Assembly: GCA_963708135.1 (NCBI GenBank) | Contig: OY970192.1 | Span: 2,368,001-2,432,000, forward strand | Source: an uncultured Gemmatimonadales bacterium | Lineage (GTDB): Bacteria > Gemmatimonadota > Gemmatimonadetes > Longimicrobiales > RSA9 | Length of the DNA: 64,000 nt | Reading direction: 5' to 3' | Made by a program: the position numbers and the translations under genes | The notes under the pieces: generated by a model | Told to the model about the DNA's origin: nothing | The model's input: the letters and a program-made list of their open reading frames with translations, nothing else | The model's database searches: none | Part shown: positions 1 through 64,000 of the stretch, piece by piece | Numbering within the stretch: the first letter of the stretch is position 1 | How the letters are laid out: the number at the start of each line of letters is the position of its first letter

Positions 1-846
1 CTGCGCCTCGAGCAGCTTGCCCACGGCGCGCATCTCGAGCAGCCGGTCCTCGAGCTCGGCCCGGATCAGGTGCACCGCCCGCTCGACGGTCGAGCGCTGC
101 GTCACGAAGTGGGTCGCCGGGTAGATGGCCGCGCGCCGGAGCCGCGTGATCGCCTCGCCGGTGAGCGGATCGAAACGCGTGATGCGCTCGACCTCGTCGC
201 CGAACAGCTCGATGCGCACGGCCTGCTCCTCGTAGGCGGGGAACACCTCGATCGTGTCGCCGCGCACGCGGAAGGTGCCGCGCTGAAACTCGAAGTCGTT
301 GCGGTTGTACTGGATGCCGACCAGCCCCTGCAGGATCTCCCGCCGCCCGATGTGCTGCCCCACGTCCACCGTGAGCATCAGCTGCCGGTACTCGCGCGGA
401 TCCCCCAGGCCGTAGATGCAGGAGACCGACGCCACCACGATCACGTCCTCCCGTTCCATCAGCGAGGAGGTGGAGCGCAGCCGGAGCCGGTCGATGTCCT
501 CGTTGATCGAGGAGTCCTTCTCGATGTAGGTGTCCGTGGAGGGGACGTACGCTTCAGGCTGATAGTAGTCGTAGTACGAGACGAAGTACTCGACCGCGTT
601 CCTGGGAAAGAACTGCTTCAGCTCGCCGTACAGCTGCGCGGCCAGCGTCTTGTTGTGGCTCATCACCAGCGCCGGCTTGCCGTAGGCGGCGATCACCGAG
701 GCCATGGTGACGGTCTTGCCCGAGCCGGTGACGCCGAGCAGGGTCTGGCTGCGGTCGCCCCGCGCCACCCCCTCGGAGAGCTCCGCGATCGCCTGCGGCT
801 GGTCCCCCGCGAGCGCGAACGGGAGCTGAAGGTCGAAGGTGGACAT
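1..846 (-). CDS. uvrB: Excinuclease ABC subunit B (5' part; runs off window start)
   Basis: Hand translation from ATG at 846: [20 protein letters not shown]...[10 protein letters not shown]...[37 protein letters not shown]. Not listed in the ORF track. Confidence 0.97.
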
Positions 847-851
847 GCGGT

Positions 852-881
852 AATCTACCCCGGAACGGCGGGAGGGGTCGA
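852..881 (-). promoter_or_regulatory. Putative sigma70-type promoter for a leaderless uvrB mRNA
   Basis: Minus strand TCGACC-N18-TAGATT-accgc-ATG; no Shine-Dalgarno. Confidence 0.45.
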
Positions 882-890
882 GGGGGAGAC

Positions 891-1000
891 GCAAGAGCAA
901 GAGCAAGCGCAAGAGCAAGAGCAAGCGCAAGAGCAAGAGCAAGAGCAAGAGCAAGAGCAAGCGCAAGGCGCAAGCGCAAGGCGCTAGAGCAAGCGCGAGA
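891..1000 (+). repeat. Tandem array of ~18 GCAAG(A/C/GC) 6-7 bp units (left arm)
   Basis: GCAAGA, GCAAGC and GCAAGGC units read directly; degenerate at the 3' end (GCTAGA, GCGAGA). Confidence 0.95.
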
Positions 1001-1309
1001 GTGGCGTGCTCTGCCATTCCGACGCCCCGGTGTTCGGGGCAGCGTTGGGGCGTCCAGCACGGGAGCGAACGAATGGAGCCGAAGAAGGTCGAGGCGTGTC
1101 GGGAGAACGAGAGGGCGGGACGCCGAGGGGCGCGATTCGATCACGAGCGCCTGGACGTGTTCCAGGTCTCACTCGATTTCGTGGTCCTGGCGCAGACGAT
1201 CGCGGGCGCCGCCGGGCGAGCCGCACCCGCGCTGGCCGACCAGCTGTCTTGCGCCGCTTTCTCGATTCCGCTCAACATTGCGGAAGGTTCCGGCGAATTC
1301 AGCCTGGGG

Positions 1310-2631
1310 CAGTACTGTCCGGTTAAGCTGAGATGATGATGCCGTAACGGATTGCTACGTGGTGCGTTACGACGTTTTGGTTGCCGCACCGATTTGAACT
1401 TCGCTGCTGCGCCGCTATCCTGCCCGGACCCCCCGGCCGGAGTGGCGCATGAATCCCGGAAGCACGGTTTTCTCACAGGTGATGGCCCACGCATCTCGCT
1501 TCGCGCTCGATCGGTGCATCCGCCGCTACCACGGCAACCGGAGGGTCCGACGTTTCTCGTGTCGGGACCAGTTCCTCGCCATGGCCTTTGCCCAGCTCAC
1601 CTACCGGGAGAGCCTGCGGGACCTCGAGGCCACCCTCGGGGCGGCCCCCGAGAAGCTGTACCATCTTGGCTTCCGTTCGCCGCTCTCTCGCAGCACGCTC
1701 GCCGATGCGAACGAGAATCGCGACTGGCGCATCTACGCCGATTTCGCTCAACGCCTGATCGCAGACGCGCGTCGGCTCTACGCCGACGACACGTTGGGGA
1801 TCGAGCTCACGAACACCGTCTACGCGCTGGATTCCACCACGATCGACCTGTGTTTGTCGCTGTTCCCCTGGGCCTCGTTTCGTACGAGCAAAGGCGGCGT
1901 GAAGCTGCATACACTGCTCGACTTGGCAGGCAGGATCCCCGCCTACGCCTGGATCACGGACGCGAGCACCCACGATGTGCGCATCCTCAATGCGCTCATC
2001 CCGGAGCCCGGATCGATCTACGTCCTGGACCGCGGCTACGTCAACTTCGCCCGCCTCTACCGACTCGATCAGCACCGGGCCACCTTCGTCGTTCGCGCCA
2101 AGGCAAACCTCAAGTTCAACCGGCTCTCCTCAGGACCCGTCGATCGCACCACCGGCGTCTTCTGTGATCAGATCATCCGCCTTGCGCTGCCCCCGTCTGC
2201 CAGGGCCTATCCCGACCGGCTTCGCCGCGTGCGTTTCAAGGACGCAGGGTCCGGGCAGGACCTCGTCCTTCTGACCAACAACGTCGCGCTGCCCGCCGTT
2301 ACCGTGGCCGAGCTCTACCGCCTGCGGTGGCAGATCGAGCTCTTCTTCAAATGGATCAAGCAGCACCTCAGGATCAAGCGCTTCTTCGGCACGAGCGCGA
2401 ACGCTGTGCGCACGCAGATCTGGATCGCGATCAGCGTTTACGTCCTCGTCGCGATCGTCCGCAAGCGGCTCCGGATCGAGCGCGAACTCTACACAATTCT
2501 ACAGATCCTGAGCGTCTATGCGTTCGAGAAAGCCCCTCTCGCACAAGTACTTACGCGTTCGGCCTACACCCCCGAAGTCCCCTCCGATCGTAACCAGTTG
2601 TCGCTCTTCAACTTATAACCGGACACTACTG
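1310..2631 (+). mobile_element. IS4-family insertion sequence, 1322 bp
   Basis: Terminal IRs CAGTACTGTCCGGTTA / CAGTAGTGTCCGGTTA (1 mismatch); 9-bp target duplication AGCCTGGGG at 1301-1309 and 2632-2640. Confidence 0.95.
1449..2618 (+). CDS. IS4-family DDE transposase (DUF4372-type N-terminus)
   Basis: 389 aa; ALDSTTI, VLDRGY and YRLRWQIELFFKWIKQ (YREK-type) motifs. Confidence 0.95.
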   Translation: MNPGSTVFSQVMAHASRFALDRCIRRYHGNRRVRRFSCRDQFLAMAFAQLTYRESLRDLEATLGAAPEKLYHLGFRSPLSRSTLADANENRDWRIYADFAQRLIADARRLYADDTLGIELTNTVYALDSTTIDLCLSLFPWASFRTSKGGVKLHTLLDLAGRIPAYAWITDASTHDVRILNALIPEPGSIYVLDRGYVNFARLYRLDQHRATFVVRAKANLKFNRLSSGPVDRTTGVFCDQIIRLALPPSARAYPDRLRRVRFKDAGSGQDLVLLTNNVALPAVTVAELYRLRWQIELFFKWIKQHLRIKRFFGTSANAVRTQIWIAISVYVLVAIVRKRLRIERELYTILQILSVYAFEKAPLAQVLTRSAYTPEVPSDRNQLSLFNL

Positions 2632-2856
2632 AGCCTGGGGGAGAAACGGCGGTTCTACAGGATCGCCCGAAGGTCGGCTACCGAGTGCGCGGCGATCCTG
2701 TCCGTCGCGGAGCGCCTCGAGCTCGGCCAGTCAGCTGCGCGCGACCGCGGCCGTGAGCTCCTCGGTAGGATCGTGCCGATGCTGACCCGCCTGTGCGCCG
2801 CTCACCCACGCACCCACACCGCCCCCGAGCCCCCCGCCTGACCCCCACCCCCCGGC

Positions 2857-2904
2857 GCGCTTGCGCCTTGCGCTTGCCTCTTGCGCTTGCCTCTTGCGCC
2901 CTGC
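2857..2904 (-). repeat. Tandem array of ~7 CTTGC-core units (right arm, reverse complement of 891-1000)
   Basis: GCTTGC, GCCTTGC and CTCTTGC units; 2857-2877 is the exact reverse complement of 957-977. Confidence 0.9.
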
Positions 2905-2913
2905 GCCCTCCGT

Positions 2914-4047
2914 TCACCTCACCAGCCCCTGCCTCTCCATCTCCGCGAAGCTCGCCTCGACCCGGTCCTCGGCGGCCTGCCCGGCGGACCAGGCGAGCAG
3001 CTCGTCCAGGCCCTCGTCGAAGCTCAGGCGCGCCCGGAAGCCGAGGAGCTCCTCGGCGCATCGGGGGTCGCCGATGCAGTGGCGGATGTCGCCGGCGCGG
3101 TAGCGGCCGACCAGGCGGGGGGCGACGTCCACGCCGAGGCGCGAGGCGAGGCGCTCGGCGACCTCCGCGATCGTGACCGGGCGGCCCGTGCACACGTTGC
3201 AGACGCCGCTGCGGGCGGGCGGCGCCTCGAGGGCCGCGAGAACAGAGTCCGCGACGTCGTGCACGTGGATGAAGTCGCGGCTCTGGCGGCCGTCCTCGAA
3301 GACGAGCGGAGGATTGCCGTTCTTCAGCCGCCCCATGAAGATCGCGGCGACGCCGGTGTAGGGGTTCGAGAGCGCCTGGCGCGAGCCGAACACGTTGAAG
3401 AAGCGGAGCGCCAGGGTGGGAATCCGGTACGCCCCGCCGAAGCAGAGGGCGAGCTCCTCCTGCGTCTTCTTCGTGATGGCGTAGATGCTGGTGGCCTGGA
3501 GCGGCTTCTTCTCGGGCGTGGGGAGGGGCGCGAGCGCCTCGCCGCACGCCGGGCAGCGCACGTTCCAGCTGCCACCGGCGAGCTGTGCCTCGGGACGTGG
3601 CAATGGGGCGACGACACCGTGGTTCGGGCAGCGGCCGGCGCCTTCGCCATAGATGCTCATCGAGCTCGCGACGACGAAGCGGCGCCAGCGCGCGGGCTCG
3701 CGCGCCATCTCCTCCATGAGCATGCCCTGCCCGGCCACGTTGACGTCGGCATAGTAGTGGGGCTCGTACATCGACTGCCCGACCCCCACAGCGGCGGCGA
3801 GGTGGCAGACGGCGTCGGCCTCGCGCAGGGCATCCGCCACGGCGGTGCGGTCGCGCACGTCGCCGTGGACGAAGCGGATGCGGCCGGCGTCGAGGTGCGC
3901 CCGGAGGTGGACGGGCGAGGTCGCCTCGGGGCCGTGGACCTGGGGATCGAGGTTGTCGAGGACGGTGGGTTCGTGGCCGGCCTCGAGGAGGCGGTCCACG
4001 ACGTGGGAACCAATGAAGCCGGCGCCTCCGGTGACCAGCACACGCAT
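2914..4047 (-). CDS. NAD-dependent epimerase/dehydratase (extended SDR)
   Basis: GGAGFIGS, YAITK, RFFNVFG and SRDFIHV motifs; CxxH/CxxC insertion. Confidence 0.92.
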   Translation of the reverse strand: MRVLVTGGAGFIGSHVVDRLLEAGHEPTVLDNLDPQVHGPEATSPVHLRAHLDAGRIRFVHGDVRDRTAVADALREADAVCHLAAAVGVGQSMYEPHYYADVNVAGQGMLMEEMAREPARWRRFVVASSMSIYGEGAGRCPNHGVVAPLPRPEAQLAGGSWNVRCPACGEALAPLPTPEKKPLQATSIYAITKKTQEELALCFGGAYRIPTLALRFFNVFGSRQALSNPYTGVAAIFMGRLKNGNPPLVFEDGRQSRDFIHVHDVADSVLAALEAPPARSGVCNVCTGRPVTIAEVAERLASRLGVDVAPRLVGRYRAGDIRHCIGDPRCAEELLGFRARLSFDEGLDELLAWSAGQAAEDRVEASFAEMERQGLVR

Positions 4048-4093
4048 GCGTCGCTCCGTCGCAACGGGTGGGCGAGTGAACGGGGCGCCGGGA

Positions 4094-6295
4094 TCAGCGC
4101 TCCAGGTCGGACTCTCCGAAGCTTTCCTTGCGCTCGACGGACAGCACGCCGTTGATGCGCCGGATGGCCTTGATGACCTTCTTCAGGTGCGCGAGGTTCT
4201 GCACCTCGACGGCGAAGTTGCCGCGCATGCCGCCCTCGACGGCATGGATCTCGGCCGAGCGGATGTTCGTGCCCGTGCCGGTGATGGCGGAGGCGATGTC
4301 GGAGAGCAGGCCGCGCCGATCATTGCCCTCGACGACGAGGCGCACGAAGAAGCGGTCGCCGGACTCCGCCTGCCACTCGATCTCAATGCGCCGCTCGGGG
4401 TGCTCGCCCAGGTTGAGCACGTTCGGACAGTCCACGCGGTGGACGGAAATGCCGCGGCCGCGCGTGATGTAGCCGATCACGTCATCGCCCGGCACCGGCT
4501 GGCAGCACTGTGAGTAGCGGACCATCATGTTGTCCAGGCCCTGGATGCGCACGCCGCGACCGGAGCCGCGCACGCGGTCCACGAGGCGCTCGAACGCGGA
4601 GGCCGGCCGCGTCTGCGTCGGGTCCTCGCCCGGGTACAGCTCGCGCAGGATGGCCGCGGGGCCGAGCTCCCCGCGGCCCAGGGCGGCATAGACGTAGTCG
4701 AAGTCGGGCAGGTTCAGCGCGCGGGCGGTGCGCGTCATCGCCTCCTCGTCGGGCCGCTCCTTGCGCAGCTTCCTGAGCTCGCGCTCGAGCAGCTCGCGGC
4801 CGAGCTGGACGGAGGAGTCGAACTCCTCCTGCTTGATCCACTGGCGGATCTTCTGCCGCGCCCGCGCCGTCTTGACGAAGGCCAGCCAGTCCCGGGAGGG
4901 GCGCTGGCGGGCGTCGGTGAGCACCTCGACGGTGTCGCCGTTCTTGAGCTCCCTGGAGAGTGGCACGAGGCGCCCGTTCACCCGCGCGCCCGAGCAGTGG
5001 AGGCCGACCTCCGTGTGCACGGCGAAGGCGAAATCGATGGGCGTCGCGCCGCGCGGCAGCTGCTTCACGTCGCCCTTGGGCGTGAAGACGAAGATCTCGT
5101 CCTGGAAGAGGTCAATGCGGAGGAACTCCATGAACTCCTCCGGCTCGCGCGTCTCCTGCTGCCACTCGAGCACCTGACGGAACCAGGTGAGCGTCTCGTC
5201 CACCTCGTCCGACGGCCGGCTCTCCCCCTCCTTGTAGCGCCAGTGCGCCGCGATCCCGTGGTCCGCCGTCCGGTGCATCTCGAGCGTCCGGATCTGGATC
5301 TCGTACAGCCGCCCGCCCGGCCCGAAGATGGTCGTGTGCAGCGAGCGGTACATGTTCGACTTGGGCGTGGCGATGTAGTCGTGGAACCGCTCCTGCAGCG
5401 GCGTCCACTTGTTGTGGATCACGCCCAGCGCGTGGTAGCAGTTGGCGATCGTGTCGGTGACCACGCGGATCGCCATGAGGTCGTAGATCTCCTCGTACGG
5501 ACGGCCCCGCTTGACCATCTTGCGGTGGATCGACCAGAGGTGCTTCGGCCGGCCGTACACCTCGCACGGGATCCCCGCCTGCTTCAGCTCATCCTCGAGC
5601 GGACGGCGCAGCTCCTCGACCTGGTCCTCGCGCTCGCGCCGCCGCTCCGCGATCTTCGCCGCGAGATGACGGTATGGCTCCGGCTCCAGGTGCTTGAACG
5701 CCAGGTCCTCCAGCTCCCACCGGATCTGCGCCATCCCCAGCCGGTGCGCCAGCGGGGCGTAGATCTCGCGCGTCTCCAGCGCGATCCGCCGCCGCTTGTC
5801 GGGCCGCAGGTGCTCAAGGGTGCGCATGTTGTGCAGCCGGTCCGCCAGCTTGATGAGGATGACGCGCGCGTCGTGCGCCATCGACAGCAGCAGCTTGCGG
5901 TAGTTCTCCACCTGCTGCTCGGTGGTGGAGCGGAACTGGACCTTGCCGATCTTCGTGACACCATCGACGATTCGGCCGATCCCCTCCCCGAACTCCGCCT
6001 CCAGCTCGTCGAGCGTGATCAGCGTGTCCTCGACCACGTCGTGCATGAGCCCCGCGGCGATCGAGGCGGAGTCCAGACGCAGGTCGGCCAGGATCTTGGC
6101 CACCTCGACGCAGTGCACGATGTACTCCTCGCCCGACGCGCGCTTCTGTCCGCTGTGCGCCCGCTCGCTCGCCGCGTAGGCACGCGCGATCAGCTCGACG
6201 TCCAACCGGTCGGCGTAGGGCTCGATCGAGTCCCTGAGCCGCTCCGGCAGGCCGTCGAGGGCCGTGCTGCGGGCATCACGCGCGGCGGTGGCCAT
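4094..6295 (-). CDS. spoT: Bifunctional (p)ppGpp synthetase/hydrolase, RelA/SpoT family
   Basis: HD domain (LMHDVVEDT, KLADRLHNMRTL), synthetase (GRPKHLWSI, YRSLHTT, EIQIRT), TGS and ACT domains; start taken at MATAARD. Confidence 0.95.
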   Translation of the reverse strand: MATAARDARSTALDGLPERLRDSIEPYADRLDVELIARAYAASERAHSGQKRASGEEYIVHCVEVAKILADLRLDSASIAAGLMHDVVEDTLITLDELEAEFGEGIGRIVDGVTKIGKVQFRSTTEQQVENYRKLLLSMAHDARVILIKLADRLHNMRTLEHLRPDKRRRIALETREIYAPLAHRLGMAQIRWELEDLAFKHLEPEPYRHLAAKIAERRREREDQVEELRRPLEDELKQAGIPCEVYGRPKHLWSIHRKMVKRGRPYEEIYDLMAIRVVTDTIANCYHALGVIHNKWTPLQERFHDYIATPKSNMYRSLHTTIFGPGGRLYEIQIRTLEMHRTADHGIAAHWRYKEGESRPSDEVDETLTWFRQVLEWQQETREPEEFMEFLRIDLFQDEIFVFTPKGDVKQLPRGATPIDFAFAVHTEVGLHCSGARVNGRLVPLSRELKNGDTVEVLTDARQRPSRDWLAFVKTARARQKIRQWIKQEEFDSSVQLGRELLERELRKLRKERPDEEAMTRTARALNLPDFDYVYAALGRGELGPAAILRELYPGEDPTQTRPASAFERLVDRVRGSGRGVRIQGLDNMMVRYSQCCQPVPGDDVIGYITRGRGISVHRVDCPNVLNLGEHPERRIEIEWQAESGDRFFVRLVVEGNDRRGLLSDIASAITGTGTNIRSAEIHAVEGGMRGNFAVEVQNLAHLKKVIKAIRRINGVLSVERKESFGESDLER

Positions 6296-6300
6296 CGTGC

Positions 6301-6996
6301 TCACACCGGTGGAAGGAGTCCTGCCTGCACGAACGAAACGTAACGGGCGTCGCCGATGATGACGTGGTCCACCACGGGAATGCCCAGGAGGCGTCCCGCC
6401 TCCTCCAGCTGCCGGGTCACCGCCCGGTCCTCGGGCGAGGGGGCCGGGTCGCCCGACGGATGATTGTGGACCAGCAAGACGCCGGCCGCGCTCTCCTGCA
6501 CGGCGAGCTTGAAGACCTCCCGCGGGTGCACCGGCGAGGTGTCCAGGGTGCCGCGCGTGACGAGGGCCTCGCGCGTGACGGCGTGCCGCGTGTCGAGCAG
6601 CAGCACCCGGAACTCCTCGTGCGCCAGGTCCCGCATCGCGGGGGCACAGCGCTCGTACACGTCCTCCGGCCCCCGGATCCGGTTCCGCTCGACGGCGCCC
6701 TCGCGTGCGAGCCGCCGCCCGAGCTCGAGCGCCGCGGACACACGGGCCGCCACGGCGGGGCCGACCCCCGCCACCCGGCGCAGCTGCGCGGCCGGCGATG
6801 AGGCCAGGCGCCGCAGCGAGCCGTCCACGTCCCGCAGCAGCTCGGCGGCCACGTCCACCGCCGAGTGCCCTTCCGTGCCGCTGCCGATCAGGATCGCCAG
6901 CAGCTCGCGCGTGGAGAGCGCGGGAGCGCCGTACCCCTCCAGCCGCTCCCGCGGTCGCTCGGTGGCGCACCAGTCCTTGATCGGGTACGTCGGCAT
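6301..6996 (-). CDS. radC: RadC-family JAB/MPN protein
   Basis: ERPRERL, VHPREVF, HNHPSGDPAPSPED and DHVII motifs. Confidence 0.95.
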   Translation of the reverse strand: MPTYPIKDWCATERPRERLEGYGAPALSTRELLAILIGSGTEGHSAVDVAAELLRDVDGSLRRLASSPAAQLRRVAGVGPAVAARVSAALELGRRLAREGAVERNRIRGPEDVYERCAPAMRDLAHEEFRVLLLDTRHAVTREALVTRGTLDTSPVHPREVFKLAVQESAAGVLLVHNHPSGDPAPSPEDRAVTRQLEEAGRLLGIPVVDHVIIGDARYVSFVQAGLLPPV

Positions 6997-7033
6997 GCGG
7001 CCGGCCGCGGCTGGAGGATGAGGGACGGGAGCG

Positions 7034-10375
<3,342 letters not shown>

Positions 10376-10416
10376 CTAGACGTGTCTCAGTCGAGTGAGA
10401 ATTCTATCCGTTGCTG

Positions 10417-11007
10417 CTACACCCCACGGGACGCCCCGATCCGGTAGAGCCCCTCCCGGGCGATGATCCGCTCCACCGCTGCCGGAACCAGATAATGCAC
10501 CGGCTGCGCCTCCGCCACGCGCCGGCGGATCTCGGTGGCGGAGATGTCGATGCGCGTCACGGGCAGCTCGGTACACGCCACCGGCAGCCGCGTCTCGGGC
10601 GCCTCGCCCGCGCGCGAGAAGACGACCAGCCTGGCCAGCCGGGCCAGCTCCTCCGGCGAGCGCCAGGCGTGCAGCTCGCGCACCTGGTCGGCGCCCAGCA
10701 GCAGAAACAGCTCCGCGCCGGGCGAGCCGTCCCGCAGCGCCCGCAGCGTGTCCACGGTGAACGACGGCCCCGGTCGGTCCAGCTCGAGAGTGCTCACCGC
10801 GAAGGCCGGGTTGTCCTCCACGGCCGCGCGCAGCATCTCCAGCCGCAGCGGCGCGGGCGTGAGTTGGCTCTCCCGCTTGTGCGGCGGGATGTGGGCCGGA
10901 ACGAAAAGGACGCGGTCGAGCGCGAGCGCCAGACACGCGTCCTGCGCCACGATGAGGTGGCCGAGATGCGGGGGATCGAAGGTGCCCCCGAAGACGGCGA
11001 GCCTCAC
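10417..11007 (-). CDS. nadD: Nicotinate-nucleotide adenylyltransferase
   Basis: GGTFDPPHLGH, PPHK and ISATEIR motifs. Confidence 0.95.
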   Translation of the reverse strand: MRLAVFGGTFDPPHLGHLIVAQDACLALALDRVLFVPAHIPPHKRESQLTPAPLRLEMLRAAVEDNPAFAVSTLELDRPGPSFTVDTLRALRDGSPGAELFLLLGADQVRELHAWRSPEELARLARLVVFSRAGEAPETRLPVACTELPVTRIDISATEIRRRVAEAQPVHYLVPAAVERIIAREGLYRIGASRGV

Positions 11008-11747
11008 GGCGACCTGGCCGGGGCCTCGGCGATCTGCTTCGCCGACGGGCTGTCCGGGTACTCCTTGAGGAGCCGCTCCCTGGCCGCCTGGGCGTCCTCG
11101 GTGTAGCCGAGCTCCTGGTAGGTCTCGACCATGTGCAGGAGCGCCTCGGGCGCCGTGGGCGTCGTGGGATACTCCTTGAGCACGTCCTCGTAGTAGATCA
11201 GCGCCGAGTCGTACGCGTGGCGCTTGAAGTAGAAGTTGCCGCCGAGTATCACCTTCTGCGCGAGCTTGTTGGTGAGCGTGGCGATGACGTTCTTGGCGCT
11301 ATCCGCGAACTCGCTGGTCGGGTAGTAGAGAATCAGCGACTGGCAGTGCTCGATGGCGGAGCGGGTGTACTCCTGGTCGAGGGCGATGTCGGGCGAGAGC
11401 CGGTCGTAGGCGCGACAGACGCCGAAGCGCGCGTCATCGGCGTACGGGCCGGCCGGGAAGTCGTCCGCGAGGCGCGAGAACTCCGCGGCAGCGGTGACGT
11501 ACTCCTTCTTGCCCACGTAGGCCTGTGCCAGGTCGAAGCGCGCCTCCTGGATCCGCGGCGCCGTGGGATACTGCAGGGCGAGCCGCTCGAAGGCGTCGAT
11601 CGCGCTCTGCCAGTGATGGGCCTGGTACTCCTTGAGCCCGCGGGCGAAGAGCGCATCGGGCGAGAGCGACTCCAGCTTCGGGCCGCCCGCGCAGCCGAGC
11701 GCGAAGCCGAGCAGCAACCCGGCCGGTACTGTCAGTCTCAGACGCAT
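11004..11747 (-). CDS. bamD: Outer membrane protein assembly factor BamD (lipoprotein)
   Basis: Lipobox FALGC, TPR-like helices, LDQEYTRSAI and YYEDVLKEYP segments. Confidence 0.85.
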   Translation of the reverse strand: MRLRLTVPAGLLLGFALGCAGGPKLESLSPDALFARGLKEYQAHHWQSAIDAFERLALQYPTAPRIQEARFDLAQAYVGKKEYVTAAAEFSRLADDFPAGPYADDARFGVCRAYDRLSPDIALDQEYTRSAIEHCQSLILYYPTSEFADSAKNVIATLTNKLAQKVILGGNFYFKRHAYDSALIYYEDVLKEYPTTPTAPEALLHMVETYQELGYTEDAQAARERLLKEYPDSPSAKQIAEAPARSP

Positions 11748-11888
11748 TCCGCCTCGAAATCGTGATCCGGTCCCCACATCCACCCCTCCTTACACGCGGG
11801 CGGGCCCGAGCGTTTCAAAGATCGTGCGCCGGTGGGGCCCACGCCATGGCCGGATGGGACGGCCGGGGCGCCCGGTCCGCGCGCGGAA

Positions 11889-13007
11889 TCAGTCCTTGTA
11901 GAAAGCCTCGATCGCGGACGCGACCTCCTCGAGCTGCGCCTCCGTCAGCTCCGGGTAAACCGGCAGGCTGATCGCCTCGCCGGCCGCGGCCTCCGCCACG
12001 GGGAGGTCGCCGGGGCGATACCCGAGCGCCGCGAAGCAGGGCTGGAGGTGAAGCGGGACCGGGTAGTAGATGGCGCAGCCGATACCGCTCGCCTCGAGAT
12101 GGGCCTTCAGGCCGTCCCTGTCCCGGGCGCGCAGGGTGTACTGGTTGTATACGTGGTGCGCGTCCTCGTCGGCCGCGGGAGTCGTCACCGCGTCGAGCGC
12201 GCGGAAGCGGGCGTCGTACCAGGCGGCGTTCCGGCGGCGGGCGCCGGCCCAGGCGTCGAGGTGAGGCAGCTTGCGCTCGAGCACGGCCGCCTGGAGCGCG
12301 TCCAGGCGCGAGTTCGTTCCCACGATGTCGTGGTGGTAGAGCCGGGAAGCTCCGTGGCCGCGGAGCAGGCGGACGCGCTCGGCGAGCGCGTCCGCCATGG
12401 CGGTCACGAGCCCACCGTCGCCGAAGGCGCCGAGGTTCTTGCTGGGGAAGAAGGAGAAGGCGCCGAGGTCGCCGAGGGTGCCGGCCTCCCGCCATTCTCC
12501 GCCCACACGACGGCGCGCGCCGATGGCCTGTGCCGCGTCCTCCACGATGGCCAGCCCGTGACGTTCCGCAAGCTCGAGGAGCGGCCCCATCGGCGCCATC
12601 TGCCCGAAGAGATGAACGGCCACGATGGCGCGGGTCCTGTCCGTCAGGTGGGGCTCGACCTCCGCCCCGCCCATGTTGAAGGTGCGCGCGTCGATGTCCG
12701 CGAACACCGGCCGGGCGCCCGCGTTCCAGACGGCGCCGGCGGTGGCGAAGAAGGTGAATGCGGGCACGATGACCTCGTCGCCCGGGGCGAGCTCGAGCGC
12801 GCGCAGCGAGAGCCAGAGGGCGTCGGTGCCGCTGGCGCAGGCCACCACGTGGCGGGCGCCGAGCGCCTCCCGCACCGCGGCCTCGAGGGCCTCCACGTGG
12901 GGGCCGAGGATGAAGCGCTGGGAATCGAGGACCTCCGCCACCGCGGGCTCGATCTCTCCCCTCACCGCCGCCCACTGGGCGCGCAGGTCCAGCAACGGAA
13001 CGCTCAC
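11889..13007 (-). CDS. DegT/DnrJ/EryC1/StrS PLP-dependent sugar aminotransferase
   Basis: EDAAQAIGA, SFFPSKNLGAFGDGG and NSRLDALQAA motifs. Confidence 0.95.
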   Translation of the reverse strand: MSVPLLDLRAQWAAVRGEIEPAVAEVLDSQRFILGPHVEALEAAVREALGARHVVACASGTDALWLSLRALELAPGDEVIVPAFTFFATAGAVWNAGARPVFADIDARTFNMGGAEVEPHLTDRTRAIVAVHLFGQMAPMGPLLELAERHGLAIVEDAAQAIGARRRVGGEWREAGTLGDLGAFSFFPSKNLGAFGDGGLVTAMADALAERVRLLRGHGASRLYHHDIVGTNSRLDALQAAVLERKLPHLDAWAGARRRNAAWYDARFRALDAVTTPAADEDAHHVYNQYTLRARDRDGLKAHLEASGIGCAIYYPVPLHLQPCFAALGYRPGDLPVAEAAAGEAISLPVYPELTEAQLEEVASAIEAFYKD

Positions 13008-13050
13008 GGCTGCACCACCCTTCCCGCTCGCGGCCCGGGGCCGCGCACCG

Positions 13051-14151
13051 TCATTGGGGTCGAACCGGCGCGCCCGGGGGCGCGCCGAAGCGGATCTCGT
13101 CGATGCGACGCTGGGCGCGCTGCACGAGCTGGCCCGTGCGCGCGGGGTTCAGCGCGAGCACCTGCATGTAGCACTCGAGAGCCTCGTCGCGGCGCCCCTC
13201 GGCGAGCAGGATCTCGCCGCGGTGGAACCAGGCCTGGTCCTGCAGGTTCTGCGGCACGCCGAGCGTCAGCGTGGTGGCGAGGTCGTCGAGCGCCTGGTCC
13301 TGCTGGCCGGCCTGGATCTCGCGCCGCGCCAGATCGAAGGCGCAGTTGCCGATGTGCCAGCGGGCCTCGTCCGCGTGCGGCCCTTTCGGCGCGCGGTTCA
13401 GGTACGCCTGGAAGTAGCCCATGGCGTCGCGGCAGCTGCCCTGGTTCTCGTCCAGCACACCGGTCTCCCAGAGCAGCGGCCCGGCGCTGTCGGGCGGCGC
13501 GGCGCCGAGCGCGCGCTCGAAGAAGGCCATGGCCCGGTCCGGATCGCCGTTCGCGCTGTAGTAGCGGGCCAGGGCGGGGGCGAAATCCTGCAGCGGCAGC
13601 CCGGGCCGGAGCGCCAGGGCGGCCTCGACGGCGCTGGCCATCCCGAAGCTGTCCCCGCGCGCCAGCGCTTCGTGGGCCATGCGCAGGTAGTCGAAGACGG
13701 CCTGCCCGGCGTAGGACGAGTCCTGCCTGAGCAGCCGGTCGTAGGCATCGCGCGCGGGCGGCAGGCGCTCCGTCCGGGCGTAGGCGTGCGCCACCCGGAC
13801 CAGCACCGCGGCGTCATCCTGGTGACGGCTGAGCGCGAGCCGGTACTCCGAGAGCGCCCCCACGAAATCCGAGTCCGCCCACAACCGGTCGCCGCGCTGC
13901 ACGGCCGTCTGCTCCGCGCCGCACGCCGGGAGCGCCGCTGCCCCGACCATCACGGCCAGCCAGGCGACGAGGCCGCGCCAGCCCCCCGTCCGTCGCGACG
14001 CGCCGGGGCACGGCGGGTCTCCGGCGCGCGCGCGGAGCGCACGGCGGGCGGCGGCAGGGGCGTCGCCTGCTCCAACGACCGGCTTCGGGGACGGGGTCAC
14101 GGCGGGGATCCGGCGAGGCGCCCGGGCCGCGCGGCGCTCAGCTCGCCTCAC
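13051..14151 (-). CDS. TPR-repeat putative lipoprotein (true start probably downstream of 14151)
   Basis: Hydrophobic stretch ending in LPAC, followed by TPR-like helical repeats. Confidence 0.7.
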   Translation of the reverse strand: MRRAERRAARAPRRIPAVTPSPKPVVGAGDAPAAARRALRARAGDPPCPGASRRTGGWRGLVAWLAVMVGAAALPACGAEQTAVQRGDRLWADSDFVGALSEYRLALSRHQDDAAVLVRVAHAYARTERLPPARDAYDRLLRQDSSYAGQAVFDYLRMAHEALARGDSFGMASAVEAALALRPGLPLQDFAPALARYYSANGDPDRAMAFFERALGAAPPDSAGPLLWETGVLDENQGSCRDAMGYFQAYLNRAPKGPHADEARWHIGNCAFDLARREIQAGQQDQALDDLATTLTLGVPQNLQDQAWFHRGEILLAEGRRDEALECYMQVLALNPARTGQLVQRAQRRIDEIRFGAPPGAPVRPQ

Positions 14152-14869
14152 CGCCCGGGGCGACGGCGGCGCGGCGCTGGAGCATGGCCAGGTAGGCCCG
14201 GACCTGCGGGTTGCCCGGCTGCTGCTCGCTGCACTGCTCCCACTGGCGGGCGGCGTTGTCGAAGCGCTCGCGGCGGAAATTGACCAGGCCGAGGTTCAGG
14301 CGTGCGGCGAGGAAGCGCGGATTGCCCTCGAGCGCGAAGCGCAGCTCCTTCTCGGCCTCCTCCAGCTCGCCGAGCTGGAGGAGCGCCTGCGCGAGCTTGT
14401 TGCGGATGTCGAGGAAGCGCGGCCGCATCCGGAGGGCGACGCGGTACTGGTCCGCGGCCTCGGTGGGCGCGCCCGCCTCGAGGTACAGGTCGCCGAGCGA
14501 GGCATGGGCGTTGGCGAGGCGGGCGGAGATCGCGGCGGGGAACGGCCCCTCCGCCTGGCTCTCGCAGCGCCAGGCGTCCTCGAAGGCCTGCTGTGCCTCC
14601 TCGTAGCGGCCGAGCTCGTTCAGCGTGATCGCGCGGTTCAGGTGCGCCTCGATGTACTCGCCGTTCAGCTCGAGGGCGCGGTCGAACTCCTCCAGCGCCG
14701 CCTCCGGCTGGCCGAGAAAGCTCAGGCACAGCCCGGCCAGGTGGCGGACATCCGCGAAGTGGCCGTGCCGGTCGAGCACCTCGCGGAAGTCCGCGAGCGC
14801 GGCCGCGTAGTCGCGTCGCTCGAAGGCCTGCCTGCCGCGATCGATCAACTGGTCGGTGTTGAGCTCCAT
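14138..14869 (-). CDS. Tetratricopeptide repeat protein
   Basis: Multiple TPR units ([32 protein letters not shown]). Confidence 0.88.
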
Positions 14870-15006
14870 GGGCAGGAAAGATAAGCCGCCACGCCGCGGG
14901 GCGCCACTGCGTACGGGCGCCGCCAGCGCGCTTTCCCCGCGGCGCGAAGGGGTCTAACTTCCGCGTGGCCGGAGGGGTCCGGCACGAACCCGAGAGAGGT
15001 CCACAC

Positions 15007-15966
15007 ATGCGCGTTCTGATCACCGGCGCGGCCGGATTCCTGGGGTCCCACCTGTGCGACCGCTTCCTGGCCGACGGCCACGAGGTGGTCGGAGTGGACA
15101 ATTTCGTCACCGGCGACCCGGCCAATCTCGCGCACCTGGAAGACGAGGCGGGCTTCCAGCTCGTGGAGCACGACGTGACCCGCTTCATCGACGTGCCCGG
15201 CCGGCTCGACGGGGTGCTCCACCTGGCCAGCCCGGCGAGTCCCGTGGACTACCTCGAGCTGCCCATCGAGACGCTGAAGGTAGGGAGCGCGGGGACGCAC
15301 AACGCGCTCGGCCTGGCCCGGGCCAGGCACGCCCGCTTCCTGCTCGCCTCCACCTCCGAGGTCTACGGCGATCCGCACGTGCACCCGCAGCCCGAGAGCT
15401 ACTGGGGCAACGTCAACCCGATCGGGCCGCGCAGCGTCTACGACGAGGCCAAGCGCTTCGCCGAGGCGCTGACCATGGCGTACCACCGGCGCCACGGCCT
15501 GGACGTGCGCATCATCCGCATCTTCAACACGTACGGCCCGCGCATGCGCCCCGGCGACGGGCGAGTGGTCTCCAACTTCATCGTGCAGGCGCTCTCGGCC
15601 GAGCCGATCACCGTCTACGGCGACGGCTCACAGACCCGCTCGTTCTGCTATGCCAGCGACGAGGTCGAGGGCATCTACCGCCTCTTCCTTTCGGACGAGG
15701 TCGGGCCGGTGAACGTCGGGAACCCGGACGAGTTCACGATCCTCGAGCTGGCGGAGCTGGTCCTCGAGCTGACGGGCAGCGGCTCCACGATCGGGCGGCG
15801 TCCGCTCCCCGCCGACGACCCGAAGCTCCGGCGTCCCGACATCTCGCTCGCCCGCCGCTCGCTCGGCTGGGAGCCGCGGGTGCCGCTCCGCGAGGGGCTC
15901 GAGCGGACGATCCCGTACTTCCGCGCGCTGGTCGGCCGCGAGGGGGCGGTCGCCCGGACGCTCTGA
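15007..15966 (+). CDS. UDP-glucuronate decarboxylase (UDP-xylose synthase) family
   Basis: [47 protein letters not shown] and DGRVVSNF motifs. Confidence 0.93.
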
Positions 15967-15984
15967 GCGGCGGTGCCTCCTCGC

Positions 15985-16020
15985 GAAAAGGGCCGCGCGG
16001 CATGCCGCGCGGCCCTTTTC
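15985..16020. terminator. Bidirectional intrinsic terminator (perfect 36-bp palindrome)
   Basis: GAAAAGGGCCGCGCGGCATGCCGCGCGGCCCTTTTC between convergent genes. Confidence 0.85.
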
Positions 16021-16058
16021 CGCGTACTTCCCGGCGGCGCGCCGGCCGCCCGGACGGC

Positions 16059-17396
16059 TCAGTCCGCCGCCACGACCCTGCGGCGCAGCGCCGCGTCGCC
16101 GCGGCCGATGCTCACGTAGTCGAAGCCGAGCTCCCGCATCCGCGCCGGATCGAACAGATTCCGGCCGTCGAGGATGAGCGGCCGACGCAGCACCGACCTG
16201 AGGCGCTCGAAGTCCGGCCGGCGGTAGGGCTTCCATTCGGTGAGCACGAGCACGGCGTCGGCGCCCTCGGCGGCGTCGTAGTAGTTGCGGCAGTATGTGA
16301 CGGCGTCGCCGAAATGGCGGCGCGCCTCGGCCAGCGCCTGCGGATCGTGCACGCGGACGCGCGCGCCGCGCTCGAGGAGGCCGCGTATCACTACGAGCGA
16401 GGGCGCCTCCCGCATGTCATCGGTCTCCGGCTTGAAGCTGAGGCCCCAGACGGCGAAAGTCGCGGAGGCGAGGTCGGAACCGAAGCGGGCCTCGACGCGC
16501 TCCAGCAGCAGCCGCTTCTGCCCATTGTTGATTGCCTCGGCGGCCTCCAGGATGCCGGCATCCACGCCGCGCTCGCGGAGGGTGCGGATCAGCGCCTTCA
16601 CGTCCTTCGGGAAGCAGCTCCCGCCGTAGCCCACGCCGGGGAACAGGAACGCCGAGCCGATGCGCTCGTCGGTGCCGACGCCCATGCGCACCAGGTCCAC
16701 GTCGGCGCCCACCGCGGTGCACAGGCGGGAGATCATGTTCATGAACGAGATGCGGGTGGCGAGCATCGCGTTGGCCGCGTACTTGGTGATCTCGGCCGAC
16801 GCGATGTCCATGAAGAGGATCGGGTTGCCGGTCCGCACGAACGGCGCGTACAGGTCCTCGAGCACGCGCTTGGCGTAGTCGGAGTCCACCCCGACCACCA
16901 CGCGGTCCGGCTTCATGAAATCGTCCACCGCCGCCCCCTCCTTCAGGAACTCGGGGTTGGAGCAGACATGGACCGGGACCGTCGTGTGCTCCTCGATCAC
17001 CGCGCGCACCTTGGCCGCCGTGCCGACGGGGACGGTGCTCTTGGTGATCACGACCTTCTCGGCGTCCAGGTTCTCGCCGATCGTGCGGGCCACCGACAGC
17101 ACGTGCTGCAGATCGGCGCTGCCGTCCTCTTCGGGCGGCGTGCCGACCGCGATGAAGATGGTGTCGGAGCTGCGCACGGCCTCGCCCACGTCCGTGGTGA
17201 AGCGCAGCCGCCCATCCTCGAGGTTCCGCCTCACGAGCGGCTCGAGCCCGGGCTCGTAGATGGGGATCTCGCCGGCGGAGAGCCGCCGGACCTTGTCCGC
17301 GTCGATGTCGGCGCAGACCACGTCGTTGCCGGTCTCGGCGAAGCCGGCGCCGGCCACCAGCCCGACGTACCCGGTGCCGATGATCGCGACCTTCAT
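16059..17396 (-). CDS. ugd: UDP-glucose 6-dehydrogenase
   Basis: GTGYVGL, SNPEFLKEG, GYGGSCFPKD and FKPETDDMRE motifs. Confidence 0.95.
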   Translation of the reverse strand: MKVAIIGTGYVGLVAGAGFAETGNDVVCADIDADKVRRLSAGEIPIYEPGLEPLVRRNLEDGRLRFTTDVGEAVRSSDTIFIAVGTPPEEDGSADLQHVLSVARTIGENLDAEKVVITKSTVPVGTAAKVRAVIEEHTTVPVHVCSNPEFLKEGAAVDDFMKPDRVVVGVDSDYAKRVLEDLYAPFVRTGNPILFMDIASAEITKYAANAMLATRISFMNMISRLCTAVGADVDLVRMGVGTDERIGSAFLFPGVGYGGSCFPKDVKALIRTLRERGVDAGILEAAEAINNGQKRLLLERVEARFGSDLASATFAVWGLSFKPETDDMREAPSLVVIRGLLERGARVRVHDPQALAEARRHFGDAVTYCRNYYDAAEGADAVLVLTEWKPYRRPDFERLRSVLRRPLILDGRNLFDPARMRELGFDYVSIGRGDAALRRRVVAAD

Positions 17397-17408
17397 GGAC
17401 CCTCTCGT

Positions 17409-18392
17409 TCAGGCGTTGAGCTCGGCGGCCGCCGCGGCGACCGGGGTGCGCAGGCGTCCCTCGATCCAGCGGTAGGTCCGGCGCAGCCCCTCCTCCAGCG
17501 GGACGCGCGGCTCCCAGCCGAGCACCTCGCGCAGCCGGCGGTTGTCGCTGTTGCGCCCCCGCACGCCCTGCGGCTTGGTCGGATCGTAGCGCTTGTGGAT
17601 GGTCTTGCCGGCGATGTCCGCCACGATGTCCACCAGCTCGTTGATCGTGATCATCCGGTCCTGGCCGAGGTTGATCGGCTCCGCGTGGCCGGAGCCCATC
17701 AGCCGGCAGATCCCCTCCACGCAGTCCTCAATGTAACAGTAGGACCGGGTCTGGCGCCCGTCCCCCCACACCTCGATCGTGTCCTCGACCTCCGCGAGCG
17801 CCACCTTCCGGCAGATCGCCGCCGGCGACTTCTCGCGACCGCCCTGGTAGGTGCCGAGCGGGCCGAAGATGTTGTGGAACCGGACCACCCGCGTCTCGAG
17901 GCCGTAGTCCTCGCGGTAGTGCCGGCACAGCCGCTCCGTCCACAGCTTCTCCCACCCGTAGCCGTCCTCGGGGTCTGCGGGGTAGGCATCCTCCTCGCGC
18001 AGGGGCGCCACGTCCGTCCGGTCCTGCCGGTACCCCGGGTACACGCAGGCCGAGGACGTGTAGAGCAGCCGCGCACAGCCGTTCCGCCGCGCCGCTTCGA
18101 GCGTGTGGACGTTGATCAGCACGTTGTTGTGCATGATCACCGCCTTGTGCGACTCGATGTAGCCGATCCCGCCCATGTCCGCCGCCAGCGCGTACACCTG
18201 CTCGACCCCGCGCGTGGCGGCGAGGCAGGCCTTCTCCGTGCGCAGGTCGAGGCGCAGGAACTCGTGTGCGCGCGTCGGCTCGAACTCCGGCTCCTTCACG
18301 TCCACACCGCGTACCCAACACCCGCGCTCCACCAGATGGTTCACCAGATGATGGCCGATGAAGCCGCCCGCTCCCGTGACCAGAACTCGCAT
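17409..18392 (-). CDS. GDP-mannose 3,5-epimerase-like extended SDR
   Basis: AADMGGIGYI, SSACVYP, YGWEKL and GGREKSPAAICRK motifs, typical of the GME subfamily. Confidence 0.85.
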   Translation of the reverse strand: MRVLVTGAGGFIGHHLVNHLVERGCWVRGVDVKEPEFEPTRAHEFLRLDLRTEKACLAATRGVEQVYALAADMGGIGYIESHKAVIMHNNVLINVHTLEAARRNGCARLLYTSSACVYPGYRQDRTDVAPLREEDAYPADPEDGYGWEKLWTERLCRHYREDYGLETRVVRFHNIFGPLGTYQGGREKSPAAICRKVALAEVEDTIEVWGDGRQTRSYCYIEDCVEGICRLMGSGHAEPINLGQDRMITINELVDIVADIAGKTIHKRYDPTKPQGVRGRNSDNRRLREVLGWEPRVPLEEGLRRTYRWIEGRLRTPVAAAAAELNA

Positions 18393-18523
18393 CCCCCTCG
18401 CTCCCATCCTCACTGTTTTCCGTTGTGGCCCCGCCCTTGCTTGCGGGCTGCCGCGGCCGGGGCCCGGCCTCCGGCCATCGGCGGCCCCACGGCGCCCCGC
18501 CCGCACAAAAAGGACCGCGCTCG

Positions 18524-20200
18524 ATGAACTTCAGACTGGCCCTGCTGGCGATCGGCTGCCTGGTGGCCGGCCGGACCGTGCTCCACGCCCAGGGCGCGCC
18601 GGACTCCGCGCACGCCGACGCGGCGGACTCCCCGCCCCTGTCGGTCGACCCGCGCGCGCCCGACGCGGACTACGAGCGCCTGCTCGAGCTCCTCGGGCGC
18701 GCGCCCGCCCGCCCCTGGCTCCTGCTGCGCGGCTCGGACCCGGAGCGCCGCCTCCGCGCGCCGAGCGCGGACGCGGGCCCGTGGGCCGCGCGCCTGAGGC
18801 AGGACGTGCTCCATCCACCCGGTGCCTTCCGCCTGCTGCCGGTGCAGCTGTACTCCGTCTACAACAGCGCCTATCCCGTGCCGGCCGCTGACGGGCCGCT
18901 CTGGGCGGGGCGGGGCGAGTCCGCCAGCGTCGCGTTCGGCTTCACCGCGCGCGCGGGCCCGCTCACCGTCCAGCTCGACCCGATGGCCACCTACCAGGAG
19001 AACCGCGCCTTCGCCTTCCCCGCGTCCACGATCCCCGGGTACTCGCCGTACCTGTACTTCCGGCACGGCGCGACCATCGACTGGCCGCAGCGCTTCGGCG
19101 ACCGGGCCTTCGGCGGCCTCGATCCCGGGCAGAGCGCGGTGCGCCTCGACGTGGCCGGCTTCGCCGCGGGGGCCTCCACGGAGAACCTGTGGTGGGGCCC
19201 CGCGCGCTTCGAGCCGATCCTCATGAGCGACGCGGGGCCTGGCATCCCGCACGTCTTCATCGGGACGGGCCGTCCGAAGGGCATCGGGATCGGCACCGTC
19301 GAGGCGCGGGCGGTCTGGGGTCATCTGTCCGAGTCGAAGTACTTCGATGCCGATCCCACGAACGACACTCGCCTGTTCGCGGGATTCGTCGGCGGTTTCA
19401 CGCCCCGCCCGTTCCCCGCGCTCTCGGTGGGAGGAGCGCGCACGTACGTGGAGGCGATCCCGGCGGGCGGCTTGTCGCTCTCCCGGCAGATCCTGGATGC
19501 CTATCACCACGCCGCCACGAACCTGAGGATGGACAACCAGCTACTCGAGCTGTTCGCCCGCTTCGCGCCGCCGGGCAGCGGGCTCGAGGCCTACGCCGAA
19601 TGGGCGCGCGAGGACTCCTGGTCCACCCTGCGGGACCTGAGCCTCGAGCCGGACCACTCGCAGGGCTACACCCTCGGGTTTCAGGCGGTGGTGCCGCGCG
19701 ACGGCCGGTGGTACCGCATCTATGGAGAGCTCACCCACCTCGGCACGTCCGCCAGCCTGCGCACCGGCCGCGGCGATGTCACCTTCTACGTCCACGGCGA
19801 CGGCGTCTCCTACACGCAGCGCGGGCAGCTCATCGGCGCGCCGATCGGCCCCGGCTCGAACGCCGAGACCCTGGGAGGCGACGTCTTCACCGCCTGGGGC
19901 CGCGTGGGCCTACTGTTCCGGCGAGTGGCGCACGACGACGACGCGTACTATGCGCTCTTCGCTCCGTGGTACGACTACCGGGGCAGCGACGTGGAGCTGG
20001 TGGGCGGGCTCGAGGGTGTCGTCTTCCTCGGGCCCATACAGGCATCCTGGAGCGCCTCGTACCGCCCCCGCTACAACCGCGACTTCCTGGACCTGAACGG
20101 GCAGCAGGCCGCGACGAGCGTGGACCGCGACCTGCGCCTCGAGCTCGGCCTCGGCTGGATCCCCGCTCTCCCCGGGAACGGGGCGGGGGGCCGCCGGTGA
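18524..20200 (+). CDS. Capsule assembly Wzi-family outer membrane beta-barrel
   Basis: Signal peptide; STENLWWGP...ILMSDAGPG motif; aromatic-rich beta-strand pattern; located in a polysaccharide locus. Confidence 0.75.
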   Translation: MNFRLALLAIGCLVAGRTVLHAQGAPDSAHADAADSPPLSVDPRAPDADYERLLELLGRAPARPWLLLRGSDPERRLRAPSADAGPWAARLRQDVLHPPGAFRLLPVQLYSVYNSAYPVPAADGPLWAGRGESASVAFGFTARAGPLTVQLDPMATYQENRAFAFPASTIPGYSPYLYFRHGATIDWPQRFGDRAFGGLDPGQSAVRLDVAGFAAGASTENLWWGPARFEPILMSDAGPGIPHVFIGTGRPKGIGIGTVEARAVWGHLSESKYFDADPTNDTRLFAGFVGGFTPRPFPALSVGGARTYVEAIPAGGLSLSRQILDAYHHAATNLRMDNQLLELFARFAPPGSGLEAYAEWAREDSWSTLRDLSLEPDHSQGYTLGFQAVVPRDGRWYRIYGELTHLGTSASLRTGRGDVTFYVHGDGVSYTQRGQLIGAPIGPGSNAETLGGDVFTAWGRVGLLFRRVAHDDDAYYALFAPWYDYRGSDVELVGGLEGVVFLGPIQASWSASYRPRYNRDFLDLNGQQAATSVDRDLRLELGLGWIPALPGNGAGGRR

Positions 20201-20220
20201 GCGTGGGGCGAGCCCTCCGC

Positions 20221-21147
20221 TCAGGGACCGTAGCGGCCGAGGACGTGGGCCAGACTGCCCGTCACTGCCCCGCGCATCTGGCGCACGGCCCAGCGCCAGC
20301 GGACGGGGATCTCCGGCCACAGAGCGGGCACGAGCAGCGCACGCGCGAACCAGACCCAGATGGCCACGGAATCGCGGGCCACGAGGGCGGCCACGCGTCC
20401 GGTCGAGAGGCCGAAGTTCTTGTGGAAGAAGAGGTAGCGGTTGCGGTTCGTGTAGTGGAAGTAGCCGTGCCAGGGCACGGCGTCCTTCTCTTGCCAGGCG
20501 GCGGCGGCGGTCGCGACGAGGACGGTCCAGCCCGCCTGGCGGACGCGGTGGCAGAGGTCCACCTCCTCGAAATAGATGAAGAAGCGCGGGTCCAGCCCGC
20601 CCGTCTGCTGCAGGGCCTCGCGGCGCAGCAGCATACAGCAGCCGTCCACCCATTCCACCTCGTAGTCGCGCGGCTCCCGCACCGCCCGCAGCTGCGGCGC
20701 CCGAGCGCGCCGGATCTCCAGCGCACCGCCGCCGCTGAAGACGCGCTCCGGCTGGTCCCGGTAGTAGAGGACCGGACCGACGATGCCGGCGCCGGGCGCG
20801 GCGTCCGCCGCGCGCACCATCTCCCGGACCGCGTCGGGCGCGAGGGTCATGTCGCGGGTGAGGAGCAGCGCGTAGGGCGCATCGCTGCCCTCGAGCCAGT
20901 GCTCGATCCCCGCGTTCATGCCGCCTACGTAGCCGGTGTTCTCCGGCAGCGCGAGCACGCGCCCCTCCCCGAAGCGGGCGCGCAGGATGGCGGCGCTGCC
21001 ATCCTCGCTGCCATTGTCCACGATCACGAAATCGAGCGGCACGCCGCGCGAGGCGGCGAGCGAGTCCGCGCAGCGCGTGGCGGCTGGGTGACTCCTCCAG
21101 CTCAGGATCACCCCGAGCACGCGCGGCGCCGTGGGCCCGCCGCTCAC
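20221..21147 (-). CDS. Glycosyltransferase family 2
   Basis: VDNGSED, NTGYVGGMN, GCCMLLR and FFIYFEEVDLC motifs; GTG start overlaps the upstream TGA. Confidence 0.9.
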   Translation of the reverse strand: MSGGPTAPRVLGVILSWRSHPAATRCADSLAASRGVPLDFVIVDNGSEDGSAAILRARFGEGRVLALPENTGYVGGMNAGIEHWLEGSDAPYALLLTRDMTLAPDAVREMVRAADAAPGAGIVGPVLYYRDQPERVFSGGGALEIRRARAPQLRAVREPRDYEVEWVDGCCMLLRREALQQTGGLDPRFFIYFEEVDLCHRVRQAGWTVLVATAAAAWQEKDAVPWHGYFHYTNRNRYLFFHKNFGLSTGRVAALVARDSVAIWVWFARALLVPALWPEIPVRWRWAVRQMRGAVTGSLAHVLGRYGP

Positions 21148-22202
21148 GGGACGGCGCTCGGCTGAACGTGGCCGAGCAGCCGCTGCAGCAGCGCAGGCCG
21201 GCGCAGCGCGGAATACCCCTGCGCGATCAGGGGAGCGGCGGCCCGCCGGGGGAGGCCGGCGACGGCCAGGAACCAGGCCGCACCGAGCCCGCGACGGAGC
21301 GGGCGGGAGGAGCGGTCGCGCAGCGCGGCCGCCGCGCCGCGCGCGGCGAGCACCCCGACGCGGTCGTGGGGATAGGGATGCCCGGGCGGATCGAGCTTGA
21401 GGGAGGCGATACGGGCCTGGAGATGCTCCGGGTTGCGCATGAGCCAGTCCGGGGGCGCCGCTCCGTTGGGCCCCGCCGCCGGCGCGAAGGCGCGCAGCGC
21501 AGTCTCGCGCCGCTCGTCGCACTCGAGGAACGCGCGCAGGCGGCCCGCGGACACGCAGTCCGCCATCCAGAGGTTGCCGCCGTGGATCCGGTAGTAGCCG
21601 AGCGGCCGGTGGATCGAGACGACCTCGCCGAGAAACGGGGCGAGCAGGGTGAGATACGCATCCGCGGAGGCGCGCCACTCCGGCTCCGGCATGGGCAGCA
21701 GCCTCTCCAGCACGACGCGCGGGAACAGGTTGCCGCTCATCGGCGGGCTGGGATAGTGGCCCGAGGCGCGGATGAGCGGCCGGACGTCGCCCTGGGGAAG
21801 CCGCCCGCCCGGGACCCGCAACCCGGCTGGCCGCCCCTCCGCGTCCACGCGCAGCAGCGGGAACTGGACCTTGGCCACACCCGGCCGCCACGCCGCGGCG
21901 GCGACGACAGCCGCGTCCGGGAGGAGGGCGTCATCGGAATCGAGGAACAGCACCAGGTCGCCCCGGCAAGCCGCGAAGCCCGCGTTCAGCGCGGAGGCCT
22001 GGCCGCCGTGCGGCTTGAGCAGCGCGGTGACCGCATCGCCGTAACCGGCGATCAGCTCCCGGGAGCCGTCCGTCGAGCCGTCGTCCACGACCACCACCTC
22101 CACGTCCGCTCCCCGCTGTTCGAGCGCGCTCTCGATGGCGCGGGGCAGGAAGCGGGCGTAGTCGCGGTTGTCAATGACGATGCTGACCAGCGGGCGGACC
22201 AT
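21144..22202 (-). CDS. Glycosyltransferase family 2
   Basis: VVDDGSTD, GQASALNAG and FLDSDD motifs. Confidence 0.92.
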   Translation of the reverse strand: MVRPLVSIVIDNRDYARFLPRAIESALEQRGADVEVVVVDDGSTDGSRELIAGYGDAVTALLKPHGGQASALNAGFAACRGDLVLFLDSDDALLPDAAVVAAAAWRPGVAKVQFPLLRVDAEGRPAGLRVPGGRLPQGDVRPLIRASGHYPSPPMSGNLFPRVVLERLLPMPEPEWRASADAYLTLLAPFLGEVVSIHRPLGYYRIHGGNLWMADCVSAGRLRAFLECDERRETALRAFAPAAGPNGAAPPDWLMRNPEHLQARIASLKLDPPGHPYPHDRVGVLAARGAAAALRDRSSRPLRRGLGAAWFLAVAGLPRRAAAPLIAQGYSALRRPALLQRLLGHVQPSAVP

Positions 22203-22300
22203 GCCTCCCCTCAATGCCGGGCGCGCACCACGCGCCCGGCAGGATTCGAACGAGCCGAAGCTCGGCTCCGGATGCGACCCCGGCGGGTCGGAGGACGCTC

Positions 22301-23497
22301 ATGCACAGAATGACCGGCGGGTGGGCCCTGCTTCCCCTGTCGATGCTGGCCCTTTCCTGCGGCAGGGATGCCGCCGCGCCCACGACGGCCGCCCCGGCCC
22401 CGGCTCCCGTCTCGTGGGCCGTCGTGACCGCCGGCCGGGACCACACCTGCGCCCTCACGACCACCGGCGCGGCCTACTGCTGGGGCCGCGGTGCCGAGCT
22501 CCAGCTCGGCGACGAGGACTCCGCCGCCGCCATCATCCCCGTCCCCGTCGCTGGCGGGCTGCGCTTCGGCACGATCGCGGCCGGGGACCGGCACACCTGC
22601 GCCATCGCCGTGGCCGGCCCGCTCTACTGCTGGGGGACCGGGGACGTGGGACAGCTCGCCTGGGGGAAGGCCGGGACGAGCGGGGCACCCGTGGCCGCGG
22701 CCGGCGGCCACACGCTCGCCGGCGTGCTCACCGCGGGCGACGCCCACACCTGCGCGCTCGATGCGGACGGAACCGCCTTCTGCTGGGGATGGAACTACGA
22801 TGGCCAGCTCGGAGTCGGCGCCAGCTTCAACCTGCTCCAGCCCGAGGCGGTCGTGGGCGGGCTGCGCTTCGTCAGCCTGAGCGCCGGCGGCGACCACACG
22901 TGCGGGGTCACGCGCGATGGCGAGGCGTACTGCTGGGGACAGGGCGCCGACGGCCAGCTCGGCGACGGCCGGACGGAGAGCACGAGGACGCCCGTGGCCG
23001 TGGGCGGCGCCGCCCGCTTCACCGCGATCGCCGCGGGACCGGGCTTCACCTGCGCCATCGCCGGGGGAGGCAAGCCGTACTGCTGGGGGGCCGGGAAGGC
23101 GGGGCAGCTCGGCGACGGCGCCACCGCCGACGCGGCCACGCCCGTGGCGGTCGCGACCGACGTGGCCTTCACCGCGCTCACCGCCGGTGCGGAGCACGCG
23201 TGCGGCCTCGCCACGGACGGCTCCGCGTACTGCTGGGGGCGCAACGACTACGGCCGGCTCGGGACGGGCCAGGCGACGGTCGTGCAGGCCACGCCCGCGC
23301 CCGTGGCCGGCGGGCTCCACTTCACCGCCCTGAGCGCCGGACTGCTGCATACGTGCGGCGTGGCGACGGACGGCGGGCTCTACTGCTGGGGCTTCGCCGG
23401 GTACGGCCAGCTCGGCACCGGCTCCATCCTGTCCTCTCCCGTGCCGGCGCGCGTGGCGGAGCCGCCGGCACACGACTCGACCGGCACCGGCGGCTGA
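22301..23497 (+). CDS. RCC1/BLIP-II beta-propeller lipoprotein
   Basis: Lipobox LALSC; seven AGxxHTC...YCWG...GQLG repeats; GGAGG SD. Confidence 0.9.
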   Translation: MHRMTGGWALLPLSMLALSCGRDAAAPTTAAPAPAPVSWAVVTAGRDHTCALTTTGAAYCWGRGAELQLGDEDSAAAIIPVPVAGGLRFGTIAAGDRHTCAIAVAGPLYCWGTGDVGQLAWGKAGTSGAPVAAAGGHTLAGVLTAGDAHTCALDADGTAFCWGWNYDGQLGVGASFNLLQPEAVVGGLRFVSLSAGGDHTCGVTRDGEAYCWGQGADGQLGDGRTESTRTPVAVGGAARFTAIAAGPGFTCAIAGGGKPYCWGAGKAGQLGDGATADAATPVAVATDVAFTALTAGAEHACGLATDGSAYCWGRNDYGRLGTGQATVVQATPAPVAGGLHFTALSAGLLHTCGVATDGGLYCWGFAGYGQLGTGSILSSPVPARVAEPPAHDSTGTGG

Positions 23498-23502
23498 GGG
23501 CC

Positions 23503-25872
23503 TCAGTCGCCGCCGCGGTCCGCCGCGTAATAGGACGACGTCGGGGCATAGGAGCCGTAGTAGCCCTCCTTGCGCACATCGATGTCGTTCAGCACAGCGC
23601 CGAGCGCCGGCGCCCTCACGGCGGCGAGCTGCTCCACGGCGTAGGCCACGGCGCCGCGCTCGCTCGCGCCGGCGCGCGCCACCAGGATCACTCCGTCGGC
23701 GTTCGTGCCGAGCAGCGCCGCGTCCGTGACGAGGTTGAGAGGCGGCGCGTCAAGCAGGATCGAGTCGTAGTCGGCGCCCAGCGTCTCGAGCAGCGCCCGC
23801 ATGCGGTCGGAGCCGAGCAGCTCGGCGGGGTTCGGCGCGAGGAACCCGCGCGGCATGAAGTCGAGCGAGGCGGCGCCGGGCAGGCGGATCGAATGGATCA
23901 CTTCTGCGGCCGTGGCCCGGCCGAGCAGCACGTCGGCGAGGCCCGGCTCGGAGGTGGTCTCCAGGACGCGGTGCAGCACGCCGCGGCGCAGGTCCGCATC
24001 GATCAGCAGGCAGCGCAGCTCCTGCTGCGCCAGCGTGATGGCGAGGTTCGCGGCGGTCGTCGACTTGCCGTCGCCGGGCGTGGGGCTCGTGAAGACCAAC
24101 GTGTGGGGCGCCTGCTCCGGCCGCGAGAAGGTGATGTTGGTGCGGAGCGTCCGGTACGCCTCCGCGATCGGCCCGGTGGGCGCCTGCCTGGCCACCAGGC
24201 TGGAGGCGAACGACGGGGGCGCGGCGCGCCGGCCGGGGCGCCGCCAATGCCCGCCACCGTTGCCGTTTGCCGCCGGCGCCCCGATGCGCGGGATGAGCCC
24301 GAGCACGGGCATTCCGGTGAGCGTCTGGAGATCCTCGCGCGTGTGCAGGGTGGTGTCGAGGTGCTCGCGGGTGAAGGCGGCTCCGGCGCTGAGCGTCAGG
24401 CCGACGACGAGCGCCAGCGCGAGACTCAGCCCTTTCTTGGGCCAGACCGGCCGCAGCGCCAGGATCGCGGGATCGACGACCCGCACGCTGGCGTCCTGCA
24501 CCGCGGCCGCGATCTGCGCCTCCTTCCGCCGCTTCTCGAGCATCGAGAAGATCTCCTGCAGCACCGACGCCTGCCTCTCGAGCCGCGCGTAGCGCACCTG
24601 GGTCGCGGGGATCCGTCCGAGCTGCGTGCCGAAGCGCGCCAGCACGCCGTCCAGCGAGGAAACCTGGTTGGTCAGGCCCTCGAGGTACGTCGTCGTGATA
24701 CCGTGCACCTGGTCCTCGAGCTGGTGCACGCGCTCCGTCACGCGCTGCACGTCCGGATCATCCGGGGTGCGGCGGAGCAGCAGCTGGTTACGCGCGTCCT
24801 CCGCCTCGGCGAGCGACCGGAGCAGCTCGGACGCCGCGGGGCTCTTCAGCAGCGACGGGAACGCGATCAGGCTGCGGTACGGCGAGCGGTCCCCGCTGCG
24901 CTGTGCGGCGACGACGGCGGAGTCCAGCGTCTGCGCCATGGCGGCGCGCTCCGCCTCCGCGAGGTCGCGCTGCCCCTCGAGGTCGGCCAGCCGTTCGATG
25001 TCGGCCTTGGCCTCCGACGTCGGATCGATCACGTGATCCTGCTCGCGGAAGACGCGCAGCGCGTCCTCCGCCTCCGCCAGCTGCCCCTGCAGCGTGTCGA
25101 TCTGCTCGTCCAGGAAGCGCACCGTGCTGCGCGCCTGCGTGCTCAGGTTCGACTGCCGCCACGCGATGAAGCGCGCCGCGAGCACGTTCGGCACCGCCCG
25201 GGCGAGCCGACGGTCGTGATCCTTGTAGCGGAGCACCACGATGCTCGCGTCGTGGTCCGGCCGATCCACCGTGAGCGCGTCCCGCAGCGACTTGACGGCG
25301 TCCTGGAACGGAGTGACGTGGAGCACGATCGTCGGGTGTTCGAGCGCGGCCCGCGTGAGCGTCGCCGTCACACCGCCGATTCGGAAGGGACGCCCCGGCA
25401 CGACGGACACGGGGGCGCGCCCGTCCAGGTCCGCCTCGAAGCCGCGCGCGTCCCGCCGCTCGAGCCGGATCTCCTCCTCCGGTGCCGCGGGGTCCACCTT
25501 CACGGCGTCGAGCAGCCGCGTCCTCTGCAGCCGGCGGGGGCTTCGCACACTCAGCTGGAGGCCGAGCGAATCGACCACCTGCTCCGCCAGAGAACGGCTC
25601 TCGAGGACCTCCATCTCCGTGCTGATCTGGCTGCCGCTCGAGATCGTCTGGAGTGCATCCAGGATCGGCACGTTCGACCGGTTCTCGTCGATGCGCACTG
25701 AGGTGCTGCTCTCGTACACCGGCGGCGCCAGATAGACGAGCGCCGCCGTCAGCCCCAGCACCAGCAGCGGGACGGCCACGAAAACGGCGCGATTGCGCAG
25801 CAGGAAGTTGCGCAGGCTGCGGAGCCCGGTCGTCGCCTGCGCTGGAGTCGGCTCATTCGGGAATCGGATCAC
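23503..25872 (-). CDS. wzc: Polysaccharide co-polymerase / tyrosine autokinase (Wzc-like)
   Basis: Two TM helices flanking a periplasmic coiled coil; EAYRTLRTN, PGDGKST and DADLRR motifs; C-terminal Tyr cluster. Confidence 0.92.
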   Translation of the reverse strand: MIRFPNEPTPAQATTGLRSLRNFLLRNRAVFVAVPLLVLGLTAALVYLAPPVYESSTSVRIDENRSNVPILDALQTISSGSQISTEMEVLESRSLAEQVVDSLGLQLSVRSPRRLQRTRLLDAVKVDPAAPEEEIRLERRDARGFEADLDGRAPVSVVPGRPFRIGGVTATLTRAALEHPTIVLHVTPFQDAVKSLRDALTVDRPDHDASIVVLRYKDHDRRLARAVPNVLAARFIAWRQSNLSTQARSTVRFLDEQIDTLQGQLAEAEDALRVFREQDHVIDPTSEAKADIERLADLEGQRDLAEAERAAMAQTLDSAVVAAQRSGDRSPYRSLIAFPSLLKSPAASELLRSLAEAEDARNQLLLRRTPDDPDVQRVTERVHQLEDQVHGITTTYLEGLTNQVSSLDGVLARFGTQLGRIPATQVRYARLERQASVLQEIFSMLEKRRKEAQIAAAVQDASVRVVDPAILALRPVWPKKGLSLALALVVGLTLSAGAAFTREHLDTTLHTREDLQTLTGMPVLGLIPRIGAPAANGNGGGHWRRPGRRAAPPSFASSLVARQAPTGPIAEAYRTLRTNITFSRPEQAPHTLVFTSPTPGDGKSTTAANLAITLAQQELRCLLIDADLRRGVLHRVLETTSEPGLADVLLGRATAAEVIHSIRLPGAASLDFMPRGFLAPNPAELLGSDRMRALLETLGADYDSILLDAPPLNLVTDAALLGTNADGVILVARAGASERGAVAYAVEQLAAVRAPALGAVLNDIDVRKEGYYGSYAPTSSYYAADRGGD

Positions 25873-26540
25873 CGGTGCCTCAGCAGCAGGAGGGTCACCA
25901 GGAGGCTGACGCCGCTCGTGATGAGCGCGGGGACCACGCCCTGGTTGCGCGCGAGCCATCCCCGCTCGGGGACGAAGATCTGGTCGCCCGACTGGAGGGA
26001 CAGCTCGGCGATGCGCGTGGCCTCGTCGATCTTCACATCCACCTGGCGCCCGTTGCGGATCAGCTCGAGGTGGTCGCCGGCGCCCTCCGGCAGGGCGCCG
26101 CCCGCCAACGCGAGCGCATCCGCCACGGTCATGGTGGGATCCACCGGGTATAGCCCCGGCTGCTTCACGGCGCCCAGCACGCTCACGCGCCGCAGGAGGG
26201 TCACGTCGATCGAGGGGTTGCGCAGGTACTTCTGGTAGTCCTCCACGAGCTGCCGGCGGAGCGTCTCGGGCGAGAGGTCCACGACGGGACGGGGCCCGAG
26301 CATCGGGAAGACGACGACGCCCCGCTCATCCACGGGGTAGTCTCCCGAGATGTCGGCCTCGCGCCAGACGCGGAGGCGCACGACATCGCCGGGGCGGAGC
26401 CGCATGGCGGCCGCCGCCGTGTCGGCGTGGGTCGCGGCCGCCGGCGCGGGGGCCGTGCTGTCCGCCGCCTGCGCCCGCAGGGCGGGAGAGAGCAGCGGGC
26501 CCGCAAGCACGAGGGCGGTCAGGAGGTGGAGGCGGCGCAA
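25869..26540 (-). CDS. Polysaccharide export OPX protein (short Wza-like, Poly_export plus SLBB)
   Basis: LRPGDVVRLRVW, YLRNPSIDV and VLGAVKQPGLY...ALALAGG motifs. Confidence 0.88.
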   Translation of the reverse strand: MRRLHLLTALVLAGPLLSPALRAQAADSTAPAPAAATHADTAAAAMRLRPGDVVRLRVWREADISGDYPVDERGVVVFPMLGPRPVVDLSPETLRRQLVEDYQKYLRNPSIDVTLLRRVSVLGAVKQPGLYPVDPTMTVADALALAGGALPEGAGDHLELIRNGRQVDVKIDEATRIAELSLQSGDQIFVPERGWLARNQGVVPALITSGVSLLVTLLLLRHR

Positions 26541-26544
26541 GGCT

Positions 26545-27723
26545 TCAATCCCTGGTCGGAAGGATCACTCTGACCGGCTGGGGGGCGACCGAGACGCCGG
26601 CCCCGCCGAGCTCGCCGAACATGCCCTGGCCCCAGCAGTACGCGCCGCCGGCGCCCGAGAGCGCGCAACTGTGCGTGGATCCGCGGGCGCTCACCGCCGC
26701 GAAGGTGGCGGCATCGAGCGGGCGCACGCGCTGCGGCGTCGCATAGTCCAGGTAGCGACCGTTGCCGATCTGCCCCTGGAGGCCCGCGCCCCAGCAGAGG
26801 GCGCCGCCGCCCTGCGTCACGCACGTCCGGTAGGTGCCCGCGCTCACGTTCGTCGCCTTCTGCTCCCCGAAGACCGGGACCGGCACCGTGCTCGCGGGCA
26901 GCGCCGCCGGCTGGAACACGGTGTTGCCCAGCTCGCCGTGCGCGCTGCTGCCCCAGCAGTACGTGACCCCGGTGGTGGCGATCGCGCAGGTGTGCGAGTA
27001 GCCCGCGCTGACCGCGACGAACCGAACGCCGCCGGCCACCCGCACAGGCACGGCCGAAGAGCGGGTGGAGCCGTCGCCGAGCTGGCCCCAGCCGTTGTCG
27101 CCCCAGCAGTACACGGCCGCGTCCACCGCGACCGCGCAGGTGTGAAAGGCGCCCGCGCTGATGGAGGTGAAGCGCAGCCCGCCCGCCACGGCCGCGGGCG
27201 CGCTCCGCTCGTCGAGCGAGCCGTCGCCGAGCTGGCCCTGCCCGTTGGCGCCCCAGCAGAACGCCTCGCCGCCGGGCGTGACGGCGCATGTATCGGTCCA
27301 GCCGGCGCTCAGGTCCGCGTAGCGCTGGTCGCCCACCACCTGGTAGGGACGGGTCACGCCCACGGTCGAGCCGGCGCCGAGCTGGCCGTAGTAGTTCCAC
27401 CCCCAGCAGTAGGCGTCTCCCTCGTCCGTCAGGGCGCACGTGTGCCGCTCGCCGGCGGAGACCGTCGCGAAGCGGGCATCCGACTGGACGCGGACGGGCG
27501 TATCGCTTCTCCCGGCCTGCCCGGTGCCGAGCTCGCCGTTGTCGCCCCTCCCCCAGCAGTAGACGCTGCCGCCCACGCGAAGCCCGCATGTGTGCTCGCC
27601 TCCGGCGCTCACGGCCGCGAAGAAGGGGGGCGTCTGGTCCGTTGGCGCGAGGGCGTCCCGGCAGCCGCCGAGGGCGCCGGCCAGGACGAGCCCCGCCGCC
27701 AGGCGTGCCAGCCGCCTTCTCAC
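26545..27723 (-). CDS. RCC1/BLIP-II beta-propeller lipoprotein
   Basis: GTG start overlaps the upstream stop; lipobox LGGC; seven HTC...YCWG...G(E/Q)LG repeats. Confidence 0.88.
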   Translation of the reverse strand: MRRRLARLAAGLVLAGALGGCRDALAPTDQTPPFFAAVSAGGEHTCGLRVGGSVYCWGRGDNGELGTGQAGRSDTPVRVQSDARFATVSAGERHTCALTDEGDAYCWGWNYYGQLGAGSTVGVTRPYQVVGDQRYADLSAGWTDTCAVTPGGEAFCWGANGQGQLGDGSLDERSAPAAVAGGLRFTSISAGAFHTCAVAVDAAVYCWGDNGWGQLGDGSTRSSAVPVRVAGGVRFVAVSAGYSHTCAIATTGVTYCWGSSAHGELGNTVFQPAALPASTVPVPVFGEQKATNVSAGTYRTCVTQGGGALCWGAGLQGQIGNGRYLDYATPQRVRPLDAATFAAVSARGSTHSCALSGAGGAYCWGQGMFGELGGAGVSVAPQPVRVILPTRD

Positions 27724-28529
27724 CGGCGGACCAGCCGGTTCCAGAGGGTCCGCCGCGGACGCACGAGCCGCTCCGCGGGCTCGAGCCGGCGATCGTGCAC
27801 GATCCGCTCCGGGTTGTCGCGCAGGAGCAGCTCGGCCTGGCCGTCGGCCCCGGCCTCGGCCAGCACCTCCAGCGCCGCCGGCAGGGGTGAGCGGCCACGG
27901 GCGTGGTAGTCGCTCGCCATGGTGTCGGCGAGCCCGTGCTCGAGGAGCATCCATGCCGCCTCGCGCGCGCGACTGCCGTACCAGCCCAGCAACGAGCCGG
28001 CGTTCACCTGGAGCCGGGCGCCGTGGTCGCGCCAGGTCAGCGGCACCTCCGGGTCGCCCGCGATCTGCGGGTAGCGCTCCGGATGGGCGATCAGCGGCAC
28101 GATCCCCTTCGCGGCGATCCGCGCCAGCACGTGGTTGACGTGGGGCGGGATCATCGCGTGCGGAAACTCGATCAGCACGTACGAGCCGCCGGCCAGGCGC
28201 ACGCGCGAATCCGAGAAGTCCGGCTCCGGGGTGTCGAGCATGATCTCCGCACCGCGGTGGAGCGCGACCTCCACCTCCCGACCGGTCACGCCCGAGAAGG
28301 CGACCCAGGCCGCGTCCAGCTCGGCGAGCCGCGCCTCCAGCGCGTCGTCCCGCACCGTCAACTCCGCGGACAGGTGCGGCGTGACCACCAGCCGCCGGAC
28401 CCCATCGCGGGCCAGCGCGGCGAGCCCGCACTCGCTCTCCTCCGCGGAGCGCGCGCCGTCGTCCACACCCGCGAGCAAGTGGTTGTGCAGGTCCGTCAGC
28501 CCGCCAAACGGCAGGTCCGCGCCGCTCAC
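27720..28529 (-). CDS. CpsB/CapC (YwqE) PHP-family tyrosine phosphatase
   Basis: DLHNHLLAGVDDGA, VTPH, IAHPERY and ASDYH motifs. Confidence 0.92.
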   Translation of the reverse strand: MSGADLPFGGLTDLHNHLLAGVDDGARSAEESECGLAALARDGVRRLVVTPHLSAELTVRDDALEARLAELDAAWVAFSGVTGREVEVALHRGAEIMLDTPEPDFSDSRVRLAGGSYVLIEFPHAMIPPHVNHVLARIAAKGIVPLIAHPERYPQIAGDPEVPLTWRDHGARLQVNAGSLLGWYGSRAREAAWMLLEHGLADTMASDYHARGRSPLPAALEVLAEAGADGQAELLLRDNPERIVHDRRLEPAERLVRPRRTLWNRLVRR

Positions 28530-30007
28530 CGTGCCTCCCGCGCGCCAGCGCCGGGTGAGCGGACGGACGCGCCGACGGCCACGCTCGACCCCGCCGCTCC
28601 GGCCTGCTCCTCGTCCGCGGCGCGGAGCGCCACGATCGCACCGGCGCAGAAGAACGCGACGTACTGCGTGAAGGGTGCGTAGTAGTCGAACGCGTTGTCC
28701 GTGATCGAGATGACCGCCCACGCCACCAGCACGCCCAGCGCCGGCAGCGCGAATTCACGAACCGACCGGTCCAGGTTCCGGGCGGCCGCCAGCGCGACCC
28801 GCCACCACTGGAGCACGGCGAAGCCGAACAGCAGGATGCCGACCACGCCGGTCTCGGCGGCCAGGCGCAGGTACTCGTTATGGACCACCCGGATGTGTGA
28901 GGCGGCGAGCGCCGTGCGCAGGAGCTCCGTCGTCGAGCCGAGGCCGCCGCCGAAGACGGGATGCGCCAGGAAGCGATGGAGGGCGAGCGGCCAGAGCACG
29001 TTGCGGCCCTCCCAGTTGACGGCGTTGTACAGCGCGAGCGGGTGGGTGAGCAGCTGGAACAGCTCCACCGGCGTCGGCACGAATCCCAGCGTGCGCCGCA
29101 GCACGGCGGGCACCAGGGGGATCGCGAGCGCGACCAGCAGCATGAGGCCGCCGACCAGCCAGCGGTAGTTGCGCGTGCGGAGCGCGCCCACCACGCCGAT
29201 CGTGAGCAGCGAGAGCGCGCTGGCGAGGAAGGCGATGCGCGTGAACGTGGCCACGAGCCACGCGGCGAGGACCGCGCACAGCACCAGGTAGCGTACGTCG
29301 CGGCGCGTGACGAAGCGCACGAACGAGAACAGCATCATCGTCAGCAGATAGAACGCGAACGGATTCTCGTGCAGACCGAAGCTGCCGACGCGGAGCCAGC
29401 CGTCGGCACCCGGGCCGACCCCCCCGAACATGATGTAGATCGGGTTCAGCAGCAGCGCGACGAGAGCGGCGCCCCCCAGCATCCAGTCCGCCATGCGGTC
29501 CACGTCGGCGCGCGTGCGGGCCACGGACAGCACGGCCACGAAGACGAGCAGCGGATAGGCGATCTTGAGCAGGAGCCGCAGCCCGTCCAGGCGCGAGTCA
29601 GAGTAGAGGAGCGTCGTGGCGGCATAGAGCAGGAACAGCAGGTACCAGCGCGCCGAGGGCGCGGCGAAGCTCCGCTCCACACGCCGCTCCACCGCCGCGA
29701 GCGCCGCAATGGCCACCACCATGGCGATCAGGCGGATCCCGTTCATGTCGAGGCCGCCCTGGTCGCGCAGCAGGGACTTGAATCCGCCGGTCAGGAACGA
29801 GAGGTCCACACCGCCGATGCCGAGCATCACGCCGAGCATCGGCAGCGGATAGACGATCGTGACCACCAGCAACAGCCCACCGAGGATCGCGCCCAGCGCG
29901 AGCAGGGGCGAGAGCACCAGGCCCACCGCCGCGATCGCCGAGAGCGCCGCCAGCGCGGCCACGGCCGGCAGCGAATCCGGCAGCACCCGTTCCCGGACGG
30001 ACTCCAT
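28526..30007 (-). CDS. O-antigen ligase / Wzy polymerase family membrane protein
   Basis: About 12 TM segments; TFTR, GGGLGS and HNEYLRLAAETGVVG motifs. Confidence 0.88.
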   Translation of the reverse strand: MESVRERVLPDSLPAVAALAALSAIAAVGLVLSPLLALGAILGGLLLVVTIVYPLPMLGVMLGIGGVDLSFLTGGFKSLLRDQGGLDMNGIRLIAMVVAIAALAAVERRVERSFAAPSARWYLLFLLYAATTLLYSDSRLDGLRLLLKIAYPLLVFVAVLSVARTRADVDRMADWMLGGAALVALLLNPIYIMFGGVGPGADGWLRVGSFGLHENPFAFYLLTMMLFSFVRFVTRRDVRYLVLCAVLAAWLVATFTRIAFLASALSLLTIGVVGALRTRNYRWLVGGLMLLVALAIPLVPAVLRRTLGFVPTPVELFQLLTHPLALYNAVNWEGRNVLWPLALHRFLAHPVFGGGLGSTTELLRTALAASHIRVVHNEYLRLAAETGVVGILLFGFAVLQWWRVALAAARNLDRSVREFALPALGVLVAWAVISITDNAFDYYAPFTQYVAFFCAGAIVALRAADEEQAGAAGSSVAVGASVRSPGAGAREAR

Positions 30008-30037
30008 TAGGGCGTCCTCCGCACGACGCGGCCGGCC

Positions 30038-31543
30038 TCAGCGCGCATCACGCGGCCGCAGCACGCGGACGAGCACCGCGCGATCCTGGTCGAGGAGCGC
30101 CCAGCGCCAGAGCAGCGCGAGCGAGGTCACGAGCGCGACGCCGACGCCCGTGAGGCGCGGCACCATCCCGGGCTGAAGCCTCGCCAGCCCGGCCGCCACG
30201 ACCCCGAACCCGCCCAGCACCAGCAGTGCATGCGCCAGCCGCTCCTCCGCCCACAGCCCCCGCGCCGCGGGGAAGAGACGCGCGGCGGCCCAGAACAGCA
30301 GTCCGGCATCGAGGGTCACGCGCAGCGTCCACGCGAGAGCCGCCCCCGCGACACCCCAGTGCAGCACCGCAAACCAGGCGAAGCCCACGTGCAGCGGCAG
30401 CTCCAGCAGATGGAACTTGCCGGTCAGGTCCGCGCGGCCGAAGCCCTGCAGCAGCACGAACGGCACGTGCGCCAGCGCGTTCACCAGCACCCCCAGCGCG
30501 AGGATCCGAAGCGCCAGTCCGCTGCGCGCGGCGAACTCCGGACCGAGCCAGATCCGCAGCACGTCCGGTCCCGCCACGACCAGCGTCACGGCAACGGGAC
30601 CGACCAGGAGCAGCAGGACCTTCACGGACCGCCCCGCCAGCCGCGCAGCCTCCATGCGCCGCGCCGCGCCGAGCGCGCTGAACGCCGGATAAGCCGCCGC
30701 CGTGAGCGCCAGCGGCACCATGAGCATGCGTGCGGCCAGCTCGTAGGGTGCGGCGTAGTAGCCGAGCGCGGCCACGGACACGAGGGTTGCGAGGAAGAAG
30801 CGGTCGAGGTAGGAGAGCGCCGGCGAGACCAGGCTCGAGACCGTCGTCCAGCTCCCGAACCCGAGGATCGCCCGCACCTCGGCCGGCGCGAGGTCGGGCC
30901 GCCGGCGGACGGCCGGCTCGAGGCGCAGGGCCGCGCCGGCGTAGGTGGCCAGCACGGCCAGCCGGACGACCCCGAGCAGGCCGACGATCGCCGGCAGCCG
31001 CCAGCCCGCGAGCGCGCCGGCGAGCGGGATCAGGTACGTCGCCGTGCCGGAGGGGACCACGACCGCCGCGATGCGGTCGAAGCGCCGCGCCGCCTCGAGC
31101 ACCGACCGGAACGGTCCCGTGACGAAGACGACGGGCAGAATCGCCGCCACGGCCAGGAAGGTCTGCCGCGCCTCGGCCACGATGCCCACGCCGCCTCCAC
31201 CACGGGCCGCCAGCAGCCCGGAAAGGCCGAAGAGCGCCAGCGCGGCCAGGAGACCGAGGACGGCCTGCGCCGCCACGGCGGTCCAGACGATGCCGGAGGC
31301 GCGCCGCTCGAACCCGCCCTCCAGCGCTTCGGCCAGGAACTTCGTCGTGGCGCGGGCAAAGCCGATTTCGGCGCACAGGCTGAGCGTCATCCAGGCCAGC
31401 GCCAGCACGCCGAAGCGCGCGGCGCCGAGCGTCCGGGTGAGCACGGGGACGGCCAGCAGCGCGGCGAGCAGCGGCGTCGCCTGGGCCACCAGGTTGAAGA
31501 GGGTGTTGCGCGCGAGACCGGGCGCCGGGCGGTCGGCGGCCAT
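30038..31543 (-). CDS. Wzx flippase
   Basis: ARNTLFNL start, about 12-14 TM segments, LDRFFL and GYYAAPY motifs. Confidence 0.9.
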   Translation of the reverse strand: MAADRPAPGLARNTLFNLVAQATPLLAALLAVPVLTRTLGAARFGVLALAWMTLSLCAEIGFARATTKFLAEALEGGFERRASGIVWTAVAAQAVLGLLAALALFGLSGLLAARGGGGVGIVAEARQTFLAVAAILPVVFVTGPFRSVLEAARRFDRIAAVVVPSGTATYLIPLAGALAGWRLPAIVGLLGVVRLAVLATYAGAALRLEPAVRRRPDLAPAEVRAILGFGSWTTVSSLVSPALSYLDRFFLATLVSVAALGYYAAPYELAARMLMVPLALTAAAYPAFSALGAARRMEAARLAGRSVKVLLLLVGPVAVTLVVAGPDVLRIWLGPEFAARSGLALRILALGVLVNALAHVPFVLLQGFGRADLTGKFHLLELPLHVGFAWFAVLHWGVAGAALAWTLRVTLDAGLLFWAAARLFPAARGLWAEERLAHALLVLGGFGVVAAGLARLQPGMVPRLTGVGVALVTSLALLWRWALLDQDRAVLVRVLRPRDAR

Positions 31544-31546
31544 CGC

Positions 31547-32950
31547 TCAGAGCGCGGCGCGCGGCGCGGCCCGGGCGGGCCGTCCCGGCGTCCACAGCGC
31601 CTCGAGCCGCTCGATCGACTCGGCGCCGCCGGTGTTGCGCCCGATCGGCACGTACACGACCCCGGGCGCATCGCGCAGGTGGTCGAGCGCGCGCCAGAAG
31701 TCCACCAGGAGCAGCGCGCCGTGGCCGTTCCGGCGGATCCGGTCGGGCCGGATGGCGCGGAACGCTTCATCCGGTGTCGTGACCAGCACGGCCTCGGCCG
31801 CGTCGAGACAGGCATCCGCGGAATCCACGATCGTGACCAGCTCGCCCAGGGCGGCCGCGGCCTGCTCCCCCGCGAGCGGGTCGTACCCCAGCACGCGCGC
31901 GCCGGCGAGCGCCAGCTCGCGCGCGATCACCAGGCTCTGCGAGCCCTCGACGACCGGCGTGCCGGGCTTGTAGGCGAGGCCGAGGACGCCGATCGTCGCG
32001 CCGCGCGCCGCGAGCGGCCGGAGCCGCTCCAGCACCCGCTCGGTGAACCTCCGGTTGGCCGCATCCGTGACCTCCGGAAGCGCGGCCGTGGTCGAGAGCG
32101 CCCGGGCGAAGAAGCCGAGCGCCTGGTTGTCGCGCGGGAAGCATGGCCCGCCGTAGCCGAGCCCGCCCTTCAGGTAGGCCTCCCCCACGCGGCGGTCCAG
32201 TCCGATCGCGCTCGTCACCCGGTCCACGTCGCCCCCGGGGATCCGCTCGCACAGGTCCGCCAGCATGTTGGCGAACGTGATCTTGACCGTCACGAAGGTG
32301 TTCAGCGCGAGCTTCGTCAGCTCCGCGTTCTCCAGCGACATCCGCCTCACCGGCGGATCGTTCTCCAGCAGCCGGCCGTAGAGCCCCGCAAGGATGTCGC
32401 CGGACCGCTCATCCAGCTCTCCGATGAGCACGAAATCCGGGTTGAGGAAGTCACGGAGCACGCTGCCGAGGGCGATGAACGCGGGGCTGTAGCACAGGCC
32501 GAAATCGGCCCCCGCCCGCTTGCCGGAGGCGTGCTCGAGGATCGGCAGCAGCGCGTGGCGCGTCGAGCCGGGAAGCACGGTGCTCGTGACCACGACCAGG
32601 TGGTAGGCGTCCTTCTCCGACAGCGCCGTGCCCACCTCGCGCAACGCCGCCGCCACGTGCTCCAACGAGAAGGCGCCGCTCTCCTCGCTGGGCGTGGGGA
32701 CGATCACGAACGTGATGTCCGACGCGCGCACCGCCGCCAGGGCGTCGGTCGTCGCCCGCAGCCGTCCATCTGCCGCCGCGATCCGCTCCGCCAGCCCGGG
32801 TTCCACCACGGGCGCACGCCCGCCGTTCACAGCCTCGACCGCGCGCGGATCCACGTCGACCCCGATCACATCCAGGTCGCGGCTCGCCAGGGCCGCCGCC
32901 ATGCAGCCCCCCAGCTTCCCCAGCCCGACCACCGATACCGTCATGCCCAT
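31547..32950 (-). CDS. UDP-glucose/GDP-mannose dehydrogenase family protein
   Basis: GLGKLG, YSPAFIALG, GYGGPCFPRD and GLAYKPGT motifs; start at 32950 or 32944. Confidence 0.9.
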   Translation of the reverse strand: MGMTVSVVGLGKLGGCMAAALASRDLDVIGVDVDPRAVEAVNGGRAPVVEPGLAERIAAADGRLRATTDALAAVRASDITFVIVPTPSEESGAFSLEHVAAALREVGTALSEKDAYHLVVVTSTVLPGSTRHALLPILEHASGKRAGADFGLCYSPAFIALGSVLRDFLNPDFVLIGELDERSGDILAGLYGRLLENDPPVRRMSLENAELTKLALNTFVTVKITFANMLADLCERIPGGDVDRVTSAIGLDRRVGEAYLKGGLGYGGPCFPRDNQALGFFARALSTTAALPEVTDAANRRFTERVLERLRPLAARGATIGVLGLAYKPGTPVVEGSQSLVIARELALAGARVLGYDPLAGEQAAAALGELVTIVDSADACLDAAEAVLVTTPDEAFRAIRPDRIRRNGHGALLLVDFWRALDHLRDAPGVVYVPIGRNTGGAESIERLEALWTPGRPARAAPRAAL

Positions 32951-34149
32951 CCGGCTCGTCTCCTCGTCATCCCCTTGCCCCCCGCGGGCGCCGTCGGGAT
33001 CCGGCGGTAGAACCGCTCGACCCGGTCCACGACGCTCCCCCACGACAACTCTCCCTCGGCGAGCAGCCTCGCCCGCCGTCCCGCCTCCACCCGGCCGCAT
33101 GCGTCGTCCAGCGCCTGCGCGACCGCGCCGCCGAATGACTCCGCGTCGGCATCCGCCACCCATCCCAGCCCCCTCGCCTCCACCAGCGAGGCCGCATCCC
33201 CGACGCGTGTCACCGCCACCGGCCGGCCCGCGCTCAGATAGTCGTTCAGCTTCCCCGGCCAGCGGCCCCTGTTCCCCAGCGAATCCGGCATCGCGATGGC
33301 GCCGAGGTCGGCCGCGCCGAGCCACAACGCAAGCGCCTCCGCGGACACGTAGCCCGTGCGGAGCACCGCGCCCGAGCGCTCGAGGTCGGCCGGCACGCTC
33401 ACGCGCGGCTCGCCGATGAGGACCAGGCGAGCATCCGGGTGACGGCGCCGGACCACCCGCAGGCCGTCCGTGAGCAGCGCCATCTCCCCCGCCGTCGATC
33501 GGCCGAGGTAGGCCAACAGGGCGCCGTCCGCCGCAACGCCGAGCCGCGCCCGCGCCTCCGCGCGCTCCATGCAGGGGAGCGCCGGGTCGCAGCCGTTCGG
33601 CACGTGCAGGATCCACTCGGGATCCAGTCCGAGCCCCGCCGCCCGCGCGCGTAGCGCGCCGCTCGCCACCGTGGTCGCCGCCGCACGGCCCCTAAACGCC
33701 TCCTCGAACCACGTCTCGACGGGGCCGAAGAACGTGCGGACCAGCCACCCGGAGCGATCCGCGATCCTGCCGCCGTGTCCCCACCAGTCCGCCCAGTCCA
33801 TGACGAGGCGCGCCCCCGCGCCCTGCCCCGACACCAGGGCCGGCGCGAGGACCGCCGGACGGCAGTCGAAAGCGTGAACCAGGTCCCAGGCACGGCCGCG
33901 GAGCGCCACGATCCTGCGCAACGCATTGACCGGACCCCACCCCTGGCGGGCGCCGCTCCACAGGAGGTCCGGCGCCTCGAGCAGCTCGATTCCATCCCGC
34001 CGCTCGGCGCGCATCCTCAGGCGCGCCGTCCGGCTGGTCGTGACCAGCGTCACCGCGTGCCCCCGCGCCGCCATTCCGCGCGCCAGGAAGAACGCCCGCT
34101 GGAACGTGCCGGTGCCGCGCACGTTGTGGTTGAGAAACAGCATCCGCAC
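32941..34149 (-). CDS. Glycosyltransferase family 4
   Basis: GHAVTLVT, VPNG and PGKLNDYLSAGRPVAVTRVGD (GT-B signature region). Confidence 0.88.
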   Translation of the reverse strand: MRMLFLNHNVRGTGTFQRAFFLARGMAARGHAVTLVTTSRTARLRMRAERRDGIELLEAPDLLWSGARQGWGPVNALRRIVALRGRAWDLVHAFDCRPAVLAPALVSGQGAGARLVMDWADWWGHGGRIADRSGWLVRTFFGPVETWFEEAFRGRAAATTVASGALRARAAGLGLDPEWILHVPNGCDPALPCMERAEARARLGVAADGALLAYLGRSTAGEMALLTDGLRVVRRRHPDARLVLIGEPRVSVPADLERSGAVLRTGYVSAEALALWLGAADLGAIAMPDSLGNRGRWPGKLNDYLSAGRPVAVTRVGDAASLVEARGLGWVADADAESFGGAVAQALDDACGRVEAGRRARLLAEGELSWGSVVDRVERFYRRIPTAPAGGKGMTRRRAGWA

Positions 34150-34164
34150 GGCGCGGCCCGCCCG

Positions 34165-34926
34165 TCAGTACGCGCCCCGGCAGCGCAGGACCGCAGGGAT
34201 CGTGCGCAGCAGGAGCTTCAGGTCGAGCCAGAGGCTCCAGTGCTCGATATAGAGCAGGTCCAGCGCCACCCACTCGTCGAAGTCCGCGATCTCCGAGCGA
34301 CCGCTGACCTGCCAGATGCAGGTGATCCCCGGCGTCACGGCGAGCTTCGCGCGCTGCCACGGCTTGAAGCCGGCGAACTCCTCCGGAAACGGCGGGCGCG
34401 GACCGACCAGGCTCATGTCGCCGCGCAGCACGCTCCAGAGCTGTGGCAACTCGTCCAGGCTGGACTTGCGGAGCCACCGCCCCAGCGGCGTCACCCGCGG
34501 ATCCGTCCGCATCTTGAAGACCGGACCTCGCATCTCGTTGCGCTCGAGCAGCTCCGGCTTCTGCCGGTCCGCGTCCATCACCATCGTGCGGAACTTGTAG
34601 GTCACGAACGGACGCGCACGCTCCCCGAGCGCGTTCCAGCGGTAGAGCACCGGACCGCGGGAGCTCAGCTTCACGGCCACCGCCACGAGGAGGAACACCG
34701 GAGAGAGCACGACCAGCAGCACGGCGGAGAGGACCGCATCGAGCACCCGCTTCGCGACTCGCCGGAGCCGCCACCCACGGGTGCCGGCGCGCGCCGGCAG
34801 GCAGCCGTCCCAGTCGTAACCCGTCCGGGCGTCGGCCACGACCGCCTCGACCGCGGTCGTCGAAGCCGGCGCCGACGCGGCGGCGGACTGCCGTGTTCCG
34901 GCCACCATGCCGACGGAGCGGCTCAT
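34165..34926 (-). CDS. Priming polyprenyl-phosphate sugar phosphotransferase (Bac_transf)
   Basis: KRVLD, YKFRTM, DPRVT, SLDELPQL, GDMSLVGPRP and PGIT motifs; start uncertain. Confidence 0.92.
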   Translation of the reverse strand: MSRSVGMVAGTRQSAAASAPASTTAVEAVVADARTGYDWDGCLPARAGTRGWRLRRVAKRVLDAVLSAVLLVVLSPVFLLVAVAVKLSSRGPVLYRWNALGERARPFVTYKFRTMVMDADRQKPELLERNEMRGPVFKMRTDPRVTPLGRWLRKSSLDELPQLWSVLRGDMSLVGPRPPFPEEFAGFKPWQRAKLAVTPGITCIWQVSGRSEIADFDEWVALDLLYIEHWSLWLDLKLLLRTIPAVLRCRGAY

Positions 34927-34960
34927 GAATGCGCCGGGCACCGCCGGTCCGAGCTCCGCG

Positions 34961-35542
34961 TCACACCTCCGCTGCCCAGCCGGGTGCCGCCGTCGGGCGC
35001 AGCAGCCGGCCATCGACATCCACCTGCAGCCCCTGCCCCACCGCGGCCAGCCCCACCAGCACGCGCTTCCTCCCGCGGCATTCGATCACCCGCCCTTCCA
35101 CACCCCGCAGAGGCCCATCCGTGATGCGCACCCACTGCCCCTCCCGGATCATCGGCGAGAGCTCCGGCTCGACCCCGAGCTGCGCCGCGCCCTGCACGAA
35201 GCGGCGCACGTTCGCCAGCTCCTCGTCCGGGATCGGCGAGGGGAAGCCGCGCGTCCGCACGATGGTCGCGATCCCCGGCGTGGACAGCACGCGATGCACC
35301 TCGCGCAGCGTGAAGCGGCCGAAGACGTAGGACGGGAACAGCGGCCACTCGACGACCTTCTTCCGGTCCTTCCACTGGCGGACCCGCGGCACCAGCGGCA
35401 GGTAATTGGCGATGCCCCGGTTCTCGAGCAGCGAGGACACCTGCTTCTCCGCCCGGGCTCTCGTGTAGCAGGCATACCAGCGTGGCGCTTCGTAGAGGGC
35501 CGGCGGTGGCGTGAGCTCCGATGCGGTTGCGGCAAATTCCAT
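34961..35542 (-). CDS. UpxY/RfaH-like NusG paralog, transcription antiterminator
   Basis: WYACYTRARAEKQV, QWKDRKKVVEWPLFPSYVF and a KOW motif (VRITDGPLRGVEG). Confidence 0.93.
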   Translation of the reverse strand: MEFAATASELTPPPALYEAPRWYACYTRARAEKQVSSLLENRGIANYLPLVPRVRQWKDRKKVVEWPLFPSYVFGRFTLREVHRVLSTPGIATIVRTRGFPSPIPDEELANVRRFVQGAAQLGVEPELSPMIREGQWVRITDGPLRGVEGRVIECRGRKRVLVGLAAVGQGLQVDVDGRLLRPTAAPGWAAEV

Positions 35543-35578
35543 GGCTCCGGGCCTCGCGACGGGGGGAACGGGTACACC

Positions 35579-35618
35579 TTGGCTCTGTCAGTCCCAGGGC
35601 GTATCTGACCTAGCCCAA
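35579..35618 (-). promoter_or_regulatory. Candidate structured leader RNA upstream of the UpxY gene
   Basis: Minus strand TTGGGCT-AG-GTCAG-N13-CTGAC-AG-AGCCAA nested stem in a locally lower-GC stretch. Confidence 0.45.
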
Positions 35619-35744
35619 CGGCTTCGTATCTTAGGAACGCCGGCGCTGCCGCCGGCTGGTGGCCGACTCCGGGACGCCCCGGCACCGGCCCGCGGCCGGC
35701 GCCGCCCCCGGCGATCGAGGGTGGATCGCGGCATCCGCGTGCAG

Positions 35745-35759
35745 GCACATTTCGTACCG
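35745..35759 (-). promoter_or_regulatory. Putative sigma54 -24/-12 promoter
   Basis: CGGTACG-AAAT-GTGC fits GG-N10-GC (consensus TGGCACG-N4-TTGC). Confidence 0.5.
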
Positions 35760-35835
35760 GCGCGTAGCCGGCGGGGGAAGCGCGGGAGGAGGTAGGGACC
35801 CGGGCGCGTGGGGGGCCGGGGCACGGCCGGCGCGG

Positions 35836-37242
35836 TCAGCCGGTGGCGACTTCGATCGGCCGCGACCTGGCCGGCGTGGCCGCGCCGCTGAGGCCCACGA
35901 TGTGGCCGGCGTCATGGGCGTGGATGGCGTTGCGCGTATCGACCACCAGCGGCGCGAGCCGGGCCACGCGGTCGTAATCGATGGCGCTGTGGTCGGTGGC
36001 GACCAGCACGCAATCGGTGGCACGGAGCGCGTCGTCGGTGAGCTCGATGCTCTCGCGCAGCTCGCCGTCCTCGCGCACGACCGGCACGTGCGGGTCGTGG
36101 TAGGAGACGACGCCGCCCTTCTCCTCGAGAAGCCGGATGATGTCGAGCGCGGGGCTCTCGCGCACATCGTCGATGTCTTTCTTGTAGGCGACGCCGAGGA
36201 CCAGCAGCCGGGACCCGTTCACCGCCTTGCGGTGCCGGTTCAGTGCGTCCTGGATCTTGTCCACGACGAAATGCGGCATCTCCGAGTTGATCTCGCTCGC
36301 CAGGTCGATCATGCGCGTGCGGTAGTTGAGCGTCTTCATCTTCCAGGCGAGGTAGTGCGGGTCGAGCGGGATGCAGTGGCCGCCGATGCCGGGGCCGGGG
36401 GTGAAGCGCATGAAGCCGAACGGCTTGGTGGCGGCCGCGTCGATGATCTCCCAGATGTTGACGCCGAGGCGGTCCGCGGCCTGGGCCATCTCGTTGACCA
36501 GCGCGATATTGATCGATCGGAAGGTGTTCTCGAGCAGCTTCGTGAGCTCCGCGGCCTCGGGCGAGCTCACCGGGACCACGGTCTCCATGACGCGCCCGTA
36601 GATGGCCGTGCCGAGCGCGCTGCACGCCACCGTAATGCCGCCGATGACCTTGGGCGTGTTCCGTACGGTCCACGTCGGGTTGCCGGGATCGACGCGCTCG
36701 GGGCTGAAGCAGAGGAAGACGTCAAGGCCGACGACGAGCCCCGTCTCCTCGAGCATCGGCAGCATCAGCTCCCGCGTCGTGCCGGGGTAAGTCGTGGACT
36801 CGAGCACCACGAGCTGGCCGGGACGCAGCGCCGCCTTCACGGCGGCCGTGGCGGACACGACGTAGCTGACGTCCGGGTCGCGCGTCTTCGACAGCGGGGT
36901 GGGGACGCAGATCGCGATGACGTCGCACTCCGCCAGCCGGCTCATGTCCGTCGTGGCCTCGAGCCGGCCCGCCGCGACGGCGCGCTCGACCACCTCCGAA
37001 GGCACGTCCTGCACGTGAGAGCGTCCGGCGTTTAGCGCCTCCGCCACGCGCGCCGAGACGTCGAAACCGAGCACGCGGTAGCCCGCCCGGACGATCTCCG
37101 CCGCGAGGGGCAGCCCGACATAGCCGAGGCCGATGATGCCGCACACCGCGCTGCCGTCCTCGATGCGGGCCCGCAGCGCCTCCGCGCGCGTCCCCGCCTC
37201 CACCTCCCCCGCCGCCAGCCCGCCGTCCTCGATGGCGCTCAT
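35836..37242 (-). CDS. Nucleotide-sugar dehydrogenase (WbpA/WecC/TviB-like)
   Basis: GLGYVGLPLA, ESTTYPGTT, SPERVDPGN, GGHCIPLDP and YKKDIDDVRESP motifs. Confidence 0.93.
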   Translation of the reverse strand: MSAIEDGGLAAGEVEAGTRAEALRARIEDGSAVCGIIGLGYVGLPLAAEIVRAGYRVLGFDVSARVAEALNAGRSHVQDVPSEVVERAVAAGRLEATTDMSRLAECDVIAICVPTPLSKTRDPDVSYVVSATAAVKAALRPGQLVVLESTTYPGTTRELMLPMLEETGLVVGLDVFLCFSPERVDPGNPTWTVRNTPKVIGGITVACSALGTAIYGRVMETVVPVSSPEAAELTKLLENTFRSINIALVNEMAQAADRLGVNIWEIIDAAATKPFGFMRFTPGPGIGGHCIPLDPHYLAWKMKTLNYRTRMIDLASEINSEMPHFVVDKIQDALNRHRKAVNGSRLLVLGVAYKKDIDDVRESPALDIIRLLEEKGGVVSYHDPHVPVVREDGELRESIELTDDALRATDCVLVATDHSAIDYDRVARLAPLVVDTRNAIHAHDAGHIVGLSGAATPARSRPIEVATG

Positions 37243-38726
37243 TCCTGGTCCTCCTGCTCCTGCGCGCAGTGGCGCAGCAGCGCCGCGATCAGGCCTCTGA
37301 TCGTGTGCGTCTCCGCCACGATCGGCACGGGCAGGCCGGCCTCGCGGGCCGTGTTTGCGGTGATCGGCCCGATACAGGCCGCCACGGCGCCATGCAAGTT
37401 TCCGCCCACGGCCTCCACGAACTGCGTCACCGTGGACGACGACGTGAAGGTCACGATATCGATCTCGCCGGCCGCCAGCCGGCGCCGCACCTCCGCGGCT
37501 CCCTCCGCGTCCGGCACGGAACGGTACGCCTCCACCTCCTCGACCGTCGCGCCCAGAGCCTCGAGTCCCGCCGGCAACACCTCCCGCGCGCCGTATGCCC
37601 GCGGCAGCAGGACCCGCGCGCCGCGCAGCGAGCCGAGCGCCGCCATGGCCTCGAGCACCGACTCCGCCACGTAGGTGTCCGGAACCAGGTCCGCGCGCAC
37701 CCCCCACGTCTCCAGCGCGGCGGCCGTGGCCGGACCGATCGCGGCGATCCGGGCCCGCGCCAGCGCACGCGCATCGCGGCCCGCCTCCTCCAGCGCGGCG
37801 TGAAAGCGGTCCACGCCGTTGACCGAGGTGAAGACCACCCAGTCGTAGTCGCGCACGGAGGCGGCGGCCGCCGCGAGCGGCCCCGGGTCGGGCGGCGGCG
37901 CGATCCGGATGACCGGGAAGGCGACGACATCCGCTCCGAGCGCCTCGAGCGCGGCCATGAACTCCCGCGCCTGCGACCGCGCACGGGTCACGACGATCTT
38001 CAGCCCGAAGAGCGGGCGCGCCTCGAACCATTCGAGGCGCGCGCGGTGCGCCACCAGCCCACCCGCCAGCAGGAACAGCGGTCCCGCGAGCGCCGCGGCC
38101 GCCGCCCGCTCCGCGATCCGGCCGAGATCGCCCATCACCGTCCGCTGCCGGGGGGCGCCGCTCCCGGACACCACGAGGGCCGGGGTGTGCTCCGGGAATC
38201 CCTGGCCGAGGAGCGCGTCCGCGACGGCGGGGAGATCCGCCGGGTCGGTCGGGACGACCCGGAGCCCCAGGTGGGCGCCGCGGCCGGCGAGGTCCGCGAG
38301 GGTGCCCAGCGCGAGGGAGGCGGCAGGGGCATCGTCGCCATCCGGAGCCACGAGCGGAACGCCGCTGAACCCCGGCGCGGCGGCCGCGGCGAGCAGCCCG
38401 GGGACGACCTCGACCGCGACGCCGCGCTCGTGGAGCAGCATGGCCTCCCTCACGGCGACGGGGTTGCCCATCGGGTCTCCCGCACAGAGCCGTATCACGA
38501 GGGCGGACTCCTCGGCCGCGGCGGCCATCAAGGCGGCGCGGTCGTCCGGCCCCTCGCCGGGCCCGGCCTCGCGCAGCGCCGCACCGGCTGCGCCGAGGGC
38601 CAGCACGCGGGCGTCGAGTCCGCGGTCGTACAGCACGAGGGTGGCCCGGCCCAGGAGCTCCGCCCCGCGCAGCGTCAGCAGGGCTGGATCACCGGGTCCC
38701 GCACCAACGAAGTGGACCAAGCCCAC
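37239..38726 (-). CDS. hemD: Fused uroporphyrinogen-III methyltransferase-like domain / uroporphyrinogen-III synthase
   Basis: N-terminal GAGPGDP; C-terminal VVTRARSQA, FTSVNGV, IGPATA and FTSSSTV. Confidence 0.88.
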   Translation of the reverse strand: MGLVHFVGAGPGDPALLTLRGAELLGRATLVLYDRGLDARVLALGAAGAALREAGPGEGPDDRAALMAAAAEESALVIRLCAGDPMGNPVAVREAMLLHERGVAVEVVPGLLAAAAAPGFSGVPLVAPDGDDAPAASLALGTLADLAGRGAHLGLRVVPTDPADLPAVADALLGQGFPEHTPALVVSGSGAPRQRTVMGDLGRIAERAAAAALAGPLFLLAGGLVAHRARLEWFEARPLFGLKIVVTRARSQAREFMAALEALGADVVAFPVIRIAPPPDPGPLAAAAASVRDYDWVVFTSVNGVDRFHAALEEAGRDARALARARIAAIGPATAAALETWGVRADLVPDTYVAESVLEAMAALGSLRGARVLLPRAYGAREVLPAGLEALGATVEEVEAYRSVPDAEGAAEVRRRLAAGEIDIVTFTSSSTVTQFVEAVGGNLHGAVAACIGPITANTAREAGLPVPIVAETHTIRGLIAALLRHCAQEQEDQE

Positions 38727-38739
38727 GACTGAGCCCCCC

Positions 38740-39981
38740 TCAAGCTTCGGTCATCATCTCGGCCACGCCCGCGGGCGGCGGCCGCGGGCCGCCGCGGGAC
38801 GGGAACACGGCCTTAAGGAGCGGCGGGGCAAGGAAAGTCGTGACCATCACCATGAACGTCAATACGCTGAAGAGGTTCCGGTCGATGACTTCCTCCGCGA
38901 GACCCATCTGCGCGAAGATGAGCCCGACCTCCCCGCGCGGGATCATGCCGATGCCCACGACGAGCTTGCGGCCGCGGAACCAGAACGGGGCGTAGCCCGC
39001 CAGCAGTTTTCCCGCCACGGCCACCGCGACCAGCGCGACACCCATGAGCGCGATCCTGGGGGAGAGGAAGGCGCGCACGTCCACGGCGGCGCCGACCGAG
39101 ACGAAGAAGATCGGGACGAAGAAGTGTCCGAGCCGGACGACGCCCCGCTGCACGGTCGCCACCTGCGGCGTGGGCGCGAGGACGAGCCCAGCGGCGAAGG
39201 CGCCGATAATGAGCGCCGAGCCGGACGCGTACGCCAGCCACGCCAGCAGGAAGGCCAGCACCAGCGCCATCATGGCCACGGTATCCTCGTTGCCGATGCG
39301 GGCCAGGCCACGGAAGAGCGGCGGCACGAGCACCCTGCCCAGGAGCAGAACGGCTCCGAGGAAGCCGAAGGCGATCGCCGTCGTCAGCACGATCTCCGGC
39401 CCCGTCACCTCCACGCCGGCCACCAGCTTGCCCACGACCGCCAGGATGATCAGCCCGATCACGTCGTCGATCACCGCGGCGCCGAGCACGATCTGGCTCT
39501 CCGGCTCCTGCAGCCGACCCAGATCGGAGAGCACGCGGGCGGTGATCCCCACCGATGTCGCGGTCAGCGCGGCGCCCGCCACCACCATCGCCAGGCCGCT
39601 CAGGCCAAGCAGGCGCAACGCGACGAGCCCCAGCGCGAACGGCGCGACAACGCCCACCACCGCCACCACCGCCGATGTGCCGCCCACGCGCAGCAGGCGC
39701 CGAAGATTCGTCTCGAGGCCGATCTCGAACAGCAGGATCACAACGCCGATCTCGGCGAAAAGGCCCAGCACCGGATCCCTATCCGGCACCAGGCCCAGAA
39801 CGGACGGCCCCAGCAGCACGCCCGCCAGCAGCTCACCCACCACGGCGGGCTGACCCAGCCGCTCCGCGAGCTCGCCCAGGAGCTTGGCGGAGACCAGCAT
39901 GAAGATCAGGTATCCCAGGAAGGTGGGCACGGCGGCGACCGCTCCCGCCCCGCCCGCCACGACCCCGGTGCTGGCGAGCAT
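38740..39981 (-). CDS. Cation:proton antiporter (CPA2, NapA/Kef-type)
   Basis: GELLAGVLLGP, LFEIGLET, ATSVGIT, AAVIDD and GMIPRGEV motifs. Confidence 0.92.
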   Translation of the reverse strand: MLASTGVVAGGAGAVAAVPTFLGYLIFMLVSAKLLGELAERLGQPAVVGELLAGVLLGPSVLGLVPDRDPVLGLFAEIGVVILLFEIGLETNLRRLLRVGGTSAVVAVVGVVAPFALGLVALRLLGLSGLAMVVAGAALTATSVGITARVLSDLGRLQEPESQIVLGAAVIDDVIGLIILAVVGKLVAGVEVTGPEIVLTTAIAFGFLGAVLLLGRVLVPPLFRGLARIGNEDTVAMMALVLAFLLAWLAYASGSALIIGAFAAGLVLAPTPQVATVQRGVVRLGHFFVPIFFVSVGAAVDVRAFLSPRIALMGVALVAVAVAGKLLAGYAPFWFRGRKLVVGIGMIPRGEVGLIFAQMGLAEEVIDRNLFSVLTFMVMVTTFLAPPLLKAVFPSRGGPRPPPAGVAEMMTEA

Positions 39982-39999
39982 CGTTCCTCCTGACCACTG

Positions 40000-40030
40000 A
40001 AAACGCCCGGCACCGCGGAGGTGCCGGGCG
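40000..40030 (-). terminator. Intrinsic terminator of the ribosomal protein operon
   Basis: CGCCCGGCACC-tccgc-GGTGCCGGGCG followed by TTTT on the minus strand, downstream of rpmB. Confidence 0.8.
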
Positions 40031-40063
40031 CCAGGTTCCCGGCCGGGAGCGCGCGGCCTCCGC

Positions 40064-40252
40064 TCAGGCCTTGCGGATCTTCCCCGACGAGATGCAGCGC
40101 GTGCAGACCCGGACGTGCTTCGGTCCCTCCTCCGTCAGGATGTGCACACGGCGCAGATTCGGCTGCCAGGACCGACGCGTGCGGTTGTTCGCGTGGCTGA
40201 CGTTATTGCCGAACCTCGTGCCCTTGTTGCAGATATAGCAGACGCGAGCCAT
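40064..40252 (-). CDS. rpmB: 50S ribosomal protein bL28 (zinc-ribbon type)
   Basis: MARVCYICNKG...GNNVSHANNRTRR...PNL...[14 protein letters not shown]. Confidence 0.96.
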   Translation of the reverse strand: MARVCYICNKGTRFGNNVSHANNRTRRSWQPNLRRVHILTEEGPKHVRVCTRCISSGKIRKA

Positions 40253-40274
40253 CGCTCCTCCTCGCTTCCCGAAT

Positions 40275-40628
40275 CTAGTCGACCAGCTCGATGAGGGCGA
40301 CCTCGGCCGCGTCGCCGGTGCGGTGGCCCAGGTGCAGCACCCGGGTGTAGCCGCCCGGCCGCTCCGCGTAGCGGGGGCCGATCTCATCGAACAGCTTCTT
40401 CAGTGCGACCGCGTCCGAGATCTTGCGCGCCACCAGCCGGCGGGCGTGAAGGTCTCCCCGCTTCGCCTTCGTGATCAGCGGCTCGGCGAAGCGCCGCAGC
40501 TCCTTCGCCTTCTCGACGGTCGTCTCGATGCGGCCGTGCAGGAACAGCGAGGTCGCCATGTTGCGCATCATGGCCTTGCGGTGCTCGGCCGTGCGCGCGA
40601 AATGGCGCCCCTTCTTGCGGTGCCTCAT
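40275..40628 (-). CDS. rplQ: 50S ribosomal protein bL17
   Basis: MRHRKKGR...IETTVEKAKE...RPGGYTR. Confidence 0.98.
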   Translation of the reverse strand: MRHRKKGRHFARTAEHRKAMMRNMATSLFLHGRIETTVEKAKELRRFAEPLITKAKRGDLHARRLVARKISDAVALKKLFDEIGPRYAERPGGYTRVLHLGHRTGDAAEVALIELVD

Positions 40629-41692
40629 GACTCCTGCTCCTCCTCCACCGGCTCGGCCAGGCTCGCCGTCTCCGGAAGCTCCTGATCGACGAGGTACATC
40701 TCGCCGTCCTCGCCTTCCTCCAGCTTCATCCCGAACTGCAGGTTCTGCTCATTCAGGAACTGCCGGATCTCCTCGAGCGACTTGATGCCGAAGTTCTCGA
40801 TGCCCAGCATCTGGTCCTCCGTGCGCTGCACGAGGTCGCCCAGCGTGATGATGTTCTCCTTCTTCAGCGAGTTCACCGACCGGACCGACAGCTCCGCCAG
40901 GTCCTCGATCGGGCGCCGGAACAGGTCGCGCAGCGGCGTCGGCACCCGGACCGCCCCCGGAACCGGCGGCTGCGACTCCGACGGGCCGCTGAAGCGCAGC
41001 ATGTACTCCAGGTGCTTGCGCGCCAGCTCCGCCCCATACGCCACCGCGTCCTCCGGCGACATGCTGCCGTTCGTCTCCACCAGCAGCGTCAGCCGGTCGA
41101 AATCCGTGCGCTGCCCCACGCGCGTCTCCTCGACCGTGAAGTTCGCCCGCAGCACCGGGTTGTAGATCGAATCCACCCGCACCAGGTCGACCGGGCTCCC
41201 CTTCGGGATCACGTGCTGCTCCGCCGGGATGAAGCCGCGCCCCTTGTTCACGTACAGGACCATGTTGACCTCGCGGTCGTCCTGCAGCGTGAACAGGTGG
41301 TGGTCGGGGTTGATGATCGTCACGGGCCCCGTCTTCTCGATCGCTCGCGCCGTCACCGCTCCCGCCTTGTCCACGCGCAGCTCCAGCGTGGCCTCCTCCG
41401 TCTCCTCCTCCAGCGAGAGCACCAGCGTCTTCAGGTTCTGGATGAGCTGGTGCACGTCCTCCACCACGCCCGACACCGTCTGGTGCTCGTGGAGCACGCC
41501 GTCCATCCGGAACGCCCACACCGCCGAGCCGCGCAGCGAGGAGAGCAGGATGCGCCGCACCGTATTGCCCAGCGTCTGGCCGAAGCCACGCTCCAGCGGG
41601 GCCATGACGAACTGCGCCAGGCGACCGTCTTCGGAGCGCTGCACCGCCTCGACGCGCTGCGGCAGTACCAGCCCGGTGAGATCAAGATCCAC
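40625..41692 (-). CDS. rpoA: RNA polymerase alpha subunit
   Basis: PLERGFGQTLGN, RVGQRTDFDRL and ELSVRS motifs. Confidence 0.97.
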   Translation of the reverse strand: MDLDLTGLVLPQRVEAVQRSEDGRLAQFVMAPLERGFGQTLGNTVRRILLSSLRGSAVWAFRMDGVLHEHQTVSGVVEDVHQLIQNLKTLVLSLEEETEEATLELRVDKAGAVTARAIEKTGPVTIINPDHHLFTLQDDREVNMVLYVNKGRGFIPAEQHVIPKGSPVDLVRVDSIYNPVLRANFTVEETRVGQRTDFDRLTLLVETNGSMSPEDAVAYGAELARKHLEYMLRFSGPSESQPPVPGAVRVPTPLRDLFRRPIEDLAELSVRSVNSLKKENIITLGDLVQRTEDQMLGIENFGIKSLEEIRQFLNEQNLQFGMKLEEGEDGEMYLVDQELPETASLAEPVEEEQES

Positions 41693-41788
41693 GTGTACCT
41701 CCCCCTCTATCAGGGATGCCCGGCTTGCCGGGATACGAGAACGTCCTGCGCCGCGCCGCCCTCCTCACTCCGGGCGCGCGCGCCGTGC

Positions 41789-42424
41789 TTACTTCGAGTA
41801 GAGCTCCACGATCAGCTGCTCCTGGACCGCCAGCGGAATGTCCGCGCGGCCCGGGCGCTCGAGCATCCGCCCCGTGCGCGTGCCCCCATCCACGGCCAGC
41901 CAGCGTACGGTGTCGGGACGCGTCTTCGACTCCAGCGAGGCCTGCACCGGCAGGATGTCCTTCGAGCCGGGGGCGATGCGCACCTCGTCACCCGGATACA
42001 CCTCCGCGCTCGGCACGTCGAGGCGCCGGCCGTTCACCTCCACGTGGCCGTGGCGCACGAGCTGTCGCGCCTGGCTCCGGCTCGCGCCGAACCCCATGCG
42101 GTAAACGACGTTGTCGAGCCGCAACTCGAGGCCGACGAGCAGGTTCTCGCCCGTCACGCCCGCCTGCTTCGCGGCTCCCTCGAACAGATTCTTGAAGTAG
42201 CGCTCCGACACGCCGTAGATACGCTTGACCTTCTGCTTCTCACGCAGCTGCAGCGCGTAGTCCGACGTCTTGCGGCGGCGCGCCTGCGTCTGGCCGTGCT
42301 GCCCAGGCGCATAGTTGCGCCGCTCGATCGGGCACTTCTCCGTGTAGCACTTGGTTCCCTTCAGGAACAGCTTCTGCCCCTCGCGGCGGCAGAGCTTGCA
42401 GACCGGACCGGTATAGCGGGCCAT
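41789..42424 (-). CDS. rpsD: 30S ribosomal protein uS4
   Basis: MARYTGPVCKLCRREG...QLREKQK...IVELYSK. Confidence 0.98.
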   Translation of the reverse strand: MARYTGPVCKLCRREGQKLFLKGTKCYTEKCPIERRNYAPGQHGQTQARRRKTSDYALQLREKQKVKRIYGVSERYFKNLFEGAAKQAGVTGENLLVGLELRLDNVVYRMGFGASRSQARQLVRHGHVEVNGRRLDVPSAEVYPGDEVRIAPGSKDILPVQASLESKTRPDTVRWLAVDGGTRTGRMLERPGRADIPLAVQEQLIVELYSK

Positions 42425-42518
42425 GAACCGTCTTCTCCTTTGTCGTCTCGAGCCATCGTTCGCTTCAGGCTTCTTCCCGCCCGACGGTTCGTGGCGGTTT
42501 ACACCCGGTCCAGCGTGC
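42425..42518 (-). promoter_or_regulatory. Candidate S4 autoregulatory leader
   Basis: GUAAA-CCGCC...GGCGG-GAAGAAGC; loop GAACCGUC is complementary to GACGGUUC immediately before the rpsD AUG. Confidence 0.45.
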
Positions 42519-42914
42519 CTAGACTCGCCGCTTCTTCGGCGGCCGGCAGCCGTTGTGCGGGATCGGCGTCACATCCCGGATCGACTTCACCTGGAGTCCC
42601 GCCGCCGCCAGCGCCTGGATCGCCGACTCGCGGCCGCTCCCCGGACCCTGCACCCGCACATGCACCCGCCTCATCCCCAGATTGGCCGCCTCCCGCCCGC
42701 ACTGCTCGGCCGCCACCGTGGCGGCGAACGGCGTGGACTTCTTCGACCCCTTGAAGCCCGCCTTCCCGGCGCTGCCCCACACCACCACGCCTCCGCTCAT
42801 GTCCGTGATCGTCACGAGCGTGTTGTTGAACGTGGCCTTGATGTGGGCGATGCCCTCCGCCTCGACGTGCTTCCGCGCCCGCTTGGTCCGGGCACCCTTC
42901 TTCGGATTGGCCAT
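42519..42914 (-). CDS. rpsK: 30S ribosomal protein uS11
   Basis: [14 protein letters not shown] and [13 protein letters not shown] motifs. Confidence 0.98.
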
Positions 42915-42979
42915 CGAATGCCTTCCGCGACTGTTGGATCGTGAACGTGCGCACGTGCGCGCCCGCACGCGCCTCCGTT

Positions 42980-43360
42980 CTACTTCTTCGGCGCCTTCTT
43001 CTTGCCCGCGATCGCCCGCCGCGCGCCCTTGTGCGTGCGCGCGTTCGTGTGCGTGCGCTGGCCCCGCACCGGCAGGCCGCGCCGGTGCCGCAGCCCCCGG
43101 TAGCAGCCGATGTCCATGAGCCGCTTGATGTTCATGGACACTTCCGTGCGCAGCGCGCCCTCCACCTTGTGCTGGCTCTCGATCACGCGCCGCAGCCGAT
43201 TGACCTCCTCGTCCGACAGCTCGTGCACGCGCCGGTCCGGGTTCACCGCCGTCTGCGCGAGGATCTTCGTCGCCGTCGAGGCGCCGATTCCGAAGATGTA
43301 GGTGAGCGCGACCTCGATGCGCTTGTTGCGCGGCAGGTCCACGCCTGCGATTCGTGCCAT
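42980..43360 (-). CDS. rpsM: 30S ribosomal protein uS13
   Basis: [10 protein letters not shown]...GLPVRGQRT. Confidence 0.98.
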
Positions 43361-43364
43361 ACGG

Positions 43365-43481
43365 TTACCCCTGCCGCTGCTTGTGGCGCGGATTCTTCTT
43401 GCAGATGATGCGCACGACGCCGGCGCGGCGGATCACCTTGCAGTGCTCGCAGATCGGTTTGACGCTGCTACGGACCTTCAT
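43365..43481 (-). CDS. rpmJ: 50S ribosomal protein bL36
   Basis: Hand translation [38 protein letters not shown] (too short for the ORF track). Confidence 0.97.
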
Positions 43482-43544
43482 GGCGCCTCGCCATGTGTAG
43501 GGTTACTGGACAGCTTTGTAATATACCCCTTCGTTCCCGCCGGA

Positions 43545-44309
43545 TCAAGGGCGCCCGGGCAGGGCCGTCAGCACCTTCGGGCCGTCCGCCTGGACCGCCA
43601 CGGTGTGCTCGAAGTGGGCGCTGCGCTTGCGGTCGGCGGTGACCACCGTCCAGCGGTCGGAGAGCGTGCGGACGGCGGCCTGCCCCTGGTTGACCATCGG
43701 CTCAATGGCGATGACGAGGCCGGCCTCGAGGCGCAGGCCGCGGCCGGCGTGGCCGAAGTTCGGCACGTTCGGCTCCTCGTGGGGGGAGCGCCCGATGCCG
43801 TGGCCGACGAGGTCGCGGACGACGCTGAAGCCGGCCTGCTCGGCGGTCGCCTGGACGGCGGCGCCGATGTCGCCGATGCGGTTGCCGGGGAGCGCGTGGG
43901 CGATGCCGCGGCGGAGCGCCTCCTGGGTGATGTCGAGGAGGCGCCGGGACTCGGCGTCCACCTCCCCCACGGGATAGGTGCGGGCGGCGTCGGCGTACCA
44001 GCCCTCGAGGCGCACGCCGGCATCGACACTGACGAGGTCGCCGGCGGCGAGCCTGCGGCGGCGGCTGGGGATGCCGTGGACGACCTCCTGGTTGACCGAG
44101 ATGCAGAGACTGGCGGGAAAGCCGTAGAGGCCCTTGAAGGCGGGCTCGGCGCCGGGGTGTGCGCGGATGAAGTCCTCGGCGAAGGCGTCGAGCTCGGCGG
44201 TCGTCACGTCGGGGCGGATCTCATCGGGGAGCGTCTCGAAGAGCCGGGCGAGGATGACGCCCGCGCGGGCGATGGCCTCGATCTCCTGCGGGGCCTTGAG
44301 GGAGATCAC
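43545..44309 (-). CDS. map: Methionine aminopeptidase type I
   Basis: CISVNQEVVHGIP, GHGIG, HEEP, IEPM and SAHFEHT motifs. Confidence 0.97.
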   Translation of the reverse strand: MISLKAPQEIEAIARAGVILARLFETLPDEIRPDVTTAELDAFAEDFIRAHPGAEPAFKGLYGFPASLCISVNQEVVHGIPSRRRRLAAGDLVSVDAGVRLEGWYADAARTYPVGEVDAESRRLLDITQEALRRGIAHALPGNRIGDIGAAVQATAEQAGFSVVRDLVGHGIGRSPHEEPNVPNFGHAGRGLRLEAGLVIAIEPMVNQGQAAVRTLSDRWTVVTADRKRSAHFEHTVAVQADGPKVLTALPGRP

Positions 44310-44953
44310 GAGGCGAGCACCCCCCCGATCGCATCCTGGACCTCCTCCACGCTGCGGTCGCCATCCACGTGGAGGACCGGCACGCCGCTATCCTCGTAGT
44401 GGGCGAGGATCGGCTCGGTCTGGGCGGCGTAGACGTCGAGGCGGCGGCGGACGGTCTCGGGCGCGTCGTCGTCGCGGCGGACGAGCGTGGCGCCACACGA
44501 GTCGCAGCGGTCCTCGACGCGGGGCGGCTCGAAGTGGACGTTGTAGACGGTCTTGCAGCCCGGGCAGGAGCGCCGGCCGGCGAGGCGCTTGACCAAGGTC
44601 TCGGAGTTGACGTCCAGGACGACGACGGCGTCGAGCGGCTTGCCGGTCTGCGCCAGGATGCCGTCCAGCGCCAGGGCCTGCGGCAGCGTGCGCGGGAAGC
44701 CGTCAAAGATGACGCCGCTCTCGGCCGCGGGGGAGGCGAGGGCCTCGCGCACGAGGCCGAGGATGACGCTGTCCGGGACGAGCTCGCCGGCGTCCATGTA
44801 GCCGCGCGCTTGCTGGCCGAGCGGCGTGCCCTGCCGCACGGCCTCGCGCAGGAGGTCGCCGGTGGAGAGGCGCAGGGCGCCGGAGCGTTCCGCGAGCAGG
44901 GCTCCCTGGGTGCCTTTTCCGGCACCGGGAGCCCCGAAGAGAATCAAGTTCAT
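44306..44953 (-). CDS. adk: Adenylate kinase
   Basis: GAPGAGKGTQ, STGDLLR, DGFPRT and a zinc-lid CxxC...CxxC. Confidence 0.97.
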   Translation of the reverse strand: MNLILFGAPGAGKGTQGALLAERSGALRLSTGDLLREAVRQGTPLGQQARGYMDAGELVPDSVILGLVREALASPAAESGVIFDGFPRTLPQALALDGILAQTGKPLDAVVVLDVNSETLVKRLAGRRSCPGCKTVYNVHFEPPRVEDRCDSCGATLVRRDDDAPETVRRRLDVYAAQTEPILAHYEDSGVPVLHVDGDRSVEEVQDAIGGVLAS

Positions 44954-45005
44954 GAGCCGTTCGCCGTGTGTACGCGCGGCGCTACTGTAGCGTCCGACAA
45001 ATAGC

Positions 45006-45034
45006 TTGACACAAGGAGGCGCCGGGCGTATCCT
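45006..45034 (+). promoter_or_regulatory. Transposase promoter (leaderless mRNA)
   Basis: TTGACA-N17-TATCCT-N6-ATG. Confidence 0.7.
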
Positions 45035-45040
45035 TGCGCC

Positions 45041-46129
45041 ATGGCGCGACCTGTGTCCAAGATCGAGATCACCGACGCCGAACGGCAAGAGCTTGAGCGG
45101 CGTGTGAAGGCGCCCAGCGTGTCCAAGCGCGACAGCCTTCGTGCCGCCATCGTGCTGCGGCGCGGGCGCGGTCTCGGCCAGGTGCAGGTGGCGCGGGAGC
45201 TGGGCGTGAGCGCCGCGTGCGTCAACAAGTGGTCCCAACGCTTCGAGCGCGAAGGCCTGGACGGCCTGAAGGATCGAAAAGGACGGGGCCGGCGCCCCTC
45301 GATCCCGGCGCACAAGGTGGAGCAGGTCATCACGCGGGCGACTCGGCCGCCCAAGCCGTGCACGCGTTGGAGTGTGCGCACAATGGCCCGTGAGGTCGGG
45401 ATCTCGCCGGACAGCGTGCACCGGATCTGGCGGGCAAACGAGATCAAGCCGCACCTGACGCAGACGTTCAAGCTGTCGAACGATCCGCGCTTCGAGGAGA
45501 AGTTCTGGGACGTGATCGGGCTGTATCTCGATCCGCCCGAGAGGGCGCTGGTCCTGTGTTGTGACGAGAAGAGCCAGTGCCAGGCCTTGGAGCGCACCCA
45601 ACCGGGCTTACCCCTCGGCGTCGGGGAGATTCGCACCAAGACCCACGACTACACCCGCCACGGCACCATCACGCTGTTTGCTGCACTGAACTACCTCGAC
45701 GGCAAATTGATCGCGCGCACGGAAGAGCGTCACACGCACGTCGAGTGGCTTCGCTTCCTCAAGCAGATCGATCGGGAGACGCCCAAGGATCTCGATCTAC
45801 ACCTCGTCGTGGACAATTACTGCACGCACAAGCAAGAGAGCGTAACCCAGTGGCTTGCGAAGCATCCGCGCTTCCACCTTCACTTCACGCCGACCAGCTC
45901 GTCCTGGTTGAATCTCGTCGAGCGCTTCTTCGGAGAGCTGACGCAGGACGTGATTCGGGAGGGCAGCTTCTCCAGCGTACGCGAGCTGGTGAGTGACATC
46001 GAGAGCTACTTGGCCGAACGAAAGCTCCATCCCAAGCCGTACCGGTGGCGAGCCAAAGGCGAGGACATCTTGCGCAAGATCCAGCGTGCACGCGAGGCGC
46101 TCACCGCAGTACGCTCGGAGTCTTGTTAA
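45041..46129 (+). CDS. IS630-family transposase
   Basis: HTH N-terminus; CCDEKSQCQAL, VDNYCTHK and TPTSSSWLNLVERFF motifs. Confidence 0.96.
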   Translation: MARPVSKIEITDAERQELERRVKAPSVSKRDSLRAAIVLRRGRGLGQVQVARELGVSAACVNKWSQRFEREGLDGLKDRKGRGRRPSIPAHKVEQVITRATRPPKPCTRWSVRTMAREVGISPDSVHRIWRANEIKPHLTQTFKLSNDPRFEEKFWDVIGLYLDPPERALVLCCDEKSQCQALERTQPGLPLGVGEIRTKTHDYTRHGTITLFAALNYLDGKLIARTEERHTHVEWLRFLKQIDRETPKDLDLHLVVDNYCTHKQESVTQWLAKHPRFHLHFTPTSSSWLNLVERFFGELTQDVIREGSFSSVRELVSDIESYLAERKLHPKPYRWRAKGEDILRKIQRAREALTAVRSESC

Positions 46130-46154
46130 ATCAACTCAATTGGCAGACACTACA

Positions 46155-47468
46155 CTACATGTATCGCTGCCGGCCGCGGAACCGAACGCGGCCCTTCTTC
46201 ATGAAGCCCTCGTAGTGGCGCAGCAGGAGGTGCTGCTGCATCTGCTGTACGGTGTCGAGGGCGACGCCGACGACGATGAGCAGCGAGGTGCCGCCGAAGA
46301 GGAAGAGCTGGGCTCCCAGCGCCTGACTGACCCAGAACGGGAGCAGCGCGATCAGGGCCAGGTAGATGGAGCCGGGCAGCGTGATCCGGCTGAGCACGTA
46401 GTCGATGTACTCGACCGTGCGCGCCCCCGGCTTCACGCCGGGAATGAAGGCCCCCTGCTTCTTGAGGTTGTCCGCCAGATCGACCGGATTGAAGATGATC
46501 GCCGTGTAGAAGTAGGTGAAGAAGACGATCAGGATCGAGTAGGCGAGGTAGTAGCCGGGCGTGCCGACCTGCACGTAATCGGCGATCATCTTCAGGAACG
46601 GCACGTTGGCGAAGGTGGCGGCCGTCGTCGGCACGATGATGATCGACTGCGCGAAGATGATCGGCATCACGCCGGCCGAGTTGATGCGCAGCGGGATGAA
46701 GCTCTTCTGGCCCTCGCGGATCCGGCCTCGTCCCATGACCTTGCGCGGGATCTGGACGGGGATCTTGCGGGCGGCCATGGTCATGGCGACCACACCGGCC
46801 ACCACCCCGATCATGAGCAGGACGATCATTACCAGGGCCGGAATGCTGATGACGCTGGTGGTCACCGCCTCCCAGGTACGGGCGAGGGCGGAGGGGAAGC
46901 GGTCGATGATGTTGAAGAAGATCAGCAGCGACATGCCGTTGCCGATCCCCCGCTCGGTAATCATCTCCCCGAGCCACATGACGAAGACCGCGCCGCTGGT
47001 CATGATCAGCGCAGTGCTGATCATGAAGCTGAAGCCGGGGTAGCGCACCGCCCCCTGCATGCTCTGCAGGAACACCGCGTAGCCCCACGCCTGAAGGAAG
47101 GAGAGGGCGACGGTGGCGTAGCGGGTCCACTGCGTGAGCTTCTTCCGCCCGTCCTCGCCCTCCTTCTGCATCTTCTCGACCGTCGGGAAGACGGCCGCCA
47201 GCAGCTGGAACATGATGCTGGCGGAGATATACGGCATGATGCCGAGGGAGAAGATGGTCGCCCGCTGCAGGGCGCCGCCGACGAAGAGGTCGTAGAGGCC
47301 GAGCACGGTGCCCTGGAGCTGGCCGAACTGCTGCTGCAGCACGCCCACGTCGAGGCCCGGCGCGGTGATGTGGGCGCCGATGCGGTAGACGAAGAGCGCC
47401 AGGAGGGTGAAGAGGATCTTCTCCTTCAGCTCCGGGATCTTCCAGAGGTTGGGAATCGGGTTGGCCAT
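46155..47468 (-). CDS. secY: Preprotein translocase subunit SecY
   Basis: LGIMPYISASI, GIGNGMSL, AGVMPIIFA and GGTSLLIVVGV motifs. Confidence 0.98.
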   Translation of the reverse strand: MANPIPNLWKIPELKEKILFTLLALFVYRIGAHITAPGLDVGVLQQQFGQLQGTVLGLYDLFVGGALQRATIFSLGIMPYISASIMFQLLAAVFPTVEKMQKEGEDGRKKLTQWTRYATVALSFLQAWGYAVFLQSMQGAVRYPGFSFMISTALIMTSGAVFVMWLGEMITERGIGNGMSLLIFFNIIDRFPSALARTWEAVTTSVISIPALVMIVLLMIGVVAGVVAMTMAARKIPVQIPRKVMGRGRIREGQKSFIPLRINSAGVMPIIFAQSIIIVPTTAATFANVPFLKMIADYVQVGTPGYYLAYSILIVFFTYFYTAIIFNPVDLADNLKKQGAFIPGVKPGARTVEYIDYVLSRITLPGSIYLALIALLPFWVSQALGAQLFLFGGTSLLIVVGVALDTVQQMQQHLLLRHYEGFMKKGRVRFRGRQRYM

Positions 47469-47472
47469 GCGC

Positions 47473-47925
47473 TCAGCTCTCCAGCAGCTCGACCGCGCCG
47501 CCCGCGGCCTCGATCTTGGCGCGGGCGCTCGCGCTCACGGCGTGGGTCCGAACGGTGAGCTTGCGGTCGATGTCGCCATCTCCAAGAAGCTTGATGGGCA
47601 GCTTCGAGCCCCTGCTGACGAGGCCGCTCGCGCCGAGGGTCTCGGGCGTGACCTCGTCGCCGTCGATGCGGCCGAGGTCGCGCAGGTTGACGACCGCGTA
47701 CTCCGTGCGGAACCGATTCGTGAAGCCGCGCTTCGGGACGCGCCGCTGGAGCGGCATCTGTCCCCCCTCGAACCAGGAGGGCATGCCGTGATGGCCGGTG
47801 CGGGCCTTCTGGCCCTTGTGACCCTTGCCGGCGGTCTTGCCCTTCCCCGAGCCGGGGCCGCGGCCGATGCGCTTGCGGCGGCGGTTGGCGCCGTCCGGGC
47901 TGCGCAGATTGCTGAGGTCCGTCAT
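47473..47925 (-). CDS. rplO: 50S ribosomal protein uL15
   Basis: [19 protein letters not shown] and FEGGQMPL motifs. Confidence 0.98.
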
Positions 47926-48149
47926 TTCTGCTCCTCGCCTGCCTCGACCTCCTGGACGGCCACCAGGTGCTGGACCTGGAAGAGCATGCCCCGGATCGCG
48001 GGCGTATCCGTCTGAATGACCGACTGCTGATGCCGCCGCAGCCCGAGCGCACGCAGCGTCGCCCGATGCTTGCCCGGGCGACCGTTCCCGCTCCTGACCT
48101 GCGTGATCCTCAGCTTCCGCGGCGCGTCGGCCTCTTTCTTCCTAGCCAC
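47922..48149 (-). CDS. rpmD: 50S ribosomal protein uL30
   Basis: LRITQVRS...[10 protein letters not shown]...PAIRGML. Confidence 0.95.
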
Positions 48150-48675
48150 GGCGTACCCCCAGCTCCTGGACGGTGATCCCTCGCTCCGCGGCCACCTGCT
48201 CGGCCGTCACCAGCTCCGTCAGACCGTTGAACGTGGCGCGGGCGACATTGATCGGGTTGTCCGAGCCGAGGCTCTTCGTGAGCACGTCGCTGATGCCGAC
48301 GGCCTCCAGCACGGCGCGCACGGGACCGCCCGCGATCACGCCCGTTCCGGCGCCGGCCGGCTTCAGCAGCACCCGGGCCGAGCCCTGCCTGCCGATGATC
48401 TCGTGCGGTATGGTTCCGGACTGCACCGGCACCTCGACCATGCCGCGCCGCGCCTGCTCGAGCCCCTTCCGGATCGCCTCCGCGACCTCGTTCGCCTTGC
48501 CGAGCGCGAGGCCGACCTTGCCCTTCTTGTCCCCCACCGCCACCAGCGCGGTGAAAGAGAAGCGCCGGCCGCCTTTCACGACCTTTGCGACGCGATTGAC
48601 GAACACGACGTTCTCGACGAGGTCCGACTGCTCCCGCCCCCGCCGGCCGCCCCCGCCTCTCTGGTCTCTAGCCAT
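48142..48675 (-). CDS. rpsE: 30S ribosomal protein uS5
   Basis: [16 protein letters not shown] and GTGVIAGG motifs. Confidence 0.98.
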
Positions 48676-48711
48676 TCCGCTGCCTCTCCATTCGCGATGC
48701 GGGCACAGCCC

Positions 48712-49098
48712 TCAGAACTCCAGGCCGCCCTCGCGGGCGCCTTCCGCGAAAGCGGCGATGCGCCCGTGGTACAGGTAGCCGCCGCGATCGAACACGACGC
48801 CCGTGATCCCGGCCGCCTTCGCGCGCTCCGCCAGCAGGCGGCCGGCAGCGCGGCTTGCGGCGGTCTTGCTCAGCTCCTCCTCCTCGCCCTGCCGCTCGCG
48901 CAGCTCCGGCGCGAGGGTGGAAACGCCGAGGAGCATCTTGCCGCTGACGTCGTCCGTCAGGTGGCCCTGCATGTTTTTCAGCGAGCGGTGCACGACGAGG
49001 CGCGGCCGGTCCGCCGTGCCCTCGACCTTGCGGCGGACGCGGCGGTGCCTGCGCAGCCGCTGCTGCTCGCGATCTCTCGACTTCTGTCTGAATGCCAT
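48712..49098 (-). CDS. rplR: 50S ribosomal protein uL18
   Basis: [22 protein letters not shown] and AREGGLEF motifs. Confidence 0.97.
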
Positions 49099-49114
49099 GG
49101 TCCGTGTCCCCGGG

Positions 49115-49654
49115 CTACTTGGCGCCCGCCTTGCCGGCCTTGCGCCGGACTTGCTCACCCTGATAGCGGATCCCCTTGCCCTTGTAGGGCTCCGGCGGCC
49201 GAACCGCCCGGATCTCCGCCGCGACCTGTCCAACCTTTTCCTTGTCGATCCCCTCGACCAGCACCGTTGTCGGGGTGGGCGCCGTGAGCGAGATCCCCGC
49301 CGGCTCCGGGTATACGACGGTATGCGAGTAGCCCACGCTCAGGACCAGCGTGCCACCCTTCTTCTCCGCCCGGTAGCCGACGCCGATGATCTCGAGCGCG
49401 CGCCGGAAGCCGGCGGAGACGCCCTGCACCATGTTGGCGAGGAGCGCCCGCGTGAGGCCGTGCAGGGCGCGGTGCATCGTCTCGTCCGACGGCCGCTCGA
49501 CGAGGACCTGCCCGTCCTCGATCCGGATCGTCATCTCGGAGCGGAAGGTGCGCTCGAGCTCGCCCTTTGGCCCCTTCACCCGGACCGTCGCGCCGTCCAC
49601 GCTCACCGTGACACCGCTCGGGATCGGGATCGGCTTCTTGCCAATGCGTGACAT
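49115..49654 (-). CDS. rplF: 50S ribosomal protein uL6
   Basis: MSRIGKKPI...[11 protein letters not shown]. Confidence 0.98.
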
Positions 49655-49670
49655 CAGTTCGTCTCTCCGC

Positions 49671-50063
49671 TCACCAGACCAGCGCCATGACTTCGCCACC
49701 CACGTTGCGGGCGCGCGCCTCCTTGTCCGACATGAGACCCTGCGGCGTGGAGACGATCGCGATGCCCAGGCCGCCGCGGACGCGCGGCAGCGCCGAGGCG
49801 CCGGAATAGGCGCGCCTGCCCGGGCGCGAGATGCGCTGCAGGTTCCGGATCACGGGCCGGTCCTCGTAGTACTTGAGGTAAAGGCGGAGCACGCCGTGAC
49901 GCCCGTCATCCAGCAGCTTGTAGTCGTGGATGAAGTGGTGCTCCTTGAGGACGCGCGCGATCTCGGTCTTGAGCTTGGAGGGAGGCACATCCACGCGGCG
50001 GTGCCGCGCCCCCCCTGCGTTGCGGATGCGCGTGAGCATGTCCGCGACAGGGTCCGTCATCAT
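49671..50063 (-). CDS. rpsH: 30S ribosomal protein uS8
   Basis: [13 protein letters not shown]...GLGIAIVST...GGEV. Confidence 0.98.
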
Positions 50064-50075
50064 GTCGGTGATCTC

Positions 50076-50110
50076 TCCTATAGTATCCGGTCGCTGCCGG
50101 ACTTGTAGGA
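50076..50110 (-). promoter_or_regulatory. Candidate S8-binding operator hairpin (16S helix-21 mimic) overlapping the rpsH SD
   Basis: UCCUAC-AAGUC-CGG-cagcga-CCG-GAUACU-AUAGGA; the 3' strand includes AGGA of the AGGAG SD. Confidence 0.65.
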
Positions 50111-50127
50111 ACTGGGGAATCCAGCTC

Positions 50128-50313
50128 TTACCAGCTCGCCTTGCGAACGCCCGGGATCTCGCCGCGCAGCGACATCTCGCGGAAGCAGATACGGCACAGC
50201 CCGAACTTGCGGATGAAGGCCCGCGGCCGGCCGCAACGGGTGCAGCGGTTGCGGGTGCGGACGCCGAACTTCGGCTTGCGCCGCGACTTCTCGATGAGCG
50301 CCTTTCTGGCCAT
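50128..50313 (-). CDS. rpsN: 30S ribosomal protein uS14 (61 aa, zinc type)
   Basis: RCTRCGRPR...LCRICFRE...GVRKASW. Confidence 0.98.
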
Positions 50314-50342
50314 GTTCCTCTCGTCTCGGTGTGGCGGCGCGC

Positions 50343-50933
50343 TCAGACGGCCGCGCCGCTCAGCTCTTCGCCGGACACGATGACGGGCGTGCCGCCCCGG
50401 AACGGCATTCCCAGCTCGCGCAGCAGGGCGAACGCCTCGTCGTCCTTGTCGGTCGTGCTGACCATGACGATGTCCATCCCGTGCACCTGCGCGACCTTGT
50501 CGTACTCGATCTCGGGGAAGATGAGCTGCTCCTTGACCCCGAGGTTGTAGTTGCCGCGGCCGTCGAAGGAGCGCGTCGGCAGGCCGCGGAAATCACGGAT
50601 CCGCGGTATGGCCACGTTGATGAGCCGGTCCAGGAACTCATACATCCTGGGGCCACGCAGCGTGACCATGGCACCAATGGGCATTCCCTGCCGGATGCCG
50701 AAGTTGGAGATCGCCTTCCGCGCCCGCGTCACGACCGGCTTCTGGCCGGTGATCATTCCCAGCTCCTCGAGCACCGACTCGAGCAGCTTCGGGTTCTTCG
50801 GCGCCTCGCCGACGCCAACGTTCAGAACCACCTTCTCGATGCGCGGGACCCGCAGCGGGTTGTCGAAGCCGAATTCCTCCATGAGCTTCGGCTGGATCCG
50901 CTCCTCATAGTACTTCTGCAGTCTGGGCTTCAT
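50343..50933 (-). CDS. rplE: 50S ribosomal protein uL5
   Basis: [14 protein letters not shown] and FDGRGNY motifs. Confidence 0.98.
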
Positions 50934-50946
50934 CTGCTCCCGTTCC

Positions 50947-51330
50947 TTAGCCCTGCGGCTTCGGGATGGCGTTGCCGCTCTTGGCCGCGATCCGCTCCTT
51001 GGTGCCGCCCTCGTCGATGTGCGCGCGTGTCCGGGTCGGATCGCCGCTCTTCGGGTCGAGCAGCATCACGTTGGAGGCATGGATCGGCGCCTCGAAGGTG
51101 ATGATGCCGCCCTCCGGGTTGGCATCGCTGGGCCGGGTGTGCCGCTTGCGCAGGTTCACGCCCTCCACGACCACCCGATTCTCCTTGGCCAGGACGCGCA
51201 GGATCGTGCCCTCCATGCCGGCGTGGTTGCCTCGCGTCACGCGCACATGATCGCCGCGGCGCACGTGCATCTTCTGGCGCTTCTTCTGACTGTGGCGGGC
51301 GGTGCCCATGCCCATGACCATGCGGGTCAT
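50947..51330 (-). CDS. rplX: 50S ribosomal protein uL24 (start uncertain; possible N-terminal extension)
   Basis: [15 protein letters not shown] and EAPIHASNV motifs. Confidence 0.95.
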
Positions 51331-51698
51331 CAGATCACCTCCGGCGCGAGCGAGACGATCTTCATGAACCGCTTCTCGCGCAGCTCGCGGCCGACGGGGC
51401 CGAAAATGCGCGTGGCGCGCGGCTCGCCGGCGTCGTTGATGAGCACGGCCGCGTTGTCGTCGAACCGGATGTAGGAGCCATCCTTGCGGCGAGCCTCCTT
51501 CGCGGTGCGGACGACGACCGCCCGGGCGACCTCGCCCTTCTTGACGGTGCCGTGCGGGATGGCGTCCTTGATGGCGACGATGATGATGTCGCCCACACGC
51601 GCGTAGCGGCGGCCGGAGCCACCGAGGACGCGAATGCAGAGCGCCTCCTTGGCACCCGAGTTGTCCGCGATCTTGAGCCTGGTCTCCTGCTGGATCAT
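51330..51698 (-). CDS. rplN: 50S ribosomal protein uL14
   Basis: [17 protein letters not shown]...SLAPEVI. Confidence 0.98.
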
Positions 51699-51708
51699 TG
51701 TCCGCGCC

Positions 51709-51984
51709 TCACTTCGCCCGCTCGACGATCTCGACGACCCGCCAGCGCTTCAGCTTGGACAGAGGCCGGGTCTCCATGATGCGGACCCTGTCGCCCGCGT
51801 GCGCCTGCCGCTCCTCATCGTGCGCGTAGTACCTCTTGGTGCGCGCGACCTTCTTGCCGTAGAGCCGGTGCGAGACTTGGCGCCCGACCGCGACGACGAC
51901 CGTCTTGTCCATGCGGTCGCTCACCACGGTTCCCACGCGCGTCTTGCGGCTCCCTCTCGTCTCGTCAGCCATATCCGGACTCAT
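51709..51984 (-). CDS. rpsQ: 30S ribosomal protein uS17
   Basis: [14 protein letters not shown]...[11 protein letters not shown]. Confidence 0.97.
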
Positions 51985-52187
51985 TGCTGGGCCTGCTCAG
52001 CGAGCTCGCGCTCGCGCAGGATCGTCTTCATGCGCGCCAGGTCACGGCGCAGCGTCTTGAGCAGCGCCGTATTTTCGAGCTGCTGGGTGGCGCCGCGGAA
52101 CCGGAGCCGGAACAGCTCCTCGTGGATCTCGCCGATGCGGTCGGCGATCTCGCTCTCCGTCAGGTCCCTGATCTCGGCGGCCTTCAC
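51981..52187 (-). CDS. rpmC: 50S ribosomal protein uL29
   Basis: GTG start; KAAEIRDL...ELFRLRF...ARMKTIL. Confidence 0.96.
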
Positions 52188-52615
52188 GCGTTGCCTCCCT
52201 CCGCACCGCGCTCGCGCACGATGAACTTCGTCTTGACGGGCAGCTTGGCGGCGGCCAGAGCGAAGGCGCGGCGGGCGATGTCTTCGGGCACGCCCTCGAG
52301 CTCGAACATCATGCGTCCCGGCTTGACCACCGCGACCCACATCTCCGGGCTGCCCTTGCCCTTCCCCATCCGCGTCTCCGCGGGCTTCTTCGTGACCGGC
52401 TTGTCCGGGAAGATGCGAATCCAGACCTTGCCGCCACGCTTGATGTGACGCGTCATGGCGACACGGGCGGCCTCGATCTGCCGGTTGGTGATCCAGCCCG
52501 GCTCCATCGTCTGCAAGCCGTAATCGCCAAAGGAAACGGCGTTGCCCCGCGTGGCCATGCCGCGCGTGCGACCCTTCTGCTGCTTGCGGTACTTGACTCT
52601 CTTCGGCGCCAGCAT
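52184..52615 (-). CDS. rplP: 50S ribosomal protein uL16
   Basis: [11 protein letters not shown]...RMGKGKG. Confidence 0.98.
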
Positions 52616-52629
52616 GGCTCCTGCCCCTA

Positions 52630-53289
<660 letters not shown>

Positions 53290-53290
53290 G

Positions 53291-53641
53291 TTACTCCTTA
53301 CGATCCACGACGATCACGACATGGCTGGTCGGCCGCCGGATCGGCGCCGCACGGCCCATGGCGGCGGCGCGCCAGCGCTTGAGGCGCGGGCCTTCGTTGA
53401 CGAAGGCTTCCCTGACGACGAGGTCGTCAACGTCCACGAACTCGCCCGCGTCCTCCGCCTTGGCCCGCGCGTTGGCGACGGCCGAGCGCAGCGTCTTGTC
53501 GATCTGCACCGCAGCCCGCTTCTTCGAGAACTGGAGCAGCGCGTACGCCTCGCCCACGCCGCGACCCCGGATGAGGTCCGCGACGAGCCGCATCTTGCGC
53601 GGGCTCTGCCGGATATGCCTGGACTCTGCCCGAGCTTTCAT
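53291..53641 (-). CDS. rplV: 50S ribosomal protein uL22
   Basis: [14 protein letters not shown]...SAVANA. Confidence 0.98.
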
Positions 53642-53642
53642 C

Positions 53643-53930
53643 TCACCTCGCCCTGGATCGCTTGTCCGCCAGCTTGCCGCCGTGCCCGCGGAAGAGCCGC
53701 GTGGGCGAGAACTCGCCCAGCTTGTGGCCGACCATGTTCTCCGTGACGTAGACGGGAATGAACTTGTTCCCGTTGTGCACGGCGAGGGTGTGGCCGACGA
53801 AGTCCGGGGAGATCATCGACGCCCTCGACCAGGTCTTCACGACCCGCCTCTCGTTCCTCGAGTTCATCTGCTGGATCTTGCCCAGCAGCTTCGGCTCGAT
53901 GTGCGGCCCCTTCTTGATCGATCTCGACAT
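53643..53930 (-). CDS. rpsS: 30S ribosomal protein uS19
   Basis: MSRSIKKGP...KTWSRAS...[11 protein letters not shown]. Confidence 0.98.
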
Positions 53931-53946
53931 GGCTCGGTCGTATCCC

Positions 53947-54786
53947 TCAGCTCGTGGCCTTGCCGCGCTTACGGCCGCGGACGATGTGCTGGTTCGACTT
54001 CTTCTTGTGGTCGCGCGTCTTCCTGCCCTCGGGCTTGCCCCAGGGCGAGACGGGCGGCCGGCCGCCCGACGTCCGACCCTCGCCGCCGCCCAGCGGGTGG
54101 TCCACGGGATTCATGGCGACGCCGCGCACCTTGGGCCGGCGGCCGCGCCAGCGGCTCGCGCCCGCCTTGCCGATGGTCTGCAGGTTGTGATCGCCGTTGC
54201 CGACCTGGCCGATCGTGGCGAAGCAGGTCCGGTGGATCATGCGGACCTCCGTCGAGGGCATCCGCAGCGTCACGTAGTCGCCCTCCTTGGCCATCACCTG
54301 GGCGCCGGCGCCGGCGGTGCGGACGAGCTGTGCCCCCTTGCCGCGCTTCATCTCCAGGTTGTGGACCACCGTGCCCAGGGGGATCTCCGCCAGGGGCAGG
54401 GCGTTGCCCACCCGGATGTCGGAGCCGGGCCCGCTCACCACCGTTTCCCCCGGGGCGAGCCCCTTGGGGTGCAGGATGTAGCGCTTGTCGCCGTCCGCGT
54501 AGTGGACGAGCGCGATGTTGGCGCTGCGGTTCGGGTCGTACTCGATCTCGGCGATCCTGCCCGGCACGCCGATCTTGTCGCGCTTGAAGTCGATCTTGCG
54601 GTAAACGCGCTTCGCGCCACCGCCGCGCCGGCGCGAGGTGATCCGGCCGTGGTGATTGCGGCCGCCGGACTTCTTGAGCGGCTCGGTCAGCGACTTCTCC
54701 GGTCCCCGTCGCGTCACGACGTCGTGCTCGACGACGGCCCGGAAGCGGCTGGACGCGGTGACAGGCTTGAACTTCTTGATCGGCAT
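53947..54786 (-). CDS. rplB: 50S ribosomal protein uL2
   Basis: EYDPNRSA and [17 protein letters not shown] motifs. Confidence 0.98.
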
Positions 54787-54790
54787 CGGA

Positions 54791-55081
54791 CTAGATCCCC
54801 TCGTAGACGTCGATGCGCTCGCCCGGGGCGAGCTTGACGATCGCCTTCTTGTAGCCGGGCCGGCGGCCGATGCTGCGGCCGACGCGGCGCAGCTTGCCGC
54901 GGTAGTTCATGGTCCGCACGTCGGCGACGCGCACGGCGAACAGCCGCTCGACGGCGTTACGGATCTCGATCTTGTTGGACTCGGGCGCGACGATGAAGGC
55001 GTACGCGCCCTCATTCTCGCCCATGTCCGTGGACCGCTCCGTGACGACGGGGCGGATCAGGACCTCGCGCGGGCTACGCAT
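54791..55081 (-). CDS. rplW: 50S ribosomal protein uL23
   Basis: [17 protein letters not shown] and KKAIVKL motifs. Confidence 0.97.
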
Positions 55082-55706
55082 GGGCCACCTCCCCGGCGCG
55101 CTCGAGCGCGGGCTCCTCGATGATGAGCGTGTCGGCCCAGAGCACGTCATACGCGGACTCGGTGCCGAAGGCCTGCACCTGGACGCCCGAAAGGTTACGG
55201 GCGGAGCGGTAGACGAGCGGCTTGTGGCCGTCGGTCAGGATCAGCACGTTGCCGCTCGTGCCGGCGGCGGCCAGGAGCTGCGTGATGCGGCGCGTCTTCG
55301 GCGCATCGAAGTCGAGGGCATCCACAACCAGCACCGCTCCGTCCTGGGCCCGCGCGTTGTAGGCGGAGCGCCGCGCGAGCCAGCGCACCTTCCGCGGCAC
55401 GGCCTCGTGGAAGTTCCGGTTCGCCCGCGGGCCGAAGACGTTACCGCCTCCGCGCCAGTGCGGCGCACGCGTGGAGCCCACGCGCGCCCGGCCGGTGCCC
55501 TTCTGGCGCCATGGCTTGCTGTTGCCGCCGGACACGTAGCGGCGGGTCTTCGTGGCCGCCGTCGCCTGGCGCTGGTTGGCCAGGTAGGCCTTCACGGTCT
55601 GCCACATGGCGGCCTCGTGGATCGTGCCGTCGAAGAGCGTGTCCGGAAGCTCCGTCTCGGCCGACTTCTTCTCGCCCTCGGCCGTAAAGGCGGCTGCCTT
55701 GAACAT
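55074..55706 (-). CDS. rplD: 50S ribosomal protein uL4
   Basis: [15 protein letters not shown]...GGGNVFGP. Confidence 0.98.
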
Positions 55707-55732
55707 CGTCGAATCTCCCGCGCCCGCCACGA

Positions 55733-56353
55733 TTATACCTTCCTCAGGAACACGAGGCTGTTGCGCGCCCCCGGGACCGCGCCACGGACGAAGATCAGGT
55801 TGCGCCCGGCGTCCACACGCTCCACGCGCACGTTGCGCAGCGTGTGCTGCTGTCCGCCCATCTGCCCCGGCATCTTCTTGCCCTTGATCACGCGTGACGG
55901 GTTCGTGCCAGGACCGAGAGAGCCGACGTTGCGCGCCTTCGGGTGCCCATGGGAGCCGGGGCGTCCGCGGAAGCCGTGGCGCTTCATGGCGCCCTGGAAG
56001 CCGCGGCCCTTCGTCGTGCCGACCACCTTGATTCGCTGGCCGGCCTCGAACTGCTCGACCGTCAGCTGCTGGCCCGGCTCGAAGCCCTCGGGCTCGGCGA
56101 CGCGGAACTCGTGCAGCGTACGCGGCGCGTACTCCAGCCCGGCACGGGCGGCGTGGCCGCGCTCGGCGCGCGTGCTGCGGCGCTCCTTGCGGGCGCCCCA
56201 GCCGAGCTGGATGGCCGTATAGCCGTCCGTCTCCGCGGTCTTGACCTGCGTCACGGGGCAGGGGCCGGCCTCGATCACGGTGACCGGCACGGCGCTGCCA
56301 TCCTCTTTGAAGATCTGGGTCATCCCCAGCTTGCGTCCGATGAGTGCCGACAT
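55733..56353 (-). CDS. rplC: 50S ribosomal protein uL3
   Basis: GRKLGMTQIF, KGRGFQG and RGAVPG motifs. Confidence 0.98.
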   Translation of the reverse strand: MSALIGRKLGMTQIFKEDGSAVPVTVIEAGPCPVTQVKTAETDGYTAIQLGWGARKERRSTRAERGHAARAGLEYAPRTLHEFRVAEPEGFEPGQQLTVEQFEAGQRIKVVGTTKGRGFQGAMKRHGFRGRPGSHGHPKARNVGSLGPGTNPSRVIKGKKMPGQMGGQQHTLRNVRVERVDAGRNLIFVRGAVPGARNSLVFLRKV

Positions 56354-56357
56354 CGCC

Positions 56358-56666
56358 CTAGTCCACCTTGATCTCGACGTCCACACCGGCCGGCAGATCC
56401 AGCTTGGTGAGCGCGTCGATCGTCTGGGGCCGCGAGTCGATGATGTCGATGACCCGCTTATGGGTCTTCAGCTCGAACTGCTCGCGGCTCTTCTTGTCCA
56501 CGTGGGGCGAGCGCAGCACGGTCCAACGCTGGATCCGCGTCGGTAGCGGGATCGGGCCGCTGACGCGCGCACCGCTCTTCTCCGCCGTGCGGACGATGTC
56601 CGAGGCGGTCTGGTCGATGACGGCGTGGTCGAACGCCTTGAGCCGGATCCTGATCTTGCCAGCCAT
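56358..56666 (-). CDS. rpsJ: 30S ribosomal protein uS10
   Basis: [10 protein letters not shown]...[13 protein letters not shown]. Confidence 0.98.
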
Positions 56667-56693
56667 AGTCTCTTTTCTCTCGCGCGTGCCGCG

Positions 56694-57887
<1,194 letters not shown>

Positions 57888-57899
57888 GATCTCTTCTCC

Positions 57900-59997
<2,098 letters not shown>

Positions 59998-60014
59998 ACC
60001 CGAACTCTATTCCC

Positions 60015-60485
60015 CTACCACCGGTAGTGAGCGAAGGCCTTGTTGGCCTCGGCCATGCGGTGGGTGTCTTCCTTGCGCTTGATGGCGCTGCCCTCGTTGC
60101 GGCTGGCGGCCATGAGCTCCGCGGCCAGACGCTCGGCCATGGACTTCTCCCCACGCCCGCGCGAAAAGCTGACGAGCCACTTCATGGCCAGCGCGTTGCG
60201 CCGCTCCGGCCGCACCTCGACCGGCACCTGGTAGGTCGCACCGCCGACGCGGCGGCTCTTGACCTCGAGCACGGGCTTGACGTTGTTCACCGCCTGCTTG
60301 AACACGTTCATCGCCGGCTGCCCGGTCTTCTCCTCGATGATGCGCATGGCCTCGTAGAAGATTCCCTCAGCCGTCGACTTCTTGCCGGCCAGCATCAGGT
60401 TGTTGACGAACTTGCTCACCGTCGTGGACCCGTACTGCGGGTCCGGCGGGACCTCGCGCTTGACCGCTCGCTGGCGTCTGCTCAT
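60015..60485 (-). CDS. rpsG: 30S ribosomal protein uS7
   Basis: [11 protein letters not shown]...[13 protein letters not shown]. Confidence 0.98.
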
Positions 60486-60487
60486 GG

Positions 60488-60859
<372 letters not shown>

Positions 60860-60960
60860 GCGTCCTAGAGCCTCTCGGATCTGCGTGTTGCCGGGCGAAA
60901 AAACGCGGGGACTCAGGCCCCCGCAGCGGCCGCTGCAAAAAGTGGCCGGACAGACTTGGA

Positions 60961-60989
60961 AATGTAAAGGCCGCCCCTCGAAGTGTCAA
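60961..60989 (-). promoter_or_regulatory. Sigma70 promoter of the str operon
   Basis: TTGACA-N17-TACATT, about 100 bp upstream of rpsL. Confidence 0.8.
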
Positions 60990-61076
60990 GGAGCGGCGCT
61001 TCACGATTCGGGTGGGCCCGCGGCGCCGTAGGCGCCTGCAGGAGCAGGCGGATGCGGGCGCCGGGGCGGGCGCGGG

Positions 61077-64000
61077 TCAGTCGGCGGGGGCGCCCTTCTC
61101 GGCCTCCTCCTCGGCGCCGCCGGCGGCCTCGGCGAGCCCGGGGAACAGCTCGCGGGCCCGGGCCTCCGTCTCGGACTCCATGGGGGGCAGCTCGAGGCCC
61201 TGGATCATGAACTCGATGTCGGTGTTGCGGTAGACCCCGGTTCCGGCGGGGATGAGGTGGCCGATGATGATGTTCTCCTTGAGCCCGATCAGCTCATCGC
61301 GAGCGCCGCGGACGGCGGCGTCGGTGAGGACGCGGGTGGTCTCCTGGAACGAGGCCGCGGAGATGAAGGACTGGGTGGTCAGGCTCGCCTTGGTGATGCC
61401 GAGCAGCAGGGGCTCGGAGCGCGCGGGCGTGCCGCCCTTGGCGATGATGCGCTGGTTGGCACCGCGGAACTCGCCACGATCGACGTGCTCACCCTCAAGG
61501 AACTCGCTGTCGCCGGGATCGGTGACGCGGACCTTCTGCAGCATCTGGCGGACGATGGTGCCGATGTGCTTGTCGTTGATCTTGACGCCCTGGAGGCGGT
61601 AGACCTCCTGGACCTCGTTGAGGAGGTACTCCTGCACGGCGCGGGGCCCCTTGATGCGCAGGATGTCGTGGGGGTTGACGGGCCCCTCGGAGAGACGGTC
61701 CCCGGCGCGGACCTGGTCGCCCTCGTGGACGCGGAGGTGCTTGCCGACGGGGACCTCGTAGACGCGCTCGTCGCCCTCGATCGGGACGACGATGATCTCG
61801 CGCTTGCCGCGCTTGATCTCGCCGAAGCGGATGCTGCCGTCGATCTCGGTAATGACGGAGGGGTCCTTGGGCCGGCGCGCCTCGAAGAGCTCGGCGACGC
61901 GGGGCAGGCCGCCCGTGATGTCGCGGGTCTTGTAGACCTCGCGGGAGATCTTGGCGAGGGTGGTGCCGGGCTCGACGGGCTCGCCCTGGCGGACGGTGAG
62001 CTGGGCGCCGACGGGGACGATGAACTCGCGGAGCTTCTCGGATTCCTTCCTGTCCCAGATCTCGATCATCGGGTGGAGCTTCTTCTCGCGATCCTCGATG
62101 ATGACGAGCTGCCGGCGGCCGGTGGACTCGTCGAGCTCCTCACGCACGGTCTCGTCCTCGACGATGTCGATGAAGCGGACCTTGCCGCCGAAGTCGGCGA
62201 CGATCGGCTCGGAGTAGGGGTCCCAGCTGAAGAGCATGTCGCCGGCCTCGATGACCTGCTCGTCCTGGGCGGCGAGGGTGGCGCCGTAGGGGACGGCAAG
62301 GCGGCTGCGGATGGCGCCTTCCCTGGTGAACTGCACGATCTCGCCCTCGCGGCTGGTGACGATGCGCTCGCCGGCGGGCGTCTCGACGAAGGTGATGCGC
62401 TCGAACTTGATCTTGCCGTCCACCTTTGACTTGCGCTGCGTCTGCGCGGCGATGCGGGCGGCGGTCCCACCGATGTGGAAGGTGCGCAGCGTGAGCTGCG
62501 TGCCGGGCTCGCCGATGGACTGGGCGGCCAGGATGCCGACGGCCTCGCCGATGTCGACGGTGCCCATGGTGGCGAGGTTGCGGCCGTAGCAGGCGCGGCA
62601 GACGCCGCGCTTGGCCTCGCAGGTGAGGACGGAGCGGATCTTGACCGACTGGATGCCGGCGTCCTCGATGGCCTCGCCATCGACCTCATCGATGAGCTGG
62701 CCGGCCTCGAGGATCGAGCTCGCCGTCGATGGGATCGTAGACGTCCTCGAGAGCGACGTTGCCGACGATGCGGTCCTTGAGCGGCTCGATGATGTCCTCG
62801 CCCTCCTTGAGGGCGGTGATCTCGAGGCCGAGGATGGTGCCGCAGTCCTCCTCGGTGATCGTGACGTCCTGTGCCACGTCCACGAGGCGGCGCGTCAGAT
62901 AGCCGGCGTCCGCGGTCTTCAGCGCGGTGTCGGCGAGGCCCTTGCGGGCGCCGTGCGTCGAGATGAAGTACTCGAGCACGGTGAGGCCCTCGCGGAAGTT
63001 GGACTTGATGGGACTCTCGATGATTTCGCCGATGCCGCCGGTCAGCTTCTTCTGGGGCTTGGCCATGAGGCCGCGCATGCCGGCGAGCTGGCGCATCTGG
63101 TCGCGGTTCCCGCGGGCGCCGGAGTTCATCATCATGAACACCGGGTTGAAGCCGCCGTTGGCGCGCTCGAGGCGGCGCACCATGGCGTCGGCCACGTCGT
63201 TGTTGGCGTGGGTCCAGGTGTCAATGACCTTGTTGTAGCGCTCGCCGTTCGAGATCACGCCGTTGTGGTAAGCGCGCTGGAAGCGCGACACCTCTTCCTC
63301 GGCGTCCCGGAGGATCTCCTCCTTCTCGGTGGGCACCTCGAGGTCGGCGAGGCCGACGGAGATGCCGCCCATGGTGGCGTAGCGGAAGCCGAAGTCCTTG
63401 AGGGCATCGAGGAACTCGGTGGTGCGGCGCAGCCCCACGCGGCGGTAGGCCTGGAAGATGATCTCCCCCAGCTCCTTCTTGCCCATGGTGCTGTTCCAGT
63501 AGCCCATCTCCTCGGGGACGACGGAGTTGAAGATGACGCGGCCGACGGTGGTCCGGCTCCACTTGCCGCGGCGGACCTCATCCTCGCCGGCATCGGCCTC
63601 CAGGCGGCGACGCTCGACCCAGAACCAGCAGGGCGAGTGGTAGGTGACGGTGCCCAGGGCGAGCGCCATCTCGGCCTCGGCGAAGCGGCCATAGCGAGGC
63701 GCGCCTTCGTAGGTCTCGTCGAGCAGCTTCTGCGCCTGCTCGCGGCGGTCCTTGGTGGCACGGGCCTGGGCGACGGTGTCCTCGGCGTCCTGCACCTCGA
63801 GCGGCGGCTTGGTCAGATAATAGCAGCCGATGACCATGTCCTGGGTCGGGCTGGCGACCGGGCGGCCGTTGGAGGGAAGCAGGATGTTGTTGGCGGCGAG
63901 CATCAGCACGCGCGCCTCGAGCTGCGCCTCGAAGGAGAGGGGCACGTGGACGGCCATCTGGTCGCCGTCGAAGTCGGCATTGAAGGCCGCGCAGACGAGC
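61077..64000 (-). CDS. rpoC: RNA polymerase beta' subunit (3' part; apparent +1 frameshift near 62715)
   Basis: [39 protein letters not shown] and SAASFQETT motifs across two frames. Confidence 0.97.

Follow-up and report, generated by a model that had tools for sequence, protein, structure and literature searches.

We describe a small genetic unit in an uncultured Gemmatimonadales bacterium, in which a single four-helix-bundle gene is bracketed by inverted arrays of short tandem repeats and preceded by a promoter-like motif that recurs in front of DNA-uptake and recombination genes. Our tentative reading, to which we assign a probability of about 0.45, is that such units are hitchhiking, recombinase-free cassettes wired to a competence-type regulon, which would act on single-stranded DNA through a mechanism that we infer below. 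The copy in the analyzed stretch of 64,000 nucleotides (the window) is dead, and it is valuable as an entry point to a class whose timing and substrate can now be tested. What is new here is the failure to find RNase III in any of 73 genomes of the host's family, together with a leader motif common to cassettes and transformation genes.

In the open-access literature we found neither arm-bracketed four-helix genes described outside rRNA nor the leader motif, and the locus touches on two long-standing questions: the function of the S23p/intervening-sequence (IVS) protein and the origin of intergenic tandem 6-9-mers. The failure to find RNase III in the family takes away the usual explanation in this lineage, and the shared promoter-like motif indicates when expression should be sought and which substrate to test; it also outlines a candidate regulon for competence in a family of Gemmatimonadota. 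Were the cassette to fold incoming DNA for its own insertion, it would raise the efficiency of insertion by transformation, a counter-move to chromosome curing.

Anatomy and decay of the window locus

The host genome is a single 5.45-Mb contig with 72% G+C and 97.65% completeness, on which genes were called with our own hexamer model, so some called gene starts will be off. The locus lies between two host genes on the minus strand, the 5′ part of uvrB (1..846; PF17757 UvrB_inter, 121 bits) and an NAD-dependent epimerase (2914..4047; PF01370, 166 bits). The left arm (891..1001, plus strand) comprises 18.2 copies of a GCAAG(A/C) unit of period 6, and the right arm (2855..2907, minus strand) 7.7 copies, of period 7, of CTTGC units that are the reverse complement of the left-arm word, in agreement with the roughly 18 and 7 units counted in the first-pass annotation. 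The 21-nt perfect inverted match that it had placed between 957-977 and 2857-2877 was recovered and extends to 34 nt at 88%, and the pairing in several registers that it had envisaged corresponds to a predicted RNA duplex of −88 to −93 kcal/mol. The inverted-arm alignment score of the locus is 63; 4 of 4426 other genes reach at least 60, so the window arms are not due to chance. An AACGG-containing, G-rich stretch at 864..890, with no strand assigned, mirrors by eye the CCGTT at 2910-2914 and may, with some uncertainty, prolong the left arm outward; alternatively it could be the promoter region of uvrB, a similar stretch being found upstream of uvrB in two relatives (G002 and G053). The pattern AAC[GT]G occurs in both arms of 36/131 homologs, against 14 in the opposite polarity, and was discarded as a universal terminal tag because it is present only in this subset.

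The enclosed gene is oriented on the plus strand, opposite to both neighbors as originally described, and is split into a 5′ part of 79 codons (1073..1309) and a 3′ part of 66 codons plus stop (2641..2841, stop at 2839-2841). Its ATG at 1073 is preceded by GGGAG (1061-1065); we rejected the GTG at 1001 as gene start, since it lies upstream of the predicted promoter and the ATG has this GGGAG. The rejoined frame holds 145 codons, the length given initially for its product, and the unit measures 686 bp from arm to arm once the insertion is removed, close to the earlier estimate of about 680 bp. The interruption (1310..2631, plus strand; transposase at 1449-2618) is an insertion sequence of the IS4 family (NF033592, 263 bits against a cut-off of 115), with a DDE transposase, 16-bp terminal inverted repeats, a 9-bp target-site duplication (1301..1309 and 2632..2640) and multiple copies, as expected of that family; the genome holds six full copies, each with a perfect 9-bp duplication. 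A second lesion affects the RxxxSxxxNxxE motif that passages of PMC3936711 present as conserved in the PF05635/TIGR02436 family: Ser, Asn and Glu are retained, and the Arg, near-invariant among homologs (136/149), is replaced by Cys in the window copy only (codon 1250-1252). With an IS4 insertion and an Arg-to-Cys change, the window copy is broken twice and is a dead gene.

Profile search of the split gene bears out the family assignment put forward from the sequence, with the two halves matching positions 1-53 and 57-105 of PF05635 (E-values of 1e-5 and 7e-5), each below the family's 33.8-bit cut-off. The window gene is a member of PF05635/TIGR02436 (S23p), as a pseudogene. An intact gene at the same junction in a relative (G002) scores 73.7 bits against the PF05635 profile and matches 2GSC. 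Its product is predicted to form four long helices (pLDDT 94.6), and the model aligns with 2GSC (TM 0.86) and with Avd (TM 0.75), 2RLD also being matched; the 2GSC and 2RLD structures contain five chains apiece. In 11/11 close homolog pairs tested, dN is far below dS, which points to purifying selection on the intact four-helix genes. As regards the setting of such genes, the passages of PMC3936711 at hand remark solely on copies inside cas operons, and those of PMC8700078 list four-helix genes and add nothing further.

Searches of the region 700-3200 returned no Rfam rRNA match nor any match of substance, two sub-threshold snoRNA matches being attributed to chance, and repeat comparison detected no long direct repeat there. 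Scans for consensus sigma-70 promoters and intrinsic terminators found none. A public contig spans 932-1339 (arm, gene and left end of the insertion sequence) with zero differences, and its run may be the source sample; the three public contig sets contained no joint free of the insertion sequence or of the cassette, and 2647-2967 is without cover in them.

A promoter-like leader motif and its predicted regulon

Between the left arm and the gene lies a conserved leader motif, TGGC-N7-GCCAT-N6-GCCCC (1002..1046, plus strand), predicted to be a regulon promoter, which scores 20.2 with a non-self matrix of 101 leaders and carries a weak −10-like hexamer at 1040-1045. The motif was obtained by unseeded expectation maximization on 143 leaders, yielding TG(G/T)CC-N6-GC(C/T)AT, and then extended by GCCCC; a −10-like nAnnnT follows at a fixed distance (A 0.79, T 0.74). 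Scores of at least 8 are reached in 108/141 leaders of the family, in all clades and both orientations, with no tie to gene orientation (p 0.83), and the motif is present in 9 of the host's 11 paralogs. A second copy in the window (11817..11861, minus strand; score 17.5) heads bamD-nadD-secA-radC-relA-epimerase, a co-oriented run that ends at the cassette.

Scanned across the host genome, the 101-leader matrix, built from other genomes, gives 56 matches scoring at least 15, against 0-2 with shuffled columns, and 54 of the 56 are intergenic. The genes downstream of these strong matches include recA, two ssb, comM, comF, yraN, recQ and a PilB/GspE-like ATPase, and the motif also heads an eight-gene minor-pilin-like operon, miaB-comEC and bamD-nadD-secA-radC. 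Among mobile-element genes it precedes an integron-type integrase and four IS91/ISCR-type transposases. It further precedes five Uma2 genes, seven DUF559 genes (some copies of both being named by likeness to scanned ones), two GxxExxY genes, antitoxins and some unrelated genes. Several bearers of the motif (miaB, a dihydroorotase-like gene, a sigma-54 activator, a CAAX protease and the antitoxins) are not competence genes, which speaks against our reading.

In footprinting upstream of comM and recA, a matrix derived from four-helix leaders alone scores at least 8 at comM in 25/25 relatives (4 of 29 loci were skipped as too short or mis-anchored) and at recA in 15/29, with 0 matches on the reverse strand and 0/19 at uvrB. 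Because comM keeps the motif in G042, G052 and G013, three genomes that yielded no four-helix gene, we regard it as a host motif carried by the cassettes. Interpretation as a LexA box was rejected, given that both lexA genes and uvrB are devoid of the motif, an absence to be expected of any motif other than an SOS box; a sigma-54 promoter was also rejected, its spacing being 2 nt short of the consensus. No strong copy precedes dprA (best score 7.2), and the copy before comEA in the host genome reaches just 7.8. Nine four-helix genes located directly upstream of comEA have no motif copy of their own, and at 5 of these 9 loci a copy scoring at least 10 sits inside the upstream gene, where coding constraint could contribute. 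Outside the family the motif appears in 0/30 four-helix leaders and in 1/25 correctly anchored comM leaders, and the arms persist there, so the link may be local, or other promoters may serve elsewhere. Within the family, the window gene shares its promoter-like motif with transformation genes, and since the motif is common to DNA-uptake and recombination genes, natural transformation is the likely occasion for expression of the cassettes.

The position of the motif bears on what the arms can do. Of the 70 loci with motif and arm, 64 have a left arm that stops short of the predicted transcription start, which lies between arm and gene. The gene's own mRNA would then hold one arm only, leaving read-through RNA and single-stranded DNA as the molecules in which the two arms could pair. 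Searches with three profiles, accompanied by positive controls, found no RNase III in the host genome, in 73/73 genomes of the family or in 104/104 genomes of families f1-f8, and detected it in 15/16 genomes of the remaining families. Excision from RNA in the manner of an IVS therefore fails for this family, and the IVS-like processed RNA suggested in the first-pass annotation is not supported, given this result and the predicted start inside the arms. The host genome has 0 matches to reverse transcriptase (RVT_1, PF00078; control positive in 3/14) and 0 to Y1 transposase (PF01797, Y1_Tnp), and the Y1 proteins of six relatives, used as queries, retrieved nothing from it. With neither a reverse transcriptase nor a RAYT found, diversity-generating retroelement (DGR) and REPtron models fail for this host, and we discarded for the same reasons a reverse-transcriptase origin of the repeats and RAYT-driven REPINs. 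Weak Y1 matches occur in 37/73 genomes of the family.

Inverted arms, genomic sites and movement

Arms were scored in an alignment of the 350 bp preceding a gene against the 350 bp following it, the latter taken as reverse complement. The host genome holds 11 PF05635 loci, each paralog with its own distinct repeat word, and 9 of the 11 score at least 40, compared with 54/4426 other genes; at a threshold of 50 the counts are 7/11 and 9/4426, and control small genes with both gaps of at least 70 bp reach 40 in 9/534 cases. From relatives we assembled 150 distinct loci, 133 of them with full flanks (a related-locus search alone retrieved 7). The anticipated enrichment of homologs for inverted arms is evident: 99/133 score at least 40, versus 20 in direct orientation, and mismatched upstream/downstream pairs do so in 1.4% of 1500 cases. 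In other families of the phylum, taking the best locus per genome, inverted arms accompany 20/30 homologs. The original idea of a self-contained unit, arm-gene-arm and without its own recombinase, is supported, and packaging between inverted arms is general. Inverted arms are found at 0/12 host regulon genes, 0/5 Uma2 genes, both GxxExxY genes and 1/7 DUF559 genes; arms accompany the cassette, not the leader motif.

Tandem arrays are widespread in the host genome (308 intergenic arrays), and most large families of them include a four-helix or GxxExxY gene, several being without a cognate gene. Among the 18 listed arrays of the GCAA word, 4 are gene-less hairpins of the same polarity, one of which is predicted to fold with a z-score of −3.6. 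Co-variation of repeat word and protein clade, proposed at the outset, stands in part. Among pairs of proteins at different sites in different genera, 12/32 pairs that are at least 60% identical share a word, against about 1% of pairs below 50%; the 12 pairs come mostly from one clade and are not independent. The GCAAG pattern is present in 11/73 genomes, with many loci in G000, G002, G006, G053 and G012, four of which are close kin, and a GCAC pattern, with a noisy control, in 10/12 genomes of its own clade and 31/73 overall; the apparent association between word and genome is weak. A role of the arrays as DNA uptake sequences was rejected on account of the many different words, with tens of copies each.

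Empty sites, which the first-pass annotation had proposed to look for, exist in relatives: the gene is missing from 18 of 19 uvrB upstream regions (20 relatives, one region being cut by a contig end), and one genome (G019) has a plain epimerase-uvrB junction. By eye, a few of these regions contain gene-less inverted arrays. Four-helix genes in the same orientation occupy the same junction in five relatives (G002, G053, G041, G063 and, on the relA side only, G006), often as two copies. In G002 and G053 the same word is found in the opposite polarity, as if the gene sat between two hairpins, an arrangement in which the same ends are unable to loop it out; G006 and G012 have tandem hairpin units with the gene occupying a spacer slot. 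On a tree of 56/149 rows and 121 columns, a single origin of the uvrB-junction genes is not rejected (p-AU 0.415), and they may represent one old, vertically inherited insertion. Recent mobility of the window copy is disfavored, the copy being a pseudogene and the five relatives carrying such genes at a junction compatible with a single origin. A single clade is rejected for the 25 genes at the metH junction (p-AU 0.0225), which use different words and include two in flipped orientation, a result that could also reflect copies leaving the site.

Two genes of one genome (L144 and L152 in G047) are 82% identical, and their homology runs exactly from arm end to arm end between unrelated flanks. 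No target-site duplication was seen by eye at their ends, nor around the window arms and the hairpins, and a classification as a miniature inverted-repeat transposable element (MITE) or insertion sequence was discarded for want of such duplications and of transposase-type ends. Two of the host's paralogs (L006 and L008) have gene, leader and right arm in common at distant sites, L006 being without a near left arm. Individual genomes have between 0 and 15 copies, and fixed junctions are occupied at metH (25), comEA (9) and relA/uvrB (6 genomes); 86/115 homologs lie between co-oriented neighbors.

Taken together, these data are compatible with a mechanism in which the leader motif would be an activator-dependent promoter induced at competence. 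The protein could assemble as a pentamer and bind folded single-stranded DNA carrying its own repeat word, with one repeat unit in each subunit crevice, by analogy with the binding of a stem-loop by Avd. Pairing of the arms in incoming DNA would loop the gene out and bring the two flanking homologies to abut, whereupon RecA and ComM might take the insert across a site that is empty or already occupied by a cassette, and a ring made at the same moment could hold the arm stem. According to passages of PMC13663708 and PMC12378983, ComM is needed for insertions by transformation, and these require two D-loops and are less efficient than deletions. Gene-less hairpins of the same word may be both derivatives and landing pads, and the inverted arms likely help the cassette to enter, and stay in, junctions between host genes; the window copy would have lost this function through the IS4 insertion and the Arg-to-Cys change. 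Looping-out fits the re-use of junctions, the flipping between arms, the arm-to-arm copies without duplication and the gene-less hairpins.

The four-helix gene might instead be a domesticated accessory of a DNA-uptake and repair regulon, encoding a single-stranded nucleic-acid chaperone, with incidental, REPIN-like arms; these could be spread by something else and gather, for example, as insulators or by gene capture. Purifying selection on intact homologs, long residence at the metH, comEA and relA/uvrB junctions, the abundance of arrays genome-wide and the use of a spacer slot in G006 and G012 agree with this account, which we nevertheless judge unlikely: the host's regulon and Uma2 genes have no arms and nine of its four-helix genes do, copy number is highly variable, comM has the motif where no four-helix gene was found, and L144/L152 indicate that the unit moves from arm to arm. 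Lower still is the probability we attach to a LexA-independent DNA-damage regulon, in which the cassette would use damage-induced single-stranded DNA and move within the genome, not between cells. The motif at recA, both ssb genes, recQ, the integron-type integrase and the ISCR-type transposases would be accounted for, as would close paralogs at different sites within one genome (L006/L008, L144/L152), but not its presence at comM, comF, yraN, the comEC operon, the PilB-like ATPase and the minor-pilin operon, nor its absence from both lexA genes and uvrB.

The two accounts in which the unit depends on RNA or on an enzyme acting in trans are less probable again. Arms pairing in read-through host transcripts, with the stem cut out or attenuating the operon, would suit the predicted duplex and its several registers, the frequency of co-oriented neighbors and the precedent of a Coxiella IVS with heptamer repeats in a stem cut by RNase III, as given in the available text of PMC4990558. 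The failure to find RNase III in the family or in f1-f8, the predicted start inside the arms and the lack of any Rfam match of substance make this account very unlikely. The lowest probability goes to a passenger mobilized in trans by a host hairpin recombinase under the same promoter, with a four-helix protein dispensable for movement; candidate enzymes are the integron integrase and an ISCR HUH transposase. Such enzymes do bear the motif in the host genome, yet two of five cassette-rich genomes, both drafts (G047 with 15 four-helix genes and G068 with 11), yielded no close relative of the integrase, and arm words are unrelated between cassettes. Our preferred reading is still that of a cassette tied to competence, and the cassettes probably work on single-stranded DNA, not by excision from RNA.

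Comparison with known systems

The cassette is built like an ORF-bearing IVS and organized like a REPtron, and it lacks a defining property of each, and of DGRs and MITEs. Like the ORF-bearing 23S rRNA IVS treated in passages of PMC4990558, it encodes a protein of the same family, and a terminal inverted stem closes a loop that contains the ORF; at the window locus this enclosing stem is seen in the sequence and in the predicted fold. The same passages describe a helix-45 IVS of Coxiella burnetii with an S23p gene and short tandem heptamers in its 5′ arm, the ORF of which can decay. The cassette differs in lying outside rRNA, between epimerase and uvrB, in belonging to a lineage that yielded no RNase III, in having its own predicted promoter inside the arms and in the purifying selection on its intact homologs. 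With REPtrons/TIRtrons and REPINs, as portrayed in parts of PMC3116915 and PMC3733652, it has in common a single gene set between inverted repeats, gene-less hairpins of the repeat word scattered over the genome, several different gene/word pairs in one genome, arrays of tandem hairpins next to the gene and long vertical residence. Unlike REPtrons, the cassette has no HUH/Y1 transposase, its enclosed gene has no known catalytic role, and its arms are tandem 6-15-mers instead of single palindromes.

The accessory protein Avd of DGRs (PDB 4DWL, 8UB7) has the four-helix fold predicted for the cassette protein, at the TM of 0.75 given above. Its pentamer, in the account available from bioRxiv 10.1101/2023.10.23.563531, uses the crevices between its subunits to hold a stem-loop that has flipped bases, a contact that may serve by analogy as a model for recognition of the repeat unit. 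The two proteins are only about 10% identical, however, and the cassette protein stands alone in a genome in which no reverse transcriptase was found. The GGGAATC heptamers of Xanthomonas, in the passages of PMC4692102 consulted here, are likewise intergenic tandem heptamers, often in gene-less inverted pairs, of unexplained origin. A supplement table of that paper places a GGGAATC array over the start of XCC0516 (PDB 2GSC), with no partner array listed on the far side, and the accompanying passages do not link the repeats to the protein; as tabulated, the array ties a solved member of the family to a known orphan heptamer family. Lastly, toxTA of Haemophilus influenzae, as set out in parts of PMC6957337, is a small acquired element under a host competence promoter and is often inactivated. 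It differs in being a toxin-antitoxin pair without repeat arms and in using CRP-S sites, the cassette motif having another layout, and it offers, within those parts, a precedent for a small element coming under a competence promoter.

Genes and transcripts associated with the leader motif

In G000, the host genome of the window, the promoter-like leader motif occurs at approximately 56 sites. The genes downstream of it include recA, two copies of ssb, comM, comF, yraN, recQ, a pilin operon and the comEC operon, making the motif of this family a candidate marker of a competence/recombination regulon. It is also present at the gene for an integron-type integrase (G000:C1:3066828-3067859) that has additional sequence at its N-terminus, and both lexA genes of this genome (G000:C1:1996838-1997449 and 1358421-1359095) lack it. 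Several DUF559 and GxxExxY genes in G000 are preceded by the motif in tandem copies.

Within the window, a further motif copy (11817-11861, minus strand) heads the bamD-nadD-secA-radC-relA-epimerase genes, and a co-induced transcript reading through from it could therefore run antisense across the cassette. On the uvrB side, a TAGATT hexamer (window 847-857, minus strand) lies 7 nt before the uvrB ATG and was also seen by eye in several relatives; its position suggests that the uvrB transcript is leaderless. RNase III has apparently been lost almost class-wide: profile searches did not find it in 73 genomes of the family or in 104 genomes of eight families (f1-f8), and detected it in 15 of the 16 genomes of four other families.

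Arm polarity and possible shared packaging of other small genes

Relative to the coding strand, the arms are polar throughout the family, G-rich upstream and C-rich downstream. Where both arms contain TGGGG, 45 loci follow this polarity versus 3 with the opposite one, and AACGG forms the sharp beginning of several arms family-wide. Both GxxExxY (PF13366) genes of G000 and one DUF559 gene likewise combine inverted arms with the motif (G000:C1:3137568-3137954 and 1205765-1206337), which suggests that the packaging of the four-helix cassette extends to other small genes.

Genomic settings of four-helix genes

The metH-MTHFR junction is a hot spot for four-helix genes, in G000 (C1:3277832-3278510) and in 24 relatives, holding genes of several clades, two of them flipped, with many different repeat words. 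Across uvrB from the cassette, the junction with a tsaE-like gene holds a different four-helix clade in four genomes (loci L118, L122, L140 and L149). Besides the family of the window's IS, G000 has a second IS4-like family that shares 73% identity with that IS and is represented by three copies (C1:332250-333362, 4828253-4829365 and 5135795-5136907).

At two loci, L171 (G012:C3:727690-729610) and L070 (in G006), the four-helix gene takes the place of a spacer within hairpin units arranged in tandem, approximately 200 bp long at L171, that recur elsewhere in the respective genome. The hairpin units enclosing these two genes resemble the BIME arrays around RAYT genes.

Follow-up and report, generated by a model that had tools for sequence, protein, structure and literature searches.

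Introduction

The closest described system is the spc operator of Escherichia coli, where ribosomal protein S8 is described as repressing translation of the operon at an mRNA mimic of 16S rRNA helix 21 (h21) near the start of rplE (PMC3616713; PMC10931766), as the initial annotation of the locus studied here also states. This operator is described as overlapping the start and coding sequence of rplE, as confined to Gammaproteobacteria, and as carrying irregularities that lower its affinity (PMC3616713). In the E. coli K-12 operator, AAGUC (+80 to +84) lies 3' of GAAACU (+6 to +11), which makes the site permuted relative to h21; its base triple is given as A+80-(A+81-U+11) (PMC4176348). In h21 itself, the determinants named for S8 are the triples A595-(A596-U644) and (G597-C643)-U641 together with the invariant A642, which stacks on a Ser-Thr-Ser/Thr tripeptide of S8, and a Thermus variant of the site has G595-(C596-G644) (PMC4176348).

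Autogenous leaders that imitate rRNA are also known for L1, L20, S15, and S4 (Eckert and Weinberg 2020), and Table 1 of that paper lists 20 leaders, none with S8 as ligand. The main text of Narunsky et al. 2024 (PMC11109978) mentions neither rpsH nor S8, and its supplement lists 30 ribosomal-leader candidates. A 2024 review describes spc regulation outside E. coli and Vibrio as unknown (PMC10931766). Our literature search, which covered main texts, found no S8 leader outside Gammaproteobacteria, in keeping with the initial annotation, which knew of no description of an S8 site at the position reported here in this lineage.

We describe an h21-like hairpin directly upstream of rpsH, the gene for S8 (uS8), in a genome of the Gemmatimonadota. 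The hairpin is conserved before rpsH in three families of this phylum, spanning at least two orders, and is a likely S8 operator.

Results

An h21-like hairpin occupies the rpsN-rpsH spacer

In the window, the whole 64-kb stretch of DNA that was analysed, the S10/spc ribosomal gene cluster is encoded on the minus strand, to which all coordinates below refer unless otherwise stated. Pfam places L5 (rplE) at 50933-50343. It is followed by rpsN (50128..50313), an open reading frame for a short S14 of 61 aa (Pfam Ribosomal_S14, E 1.2e-23) with its UAA stop at 50130-50128, and then by a 64-nt spacer (50064..50127) that houses the hairpin. The AUG of rpsH lies at 50063, and the gene (49671..50063), which encodes both the proposed ligand and the proposed regulated product, specifies an S8 of 130 aa (Pfam Ribosomal_S8, E 2.8e-46). 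Downstream, rplF (L6; 49115..49651; Pfam) begins 19 nt past the rpsH stop and leads a series of tightly packed distal genes, with rpsE/rpmD and rpmD/rplO overlapping and a gap of 4 nt between rplO and secY by the ORF coordinates. The cluster ends with secY (46155-47468), which adjoins a transposase ORF of 362 aa on the plus strand (45041-46129; Pfam DDE_3 plus HTH_32/HTH_23).

The S8 of the window is an ordinary member of its family, matching solved bacterial S8 chains with E 3.4e-44 and retaining RNA-contact residues, namely a Tyr and the Ser-Thr of the tripeptide on which A642 stacks. Residues ~104-106 read Ser-Thr-Pro, where the aligned solved S8 proteins have Ser-Thr-Ser. The conserved Tyr is the one that contacts the G597 region.

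Read on the minus strand, the hairpin runs from 50110 to 50076 as UCCUAC-AAGUC-CGG/cagcga/CCG-GAUACU-AUAGGA, just as first annotated. Its lower stem is formed by an anti-SD-like 5' strand, UCCUA (50106..50110), that pairs with 50080-50076. At the top of this stem, C50105 stands opposite A50081; these correspond to 16S positions 594 and 645 and form a C.A mismatch. The core follows, with AAGUC (50100..50104), equivalent to 16S 595-599, facing GAUACU (50082..50087), equivalent to 639-644. An upper stem, CCGG/CCGG (50087..50100), closed by the loop CAGCGA (50096-50091), takes the place of the distal arm of h21. The lower stem has UAGGA as its 3' strand, and this strand plus one G (50075..50080) contains the rpsH SD, AGGAG (50079-50075), 11 nt before the AUG, which bears out the earlier statement that the hairpin holds most of this SD. 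The element thus sits in the spacer between rpsN and rpsH, as the ORFs and Pfam domains confirm, and not at the start of rplE, the position that the initial annotation had contrasted with it.

Folded alone, the hairpin pairs the SD and has a predicted energy of -14.0 kcal/mol. When 101 nt are folded, the minimum free energy (MFE) structure lacks the lower stem and its stability is no better than that of shuffles (z -1.05). With only 5 bp, lying beyond a 3x4 internal loop, the lower stem would be weak without a clamp. A small hairpin, GCUGG-auucc-CCAGU (50111..50125), is predicted directly 5' of the element in the MFE fold of the 70-nt spacer, in which AGGAG is also paired, and it abuts the lower stem. 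In relatives (L004, L005, L008, L013, and L018-L020), the stretch from the rpsN stop to the S8-type element often contains, by eye, an extra small GC-rich hairpin whose sequence is unrelated between genomes; such a hairpin might shield the operator from ribosomes that terminate at rpsN. On the minus strand between 49600 and 50600, no site resembling a promoter or terminator was found, and a terminator, attenuator, or internal promoter was discarded as an explanation of the spacer on this ground.

The core reproduces the S8 site of h21

The core numbering given in the initial annotation is correct for E. coli, as K-12 rrsH has AAGUC at 595-599 and GAUACU at 639-644. With the numbering so checked, the claim that all 11 core nucleotides are reproduced in register also holds (11/11). 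Against the organism's own h21, a comparison that had been proposed, the match is 10/11: AAGUC/GAAACU is the core in both of its 16S genes, and 594-645 is a C-G pair there. Every S8 determinant named in PMC4176348 is present in the hairpin core.

The element and the S8 site of h21 (E. coli 588-651, core 595-599/639-644) are therefore alike in core nucleotides, register, and strand order, and also in covariation at 596-644 (below). They differ in that the Gemmatimonadota element sits in mRNA, its distal arm is a short variable hairpin in place of the 39-nt arm of h21, position 594-645 is a C.A mismatch, and the lower helix is a pairing of SD and anti-SD-like strands.

With the E. coli spc operator the element shares the operon, the proposed ligand, mimicry of the h21 core, and irregularities in the mRNA site that are absent from the rRNA site; translational repression and coupling to distal genes would be shared as well. 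In contrast to the E. coli site, which lies two genes upstream of rpsH, the one described here is non-coding and acts, as proposed, on rpsH itself from the rpsN-rpsH spacer. It keeps the strand order of h21 (AAGUC 5', GAUACU 3'), whereas that of E. coli is permuted; it is ~35-50 nt long instead of ~80 nt; it would mask the SD and not the AUG region; and it belongs to Gemmatimonadota rather than Gammaproteobacteria. An E. coli-type site at rplE or elsewhere was also considered and set aside, the model search of the organism's own genome having matched the spacer only.

A scan of 46000-58000 against Rfam 15, a search that the initial annotation had recommended, gave no match at the spacer with E up to 10 and only three chance matches elsewhere. 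As Rfam 15 also has no match to the E. coli S8 operator (L238, K-12 spc region 2000-4400), a blank in Rfam is uninformative about S8 leaders.

Seven core bases are invariant and the stems covary

To gauge conservation independently of the motif, the region before rpsH was collected from the organism's own genome and 29 relatives picked on their S8 protein regardless of the motif. It is found in 26 of these 30 S8-anchored loci: in the own genome, in 18/21 genomes of the same family, in 7/7 of a second family of the order, and in 0/1 of a third. The three own-family genomes that lack it have spacers of 0-22 nt. One of these, L006, keeps only CCAUAGGAGAG right after the rpsN stop, so that the AUAGGAGAG half of the lost stem is retained as the SD. 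Gene order also varies in f2, a family of the same order: rpsH directly follows rplE, without rpsN between them, in L032, L166, and L167, and rpsN is present in L168.

An alignment of 46 copies was then assembled, none of them taken from the pattern scan described below. Of 51 sources, 46 matched, the misses being the four motif-less relatives and L183. As seen from this alignment, 98.0% of cells are paired, while registers slid along the structure give 32-53%. Compensatory changes occur in 7/11 pairs, and by helix in 3/5 pairs of the lower stem and 4/7 pairs of helix 1; the covariation score was reached by 0/500 shuffles. The pairs of the lower stem are kept in 98%. These alignment figures overstate independence, as the alignments are model fitted and the genomes related.

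The stems drift and seven core bases do not. G597, U598, C599, G639, A640, A642, and C643 are invariant in 46/46 copies, so that within the 5' strand G, U, and C never change. Position 641 is U in 42 copies and A in 4; at 595, A predominates (41 copies), with G in 3 and C in 2. The 596-644 pair is Watson-Crick in 45/46, as A-U (28), C-G (11), or G-C (6). The apical loop ranges from ~3 to >20 nt without sequence conservation. The mismatch below the core is itself conserved, with C.A at 594/645 in 32/46 copies and a non-standard pair in 42/46. Set beside an h21-type S8 site, the copies have A595 next to a Watson-Crick 596-644 pair; G597-C643 with nucleotide 641, which would form a triple, and the invariant A642; and, in 46/46 each, U598/A640 and a C599-G639 pair that opens a covarying distal helix. 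Two copies, L163 and L165, have the exact Thermus-like form, GCGUC/GAUACG. This pattern is the signature of a protein-recognised internal loop between two helices, and it agrees with the published description of the S8 site.

The position relative to the start site is also constrained: across the 46 copies, 8-18 nt (median 13) separate the 3' end of the lower stem from the AUG. In the own family and in the Longimicrobium-type family, the 3' strand of the stem is the SD-like AGGAG. About 8/46 copies, all from f8, a Gemmatimonadaceae-type family, have GUAGAA, GUGGAA, or CGGAA in the stem and no good SD there; their GAGGA-like SD stands separately, 1-3 nt downstream.

A lone hairpin of this kind is not rare. 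Under a loose generic rule (core plus at least 5/6 lower pairs plus 3 upper pairs), the window has 1 match, at the spacer, and shuffled windows average 1.45. With a covariance model built from relatives, the spacer is the sole match in the organism's own 5.4-Mb genome, at 58.5 bits and E 6.8e-12, with the next best candidate at E 0.57. What exceeds chance is the place and the conservation of the hairpin.

The element is restricted to part of the Gemmatimonadota

A pattern scan was run over one genome per species from 185,579 species, with positions 596 and 644 left free and UCCU/AGGA and GUCC/GGAUAC fixed. At least 120 stretches matched, of which 80 loci were read. Among these 80 listed loci, 53 have S14 upstream and are followed after 9-20 nt by an S8 gene, and all 53 come from records titled Gemmatimonas, Gemmatimonadaceae, Gemmatimonadales, Gemmatimonadota/-etes, Longimicrobium, or Longimicrobiales. 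Relatives with identical copies of the motif carry Longimicrobiales or Gemmatimonadales titles. The 596-644 pair, left free in the scan, is Watson-Crick in all 53 S8-linked listed loci (G-C 23, A-U 16, C-G 14). The remaining 27 listed loci, from other phyla and archaea, are not beside S8 and count as chance matches; in these, the pair is Watson-Crick in 9/27.

A first covariance model (R1), built from AAGUC/GAUACU copies only, proved too narrow, with 1/10 matches in f8, and was rebuilt as R2, which matched 6/10. Applied to an even class sample of 151 genomes, R2 gave 13 matches: the own genome, 3/4 of the own family (the fourth is also without an S8 match), 3/3 of the second family, and 6/10 of f8, which belongs to another order. 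All 13 lie 6-21 nt before the S8 match. A covariation-backed structure upstream of the gene for the proposed ligand, as is characteristic of ribosomal leaders, is thus found in 13/13 class-sample matches and 53/53 S8-linked listed loci.

In six other families of the class, R2 found nothing (0/32, 0/31, 0/28, 0/3, 0/35, and 0/4). S8 is present in 139/151 genomes of the class sample; each of the four large negative families contributes 21-35 genomes with S8. In a phylum sample, 19/151 genomes matched, with 16/31 in f8; five families unmatched in the class sample again gave 0/16, 0/71, 0/6, 0/1, and 0/1, and four more gave 0/2, 0/13, 0/3, and 0/3. When 20 upstream regions of non-matched genomes were read directly, 18/20 were without the motif. 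In the 17 regions from the six negative families, rpsN ends 3-25 nt before rpsH or rplE lies directly before rpsH, and spacers of 3-25 nt leave no room for the hairpin. The other three regions came from f8 genomes missed by R2, of which L184 and L185 have divergent copies and L183 has no motif.

The core is kept and the stems covary over 46 copies from three families, and the element was not found in six other families. Families with short spacers and no hairpin mark the element as a discrete, dispensable insert, whose distribution reflects either repeated loss or a small number of gains.

The hairpin and the rRNA diverge in one family

The 16S genes of four f8 genomes (L196-L199, from G201, G109, G250, and G093) have an h21 core of AAGCG/CGAACU in three genomes and AAGGG/CCGACU in one. 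These differ from the mRNA motif of f8 at 598, 599, 639, 640, and 641. The 598-640 pair of the f8 16S looks Watson-Crick and covaries, while the f8 mRNA hairpins keep the classical U598/A640. The f8 h21 core is unusual compared with the U598/A640 found in E. coli, in the window's own 16S, and in the rpsH hairpins of f8 itself.

Given these five core differences, mimicry of the organism's own rRNA is strict only in the lineage of the window; the f8 hairpin copies the general bacterial consensus and not its own rRNA. With different cores in rRNA and mRNA, the S8 of f8 would need to accept both types. The discrepancy either speaks for an S8 that tolerates both cores or weakens the S8 reading in this family. 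The alternative core AGGCC/GGAACC in rpsH mRNA hairpins of Actinomycetes, described below, favours tolerance.

Similar hairpins precede rpsH in Actinomycetes

An even sample of 30 Actinomycetes loci, less L217, L219, and L223 and with a Pseudarthrobacter locus added, gave 28 loci (L203 and L207-L236); L271 and L272 were also examined. By a strict core-plus-stems rule, an h21-like hairpin lies immediately upstream of rpsH in 23/28, and inspection by eye shows look-alikes in the remaining 5. Carriers include Pseudarthrobacter sp., Streptomyces luteolus, and Streptosporangium violaceochromogenes. Two core types are seen, AGGUC/GA[A/U]ACC and AGGCC/GGAACC, and Rfam has no match on the 5 Actinomycetes loci searched. 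The Actinomycetes hairpins share with the Gemmatimonadota element their place (directly before rpsH, after rpsN or rplE), strand order, and core, and an SD at or just past the 3' end of the lower stem. Unlike it, they have a lower stem of the CGCCG/CGGCG type, an AGGAAGG-like SD, and often a long apical arm.

In a Clostridia class sample, the strict rule gave 1 match in 30 loci, and this match was judged spurious since it is located inside rpsN. By eye, 2/30 loci (L252 and L260) have a candidate core, AGGUG...CAAACC, in long structured spacers with an offset lower stem; the other 28/30 have short spacers and a plain GGAGG SD. Single genomes of Polyangium, Gelidibacter, a Nitrospirae MAG, an Aminicenantes MAG, and a Solirubrobacterales MAG show no motif before rpsH by eye, and in three Bacillota MAGs S8 itself was unmatched with the queries used.

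Discussion

Taken together, these data make it likely that the hairpin is a translational operator through which S8 represses rpsH. S8 made in excess of free 16S rRNA would bind the internal loop and clamp the weak 5-bp lower stem. With the rpsH SD serving as its 3' strand, the clamped stem would shut out the 30S subunit and leave rpsH untranslated. The genes from rplF onward, whose tight packing is what translational coupling requires, would probably drop too. Nascent 16S rRNA, when available, would compete S8 off the mRNA. The C.A mismatch conserved below the core probably makes the mRNA site the weaker of the two, which would give rRNA first call on S8. So arranged, the element would work like the E. 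coli operator, but it does not belong to the same operator family.

Other readings of the same hairpin have to be weighed against this one. That it binds S8 but serves mainly some purpose other than translational repression, such as capture of nascent S8 for local assembly, protection of the distal mRNA from decay, or marking of a processing site that would separate the distal spc genes from rplN-rpsN, would fit a core conserved as an S8 site, the copies whose SD lies outside the stem, and the many relatives with a further GC-rich hairpin just upstream. We think it improbable, as the SD makes up one side of the clamped stem in most copies, the stem always ends 8-18 nt from the AUG, and the sole studied precedent, the E. 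coli spc operator, is described as a translational repressor (PMC3616713; PMC10931766). Similarly low is the probability we give to a hairpin that masks the SD or stabilises the mRNA with no protein, or with a protein other than S8, and resembles h21 by coincidence. The predicted energy of about -14 kcal/mol with the SD paired would suit such a hairpin, and generic core-plus-stem matches are not rare in random sequence, but this reading leaves unexplained why seven unpaired or non-canonical loop bases are invariant in 46/46 copies while stems and loop drift, and why the exact h21 register is kept together with a covarying 596-644 pair in 53/53 S8-linked listed loci. The finding of the element before rpsH only, in the own genome and the class sample, also speaks against it.

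Functionless resemblance by chance is the least credible of the alternatives, and by a wide distance. The loose rule does expect about one such hairpin per window; the recurrence of the element at the same place in three families and at least two orders, its E value of 6.8e-12 in the own genome, and a covariation score above all 500 shuffles already contradict it.

The S8 operator reading may reach beyond this phylum. Together with the Actinomycetes hairpins, the Gemmatimonadota element is probably one instance of a wider, undescribed class. We give equal weight to belief and doubt on a broader proposal, in which hairpins copying h21 directly before rpsH are a widespread, perhaps the commonest, means of autoregulating S8 and the distal spc genes, the rplE operator of E. 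coli is a derived oddity, and the U598.A640 and C598-G640 core types are interchangeable S8 ligands. Such hairpins are present in three Gemmatimonadota families and in most Actinomycetes sampled, with candidates in some Clostridia. Of the two core types, Gemmatimonadaceae have one in rRNA and the other in mRNA, and both occur in the mRNAs of Actinomycetes.

As a compact natural candidate ligand of ~35 nt with clear covariation, the element would be useful for asking how one protein reads two versions of its site, and its conserved C.A mismatch offers a handle on how an mRNA site may be tuned to be weaker than the rRNA site. For the Gemmatimonadota, a poorly studied soil phylum, it provides a directly testable candidate for S8 control, which, with the actinomycete look-alikes, may extend to a large, well-studied phylum that has cultured, tractable species.
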